DNA from: a virus
Taxonomy: Duplodnaviria > Heunggongvirae > Uroviricota > Caudoviricetes
Reading direction: 5' to 3' (one strand)
Length of the DNA stretch: 12,469 bases
IMG/VR virus record: IMGVR_UViG_2663763280_000001
In this document: one piece after another, positions 1 to 12,469 of the stretch
Layout of the letters: each line of letters starts with the position of its first letter
Numbering within the stretch: position 1 is the stretch's first letter
Position numbers and translations under genes: made by a program
Notes under the pieces: model-generated
Database searches by the model: none
Seen by the model: the letters and a program-made list of their open reading frames with translations, nothing else
Told to the model about the DNA's origin: nothing

Positions 1-103
1 AGGTCTGATGGTGTTTGGTGTGGTGGATTTCCATGGTCTGCTTATCGAAGTGCGGTTCCAGGGCATCGTAAGCATACGGCAGGGATGGCAGGGTATAGCT
101 CAT
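1..103 (-). CDS. sodA: Mn superoxide dismutase, N-terminal 34 codons (partial; continues beyond window start)
   Basis: Minus-strand ATG at 103..101 preceded by GGAG at 113..110. Translation [34 protein letters not shown] matches the SodA N-terminus as I remember it, including the His-rich Fe/Mn-SOD motif. Confidence 0.85.
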
Positions 104-217
104 ATTCATCTCCAGTATTGTCGGGCGGCCGATTGTTAATGCCGCGTAAGCAGTTGGTTCATTATAGTTAATTAAATGATATTGAAAATGATTATCAATG
201 CCGTACTTTTCGTAAGG
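104..217 (-). promoter_or_regulatory. sodA 5' region: SD GGAG (113..110), -10 TATAAT (166..161), Fur-box-like AT-rich dyad (about 175..196)
   Basis: Minus strand reads ...GATAATCATTTTCAATATCATTTAATTAACTATAATGAACC...GGAGATGAATATG. The TATAAT and the GATAAT-rich dyad are seen directly; assigning them to the sodA promoter and Fur site is from memory. Confidence 0.6.
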
Positions 218-913
218 CACCTGCTGGCTGCCGAACTGTTCCGAGTCCACCTGCACGCCGACCAGTGCCGTGTTCGGGTAGCACTGTTTCACATCGATGA
301 TTTCGGTGTATGACGACCAGAGCGTTTTGTTCTGCAGCTGGTCTGTGGTGCTGTCCGGCGTCATTCTGCGCATCCGGATATTAAACGGGCGCGGCGGCAG
401 GTTATCCACCAACACCGAGGCCAGATACTGCGAGGTGGTTTTGCCCTTAATGGTGATGTCTTTTTCCGTCACCCAGCCACCATTACGCTGTATCTGAACC
501 AGCAGGCGAACTTCCGACGGATTCCAGTCCCCCTTTGAGGTGGTTTCCACCAGTGCCTGCACACCGAAGGTAAAGCGCAGTCGGTCGATGTTTGCCGACG
601 TGATGGCGCGGGTGATCGGCGTGTCGTATTTCACTTCCGTACCCAACACCGTCTCGGAGCCGGAGGATTCAAATCCCTCCGGCGGAGTCTGCTCCTGCTC
701 ACCAGCCCGGAACACCACCGTGACACCGGCGATGTTGGTATTCCCATCACTGTCCAGCACCGACGTACTGTTCAGCAGCACGCTTTTTAATCCATCCACC
801 GGACCTTCAATCGGCCCTTCACTGATGGCATCAATCACACTCAGCAACTGCGTGGACTTCAGGTTGTCCTTCGCTTCGCGCGGGGTATGCCCCTTACTGC
901 TTCCTTTACCCAT
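218..913 (-). pseudogene. J: Tail tip / central fibre protein J, N-terminal 232 codons only (lambda J is about 1132 aa)
   Basis: ATG at 913..911 with AGGA upstream. Translation [49 protein letters not shown]...QFGSQQV follows the lambda J N-terminus, then changes abruptly to sodA upstream sequence after codon 232. Confidence 0.85.
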
Positions 914-935
914 TCCTCACGCTCCATAAACGACA

Positions 936-955
936 AAACCGCCCGCAGGCGGTTT
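936..955 (-). terminator. Perfect 8-bp stem / 4-nt loop hairpin in the I-J intergenic spacer (AAACCGCC-xxxx-GGCGGTTT), U-rich 3' side on the minus strand
   Basis: Inverted repeat seen directly between the I stop (976..974) and the J start (913). Function not established. Confidence 0.3.
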
Positions 956-973
956 CACATAAAACATTTTGCA

Positions 974-1645
974 TCAGCGACCAATCACCACAACCTGACC
1001 ACCGTCCCCTTCGTCTGCCGTGCTGATCTCCTGAGAAACCACGCGTGACCCCACGCGCATTTCCCCGTACAGAACAGGCAGAACATTGCCCTGGGCAACC
1101 ATGTTATCCAGTGAGGAGAAATAGGTGTTCTGCTTACCGTTATCCGTTGTCTGTGTACGGGGAGTTCTGGCTTTCGGTGCCAGCATCTGCGCCACACCAC
1201 CGAGCACCATACTGGCACCGAGAGAAAACAGGATGCCGGTCATACCACCGGCCCCAATGGCTGCCCCCCATGCTGCAAGGGTGGCTCCGGCGGTAAAGAA
1301 TGATCCGGCAATGGCGGCAGCCCCCAGGACAATCTGGAATACGCCACCTGACTTGGCCCCGGCGACTCTGGGAACAATATGAATCACAGCGCCATCAGGC
1401 AGAGTCTCATGTAACTGCGCCGTTAACCCGGACGTGCTGACGTCCCGCCCGGCAATCCGTACCTGATACCAGCCGTCGCTCAGTTTCTGACGAAACGCCG
1501 GGAGCTGTGTGGCCAGTGCCCGGATGGCTTCAGCCCCCGTTTTCACACGAAGGTCGATGCGGCGACCAAATCGTTGTAAATCCCCGTAAAGGCAGATGCG
1601 CGCCATGCCCGGTGACGCCAGAGGGAGTGTGTGCGTCGCTGCCAT
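974..1645 (-). CDS. I: Tail tip assembly protein I (223 aa)
   Basis: ATG at 1645..1643, stop at 976..974; 223 aa as in lambda I; overlaps the K 3' end by 103 nt as in lambda. Confidence 0.92.
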   Translation of the reverse strand: MAATHTLPLASPGMARICLYGDLQRFGRRIDLRVKTGAEAIRALATQLPAFRQKLSDGWYQVRIAGRDVSTSGLTAQLHETLPDGAVIHIVPRVAGAKSGGVFQIVLGAAAIAGSFFTAGATLAAWGAAIGAGGMTGILFSLGASMVLGGVAQMLAPKARTPRTQTTDNGKQNTYFSSLDNMVAQGNVLPVLYGEMRVGSRVVSQEISTADEGDGGQVVVIGR

Positions 1646-2286
1646 TTGTCGGTGTACCTCTCTCGTTTGCTCAGTTGTTCAGGAATATGGTGCAGCAGCT
1701 CGCCGTCGCCGCAGTAAATTGCGGCGTGATTCGGCACCGATGAACCAAAACAGCACAGCAGCACATCGCCCGGCTGTGCCGCTGACAACGGCACCTGATA
1801 CAGCCCTGTGGCCTCCAGATTATCCAGATAGAGATTCTGGCCGTTACGCCACCAGTCATCCTCACGATGAAAGGCCGGCATCTCAATCCCCGCCAGATGA
1901 TAAGCATCCCGGAACAGTGTGTAACAGTCCGTCACACCGTGCTCAAAGCGCCGCCCGGTGAGATGCGGCACACAGCGGAACTTATGAATCGTCCCCCGGC
2001 AGACCAGCCACCACGGCAAATCACTCTGCACCTGCAGCCGCCGGTCGGCCTCACTCAGCCAGGGCAGACCACCGGGGTGGCTGTGGACCAGCGCCACAAT
2101 CTCACCCTGCATTTCTGCCTGCAGCCAGTCTTCCGGCGACATACGGAAATACGCCTCCGGCTCACCGGAGATATTCACGCAGGGGAAATATCTTTCCCCC
2201 TCCGGCGTGCTTACCACGAAGCCGCACGACTCCGCTGGCGCACATCGCCGGGCGTGCGCCAGAATCGCTGATTCTGTCTGTGTCAT
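1543..2286 (-). CDS. K: Tail tip assembly protein K, JAMM/MPN plus NlpC/P60-type. Open frame is 247 aa from the ATG at 2286; the canonical 199-aa lambda start corresponds to the ATG at 2142
   Basis: Frame is open from the ATG at 2286 (5 nt after the L stop) to the stop at 1545..1543. An internal ATG at 2142 has GGAGG 11 nt upstream. JAMM motif HSHPGGLPWLSEAD is seen directly. Confidence 0.85.
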   Translation of the reverse strand: MTQTESAILAHARRCAPAESCGFVVSTPEGERYFPCVNISGEPEAYFRMSPEDWLQAEMQGEIVALVHSHPGGLPWLSEADRRLQVQSDLPWWLVCRGTIHKFRCVPHLTGRRFEHGVTDCYTLFRDAYHLAGIEMPAFHREDDWWRNGQNLYLDNLEATGLYQVPLSAAQPGDVLLCCFGSSVPNHAAIYCGDGELLHHIPEQLSKRERYTDKWQRRTHSLWRHRAWRASAFTGIYNDLVAASTFV

Positions 2287-2291
2287 GGGAT

Positions 2292-2990
2292 TTACTGCGA
2301 AAGTTTGTTAATGGAAAGGAAGCCGCCAAAGTTGCCGACGTTATTGCGGAACTTACAACCGCTCAGGCATTTGCTGCATTTATCCTTCGTGATATCGGAC
2401 GTTGGCTGGTCATATTCATCCGCGACAGCCGGACCGCTATAACCGCACTCGTCACCGCGATAGGTCCAGGTGCAGGTGTTGGCCAGCATGATACGTCCCG
2501 GAAAAACAGCGCCATCCGTTTCCGTCGGCGTGGACAGTACAAAGGAGGCACTCACCGCGCTCAGTTCGCTGCACTGCTCAATGCGCCAGCGGCTGATCAC
2601 CTCCTGCTCCGGATCGGCGCCACTGTTTCCGTTGACGAAGTTCACCGCATCCAGAAAACGGGCGTAAACCTTACGCCGGACCACCGTTCCACCGACCAGA
2701 CTCTGCAGATCTTCCGCCATCCCGGTGACCATACCGTACAGGTTAGAAACCGTCAGTGTGGGGCGCGTACTGGTGCCTTTGCCATTCAGTTCAAAACCAC
2801 TCCCCTGAATGGGATACGGCTGATACTGTCGCCCCTGCCAGGTGACCGGCTCACCTTTTTCGTTCTGCTCATTACAGAAAAAATAACGTTCTCCACCGAC
2901 CTCTGTCAGGTCGATTTCCCAGAGCACCACGCTGGCCGACTGCTCCGCACGGGTGCATTCATTCAGTGTTTCCTGCCGGATATCCTGCAT
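2292..2990 (-). CDS. L: Minor tail protein L (232 aa)
   Basis: ATG at 2990..2988 overlaps the M stop (ATGA); stop TAA at 2294..2292; length and sequence as lambda L. Confidence 0.92.
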   Translation of the reverse strand: MQDIRQETLNECTRAEQSASVVLWEIDLTEVGGERYFFCNEQNEKGEPVTWQGRQYQPYPIQGSGFELNGKGTSTRPTLTVSNLYGMVTGMAEDLQSLVGGTVVRRKVYARFLDAVNFVNGNSGADPEQEVISRWRIEQCSELSAVSASFVLSTPTETDGAVFPGRIMLANTCTWTYRGDECGYSGPAVADEYDQPTSDITKDKCSKCLSGCKFRNNVGNFGGFLSINKLSQ

Positions 2991-3319
2991 CAGTTCACCA
3001 CCTGTTCAAACTCTGCGCTGAACTCAACACGCAGCATACTGACCCGCGACGACCATTTTGCGCAGGTCACCTTTATCTGCCGCCACTCATAAGGCGGCGT
3101 CCACAGAAAGGCTTTCCAGCCCCCGTGCTCTTCCAGAAACGACTCCAGTACCGTGGCCTCCTCACGGGGGACAGAAAGCGTCACGCTGTACGTTTTCAGG
3201 TTGGCATTCAGCCCGGCAGGCGCTCGCTGGGAATAGCCATCACCAAAGCGCACCTTTCTTACAGAAGGGGCCGAAGCCACATCCATACCGGGTTTCACTT
3301 TCCAGCGGAAGGTTTTCAT
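2990..3319 (-). CDS. M: Minor tail protein M (109 aa)
   Basis: ATG at 3319..3317 overlaps the H stop; 109 aa as lambda M. Confidence 0.92.
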   Translation of the reverse strand: MKTFRWKVKPGMDVASAPSVRKVRFGDGYSQRAPAGLNANLKTYSVTLSVPREEATVLESFLEEHGGWKAFLWTPPYEWRQIKVTCAKWSSRVSMLRVEFSAEFEQVVN

Positions 3320-5895
3320 CGTCCACCTCCGGAGAACAGACCACCATCGCGCATCTGTGCCTGGATTTCATCACGGGCACCCTTGCGGGCCATGTCATAC
3401 ACCGCCTTCATCATCTGTGGACCTGGCAGACCATTCGTACCGTCGTTCTGAATCACCACGTGATTGTTCTGATTAAAATTAATGCCTTCAGCCCGCCGCA
3501 TCTGCGCCGGACTTCCGGCACCGCCCACATAACCACCTTCCGCATAGCCCCGCATCAGGCGGTACAGGTTGCCGACACCAATCCGGCTGGTTGCCTCCTT
3601 CGTGAAGACAAATTCACCACGGTGAACAATCCCCGCTGGCTCATATTTGCCGCCGGTTCCCGTAAATCCCCCGGTCGCAAAATGGAATTTCGCCGCAGCG
3701 GCCTGAATGGCTGTACCGCCTGACGCGGATGCGCCGCCACCAACAGCCCCGCCAATGGCGCTGCCGATACTCCCGACAATCCCCACCATTGCCTGCTTAA
3801 GCAGAATTTCTGTCATCATGGACAGCACGGAGCGGGTGAAGCTGCGCCAGTTCTGTTCACTGCCGGTCAGCATCGCCGCCATATTCTGCGCAATACCATC
3901 AAAGGTCTGCGTGGCTGCACTTTTAACCTGCGACATACTGTCCGTGGCACTCTCTTTCCACTCGCTCCAGCCGGACCTGAGGCCTGCCATCCAGTTCCCG
4001 CGAAGCAGGTCTTCAGCCGCCCAGGTCTTTTTCTGCTCTGACATGACGTTATTCAGCGCCAGAGGATTATCGCCATACTGTTCCTTCAGGCGCTGTTCCG
4101 TGGCTTCCCGTTCTGCCTGCCGGTCAGTCAGCCCCCGGCTTTTCGCATCAATAGCGGCCCGTTTTGCCCGTTGCTGCTGTGCGAATTTATCCGCCTGCTG
4201 CGCCAGCGCGTTCAGGCGCTCCTGATACGTAACCTTGTCGCCAAGTGCAGCCAGCTGGCGTTTGTACTCCAGCGTCTCATCTTTATGCGCCAGCAGGGAT
4301 TTCTCCTGTGCAGACAGCTGGCGACGTTGCGCCGCCTCCTCCAGTACCGCGAACTGACTCTCCGCCTTCCACAAATCCCGGCGCTGCTGGCTGATTTTCT
4401 CATTTGCTCCGGCATGCTTCTCCAGCGTCCGGAGTTCTGCCTGAAGCGTCAGCAGGGCAGCATGAGCACTGTCTTCCTGACGATCGCCCGCAGACACCTT
4501 CACGCCGGACTGTTTCGGCTTTTTCAGCGTCGCTTCATAGTCCTTTTTCGCCGCCGCCATCAGCGTGTTGTAATCTGCCTGCAGAATTTTCCCGTCCTTC
4601 AGTGACTTGTTCAGTTCTTCCTGACGGGCGGTATATTTCTCCAGCGGCGTCTGCAGGCGTTCGTAAGCCTTCTGCGCCTCTTCGGTATATTTCAGCCGTG
4701 ATGCCTCAGACTCGGCCCAGTCCTTTGCTGCCATCTCTCTGGCCTTTTCAAGATCGGCCTGCAACGTGGCGGCTGAAAGCCCAAGTTGCGCATTCGCTCT
4801 CTTCTCCCATGCTCCCCGGAGATTGGCAAGAAATGCTGAGGTTTTACCGCGCCGGTGGCTCCGGCTCTGATACCACTGCCATTTTTTGTCCGCCTCATCA
4901 AAAGCCTTTTCTGCTTTCTCCAGCATTCCCTGGGCAGTGTCCGGGCGACCAATATCCAGCACCGAATCCCACATGGATTTGAATGCCCGTGCTGTCCTGT
5001 CTGCCCAGGTCTCCAGCGTGCCCATGTTCTCTTTCAGGCGGCGGGTCTGGTCATCAAACCCTTTCGTTGCGGCCTCGTTCGCCGCCTGCAATGCCCCGGC
5101 TTCATCTCCGGAACGCTGCAACTGAGCAACATACGCAATCTGCTCCGCCGTCACGTTATGGAACTGACGTGCCATCGCTGTCAGTCCCGACGTCGGGTCT
5201 GTGGTCAGCTTCCCGAAGGCTTCAGCGACCTTGTCCACCTCCACGCCGGATGCAGAGGAGAAACGCGCCACACTCTGGCTGATCGCCTCAAACTGCTCAC
5301 CACCACGCACACCGGCATTCACCAGCGCCGTCAGTGACTCGCTGGTCTGGTTAAACGTCAGCCCTGCCGCCTGCCCGGCTCTGGACAGGACCAGCATACG
5401 ATCTGCCGTCAGTCCCGCCTGATTGCCGGAAAGGACCAGCGTTTTGTTGAAATCGGACAGGGTTGAGTTGCCCTGATACCAGGCATACGCCAGCGCACCG
5501 GTCGCCACCGCCAGCGAGGTGGCCCCCACCATCGGCAGGGTGATCGCACCGGCAAGCCCCCTGAACATGGGGATCATCCCGCCGAAGGAGTCCTTAACCT
5601 GACCACCCTGTTGCAGCAGGATCAGCCACGGGCTTTGCCCGCCTGCAAGCTGCGTGGCCACGTCGGTGAACTGTGCAGGCAGCATACGCATGGCGGCTTT
5701 ATACTGCCCGACGGAAATCCCCGCTTTCTGTGCAGCCAGCGCCTGTCGGCTCAGCGACTGTTCAACGACTGCCGCTGTTTTTTTCGCATCAGTTTCCGTA
5801 CCGGAAAAATGACGCCTGACTCTGGCCATCTGCTCGTCAAATCTGGCCGCATCCAGACTTAAATCAACGACCAGATCGCCTACCGGTTCAGCCAT
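3316..5895 (-). CDS. H: Tail tape measure protein H (859 aa here)
   Basis: ATG at 5895..5893 overlaps the T stop by 8 nt as in lambda. Long, coiled-coil-rich ORF with a Gly-rich C-terminal region, starting MAEPVGDLVVDLSLDAARFDEQ. Confidence 0.92.
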   Translation of the reverse strand: MAEPVGDLVVDLSLDAARFDEQMARVRRHFSGTETDAKKTAAVVEQSLSRQALAAQKAGISVGQYKAAMRMLPAQFTDVATQLAGGQSPWLILLQQGGQVKDSFGGMIPMFRGLAGAITLPMVGATSLAVATGALAYAWYQGNSTLSDFNKTLVLSGNQAGLTADRMLVLSRAGQAAGLTFNQTSESLTALVNAGVRGGEQFEAISQSVARFSSASGVEVDKVAEAFGKLTTDPTSGLTAMARQFHNVTAEQIAYVAQLQRSGDEAGALQAANEAATKGFDDQTRRLKENMGTLETWADRTARAFKSMWDSVLDIGRPDTAQGMLEKAEKAFDEADKKWQWYQSRSHRRGKTSAFLANLRGAWEKRANAQLGLSAATLQADLEKAREMAAKDWAESEASRLKYTEEAQKAYERLQTPLEKYTARQEELNKSLKDGKILQADYNTLMAAAKKDYEATLKKPKQSGVKVSAGDRQEDSAHAALLTLQAELRTLEKHAGANEKISQQRRDLWKAESQFAVLEEAAQRRQLSAQEKSLLAHKDETLEYKRQLAALGDKVTYQERLNALAQQADKFAQQQRAKRAAIDAKSRGLTDRQAEREATEQRLKEQYGDNPLALNNVMSEQKKTWAAEDLLRGNWMAGLRSGWSEWKESATDSMSQVKSAATQTFDGIAQNMAAMLTGSEQNWRSFTRSVLSMMTEILLKQAMVGIVGSIGSAIGGAVGGGASASGGTAIQAAAAKFHFATGGFTGTGGKYEPAGIVHRGEFVFTKEATSRIGVGNLYRLMRGYAEGGYVGGAGSPAQMRRAEGINFNQNNHVVIQNDGTNGLPGPQMMKAVYDMARKGARDEIQAQMRDGGLFSGGGR

Positions 5896-6322
5896 ACCGG
5901 ACTCCTCCTGCGATCCCTTCTGATACTGTCATCAGCATTACGTCATCCTCCGTCATGTCCGCCACATCCGGGGAAGCGGGGATAACTTCATTCCCGTCCG
6001 GGCCAAAACGAACGCCTCCGGCAAGCCCTGCCGCTTTCTGCATCAGCACATCATCTTCAGGCTCTTCGTCAGCCTCGCGCCGGTTCAGCAGACTGAAATC
6101 CAGCGGATGCATCTCCGGATCGCTGAAAAACAGGCTGAGCACGGTGTACGTCAGCCCGGAAAAGTGCATATCCAGCAGAACATCATGAAAATAATGGGTA
6201 CTGTAAAAGCGGTGCCAGTCGGCATACTCCGTGGATGACATCCCGGCAAGCATGGCGCGCCAGTCGGGTCGCCCCATCTCACGCGCCAGTTTCAGGGCAA
6301 AACTCAGCTCACCGTCGAACAC
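5888..6322 (-). CDS. T: T segment of the G-T tail assembly chaperone, expressed only as a G-T fusion by -1 frameshift (no independent start)
   Basis: Open frame in the -1 frame relative to G, beginning at the slippery site and ending at TGA 5890..5888; product ...FDGELSFALKLAREMGRPDW... as lambda gpT. Confidence 0.85.
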   Translation of the reverse strand: MFDGELSFALKLAREMGRPDWRAMLAGMSSTEYADWHRFYSTHYFHDVLLDMHFSGLTYTVLSLFFSDPEMHPLDFSLLNRREADEEPEDDVLMQKAAGLAGGVRFGPDGNEVIPASPDVADMTEDDVMLMTVSEGIAGGVRYG

Positions 6323-6726
6323 TTTCCCGCAGAAACAGGCTCTGCAGGCCCGGCGTCCTCTGCCTGTTCAGGAGCATCATTCACCACAAACTCATACATA
6401 CCGGACAGCCGGTACACCACGTTTTCAGCATGAGAAATTGCCTCTGTGGGCCAGGTGGTAAGCACTTCCTGCTCAATCTGTTTAACGGCTTCATTCATGG
6501 AAGGCAGCTTTGTCTTCTTCGGATGGTTATGCCACAGGGACATCGCCACCAGAAACGCGCCGGTTCTGATGGCGTCTTCCACAGTAAACTTCCGGTTGCT
6601 GTCTGACTCCGCCTGTTCTGCCTGCCGTTTCATCAGGGCGAGATGCTCAATACGCTGCAGGGCTGACAGTTCAGAAAGCGTGACGGTCACACCGTTATGT
6701 TCAAATGATTCGGTTTTCAGGAACAT
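6304..6726 (-). CDS. G: Tail assembly chaperone G (140 aa)
   Basis: ATG at 6726..6724, stop TGA at 6306..6304; C-terminus ...PAEPVSAGKCSTVS as lambda gpG. Confidence 0.92.
   Translation of the reverse strand: MFLKTESFEHNGVTVTLSELSALQRIEHLALMKRQAEQAESDSNRKFTVEDAIRTGAFLVAMSLWHNHPKKTKLPSMNEAVKQIEQEVLTTWPTEAISHAENVVYRLSGMYEFVVNDAPEQAEDAGPAEPVSAGKCSTVS
6322..6328 (-). promoter_or_regulatory. Programmed -1 ribosomal frameshift slippery heptamer G GGA AAG joining G to T
   Basis: Minus-strand GGGAAAG at 6328..6322 sits at the Gly-Lys codons 6 codons before the G stop; the -1 frame continues into the T reading frame. Confidence 0.8.
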
Positions 6727-6741
6727 CGCTGACTCTCCGGA

Positions 6742-7482
6742 TTAACTGGCGGTGACGTTGATTTCTGCAACCGCAGCAAACTCACCATTACCGGATACGA
6801 CCGGAATGTTGACCTTGCCTGCAGCAACACCTTTCACGGTGATGGTCATACCACTGACCGACACGGTGGCTTTTGTTTTATCCGCAGACACCGCACGGAA
6901 GCTCTTGTCGGTTGCGCCATCCGGCTGGAATGCCACGGTCAGCGTGGTGCTCTGCCCTTTCACTACGGAAGCACTGGCGGGTGTCACCGTCATGCCGGTT
7001 GTCGCCGTCACCGTGCTGCGATCTTCTGCCATCGACGGACGTCCCACATTGGTGACCTTCACCGTGCGGGTAATCACTTCCTTCGCCGTCACCGCCTTAC
7101 CGATACTGCTGACCCAGCCACGGAACACATCGACCGTGCCGTTCGGGAAGCGGATTTTATAGGCACGGGTATCGCCTTCATTAAACCACGCCAGCAGCGC
7201 CTGCTGCCCCTGCTCTCCGGGCATCCACGCCAGCGTGAAGCTGGTATCTCCAGCAGATTTCTGCCCCTGCCCGGTCGCAGTCCAGTCTGCATCTTCATCA
7301 TCGAGATAGCTGTCGTCATAAGACTCAGCGGTCAGTTCGCCGGGCGTCAGGTCTTTAACTTTTGCCAGACGCGACCAGTCAACGTCTGAAAGCGGATTCG
7401 CATAAGGGTCACCACTCCCCTTATAAACCCACAGGGTGGTCCCGGCCCCTTTCACCGGCATTACAGGATTTGGTACAGGCAT
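6742..7482 (-). CDS. V: Major tail tube protein V (246 aa) with C-terminal Ig-like domain
   Basis: ATG at 7482..7480 with GAGGA upstream; starts MPVPNP...; C-terminal about 90 aa rich in T/V/S, consistent with an Ig-like fold. Confidence 0.92.
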
Positions 7483-7489
7483 AGCGTCC

Positions 7490-7885
7490 TCACATTTCAT
7501 AGGTAATGACATAAGTCAGATCGGCTGAACTCCACAGGCCCGCATCATCGTCGCGCCGATAGTCATAGCCGCTGGTCACCATACTGGTGATCAAATCTGA
7601 CAGTGCCGGGATATCACTCATCACCGGATAAATCCGGGACTCCATCCACGCATCCAGCTCTGAATCCGGCACCTGAGCAGGCAGGAAAACTTCAATATGC
7701 AGCTCCGCCTGCCAGGTATCGCTGTCCAGCTCTTCGCCCGTGTATTCAGCGCCGGTGAGATAAACGGCAATTGCCGGAAAATCTTCCTCATCAAAAACAG
7801 CGGGGCGACCATCAAAAAGCGTCGCCCCGGTGTCATGCTTCTCCAGTGCATCCAGTACGGCTGCTCGGAGTTCAGTATGTTTCAT
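7490..7885 (-). CDS. U: Tail tube terminator protein U (131 aa)
   Basis: ATG at 7885..7883 overlaps the Z stop (ATGA); 131 aa as lambda U. Confidence 0.92.
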
Positions 7886-8460
7886 CGCTTTATTACCATC
7901 CTCAGTTGATGCTGCAGCGCATAGCCCAGCTCTTTCGGAAGACGCTCACGCCGTATCCGCTCAATATTCTGTTTAAACGCCGTGGTCAGCGGCACCGCCA
8001 TCGGGATTTTCACCACATCAATGGGGTAACGATTTTTCCCGGCCACACGCTGCATGACATGCCAGCGGCCATTTTTCAGTTGCTGAATAAACGCGCCGGG
8101 AATACGACGGTTTCCCACCACAAGCACGCTGCCGCCACCTTTCAGGGCTGAACGCTGCCCCTTTTTACGACGCCTGCGTCGGGACAGGACAATCCGCGCG
8201 TTACCCAGCTTTATTACGGGCAAATCCCCCCGGTTAACCTTGATTCTGGCCTGCGGATTTTTGACCGTGGCCCTTTTCAGCCTGGCCCTTTCCTTTACCA
8301 GTTTCCGGCGTACCTTTGTCTCACGGGCAACCTGTGACGCCGACTGCGATATCGCGGATGAAGCAACGCGGTTAATGGCCATTGCGGCGGCACCGGGCAC
8401 CGCCGTTCTGCTGATACGGCTGAGGTTTTCAACGGCCTGCTCAAGACCTTTTATGGCCAT
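7882..8460 (-). CDS. Z: Tail completion protein Z (192 aa)
   Basis: ATG at 8460..8458; 192 aa; basic Arg/Lys-rich middle region as lambda Z. Confidence 0.92.
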   Translation of the reverse strand: MAIKGLEQAVENLSRISRTAVPGAAAMAINRVASSAISQSASQVARETKVRRKLVKERARLKRATVKNPQARIKVNRGDLPVIKLGNARIVLSRRRRRKKGQRSALKGGGSVLVVGNRRIPGAFIQQLKNGRWHVMQRVAGKNRYPIDVVKIPMAVPLTTAFKQNIERIRRERLPKELGYALQHQLRMVIKR

Positions 8461-8471
8461 ACATCCCCCTT

Positions 8472-8825
8472 TCAGCGGCGACGGTTAACGGCAGGCGGTA
8501 CGCCCCGCCCAAGCCAGAGATGACAGCTTCCGCCATCATCTGGCGAAATCCGGTCTATCCAGAAGTTTTCCTCACCGATGGTCAGCGTGTCGCCGCGCCG
8601 CAGCTGCCGCACATCATCAGTCCGGACAAACAGGGACGGGCTGGAGCCTTCAACGCGCACGCCCTGTCCGGCATAGCTGATATTTTCAGGGTCATCAAAA
8701 ACACCACGTATCACAGCACCGGACTGCTCACCGGATGTCATGGTGGCTGACGTTCCCATGTACCCGCGTATCGTTTCATCGGCGCGGGCAATGGCAGCAT
8801 CGAACAGGTTATCGAAATCAGCCAC
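8472..8825 (-). CDS. FII: Head-tail joining protein FII (117 aa)
   Basis: Start codon here is GTG (8825..8823) with GGGAGG 5 nt upstream; product MADFDNLFDAAIARADETIRGY... as lambda FII. Confidence 0.9.
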   Translation of the reverse strand: MADFDNLFDAAIARADETIRGYMGTSATMTSGEQSGAVIRGVFDDPENISYAGQGVRVEGSSPSLFVRTDDVRQLRRGDTLTIGEENFWIDRISPDDGGSCHLWLGRGVPPAVNRRR

Positions 8826-8836
8826 AGCGCCTCCCG

Positions 8837-9232
8837 TTATTGCATTCTGGCCAGGCCGCGCTCTGTCATTTCAGCTGCCACACCGGCAGAGACACGGAAC
8901 GCCGTTCCCGGCAGCACAAATGCCACAGGCTCATCCCGCGTGGCGTGAAGTGCATCAGTATGCAGCGTCACCAGTGCCACGACCGTGACCAGAGCAGCCG
9001 TATCAATCACGGTATCCGGCTGCGCTGATACCACCTCATTTTCATGTCCGGTCAGCGCATTTTCCGGGCTGACAGATGTGTCCTGACCGGCAGCGTCATC
9101 CGTGTCATCAAGCTCCTCTTCCAGCTCTGCCACACGGAGCACCAGTTCTTCTTTCGTCCCCGTCAGGCTGACATCACGGTTCAGTTGCTCACCCAGCACC
9201 TGAAGACGGGCAATCAGTTCATCTTTCGTCAT
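8837..9232 (-). CDS. FI: DNA-packaging / head completion protein FI (131 aa here)
   Basis: ATG at 9232..9230 preceded by GGAGGAG; product MTKDELIARL... ending ...EMTERGLARMQ. Confidence 0.9.
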   Translation of the reverse strand: MTKDELIARLQVLGEQLNRDVSLTGTKEELVLRVAELEEELDDTDDAAGQDTSVSPENALTGHENEVVSAQPDTVIDTAALVTVVALVTLHTDALHATRDEPVAFVLPGTAFRVSAGVAAEMTERGLARMQ

Positions 9233-9253
9233 GGACTCCTCCACAGAGAGAAA

Positions 9254-9271
9254 ATGGCCCCGAAGGGCCAT
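9254..9271 (-). terminator. Terminator-like hairpin between E and FI: 7-bp stem ATGGCCC/GGGCCAT with UUCG tetraloop, followed by UUUCUCUCU
   Basis: Minus strand reads TAA-TC-ATGGCCC-TTCG-GGGCCAT-TTTCTCTCTG-TGGAGGAG-TCC-ATG; seen directly in the 41-nt spacer. Confidence 0.4.
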
Positions 9272-9273
9272 GA

Positions 9274-10299
9274 TTACGCCAGTTGTACGGACACGAACGC
9301 ATCAGGGTCAGCCAGCAGCATCAGCGGTGCTGACTGAATCATGGTGAACTCACGCGCCGGATCGCCGGTGGTCACCCAGTTTTTCGGGTAGCGGGCAGAG
9401 GCGTTAATACCTTCGCGCTGTGCGTCCGCATCCTGAATGCAGCCATAGGTGCGCAGACCGCGTGCCTGAGTGTTCCCCAGCACCATCGTGTTGTCCGGCA
9501 GGAAGTTCTTTTTGACGTCGTTTTCCACGTACTGTCCGGAATACACGACGATCGCCGTATCGCCATACATCCCCTTATAGGACACCGCTTCGCCCAGGTC
9601 TTTTACCGCTGTCTCCAGCTCGGAATTAGAGCCGCGACGGGTATCCAGCTTCTCCTTGACGGCTTTGAAGGAACGGAACAGCGCCCAGCCTTTCGGATCA
9701 AACACGATGATATTCACCACACCGCTGGCGTTCAGCGCGTAGGCTTCGATATCGTCGGTCGGGTCATACGTGGACTTGTCACGCTTGCTCCACTCCGTAC
9801 CGCCGGACTGTGTGATGTTGTTCGCCGCACTGCGGCCCATATCCACCTCAACCGGATCGAAGGCTTCACCGGTCATGGTGTATTTGCCCTTAAGCACAGC
9901 AGAAACTGCCTGCATCTCTTCGACCTGAGCAATGGCCAGCTCTTCGTCTCGCATGTTCTGCATGATGATGCGACGGCGGCGGTAAGCCGGGTCCGCCAGA
10001 TTCTGCGGATCTTCATCCGGCAGGCGACGCAGGGTCATCTGCGGATTCACCTCATGCTTGGGTTTGACATATCCCGGCGTAAATTCAGAGGTGGAGCCGC
10101 CACGGGAACGGATAACCTCACCGGAAACAATCGGCGAAACGTACAGCGCCATGTTTACCAGTCCCGGAATTTGTGAGAGATAGACTTTCTCCGTGGTGAA
10201 GGGATAGCTCTCACGGAAAAAGAGACGCAGAAACAGCGGATCAAACTTAAATTTCTGCTCATTTGCCGCCAGCAGCTGGGCGGTTGTGTACATCGACAT
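9274..10299 (-). CDS. E: Major capsid protein E (341 aa)
   Basis: ATG at 10299..10297 (MSMYTTAQLLAANEQKFKFDP...), stop TAA at 9276..9274; 341 aa as lambda gpE. Confidence 0.93.
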   Translation of the reverse strand: MSMYTTAQLLAANEQKFKFDPLFLRLFFRESYPFTTEKVYLSQIPGLVNMALYVSPIVSGEVIRSRGGSTSEFTPGYVKPKHEVNPQMTLRRLPDEDPQNLADPAYRRRRIIMQNMRDEELAIAQVEEMQAVSAVLKGKYTMTGEAFDPVEVDMGRSAANNITQSGGTEWSKRDKSTYDPTDDIEAYALNASGVVNIIVFDPKGWALFRSFKAVKEKLDTRRGSNSELETAVKDLGEAVSYKGMYGDTAIVVYSGQYVENDVKKNFLPDNTMVLGNTQARGLRTYGCIQDADAQREGINASARYPKNWVTTGDPAREFTMIQSAPLMLLADPDAFVSVQLA

Positions 10300-10312
10300 A
10301 AAAAAATCCCGT

Positions 10313-10337
10313 AAAAAAAGCCGCACAGGCGGCCTTT
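10313..10337 (-). terminator. Intrinsic-terminator-like element between D and E: GC hairpin (GCCGC-CTGT-GCGGC) followed by T7
   Basis: Minus strand reads ...AAAGGCCGCCTGTGCGGCTTTTTTTACGGGATTTTTTTATATG(E); stem-loop plus U-tract seen directly. Confidence 0.4.
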
Positions 10338-10354
10338 AGTGATGAAGGGTAAGG

Positions 10355-10687
10355 TTAAACGATGCTGATTGCCGTTCCGGCAAACGCGGTCCGTTTTTTC
10401 GTCTCGTCGCTGGCAGCCTCCGGCCAGAGCACATCCTCATAACGGAACGTGCCGGACTTGTAGAACGTCAGCGTGGTGCTGGTCTGGTCAGCATCAACCG
10501 CCAGAATGCCAACGGCAGTACCGTCGGTGGTGCCATCCCACGCAACCAGCTTACGGGTGGAGGTGTCCAGCATCAGCGGGGTCATTGCAGGCGCTTTCGC
10601 ACTCAATCCGCCGGGCGCGGTTGCCGTATGTGCCGGGTCACTGTTGCCCAGCGGCTGGTAATGGGTAAAGGTTTCTTTGCTCGTCAT
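10355..10687 (-). CDS. D: Capsid decoration protein D (110 aa)
   Basis: ATG at 10687..10685 ([27 protein letters not shown]...), stop TAA at 10357..10355. Confidence 0.93.
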
Positions 10688-10696
10688 AAACATCCC

Positions 10697-11302
10697 TTAC
10701 ACTGGTGTGTTCAGCAAATCGTTAACGGCATCAGATGCCGGGTTACCTGCAGCCAGTGGTGCCGGTGCCCCCTGCATCAGACGATCCAGCGCAGTGTCAC
10801 TGCGCGCCTGTGCACTCTGTGGTGCAGCTGCCAGAATGCGGCGGGCCGTTTCCACGGTCATACCGGGGGTTTCGGCCAGCACACGTGCCTGTTCTTCGCG
10901 TCCGTGAGCTTCCTCACAGTTGAGGATCCCCATAATGCGGCTGTTTTCTGCCGCAACCGCAGCGGTGATCTGCGCGTTCACGTCCGGCTGCGCCGCGCTG
11001 GCGTTTTCGCCCTCCGTCGCTTGCACCACGTCAGTAACGTCAGCCTGCGAAGCAGTGGCTGAAACAGTTGTTGATTGAGTCTCTTTGGTCATTCGCCCTC
11101 CTGAGAGACGGGATTTACGTGCATCCAGTGCATCACGCATAACGGTGATCGCATCGGTGCTGTTGACAAGTTCATCAGCCAGTCCGGCATCAATGGCCTC
11201 CTGACCGCTGTACATTGCAGCCTCGGTATCCAGCACAGCCTGCACGGACAGGCCGGTATATGCCGACACCTTCTGCGCAAACATCCGGCGGGTTGCATCC
11301 AT
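10697..11302 (-). CDS. Nu3: Capsid scaffolding protein Nu3, in-frame internal start within C (C codon 239), co-terminal with C
   Basis: Internal ATG at 11302..11300 (MDATRRMFAQKV...) in the C frame, giving 201 aa; the nested arrangement is known for lambda. Confidence 0.75.
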   Translation of the reverse strand: MDATRRMFAQKVSAYTGLSVQAVLDTEAAMYSGQEAIDAGLADELVNSTDAITVMRDALDARKSRLSGGRMTKETQSTTVSATASQADVTDVVQATEGENASAAQPDVNAQITAAVAAENSRIMGILNCEEAHGREEQARVLAETPGMTVETARRILAAAPQSAQARSDTALDRLMQGAPAPLAAGNPASDAVNDLLNTPV

Positions 11303-12016
11303 CCGGGACTGCAGTGTCTCCCGGACATCACCCGGTAGATGGCTGTAGGGGTTGCCATCCACCTTATGGCTGCCGCTGTAAATCAGCGTGATTTCCACGC
11401 CCTGTTTCTCCAGCGCAGCGCCGTAATTACTGTGAGCCATCATGACGCCGATGGAGCCTGTCCGGGCGGTCTGCGTGACCAGACGCCGGGAGGCGGCGCT
11501 GGCAAGCAGCTGACCTGCACTGCAGTTCATGTCGTTGGCCAGCGCCCATACCGGCTTTATGTCACGCACACGGGCGATGATGTCAGCACAGTCAAATGCT
11601 CCCGCCACCATCCCGCCCGGTGTGTCCATATCGAGCAGAATGCCGTCCACCATCGGATCGCTGGCAGCCTGTTGCAGACGAGCGATAATGCCGTTGTAAC
11701 CGGTCATTCCCGAATACGGCTGCAGCGCCCGCGTCCGGCTGACCAGCGTACCGGACACCGGCAGCACGGCGATGCCGTTCATGACCTGATAACTGCGGGC
11801 CTGTCGTGGTCCGTCATCATCACCGGATAACGCCAGCGCCGCGGGTGCCTCTCCGGCAGTCAGGCTATCGCCGGATACTGCATCCGTCAGGCGACTGATC
11901 CCAAGCTGGCCTGCAAGCGCACAAAAGAAAACCCGCGCATAGGCGGGTTCAAGCATCAGCGGCTCATTAAAAGCCATGCTGGCAATATGCGGGAGATTAC
12001 GCAGCTCTGCTGTCAC
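10697..12016 (-). CDS. C: Capsid assembly protease / minor capsid protein C, S49 (SppA-like) family (439 aa)
   Basis: GTG start at 12016..12014 with GGAGGAG upstream, overlapping the end of B by 20 nt as in lambda; product MTAELRNLPHIASMAFNEPLMLEP... Confidence 0.9.
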   Translation of the reverse strand: MTAELRNLPHIASMAFNEPLMLEPAYARVFFCALAGQLGISRLTDAVSGDSLTAGEAPAALALSGDDDGPRQARSYQVMNGIAVLPVSGTLVSRTRALQPYSGMTGYNGIIARLQQAASDPMVDGILLDMDTPGGMVAGAFDCADIIARVRDIKPVWALANDMNCSAGQLLASAASRRLVTQTARTGSIGVMMAHSNYGAALEKQGVEITLIYSGSHKVDGNPYSHLPGDVRETLQSRMDATRRMFAQKVSAYTGLSVQAVLDTEAAMYSGQEAIDAGLADELVNSTDAITVMRDALDARKSRLSGGRMTKETQSTTVSATASQADVTDVVQATEGENASAAQPDVNAQITAAVAAENSRIMGILNCEEAHGREEQARVLAETPGMTVETARRILAAAPQSAQARSDTALDRLMQGAPAPLAAGNPASDAVNDLLNTPV

Positions 12017-12209
12017 TCTTCTCCTCCTCTGTTGATTGTCGCAGTCCGGATTCAAATGCCGCAGCCGCCCAGGCGGGCGGTTTAAGACCGGCTGCACGGC
12101 GCTCCATCGTTTCACGGACCTGCTGGGCAAAAATTTCCTGATAGTCGTCACCGCGTTTCGCGCACTCTTTCTCGTAGGTGCTCAGTCCGGCTTCTATCAG
12201 CATCACAGC
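11997..12209 (-). pseudogene. B: Portal protein B, C-terminal ~71 codons only; 5' part of the gene replaced by unrelated DNA
   Basis: ...AVMLIEAGLSTYEKECAKRGDDYQEIFAQQVRETMERRAAGLKPPAWAAAAFESGLRQSTEEEKSDSRAA-stop matches the lambda portal C-terminus as I remember it. Upstream the frame loses resemblance and hits an in-frame TGA (12395..12393). Confidence 0.8.
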
Positions 12210-12469
12210 AACAAAGTCACGCTTAAAACACAGGAGCATCTCGATCGCTGCCTCACTTGCCGCAATTGTGAAACCACCTGTCCTTCTGGTGTGCGCTATC
12301 ACAATTTGCTGGATATCGGGCGTGATATTGTCGAGCAGAAAGTGAAACGCCCACTGCCGGAGCGAATGCTGCGCGAAGGATTGCCAGATCTTTCAGGGTC
12401 GCCAGCGCGCCATGTTCTGCCATCTGCCGTTATCTCCTGGGTTATGACACTGTCGGGAAAATACGCTCC
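12210..12469 (+). pseudogene. glcF: Internal fragment of a GlcF-like (glycolate oxidase Fe-S subunit family) gene; no start in view, runs off the window end
   Basis: Plus-strand frame reads NKVTLKTQEHLDRCLTCRNCETTCPSGVRYHNLLDIGRDIVEQKVKRPLPERMLREG..., with a canonical 4Fe-4S C-x2-C-x2-C-x3-C-P motif at 12249..12284. Assignment to glcF is from memory, not a search. Confidence 0.55.

Follow-up and report, generated by a model that had tools for sequence, protein, structure and literature searches.

A draft Escherichia coli contig that joins a lambda-like prophage block to fragments of sodA, glcF and fliJ/fliI is very probably chimeric

The window analysed here, 12,469 bp in length, is the entire contig CCCB01000120.1 of the draft E. 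coli assembly GCA_000945835.1. The mosaic is present in the deposited sequence and consists of four parts that meet at three junctions: the start of sodA with its upstream region, a lambda-type head-tail block, an internal fragment of glcF, and a short piece covering the adjoining ends of fliJ and fliI. The initial annotation, which was made from the sequence alone, had described a three-part chimera with two joins; the mosaic itself is borne out, while the count of parts fell short because the fliJ/fliI piece at 12382–12469 was overlooked. Since the window is the entire contig, the host pieces lie only at contig ends, where they form tails of 217 nt on the left and 263 nt on the right, each about one read length. 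The chromosomal loci of the host pieces are approximately 1.0 and 1.2 Mb apart (for example at 2.09, 3.11, and 4.35 Mb in NZ_CP025916.1). A search for literature on the WGS prefix CCCB01 and on the assembly accession returned no relevant paper.

The left end features sodA, as the initial annotation had proposed. The first 34 codons of the gene are found on the minus strand at 1–103, with the ATG at 103 and the reading frame running off the contig end, and are followed by 114 nt of the sodA upstream region at 104–217. The whole of 1–217 is 100% identical to E. coli genomes, and the start of the gene is also supported by its translation. The upstream region includes a promoter-like site, of which the first hexamer is at 188 and the second hexamer ends at 161. 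Parent-by-parent alignment places junction 1 at 217/218, where the sodA upstream region abuts codon 232 of the phage gene J with 0 nt of shared sequence. As assembled, the J frame is open across the sodA upstream region and into sodA, which gives a 304-aa J'-SodA reading frame. Exact protein look-ups of this frame, with or without X at the suspect codons described below, gave no match.

The phage portion is a lambda-type head-tail block of 11,989 bp located on the minus strand at 218–12206, which extends from the 3' end of the portal gene to the first 232 codons of J. Genes were assigned by mapping the RefSeq annotation of the matching prophage into window coordinates, together with Pfam families on the gene calls of the contig itself. 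The portal gene B is represented by its last 69 codons and stop (11997–12206), the remainder of the gene being missing. It is followed in the direction of transcription by the S49 protease/scaffold C-Nu3 (10697–12016), the decoration protein D (10355–10687), the major capsid protein E (9274–10299), and FI (8837–9232). The next genes are FII (8472–8825), for which the GTG start reported in the initial annotation was confirmed, Z (7882–8460), U (7490–7885), and V (6742–7482). The tail assembly chaperones G (6304–6726) and T (5888–6322) overlap, and the end of the overlap features the lambda-type slippery site GGGAAAG at 6322–6328 on the minus strand, a programmed −1 frameshift site. The block continues with the 859-aa tape measure protein H (3316–5895) and the tail-tip genes M (2990–3319), L (2292–2990), K (1543–2286), and I (974–1546), and ends with the first 232 of about 1,159 codons of the tail-tip protein J (218–913). 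The genes are thus a collinear structural module of a lambda-type siphovirus, and the module is incomplete, with both the portal gene and J cut mid-gene. Terminase, cos, lysis, replication, and tail-fibre genes were not found in the window, in agreement with the earlier statement that packaging, replication, lysis, and tail-fibre functions are missing.

Comparison of the block with other genomes revealed that it is identical, except at 4 positions over 11,989 bp, to prophages of strains JNEC-KY180 (NZ_AP045177.1) and N1286 (NZ_CP178401.1), the prophage of JNEC-KY180 being located at ydfJ/Qin. These prophages share the order B'-C/Nu3-D-E-FI-FII-Z-U-V-G/T-H-M-L-K-I-J' and the G/T slippery site with the window. 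They differ in that the window holds only a fragment: the contig departs from the prophage at either end, which severs the portal gene and J and accounts for the missing terminase, tail fibre, lysis, and immunity regions. Identity to Lambda-like phages is 96.5–98%, and the proposal that the block comes from a natural lambda-like prophage, not from laboratory lambda, holds. Away from the ends there are two differences from the closest relatives, at 1040 and 7252, both of which are synonymous. The remaining two discrepancies, at 412 and 526, are positions where the window has A and all relatives have C or G, and they would change conserved residues of J. Both lie less than 530 nt from the left end and both are A, like the proven N placeholders at the other end of the block; on this resemblance they are probably N placeholders as well. 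The 11,989-bp stretch is a real and correctly assembled part of a resident lambda-like prophage. The 68-aa portal tail, tail protein I, and the tape measure protein are common in protein collections (159, 23,755, and 639 blocks, respectively).

The right tail of 263 nt is itself a double chimera, composed of 177 nt of glcF and then 88 nt of fliJ/fliI. Alignment to E. coli genomes identified the first piece as an internal glcF fragment (glcF nt 182–358) on the plus strand at 12208–12384. It has one apparent mismatch, at 12213, and the deposited record has N at this position. The earlier description of the right end as a glcF-like internal fragment is therefore correct for 12208–12384 and incorrect for 12382–12469, which is the fliJ/fliI piece. 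This piece is on the minus strand, has 100% identity to its parent, and runs off the contig end; it includes the first 42 nt of fliJ (12382–12423), an 18-nt intergenic spacer, and the last 28 nt of fliI (12442–12469). Parent-by-parent alignment shows that glcF and fliJ meet at junction 3 (12382–12384), where 3 nt (TGC) are common to both parents. An artefactual 56-aa ORF on the minus strand (12253–12423) fuses FliJ residues 1–14 to antisense glcF across this junction; it forms a singleton cluster among about 15 billion proteins and is encoded only by CCCB01000120.1. Exact protein look-ups of two other junction ORFs, of 101 and 80 aa, gave no match, and in the case of the 80-aa ORF this is because the deposited record has Ns there (residues 9–11).

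All of the 5,426 complete E. coli genomes carry the individual pieces, and none of them (0/5,426) spans any of the three junctions, junction 1 included. Additionally, a 36-mer over junction 1 and a 35-mer over junction 3 had no match in the viral, metagenome, and species-representative genome collections. The k-mer search for junction 2 covered the viral collection only and used an A-substituted pattern that could not match a record holding N. The junctions are thus without a copy in any independent genome, as judged from the complete E. coli genomes for all three and from the collections for junctions 1 and 3, and the foreign segments, of 217 and 263 nt, are about one read long and confined to the contig ends. 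The initial annotation had noted that the joins lack mobile-element ends, and this was upheld: no att, cos, IS ends, target duplications, or tRNA were found at the joins, and no repeat family or inverted pair was found at 217/218, 12206/7, or 12384/5. Rearrangement mediated by an IS or transposon was rejected on the lack of terminal inverted repeats and target-site duplications at the joins, and integration at a tRNA or att site was rejected on the lack of both features. Joining at restriction sites or by proximity ligation was rejected because neither GATC nor any other site is duplicated at the junctions. An Rfam search of the window returned no match.

The most informative clue is located at junction 2, between the phage block and glcF, and was concealed in the supplied window. 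Parent-by-parent alignment and the deposited record show that the record reads N GC NN C N at 12207–12213. Over 2253–12469 it contains exactly four Ns, at 12207, 12210, 12211, and 12213, and the supplied window writes A at each of these positions, a replacement that makes false SNPs. The Ns in 12207–12213 coincide precisely with the 4 mismatches between phage (C, T, T, C) and glcF (G, A, A, G), and the three positions common to both parents (GC and C) have normal base calls. The chance of such a placement is about 1 in 10^14. Since the Ns fall exactly on parent mismatches, conflicting reads were merged at junction 2, and the base evidence is in conflict there in the manner of an assembly or sequencing chimera; shared sequence at this junction is not scorable. 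Two populations of reads must have covered junction 2 to give this pattern of Ns, and the pattern alone would look the same whether one of them came from a chimeric artefact or from a rearrangement truly present in a minority of the culture.

These results very probably mean that chimeric reads or mis-joins lengthened a genuine prophage contig, so that the mosaic is an artefact of sequencing or assembly and not a structure of the bacterium. Unrelated E. coli sequence, roughly a read length of it, would have been added to each end of the prophage contig. These additions may stem from chimeric library molecules, produced when fragments ligate to each other or a polymerase switches template, or from the erroneous merging of tiny contigs. 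At the phage/glcF join, a genuine-phage read and a glcF read would have been overlaid, and the consensus caller would have put N where they disagreed. From these features we infer the kind of library error and a low read support at the contig ends. Known chimeric contigs and reads in draft assemblies resemble the window in having junctions restricted to one record, end tails of read length, ambiguity calls at parent-discordant positions, and little or no shared sequence. They differ in that the right tail of the window has two junctions within 263 nt, and a good library would rarely yield a triple chimera in one such tail. The host pieces are also co-oriented and keep their chromosomal order, a coincidence of about 1 in 8 that is not predicted by purely random ligation of the three pieces. 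Two specific types of chimera were rejected: a De Bruijn repeat collapse, as the 0–3 nt of shared sequence are far below any k, and an MDA-type chimera, as the pieces share one orientation and lie about 1 Mb from each other instead of being inverted and local.

A variant in which four contigs (217, 11,989, 177, and 88 nt) were brought together after assembly by a scaffolder, by a gap-closer, or by hand, with their ends overlaid and no gap Ns between them, is possible rather than probable; it is in practice a sub-case of the chimeric contig, and its likelihood is counted within the one given to that reading. In its favor, the 7-nt zone of junction 2 resembles two overlaid ends in which mismatches became N, the parents at junction 3 overlap by exactly 3 nt, and those at junction 1 abut flush. 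However, contigs as short as 88 and 177 nt seldom stand alone when they come from unique genes, and assemblies normally leave them out; common scaffolders mark a join with a run of N or a single n instead of superimposing ends that do not match. It is unlikely that the joins are genuine and formed in vivo, perhaps in only some of the cultured cells, by illegitimate, microhomology-poor joining such as alternative end-joining or serial template switching in break-induced replication. Papers such as PMC11297215 and PMC4872102 document alternative end-joining in E. coli after double-strand breaks. The products of such illegitimate recombination are like the window in sharing 0–3 nt at the joins, which would also fit template switching, and in linking unrelated loci. 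The collinearity of the co-oriented host pieces with the chromosome and the J' frame that happens to remain open into sodA are further points in favor of in vivo joining. The joins in the window are nevertheless without recurrence, having been seen in a single contig from a single draft assembly. From the Ns at junction 2 it follows that the reads of the same data also included phage sequence that had not been rearranged. The contig ends at most one read length past the junctions, yet sodA and fliI are unique and a real join would assemble through. Moreover, a deletion-type reading that runs from sodA to glcF to fliJ removes about 2 Mb. On the E. coli K-12 map such a deletion would take oriC and many essential genes, so that the implied chromosome would be without oriC. 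It is more doubtful still that some or all of the cultured cells repaired a double-strand break by capturing sodA, glcF, and fliJ/fliI pieces beside a 12-kb prophage segment, in a chromothripsis-like multi-fragment end-joining.

Of the four origins that the initial annotation had listed, only the assembly artefact is favored by the whole-contig window, the unique junctions, and the Ns. It is scarcely credible that the contig was engineered, that it is a specialised transducing phage, or that it is what nested deletions left of a decayed prophage. These readings draw on the presence of a phage structural block with host DNA on both sides, as in specialised transducing lambda and defective prophage remnants, where phage late genes adjoin host DNA, and on a sodA promoter and gene start that are kept and co-oriented with the phage late genes. 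A lambda vector is contradicted by the near-identity of the block to the wild ydfJ/Qin prophages and its lower identity to Lambda-like phages, and neither cos nor att, marker, vector, or recombineering scar accompanies the block. Aberrant excision gives DNA contiguous with attB, and one hybrid att junction and cos belong to the same pattern; all of these are missing from the window, in which the host DNA consists of three unrelated snippets from distant loci, with pieces as short as 177 and 88 nt, and essential structural genes are truncated at both ends. Prophage decay is also opposed by the comparison of related genomes. A prophage between collinear glc and sodA loci, which the initial annotation had named as the arrangement that would point to simple decay, was looked for and was absent from all related genomes compared.

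Under the chimeric-contig reading, CCCB01000120.1 should not be cited in support of transduction, prophage decay, or a fusion protein of J with SodA or of FliJ, and the junction ORFs of 56 and 80 aa that appear in protein collections are artefacts. The main value of the finding is in quality control. If the joins were true, against the evidence, they would represent multi-fragment capture in E. coli break repair and would be of moderate interest for the DNA repair field.

The window is a mosaic of four parts with three joins. The whole window was queried by megablast against 5,426 complete E. coli genomes. All 5,426 match some part of it, and the only region matched as a single piece is 218-12206/12209, which is 100.0% identical to prophages of the E. 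coli strains JNEC-KY180 (NZ_AP045177.1) and N1286 (NZ_CP178401.1). The window ends were queried separately. Annotation and 100% identity to E. coli genomes place the start of sodA and its upstream region at 1-217. On the right, a 177-nt internal piece of glcF (12208-12384, from genome matches and annotation) is followed by 88 nt at 12382-12469, matched at 100% identity, that consist of the first 42 nt of fliJ, an 18-nt spacer and the last 28 nt of fliI. The initial annotation described a three-part chimera; the mosaic is present in the deposited sequence, and the fliJ/fliI piece had been overlooked. Base-by-base alignment to each parent, the intact phage or host sequence, places junction 1 (sodA upstream region to phage gene J) at 217/218 with 0 shared bases, junction 2 (phage to glcF) at 12206/12207-12208, and junction 3 (glcF to fliJ) at 12382-12384, where TGC is common to both parents. 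A search of the window associated no tRNA, Rfam family, IS-like terminal repeat or target duplication with the joins.

The phage block was assigned by mapping the RefSeq annotation of the identical prophage onto the window, and Pfam matches of the contig's own gene calls agree with it. The genes all lie on the minus strand and follow the order portal B (last 69 codons), C/Nu3 (S49 peptidase), D, E, FI, FII, Z, U, V, the G/T tail chaperones, H, M, L, K, I and the first 232 codons of the tail-tip gene J (J'). FII (8472-8825) has the GTG start noted earlier, and the G/T overlap carries the slippery heptamer GGGAAAG (6322-6328), the lambda-type -1 frameshift heptamer, at the location expected in this phage family. 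Its identity to Lambda-like phages is 96.5-98% and the block matches wild prophages, in agreement with its reading as a natural lambda-like prophage rather than laboratory lambda; genes for packaging, lysis, replication and fibres are indeed missing from it. In JNEC-KY180 the corresponding block is part of a prophage that is complete and located at ydfJ/Qin. One of the few matches on a record other than a main chromosome is the 115-kb NZ_CP159531.1 of E. coli ZYS9073 (32992-44980, 99.9% identity); this record may represent a phage-plasmid, excised prophage or unplaced piece, and the ZYS9073 chromosome has a copy at 99.2% identity. In many NCBI assemblies with megabase-size contigs, lambda-like portal, terminase, capsid and tape measure genes are each broken up into a number of short calls, as would be expected if indel errors had been left uncorrected. 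Such splitting is why the 68-aa C-terminal piece of the portal protein is listed as a gene of its own in 159 blocks.

Junction 2 carries a trace of conflicting reads. Over record positions 2253-12469, the deposited record has N at 12207, 12210, 12211 and 12213 only, and the window has A at all four. At these positions phage and glcF read C/G, T/A, T/A and C/G, respectively, and the parents agree at 12208 (G), 12209 (C) and 12212 (C), which the record calls normally. The Ns are thus exactly the four parent-discordant positions of 12207-12213, a pattern with a chance of ~1 in 10^14 for four randomly placed Ns. Since the Ns match the phage-glcF differences, the consensus here was drawn from two sets of reads that disagreed: one ran on in genuine phage past junction 2 and the other carried glcF. 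What first looked like an "untemplated A" at 12207 and a glcF "SNP" unique to the window at 12213 were rejected as products of N-to-A substitution. The window also has A at 412 and 526, both less than 530 nt from the left end, where every relative has C/G, including three loci otherwise identical over 218-1300. These would alter conserved J residues (R130W, V168L) and probably also stand for Ns.

The fliJ start codon opens a 56-aa ORF of FliJ residues 1-14 followed by antisense glcF. Its product is a singleton cluster among ~15 billion proteins and is encoded on one contig only, CCCB01000120.1 of the NCBI draft assembly GCA_000945835.1. This contig is 12,469 bp, as is the window, so the window represents the contig in full. 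Non-phage DNA forms its two ends, a left tail of 217 nt and a right tail of 263 nt, both about the size of a single sequencing read. Assemblies of E. coli, Klebsiella and Salmonella include hundreds of contigs with the exact 34-aa SodA fragment or similar ones of 29-50 aa; by a rough estimate, such a number would be expected if contigs broke at random in millions of assemblies. None of the 5,426 complete E. coli genomes has a junction-spanning match, and k-mers of junctions 1 and 3 were not found in IMG/VR, JGI metagenomes or GTDB species-representative genomes. The k-mer uniqueness rests on these two junctions; the junction 2 query was A-substituted, covered the viral collection only and does not count.

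A contig-end chimera is very probably the best explanation. The prophage segment was assembled correctly, and both ends would then have been extended by chimeric reads or, alternatively, by the erroneous joining of very small contigs, with the consensus-conflict Ns marking one of the joins. The analysis shows the boundaries of the pieces, the identity of the contig, the unique junctions and the N pattern directly; we infer the type of library error, along with low read support at the ends. Assembly artefact was among the candidates of the initial annotation, and the N conflict, the terminal tails and the unique junctions favor it. The same annotation also proposed a defective transducing-type element. 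Host DNA acquired by aberrant excision of a prophage or by specialised transduction would be contiguous with the attachment site and not consist of 88-217-nt snippets from three distant genes; cos or att would also be retained, and neither is present in the window. An engineered strain is disfavored, as no vector, marker or scar was found and the block is that of wild prophages.

Rearrangement of the chromosome was also weighed. The sodA, glcF and fliJ/fliI pieces share one orientation and keep the order of the chromosome, a ~1-in-8 coincidence; NZ_CP025916.1, for example, has them at 2.09, 3.11 and 4.35 Mb, each on the strand that the window shows. A deletion-type reading of the host joins would lose ~2 Mb. 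On the E. coli K-12 map oriC lies between sodA and glcF, so that such a deletion would include oriC and cannot give a simple viable chromosome. In vivo end-joining or template switching may have occurred in a minority of cells, and alternative end-joining is described for E. coli (PMC11297215, PMC4872102); against this, the contig breaks off within a read length of each join despite the unique sequence of sodA and fliI, and some reads at junction 2 evidently came from phage DNA that was not rearranged. The J' frame meets no stop codon in the 114 nt upstream of sodA and enters sodA in frame (2-913, minus strand), giving an ORF of 304 codons, 232 of them J', that runs off the contig end. The chance expectation is ~5%, and the open frame most likely arose by coincidence when the chimera formed.

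The mosaic is real as deposited sequence, corrected to four parts, and the substitution of A for N in the window yields false SNPs, false amino-acid changes and failed exact protein and k-mer look-ups.

Follow-up and report, generated by a model that had tools for sequence, protein, structure and literature searches.

Lambdoid prophages of the Qin-locus type, such as those of Escherichia coli JNEC-KY180 and N1286, carry a full-length J gene (3,480 nt) that is followed by lom and a side tail fibre gene, while the portal gene at the other end of the head-tail block is complete and is preceded by the terminase genes. Direct joins between phage and host DNA are produced by aberrant excision. In specialised transducing phages of the lambda gal/bio type, such a join is accompanied by the loss of phage genes, the host DNA should neighbour the attachment site, and one novel joint is expected. 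Homology-independent joining of distant sequences is also described for the RecBCD/LigA-dependent alternative end-joining (A-EJ) of E. coli in the model of Chayot et al.; a preprint that summarises this model (bioRxiv 10.1101/605246) gives 1–3 nt of microhomology as typical, assigns joints to A-EJ by a microhomology of 1–9 nt, and describes as products either one deletion or one join at a break that had been induced. On the technical side, it is recognised that library preparation can yield chimeric reads, through recombination or concatemerisation, and that these lead to wrong contig structure (PMC5961307).

We analysed a stretch of 12,469 nt (the window), which is the entire contig CCCB01000120.1 of the draft assembly GCA_000945835.1. 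The window is a mosaic of four loci, namely sodA, a lambdoid prophage, glcF and fliJ/fliI, which are connected on the one contig by three non-homologous joints at 217/218 (junction A), 12206/12208 (junction B) and 12382–12384 (junction C). In a search with the whole window, phage homology ends at 218 and also at about 12206. The last 263 bases are non-phage DNA, comprising a 177-bp piece of glcF and 88 nt of fliJ/fliI. All three joints therefore lie close to a contig end (at most 217 nt on the left and at most 263 nt on the right), and the lengths of the two foreign tips, 217 nt and 263 nt, are compatible with reads of at least 300 nt. The first-pass annotation had singled out junction A, and did not link it to junctions B and C at the far end of the window; that the window is a complete small contig was information it did not have. 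Taking the three joints together, we conclude that junction A is very probably a contig-end chimera, an artefact of assembly or library preparation, and not a structure of the bacterial chromosome.

The contig begins within sodA. The minus-strand ATG at 103 opens the N-terminus of SodA (Mn superoxide dismutase), and the first 34 codons (2–103, minus strand) have 100% identity to annotated sodA. The next 114 nt (104–217, minus strand) are the native sodA upstream leader and promoter region, without a single mismatch to the corresponding locus of the K-12-derived strain ER1709. Thus, the sodA start codon, the nature of the sequence at 104–217 and a break about 115 bp upstream of the gene (114 nt by alignment) had all been read correctly in the first-pass annotation, as had the presence of a –10 element: a sigma-70-like site is located inside the kept leader, with its –35 at 188–183 and its –10 at 166–161 on the minus strand. 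The sodA portion of the window (1–217; the 34 codons plus the 114 upstream nucleotides) is 100% identical in many E. coli. It is matched in 5,425 of the 5,426 complete E. coli genomes, with one copy in each, and sodA is thus strictly single copy.

On the other side of junction A, the minus-strand ORF starting at ATG 913 is the N-terminus of the lambdoid tail-tip/host-specificity protein J and can be followed through ...SEQFGSQQV. This truncated gene (J', 218–913, minus strand) comprises codons 1–232 and has 99.7% identity to annotated gpJ. The same identity is found for window 218–1000 with the annotated gpJ and tail assembly protein genes of many prophages. Codon 232 is at 218–220, exactly where J had been proposed to stop. 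Base-by-base alignment, in register with both parents, places the switch point between 217 and 218 with 0 nt shared and 0 nt inserted, making junction A blunt. The native sodA upstream region runs ...CGTAAGG|GTATGG toward rhaT, and the window follows it through G217. Intact J reads ...ACGGCT|CACCTGC, and the window is J from C218, the preceding base in intact J being T. The sequence beyond the join is native sodA upstream DNA and not a continuation of J, in agreement with the earlier proposal.

We found no IS end, terminal inverted repeat or target-site duplication at 217/218, where the parental alignments explain every base. Direct or inverted repeats, repeat families and an att core repeat are likewise absent from junction A, and no tRNA gene exists anywhere in the window. 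The observation in the first-pass annotation that the join has no IS end, att core, tRNA or obvious repeat is therefore upheld. A rearrangement mediated by an IS or transposon was rejected because all bases beside 217/218 are parental and repeat families are absent at the joint. An attL or attR prophage boundary was rejected as well, because the joint is inside J, at codon 232, and has neither a tRNA nor a core repeat. A third candidate was a natural mosaic boundary of lambdoid phages at codon 232. In 4,386 genomes, however, J continues without a break and the alignments pass straight through the codon, and this candidate was also rejected.

J', the leader and sodA form one open frame on the minus strand (2–913), consisting of J' codons 1–232, 38 leader codons and sodA, and a gene caller would predict a J'-SodA fusion from it. 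The native sodA leader is already open in this frame for 51 codons, and an in-frame join of J' and sodA is accordingly an event with a chance of about 1/3.

The phage DNA between the foreign tips is unremarkable in its organization. An intact tail and head block with the genes I, K, L, M, H, T, G, V, U, Z, FII, FI, E, D and C is located at 974–12016 on the minus strand, where the ORFs are called genes with Pfam matches; among them, H encodes the tape measure protein, E the major capsid protein and C an S49 peptidase. The block is followed by the 3′ end of a lambda B-like portal gene (11997–12206, minus strand), which is cut at 12206. Window 218–12206 (11,989 bp) is collinear with the prophage of JNEC-KY180 and differs from it by only 4 mismatches (412, 526, 1040 and 7252). 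The JNEC-KY180 prophage adjoins nohA-ynfO-ydfO-gnsB-ynfN, which we take to be genes of the K-12 Qin prophage region. The near-identity and the order of the genes between J and the portal gene are shared with the Qin-locus-type prophages of JNEC-KY180 and N1286, and the window differs from them in its truncated J without lom and the side tail fibre gene, and in its truncated portal gene without the preceding terminase genes. A GGGAAAG heptamer is present at 6322–6328 on the minus strand, at the overlap of the G-like (6304–6726) and T-like (5888–6322) tail chaperone ORFs, where lambda has the –1 frameshift site of G/GT. With 2 matches in the window, the heptamer does not exceed its chance expectation, and the position is its sole support. 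In another deposited sequence, ‘Escherichia phage 500465-3’ (CP025902.1; 13,549 bp, unannotated), we found a 99.1% match to window 218–1000. This entry, too, may represent a piece of prophage on a contig that was submitted under the name of a phage.

One of the origins suggested earlier for junction A was an engineered or transducing-phage-like construct. An engineered lambda-based construct, such as a fusion phage, a cloning vector or a library clone with sodA on it, might seem attractive since a lambda-type J adjoins a promoter that has been much studied and its reading frame continues into sodA. However, the phage DNA has only 96.6% identity to lambda, DE3 and lambda-derived records in this part, as against 99.7–100% to natural prophages, so the arms are not those of lambda or a lambda vector. 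No vector, marker, linker or restriction-site sequence is found at any of the joints, and junction A has no match in the plasmid or phage collections. We therefore consider a construct highly improbable. A restriction-ligation signature, as from a Hi-C or Sau3AI library, was also rejected, because none of the joints has a GATC or another such site. One AGATCT at 12387–12392, 4 nt away from a joint, is the single GATC or AGATCT in the vicinity, and it is native fli sequence.

The right-hand tip has a more complicated structure than the left-hand one. At junction B (12206–12208), the portal gene meets glcF. The portal sequence is collinear with the portal CDS of a reference prophage locus (L002, CDS 17780–19381) up to locus position 17989. 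As the gene is unbroken at the 12206 cut point in 3,221 genomes, with alignments running through it, a natural lambdoid mosaic boundary was rejected here too. The glcF piece (12208–12384, plus strand, sense) is a 177-bp internal fragment of this glycolate oxidase subunit gene. It corresponds to positions 1501–1677 of a reference glcF locus (L003), within the CDS at 1320–2543, and its match to annotated glcF is at best 99.4% identical. An orphan A at 12207 matches neither parent, and a G>A change at 12213 is absent from all glcF matches listed; these two off-template bases cluster at junction B, where the microhomology is at most 2 nt in addition to the orphan base. At junction C (12382–12384), glcF meets fliJ, and TGC (3 nt) is common to both parents. 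The remaining sequence to the contig end (12382–12469, minus strand) has 100% identity to its parent and consists of the first 14 codons of fliJ (ATG at 12423), the fliI-fliJ spacer and the last codons of fliI. The fliJ/fliI segment has a median of 1 copy per genome. A 56-aa ORF crosses junction C (12253–12423, minus strand), running from the fliJ ATG into antisense glcF. Although it is called as a gene, this ORF forms a singleton cluster in a set of about 15 billion proteins, and an exact look-up placed it on CCCB01000120.1 (12,469 bp) and on no other contig.

We also investigated where the joined loci are located in complete genomes. sodA, glcF and fliJ/fliI lie 0.6–1.3 Mb apart. In strain 120899, for example, the loci are at 2.09, 3.11 and 4.35 Mb, all on the plus strand, and in strain E2865 they are at 4.66, 4.02 and 2.67 Mb. 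The three pieces in the window keep the relative order and orientation that they have in most complete E. coli chromosomes, for which the chance is about 1/8. E2865 and E2863 depart from this usual order and orientation, presumably because of an inversion. A reference-ordered concatenation of tiny contigs was tried as a candidate and judged a poor fit: the three chromosomal pieces agree with it, and the phage block, if it belongs to the Qin locus as placed on the K-12 map, would have the wrong place and orientation.

These positions bear on the simplest biological reading, a deletion from within J of a prophage that resided beside sodA, through aberrant excision or a specialised transducing event. 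Phage DNA does run directly into host DNA without an IS element or att site, and phage genes are missing, as in the lambda gal/bio type. However, sodA is natively located between rhaT and kdgT with no prophage, the nearly identical JNEC-KY180 prophage is at a Qin-type locus and not by rhaT and sodA, and in strain 504838 a distance of about 2.5 Mb separates sodA from the best J match. Nor is the far end of the phage block intact: it breaks off in the portal gene and is followed by glcF and then fliJ, a structure that a single deletion cannot yield. Where the lambda gal/bio type would have one joint to DNA neighbouring the attachment site, the window has host pieces from three distant loci and a phage block cut at both ends in structural genes. 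A deletion of this kind is thus very unlikely. The claim that the prophage has lost about 80% of J and everything distal to it is not supported as biology, given the two further joints on the same contig and the lack of any of the joints elsewhere. Among the three origins offered for junction A in the first-pass annotation, it is the chimeric assembly that we favour; a simple deletion is implausible, and an engineered or transducing construct found no support.

We searched for the joints in several collections. At a coverage of at least 80%, window 1–1000 has no place in the 5,426 complete E. coli genomes, in 50,697 phage records or in 72,556 plasmid records. An exact 36-nt string across junction A gave 0 matches in IMG/VR, the GTDB species representatives and the JGI metagenome contigs. 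By exact look-up, neither the reconstructed 476-aa J'-SodA fusion nor its 304-aa contig-truncated form is in the protein collection. The 80-aa and 101-aa ORFs across junction B also gave no exact match there; the 80-aa gene is called on the contig, and its absence is a gap of the index that carries no evidential weight. Among the collections searched, the sequences joined here are adjacent in no independent assembly of the species.

The most serious alternative to a chimeric contig is a real, complex chromosomal rearrangement in the isolate, in which illegitimate recombination or alternative end-joining sealed several double-strand breaks in the absence of homology. In the product, the head-tail block would have the sodA promoter on one side and, on the other, a 177-bp glcF filler followed by fliJ, with J and the portal gene truncated and a J'-SodA open frame created. 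Several features are consistent with such an event: the joints share 0–3 nt, with a possible microhomology of 2–3 nt at two of them; the frame from J' (1–232) through the 38 leader codons into sodA is unbroken; the three chromosomal pieces are in their usual order and orientation; and the sodA core promoter is kept. Likeness to A-EJ, as the preprint describes it (bioRxiv 10.1101/605246), extends to the homology-independent joining of distant sequences and to the two of three joints with 2–3 nt of possible microhomology (at most 2 nt at junction B and 3 nt at junction C). Junction A, with 0 nt, has none of the microhomology that A-EJ reportedly needs in that source and falls below its range of 1–9 nt. 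Moreover, each product described there has one deletion or one join at an induced break, whereas the window has three joints among four loci at megabase distances. That three joints between loci 0.6–1.3 Mb or more apart should all lie within 263 nt of the ends of one small contig would be a coincidence, and the clustering of joints at contig ends has no biological explanation. A true contig would also stop in single-copy DNA for no reason, and the joints were found in none of the other collections searched. If the order of the pieces had been kept by deletions alone, megabases including essential genes would presumably have been removed. On balance, a rearrangement is unlikely. Still less probable is its full version, in which the contig is correct throughout: a chromothripsis-like multi-break rearrangement with a captured 177-bp glcF filler, a phage late-operon fragment directly upstream of sodA, an in-frame fusion of J' (232 aa), 38 aa and SodA, and disrupted glcF and fliI/fliJ.

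A chimeric origin of both contig tips accounts for these features more readily. At both ends, the contig stops inside single-copy genes shortly after the joints. Since sodA is single copy, there is no repeat-related reason for a true contig to stop 217 nt into it. The phage block is different in this respect. A genome carries a median of 3 copies of the J segment, and the I protein of the window (223 aa) occurs twice, in identical form, in one genome. In most of the collection blocks carrying this I protein, the longest contig is shorter than 2 kb. Given a multi-copy J, a recurrent I protein and such short contigs, assemblies are expected to break in the prophage block, and a break there leaves the contig ends open to extension by a stray chimeric read. 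As a separate observation on the duplicated I protein, the two prophages of CP003034.1 (loci L010 and L011) share an identical 223-aa I protein, and both have an IS3-family insertion at the same place in the FI/FII region; this pair looks like a duplicated prophage.

The proposed sequence of events for a chimeric contig is as follows. The real object would be an ordinary lambdoid prophage head-tail block, window 218–12206. The assembler would have been unable to extend this block, because a typical E. coli genome contains J and its neighbours several times over in nearly identical form. Each contig end would then have been lengthened by a chimeric library molecule or read, in which distant chromosomal fragments had been ligated or template-switched during library preparation. 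Alternatively, the fragments may have been wrongly added at a contig-extension or gap-filling step. The left addition would be the 217 nt of sodA, and the right addition the 263 nt made up of the 177-bp glcF piece and the 88 nt of fliJ/fliI. Two joints around a 177-bp fragment, together with clustered off-template bases, are what would be expected from concatenated fragments at single-read depth. We infer that the joints lack read support at normal depth, and that intact sodA, glcF, fliIJ and J are present on other contigs of the same assembly.

The window resembles known chimeric contig ends in that unrelated single-copy loci are joined with 0–3 nt of overlap in one assembly only, and in that one tip has two joints and off-template bases, all joints lying within what may be about one read length of the ends. 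Such ends are marked at read level by low spanning depth and discordant pairs; the assignment here is based on structure and on absence elsewhere. Two features run mildly counter to a purely random chimera, the collinearity of the chromosomal pieces (about 1/8) and the in-frame join of J' and sodA (about 1/3), and we regard both as mild coincidences.

Nothing in the analysis favours real joints over an artefact, and the feature at junction A most likely does not reflect real biology. Joints that proved real would represent homology-independent joining of multiple fragments in a natural E. coli isolate, and would be of interest to DNA-repair specialists. If they are an artefact, this contig illustrates neatly how prophage truncation, promoter capture and gene fusion can be mimicked by the chimeric tips of short draft contigs. 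Such tips would also introduce spurious singleton proteins into databases, examples being the 56-aa ORF of fliJ' and antisense glcF and a J'-SodA fusion. In scans for novel junctions, breakpoints within a read length of a contig end deserve lower weight.

Follow-up and report, generated by a model that had tools for sequence, protein, structure and literature searches.

Gene K of this lambda-like prophage very probably comprises 247 codons, and the 48 N-terminal codons by which it exceeds the classical lambda annotation complete a JAMM/MPN metalloprotease domain (Table 1). In the window, by which we mean the whole stretch of DNA analysed (12,469 nucleotides), the late (head and tail) genes of the prophage lie as an operon on the minus strand, and the gene order H-M-L-K-I-J, found both in the window and in an identical prophage annotated in RefSeq, matches the position of lambda-type TAPK genes between L and I/J. 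In the list of open reading frames and in the sequence itself, the K frame encodes 247 residues beginning MTQTESAILAHARRCAPAESCGFVVSTPEGERYFPCVNISGEPEAYFRM. As the initial annotation had claimed, this frame is open for 48 codons upstream of the lambda start, up to an ATG that lies 5 nt past the L stop. The lambda start, which that annotation had placed at ATG 2142 with a product of 199 residues, is codon 49 of the window gene and aligns with the annotated K start of J02459 (14276..14875, 199 aa). A 48-codon open stretch alone is unremarkable in GC-rich DNA, and the extension is significant because of its homology rather than the openness of the frame. The earlier suggestion that the K product would more likely be about 247 residues long is favoured independently by profile matches, the structural model, homologues and the codon pattern.

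Table 1. Features of the K region, in coordinates of the window.
Feature	Coordinates	Strand	Description and basis
K	1543..2286	-	247 codons + TGA; tail tip assembly protein K; open reading frame list, Pfam PF14464 and PF00877
K domain layout	1543..2286	-	JAMM/MPN+ N-terminal, NlpC/P60 C-terminal
N-terminal extension, 48 codons	2143..2286	-	Helix 1 and first two strands of the MPN fold, P-x-E-x-C-G motif; peptide spans MTQTESAILAHAR.. to ..YFPCVNISGEPEAYFR
Glu19 codon (GAG)	2230..2232	-	Upstream JAMM glutamate, putative catalytic; aligned to the 2KKS Glu
Zinc-binding part of JAMM motif (predicted)	2044..2085	-	H68-S-H70-x7-S78-x2-D81; read from sequence
Prok-JAB (JAMM/MPN+) domain	1975..2280	-	Residues 3-104; Pfam PF14464, Foldseek
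NlpC/P60 (C40) cysteine peptidase domain	1615..1956	-	Residues 111-224; Pfam PF00877, 48 bits
Cys121 codon (TGT)	1926-1924	-	Triad completed by His187 and His199
L-K spacer (ATCCC), 5 nt	2287..2291	-	Between L TAA (2294-2292) and K ATG (2286-2284)
G missing from reference	2152..2152	-	Absent after J02459 base 14266
Internal GGAGG and ATG	2140..2158	-	GGAGG (2158-2154), ATG 2142-2140 (Met49) 11 nt on; classical 199-aa start
L	2292..2990	-	Tail tip protein, 232 aa; upstream of K
I	974..1645	-	223 aa in classical annotation; downstream of K, overlapping the K 3' end

The Prok-JAB profile distinguishes the two lengths of the protein. Pfam PF14464, which has a gathering score of 25 bits, matched the 247-residue K with 52.3 bits (residues 3-104, profile positions 3-112 of 114), whereas the 199-residue form reached 23.3 bits, under the cut-off, and covered profile positions 63-112 only, in line with the earlier objection that a start at ATG 2142 leaves too short a sequence for the fold. 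The 48 residues of the extension alone matched Prok-JAB with E = 5.8e-5 over profile positions 3-41. Downstream, the NlpC/P60 profile PF00877 (gathering score 23) was matched in full, with 48 bits over profile positions 1-105 of 105. The JAMM motif E-x(n)-H-S/T-H-x7-S-x2-D, as defined in PMC300881, is present as E19, H68-S69-H70, PGGLPWL, S78, EA and D81. Its HxH portion, previously noted as directly visible, reads HSHPGGLPWLSEAD at residues 68-81, and the glutamate that had been placed about 50 residues ahead of it is E19, located 49 residues before His68. K residues 7-105 can be aligned with 2KKS, a JAMM protein of solved structure (phmmer to 2kks_A, E = 1.3e-5), such that P-N-E-A-C-G of 2KKS aligns with P-A-E-S-C-G of K, and the 2KKS Glu stands opposite E19.

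Structure prediction points in the same direction. An AlphaFold model of K, computed from an input alignment of 27 sequences with at least 67% identity that excluded the distant phage homologues, has a mean pLDDT of 84.8; within it the extension forms a helix (residues 3-15) and two strands (19-27 and 30-35), with residues 1-40 at pLDDT 87-95. When the model was compared with the PDB using Foldseek, its N-terminal half matched Rpn11 (4cr2_V, 4ocm), PfJAMM1 (5ld9), CSN5 (9egl_E) and AMSH (3rzu) with a probability of ~1.0, and its C-terminal half matched LytE, MepS and Acd33800. Removing the extension would deprive the predicted MPN fold of helix 1, the first two strands and the catalytic Glu. 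Pfam, the 2KKS alignment, the AlphaFold model and Foldseek agree with the proposal that the extension completes the JAMM/MPN domain, and we consider it established that a catalytically competent JAB domain, its catalysis being putative, requires these 48 residues. K has in common with the JAMM/MPN+ proteins Rpn11, CSN5, AMSH, PfJAMM1, AfJAMM and 2KKS the E...HxH-x7-S-xx-D motif and the predicted MPN fold, but it differs from them in sequence (13-25% identity by Foldseek) and in the fusion of its JAB domain to NlpC/P60. Unlike the JAMM/MPN+ deubiquitinases of ubiquitin signalling, K acts in virion assembly, with gpI as its predicted substrate.

The extension is conserved well beyond the lambda group. 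Used as a tblastn query, residues 1-99 (the extension and the next 51) matched 1184 phage records, and in most of the matches listed the alignment starts at query residues 1-12. Eight distant phages (Mannheimia, Burkholderia, Pseudomonas, Synechococcus, Vibrio, SSU5, SSL-2009a and T1-like) have the same L-K-I/J gene order and encode K homologues of 235-265 aa, which start between an 8-nt overlap with the L stop and a 19-nt gap after it. When these eight were aligned with K from the window (28-51% identity), seven of the 27 invariant columns fell in the extension (I8, P17, E19, C21, G22, N38 and F47), and the NlpC/P60 triad of C121, H187 and H199 was likewise invariant across the nine sequences. 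The JAMM residues E19, H68, S69, H70, S78 and D81 are invariant in 9/9 distant and 27/27 close homologues. As evidence that would speak against the longer frame, the initial annotation had named homologues whose conserved domain begins at the equivalent of ATG 2142; what we found is that K starts near the L stop in all eight distant phages and that residues of the extension are invariant.

The extension also evolves as coding sequence. In comparisons with two Stx-phage relatives, 11/18 and 14/17 of the nucleotide changes in the extension are at third codon positions, and the ratio of synonymous to nonsynonymous codon changes is 9:5 and 12:3, compared with 46:27 and 50:25 in the rest of K. The substitution pattern in the extension is therefore that of coding sequence and is similar to that of the remainder of the gene. 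Position 49, the classical initiator methionine, shows no such constancy: codon 49 is ATT or ATC (Ile) in Stx phages, the 27 close enterobacterial homologues have M in 13, I in 13 and L in one, and distant homologues have I, L or M. Since Stx phages and half of the close relatives carry Ile at this position, the short form is impossible there.

Two observations on K homologues stand apart from these comparisons. In phage 2851 (NC_049943.1, 1-400), an antirepressor (Ant) gene, not L, lies upstream of K, and K starts MLYSNILAHARR..., with the first five residues different and the remainder of the extension kept; this is a mosaic junction right at the K 5' end. In addition, at least five database proteins of 311-431 aa look like L-K or K-I fusions, combining PF05100 or PF06805 with PF14464 and PF00877. 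Because most of them are single-member clusters, they probably stem from prophage copies that are frameshifted or misassembled, although genuine TAPI fusions exist (Iyer et al., PMC1779556).

We propose that K is most likely translated from ATG 2286 by coupling to the termination of L, a start site that comparative evidence supports. ATG 2286 has no Shine-Dalgarno sequence (predicted anti-SD pairing +0.7 kcal/mol), and initiation there is therefore presumably coupled to L termination. A start 5 nt past the L stop fits a tightly packed operon: in the RefSeq annotation of the identical prophage, H/M, M/L, T/H and Z/U overlap by 1-8 nt, and the 199-aa start would leave a 149-nt gap between L and K, compared with 60 nt for the largest other intergenic gap in the operon. 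ATG 2142, by contrast, follows a GGAGG at 11-nt spacing with a predicted anti-SD pairing of -9.5 kcal/mol, a site that OM418625 annotates as an RBS, and the strength of this internal Shine-Dalgarno probably led the annotators of 1982, like some gene callers, to ATG 2142. The classical annotation, in which ATG 2142 is the K start and is preceded by 144 nt that go untranslated and are open by chance, draws on this same GGAGG, on the 199-aa form annotated in J02459 and several lambda-derived records (OM418625, HK630), and on four 199-aa models from some gene callers among the homologues listed. We nevertheless regard it as extremely unlikely to be right, as the supposed spacer encodes the most conserved part of the JAB domain, including the invariant E19, and changes in the manner of coding sequence, Met49 is replaced by Ile in many relatives, the product would hold half an MPN fold, and the 247-codon frame is open even in the records that annotate 199 aa. 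Given a strong internal Shine-Dalgarno and none at ATG 2286, some internal initiation in lambda-group phages is possible, and both forms could be made there, with translation of the 247-aa protein coupled to L and a 199-aa isoform, with NlpC/P60 only, nested inside it. In favour of such a pair, the internal SD-ATG is retained in lambda, HK630, DE3 and this prophage, and some TAPK versions do consist of the NlpC/P60 domain only (Iyer et al., PMC1779556). It is unlikely, however, as the codons GAG-GCG (Glu-Ala) account for the GGAGG, which Stx phages keep although they have ATT or ATC in place of the ATG, Met49 is not conserved, the 11-nt spacing is above the optimum, and the short product would start in the middle of the JAB fold rather than near residue 105, where one domain gives way to the other. 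We give only a slim chance to the more specific notion that the lambda-group GGAGG-ATG (2158-2140) is a real second start whose 199-aa product, devoid of a functional JAB, modulates gpI processing; a nested pair of this kind may be likened to lambda C/Nu3 or S107/S105.

The reference lambda sequence departs from this frame by one nucleotide. The initial annotation had stated that reference lambda has one nucleotide fewer between L and K, which would put the extension out of frame, and aligning the L-K spacer with lambda and relatives located this gap at a G: in a five-way alignment, J02459 alone lacks it (GGAGGC[G]TATTTCC), and the frame is intact in the other sequences. The missing G lies 10 nt 5' of the annotated K ATG of J02459, within its annotated L-K spacer, and its absence shifts the extension out of frame, such that the J02459 ORF from ATG 14133 encodes 45 residues as in the window and then continues out of frame. 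The match length is 920 nt in J02459, NC_001416, OR474059 and OR974322 and 921 nt in the other lambda-like records; the G is present in PV340536, LC730321, KT232076, OM418625-7, DE3, DN1, O276, HK629 and HK630, and also in lambda imm21, imm434 and h434 imm21. GC-rich sequence such as GGAGGCG is prone to band compression on gels. The missing G is most likely a gel-reading error made in 1982 in this GC-rich stretch. Four records without the G could also mean that the lambda cI857 S7 stock used for sequencing had truly lost this one base pair, with a JAB domain that is dispensable in the laboratory. This is very unlikely: apart from the compression-prone context, NC_001416 derives from J02459; OR974322, with feature coordinates identical to those of the reference and poultry swabs given as its source, looks like a reference-guided assembly of control DNA; and OR474059 is an unverified engineered strain, so that the latter two look seemingly copied from the reference and not independent. 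The remaining lambda and lambda-derived records listed have the G, as does lambda gt10, whose MutaMouse transgene was compared with the reference in a whole-genome study that records 14266 C>CG among the constitutional differences (PMC6760142). The textbook 199-aa lambda K is thus an annotation artefact, caused by one G missing from J02459 together with a fortuitous in-frame GGAGG-ATG. Our literature search for an explicit correction of lambda K yielded nothing beyond the incidental 14266 C>CG listing, and no paper was found that states gpK to be 247 aa.

Other signals were considered for the stretch between L and ATG 2142. A programmed -1 frameshift at GGGAAAG 2192-2198, within the extension, was rejected as the heptamer occurs at a chance-level count (two copies in the window versus 1.69 expected) and is out of phase with the K frame, and also because the window needs no frameshift. 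The second copy, at 6322-6328 on the minus strand, falls inside the G/T overlap (~6304-6322 by RefSeq mapping) and is what we take to be the known lambda G/T -1 frameshift site. An Rfam search with the supposed spacer gave no match, and a promoter and terminator scan of window 1400-3100 placed none within 2143-2291; elsewhere in 1400-3100 there are two promoter-like and three terminator-like sites, compared with 0.6 and 1.2 expected from shuffles, the nearest terminator-like site being a weak 6-bp hairpin at 2340-2324, inside L. The plus-strand ORFs 1867..2271 and 2280..3092 are antisense to conserved coding sequence and were treated as chance ORFs.

Initiated at ATG 2286 in coupling with L termination, K would yield a protein of 247 residues that serves tail-tip assembly, is non-structural and combines two peptidase domains. 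Residues ~3-104 are predicted to form a complete JAMM/MPN+ zinc metallo(iso)peptidase, in which Glu19 would act as general base, His68, His70 and Asp81 would bind zinc and Ser78 would stabilise the intermediate, and residues ~111-224 are predicted to form an NlpC/P60 cysteine peptidase with Cys121, His187 and His199. K was listed as a JAMM protein in 2003 (PMC300881), and Iyer, Burroughs and Aravind (2006) described TAPK as JAB plus NlpC/P60, encoded beside TAPI, whose N-terminal domain is ubiquitin-like, ends in a conserved Gly and was predicted to be cleaved there by the JAB domain (PMC1779556). The next gene, I, encodes gpI, whose N-terminal domain is of this ubiquitin-like type and which has been proposed as the substrate of K (Iyer et al. 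2006, PMC1779556). On the model of these authors, the JAB domain of K would detach that domain, and what remains of gpI, its C-terminal part, would be the plug observed in the tail tip. We hold cleavage of gpI by the K JAB domain to be an even prospect at best. Virion data from lambda are consistent with the prediction: gpK was undetected in virions by mass spectrometry or cryo-EM (PMC10721106; PMC12617516), and of gpI only residues 135-223 were modelled, where they plug the lumen of the tip (PMC10721106). That the cryo-EM maps do not show the N-terminal side of gpI could, however, reflect disorder instead of cleavage. In the F-type pyocins, deletion of PA0639, a gpK homologue, leads to tip-less tubes (bioRxiv 10.64898/2026.02.24.707460). 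Recent cryo-EM papers still call the function of gpK unknown (PMC10721106; PMC12617516), and our literature search found no report of gpK activity.

Among the nearest known systems, lambda gpK (J02459 AAA96551, 199 aa) is encoded in the same L-K-I-J order by L-K-I DNA that is 99.5-99.6% identical, but as deposited it corresponds to residues 49-247 here and lacks residues 1-48 owing to the missing G. Prophages in E. coli chromosomes, NZ_AP045177.1 among them, match window 218-12209 with 100% identity. The RefSeq protein WP_023568777.1 (247 aa, 744 nt) has the same sequence, start and length as K in the window, 5 nt after L, yet its name, 'C40 family peptidase', covers C40 (NlpC/P60) only, with no mention of JAB. 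The lambda record PV340536.1 annotates K with the same start and length (744 nt), again 5 nt after L. K is a typical member of the TAPK family, with the same two-domain architecture and an adjoining gene for the ubiquitin-like TAPI (PMC1779556). PA0639 of the Pseudomonas aeruginosa F-type pyocin cluster, absent from mature particles, is a gpK homologue according to its authors and belongs to a tailocin, not a phage.

The 247-aa K is already the prevailing annotation, and the finding presented here is correct and already known. The exact 247-aa protein occurs on 474 contigs, compared with two for the exact 199-aa form; 247 aa is the commonest length among the homologues listed, and Stx-phage records annotate K as 744 nt. 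Its value is one of curation, since J02459, NC_001416 and entries copying their K coordinates still carry the truncated K. A structural-bioinformatics survey by Goulet et al. (2020), which used gpK in its 199-residue form, reported no domain other than the peptidase domain, at residues 52-182 (PMC7291167). Models, expression constructs or mutants of lambda gpK that are built from the reference entry would contain only half of the MPN fold. To test the long-standing prediction that K processes the gpI ubiquitin-like domain, one first needs the correct 247-aa protein.

The 5' end of the neighbouring gene I presents the reverse problem of annotation. RefSeq, PV340536 and KT232076 start gene I at GTG 1546, which overlaps the K stop by 4 nt and yields a protein of 190 aa, whereas the classical start is ATG 1645, with 223 aa. 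On the 223-aa form, the Pfam profile Lambda_tail_I covers positions 2-83 at residues 14-97 with 100 bits, and on the 190-aa form only positions 26-83 with 68.8 bits. In six distant phages, the I homologues have N-termini that line up with Met14 (ATG 1606), residues G21, F26 and G27, invariant with respect to the six, are encoded upstream of GTG 1546, and by both the profile and these homologues the ubiquitin-like domain of gpI begins ~20 residues upstream of GTG 1546. The 5' end of gene I (window 1544-1645, minus strand) thus seems to be truncated by current pipelines, and the real start is probably ATG 1645 or ATG 1606, in which case K and I overlap by 64-103 nt.

Two further features of the window lie outside the K region. 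The E. coli prophages and phages that match best by megablast align no further than window 218 and 12209, even if they are 100% identical in between, which suggests mosaic junctions near the window ends (1-217 and 12210-12469), in the J and portal genes. The product of the tape-measure gene H acts as the tail length ruler. In this prophage H (3316-5895, minus strand) encodes 859 aa, compared with 853 aa in lambda (PMC12617516), and by its length-ruler role the longer protein would predict a tail slightly longer than that of lambda.

Follow-up and report, generated by a model that had tools for sequence, protein, structure and literature searches.

When a lambda-like prophage module breaks off inside its portal gene and the adjoining DNA codes, on the opposite strand, for part of a cellular Fe-S protein, does the breakpoint record an event in a bacterial genome, or did it arise in the making of the sequence? 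At face value, such a junction would imply an unusual route of prophage decay in which fragments of host genes are captured. We analyzed this question in the window, i.e., the whole stretch of 12,469 bp in which a first-pass annotation had noticed the breakpoint.

Identity and composition of the contig

The whole window corresponds to record CCCB01000120.1 (12,469 bp) of the draft E. coli assembly GCA_000945835.1. We take it as a complete contig because a chimeric 56-aa ORF near its right end is placed solely on this record, which has the same length as the window. Since the draft is fragmented and the window makes up one entire contig of it, both ends of the window are contig ends. Over positions 2253–12469, a stretch that covers both right-hand junctions, record and window are the same except for four bases. 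A literature search found no publication on assembly GCA_000945835.1.

To resolve the blocks of the contig, we compared it by megablast with 5,426 complete E. coli genomes and then checked it base by base against fetched references. Both steps together gave four blocks and three junctions (Table 1). Non-phage DNA is confined to the outermost 217 bp at the left end and the outermost 260 bp at the right end. The host scraps measure 88–217 bp each, i.e., the size of a read or insert, and are found at the contig termini only. The host loci sodA, glcF and fliIJ lie at 4.66 Mb, 4.02 Mb and 2.67 Mb, respectively, of a reference chromosome and are hence 0.6–2.0 Mb apart; almost all of the 5,426 E. coli genomes have each of them once.

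Table 1 Blocks, gene parts and junctions resolved in the contig
Feature	Position	Strand	Evidence
sodA-locus scrap	1..217	-	megablast, base-by-base comparison, Pfam; runs off contig end
Lambda-like prophage morphogenesis module, internal 11,992-bp piece	218..12209	-	JNEC-KY180 match, Pfam
J 5' part, codons 1-232 of 1159	218..913	-	match to intact J residues (99.1%), Pfam FNIII-A_GpJ
Portal gene (lambda B type) 3' end, codons 464-533 and stop	11997..12209	-	identity to JNEC-KY180 portal
Junction 1, portal/glcF, 7-bp zone	12207..12213		record-window comparison
glcF internal 177-bp scrap, nt 182-358	12208..12384	+	176/177 bases match E. coli glcF
Junction 2, glcF/fliJ, shared TGC	12382..12384		base-by-base comparison
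fliI end, spacer and fliJ start, 88 bp	12382..12469	-	100% identity; runs off contig end
Chimeric 56-aa ORF, fliJ start into antisense glcF	12253..12423	-	ORF list, protein-collection search

The phage core

The phage block is a single collinear match to an intact prophage of E. coli JNEC-KY180, with 4 base differences in 11,992 bp when the N at 12207 (see below) is set aside. On the minus strand, its genes are ordered J', I, K, L, M, H, T, G, V, U, Z, FII, FI, E, D, C/Nu3 and portal'. Among named phages, phiSTEC1575-Stx2k, 2H10, ev243 and PhiR63_1 come closest. In these phages and in the JNEC-KY180 prophage, the segment from J to the portal gene is 98.4–100% identical to the core and collinear with it, with the same gene order and the same Pfam families. 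Beyond the segment, these intact prophages and phages complete the portal gene and go on to W, terminase, Nu1 and cos on the one side, and complete J and go on to lom and the tail fibre genes on the other; JNEC-KY180 has a portal of 533 aa and a J of 1159 aa as well as terminase and Nu1. The contig analyzed here, in contrast, stops at portal codon 464 and at J codon 232.

The intact module with full-length portal and J genes is present in many genomes, and up to 6 copies of the module occur per genome. In the complete E. coli genome GCA_003018815.1 (CP027355.1) it is found twice, at 2.65 Mb and at 0.98 Mb, with identical major tail proteins. The core proteins of our contig are common alleles, each of them occurring on 392 to >1000 contigs. 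The phage core is an ordinary lambda-like prophage stretch, and the joins are the sole unusual element of the contig.

The portal remnant and its junction with glcF

Upstream from its stop codon at 11997–11999 on the minus strand, the portal gene matches intact portal genes up to 12206–12209. This limit is the same in E. coli genomes and in phage records, where all 90 matching records end at this point and none runs past it, in agreement with the first-pass annotation, which had followed the portal frame to about 12209. When we searched the window by tblastn with the intact 533-aa portal, residues 464–533 at 12209–12000 were the sole match (100%, JNEC-KY180); residues 1–463 were found in none of the six frames, and no alignment went on beyond 12210 in any frame. 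At the DNA level, the retained part and annotated portal genes share 99.7% identity. The 70-aa remnant gave no Pfam match, the intact relatives having PF05136 (Phage_portal_2) in their 533-aa product. The contig thus holds neither a complete portal domain nor a full-length portal gene with a start codon.

We considered whether lambdoid prophages have a natural mosaic boundary at this breakpoint. This was ruled out, as 3,233 records run through the region of portal and protease genes without a break at this point.

Beyond the breakpoint, the portal frame had been reported to change to a stretch MLLCFKRDFV without resemblance to a portal and then to hit an in-frame TGA at 12395–12393. The TGA is present, and there is no portal match beyond 12209; some of the bases behind the residues around KRDFVAV, however, are given as N in the public record. 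In this record, positions 12207–12213 read N G C N N C N, and the window has an A for each N. The Ns at 12207, 12210, 12211 and 12213 are exactly the positions at which the portal sequence (C, T, T and C) and the glcF sequence (G, A, A and G) mismatch, and the three positions of the zone at which both sequences agree (G, C and C) are called normally. Because an N stands at every portal/glcF-discordant base and at no concordant base, junction 1 can be read as the consensus of two read populations. We regard this as direct evidence, in the deposited bases themselves, that the consensus at junction 1 mixes portal-continuing with glcF-upstream reads and does not describe one molecule, from which definite bases would be expected. 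The comparison with the record spans junctions 1 and 2; a mixed consensus of this kind was seen at junction 1 only, and junction 2 is free of N. From the base-by-base comparison, the overlap of both sources at junction 1 is ≤2 bp.

Two apparent sequence features of the joint were discarded, i.e., an untemplated A at 12207 and a Glu-to-Lys change in GlcF at 12213, since both bases are N in the record. Two ORFs of 101 aa and 80 aa, respectively, contain the portal remnant, and a look-up in protein records found no entry for either. Probably, the entries are lacking because the Ns of the record would put X residues into the products.

The four N-to-A differences, to which positions 412 and 526 may possibly be added, could also suggest that the window was spliced or edited after deposition, either as a synthetic decoy or by a data-handling error. 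The public record, however, is of equal size and itself carries junctions 1 and 2, and its sequence over the compared stretch departs from the window at nothing but the four Ns. For junctions 1 and 2, an origin after deposition is hence excluded, and for the joins as a whole it is scarcely credible. The N-to-A substitution is the only handling effect.

The glcF and fliI-fliJ pieces at the right end

On the plus strand, the DNA from 12208 encodes LDRCLTCRNCETTCPSGVRYHNLLDIGRDIVEQ, and this is E. coli glcF itself (99.4% identity), the lone mismatch being position 12213, where the N of the record is shown as A. To the right of 12210, the match is thus a cellular gene and not a phage gene. The piece covers residues about 61–120 of the 407 residues of the glycolate oxidase Fe-S subunit, which is encoded by a gene of 1,224 nt, and its translation is the same as GlcF residues 62–119. 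The ferredoxin motif noticed earlier on this strand is the second CxxCxxCxxxCP motif of authentic GlcF, at residues 75–86; the first motif is absent, and a Pfam search of the piece gave weak Fer4-type matches. A complete glcF comprises 407 codons with two CxxCxxCxxxCP motifs and is part of the glcDEFGB operon. Here, neither end of the gene is present, and the neighbors of the piece are the portal remnant and fliJ, not glcE or glcG.

The first-pass annotation had let the glcF fragment extend to 12469 and point toward the phage block. Both statements need correction. The fragment ends after only 177 bp at 12384, and a second junction at 12382–12384 had been missed; moreover, with its 5' end at 12208 and its 3' end at 12384, the fragment reads away from the phage block.

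From the contig end inward, positions 12469–12442 are the last 28 nt of fliI, followed by the intergenic spacer and by fliJ codons 1–14 at 12423–12382. In the megablast comparison with the 5,426 complete E. coli genomes, this scrap was 100% identical and single copy in 5,186 of them. At the protein level, FliJ residues 1–14 and FliI residues 450–457 match at 100%. The trinucleotide TGC is common to the glcF and fliJ sources and makes a 3-bp overlap at junction 2.

The chimeric ORF of 56 aa begins with the genuine fliJ start and 14 fliJ codons and continues in antisense glcF. It was found on one contig among 153 billion gene positions, and among about 15 billion proteins it forms a cluster of its own, with no other member. 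The ORF has already entered the protein collection, i.e., as a spurious protein made by a chimeric contig.

The sodA piece at the left end

The left end of the contig holds sodA codons 1–34 at 103–2 and 114 bp of the sodA upstream region at 104–217, both on the minus strand and with 0 mismatches in the base-by-base comparison. The scrap is 100% identical in 5,425 of the 5,426 E. coli genomes, with a median of 1 copy per genome. SodA residues 1–34 match at 100%, and Pfam assigns them to Sod_Fe_N. At junction 0 (sodA/J, 217|218), both sequences meet with an overlap of 0 bp and without filler.

The J' frame (232 codons) remains open across 217|218 and through the sodA upstream region into the sodA frame, which adds up to 304 codons to the contig end. 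In the sodA upstream region, sodA's own frame alone lacks stops. We rejected the open J'-sodA frame as meaningful, as by a simple reckoning its chance is roughly 0.06 (about 1 in 15).

Occurrence of the junctions in other genomes

By megablast, none of the three junctions was found in the 5,426 complete E. coli genomes or in phage records. Searches with exact junction patterns gave no match for junction 1 in IMG/VR, GTDB representatives and JGI metagenomes, for junction 2 in GTDB representatives, and for junction 0 in JGI metagenomes.

The first-pass annotation had described a phage module without the N-terminal part of the portal and without terminase, Nu1 and cos, which has part of a metabolic gene as its neighbor on this side. 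As a statement on the string of letters this is true: only the last 70 portal codons are there, and a fragment of a cellular Fe-S gene abuts them on the opposite strand. It would be a statement on a genome if the contig were part of a cryptic prophage that had lost its packaging genes by deletion and had come to lie beside a disrupted glcF. Such a prophage would be consistent with a contig that has nothing upstream of portal codon 464 and with adjoining DNA that is authentic glcF. The K-12 cryptic prophages Rac, DLP12, Qin and e14 also have partial lambdoid gene sets without packaging functions, as found here. True cryptic remnants, however, have a continuous chromosomal context, are common to related strains and show sequence decay. 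Unlike these, the block analyzed here is identical to prophages that look functional, and scraps of three loci border it. It is embedded not in a continuous host chromosome but in pieces of 217, 177 and 88 bp: the internal 177 bp of glcF are followed at once by fliJ/fliI, with no further DNA of the glc operon, and the same kind of scrap, from sodA, is found at the opposite end. We looked for an IS element, an att site or a repeat at the joints, and none was there. Furthermore, 0 of the 5,426 complete genomes have a portal gene truncated at this point beside glcF, and the junction was found neither in related strains nor in independent assemblies. A cryptic prophage is hence a most improbable source of the contig. 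For a genomic phage module with a lost left end and a metabolic-gene flank there is no support, given the scraps at the contig ends and the ambiguous bases at the junction.

The overlaps at the three junctions are 0, ≤2 and 3 bp, which corresponds to P = 0.08–0.32 under random joining. A ligation at restriction sites (GATC) was ruled out as origin of the joins, as there is no such site at junctions 0 and 1; the AGATCT near junction 2 sits inside fliJ sequence and off the joint.

Short overlaps could also point to a patchwork that was made in vivo. A double-strand break in a prophage would then have been healed by RecBCD/LigA-dependent alternative end-joining or by other illegitimate recombination, with pieces of glcF, fliIJ and sodA captured as filler and a phage remnant of 12 kb left behind. 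The microhomologies of 3 bp at junction 2 and of up to 2 bp at junction 1 would be in line with this, and every piece is E. coli DNA with 99–100% identity. Moreover, alternative end-joining and illegitimate recombination in E. coli join unrelated sequences that share 0–3 bases, without a mobile element, as is the case here. End-joining in E. coli is described in a preprint that builds on the model of Chayot et al. (bioRxiv 10.1101/605246) as using microhomologies of 1–9 nt (observed 1–3 nt) at an efficiency of ~1e-5, with products that are typically deletions at one break. Unlike such products, the contig combines one blunt junction with three distant loci, its pieces end together with the contig, and bases at a joint are ambiguous. 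Junction 0 is without microhomology, and the total over all junctions is not above chance. A real locus would run on, yet the contig ends 217 bp and 88 bp into single-copy genes. At junction 1, the record bases are a mix of both parental sequences. Three captures from loci that are megabases apart, all within 12 kb, would be unprecedented, and the junctions are absent from all relatives. We consider a patchwork of this kind very unlikely. If it were true, it would amount, in a natural E. coli strain, to a bacterial version of the inserts, templated or captured, that are known from eukaryotic sites of break repair.

Origin of the joins

From the sequence comparisons we conclude that the portal/glcF breakpoint is very probably a sequencing or assembly artefact and nothing that is present in the bacterial chromosome. 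What the contig shows is in line with chimeric ends and not with a degraded prophage. The foreign pieces (1–217 and 12208–12469) are terminal, and at one of the joins, i.e., junction 1, the consensus appears mixed from both parental sequences. An artefact is further suggested because the contig stops 217 bp and 88 bp into unique sequence, which is expected only if the true loci own those reads, because the phage core cannot be told apart from intact prophages, and because the junction overlaps are at the level of random joining.

Misjoined ends of draft contigs resemble the present case in many respects. As with such ends, the unrelated single-copy scraps, here of 88–217 bp, have the size of a read or insert and are found at the termini only, the overlaps are trivial, one join is ambiguous, the structure is unique to one assembly, and the core ends in genes typical of multi-copy prophage repeats. 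They differ in that there is usually a single chimeric tip, whereas here we found three joins, two of them 177 bp apart. Three chimeric joins in one contig are indeed many for a well-behaved assembler, and this speaks against an artefact, as does the fact that junctions 0 and 2 are clean. Also, the Ns at junction 1 could stem from the polishing of a real but duplicated junction.

An artefactual origin could be pictured as follows. Short-read assemblies break in the J and portal genes because the module is repeated, twice in GCA_003018815.1 and up to 6 times in a genome. With near-identical copies of the module in one genome, the assembler would have halted within J and within the portal gene, and from each of these points the contig would then have grown by short pieces of unrelated single-copy genes, i.e., by 217 bp of sodA on the one side and by 260 bp of glcF, then fliJ/fliI, on the other. 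For the laboratory or software step that made the joins, we infer two possible routes. Small DNA debris may have been ligated to fragment ends, producing chimeric library molecules that were used for contig extension. Alternatively, the assembler, a gap-closer or the consensus step may have merged ends on trivial overlaps of 0–3 bases. At the portal/glcF joint, portal-continuing reads and glcF-upstream reads would have been piled together, giving rise to the ambiguous bases. Intact portal, J, glcF, sodA and fliIJ would be expected on other contigs of GCA_000945835.1, the one direct hint of this being the four ambiguous bases.

Reading the joins as chimeric keeps the junction out of catalogues of prophage rearrangements, and joins of this type add spurious chimeric proteins to databases. 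For genome scans, the contig is a warning to check whether a window makes up an entire contig, whether odd junctions lie less than a read length from the contig ends, and whether ambiguous bases of the source record were silently replaced.

Minor features of the phage core

Three single positions of the core deviate from the fetched references. At 7252, both the window and the public record have A, against G in each of the 11 related prophage sequences that were fetched. The change is taken as synonymous because the encoded major tail protein is a very common allele; a private SNP may lie behind it, or an error in the consensus. At 412 and 526, the window has A, and the references have C (all 10) and G (all 6), respectively. 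Both positions give the sole two amino-acid differences in J codons 1–232. They may be further N-to-A substitutions, the comparison with the record covering 2253–12469.

A heptamer GGGAAAG is found at 6322–6328 on the minus strand, at the overlap of the G-like (6304–6726) and T-like (5888–6322) tail chaperone ORFs. The G/T slippery heptamer is common to the window, the JNEC-KY180 prophage and the four named phages, and its place is that of the programmed -1 frameshift site for gpG/gpGT in lambda. The count of the motif in the window is not above chance.

For the S49 protease/scaffold gene, the ORF list has a GTG-started ORF of 484 aa at 10697–12151 on the minus strand. We rejected this version, as its extra 45 codons are a mere upstream open frame. 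The annotated and called S49 protease gene has 439 aa and starts at 12016, where it overlaps the portal stop by 20 nt, as do B and C in lambda.
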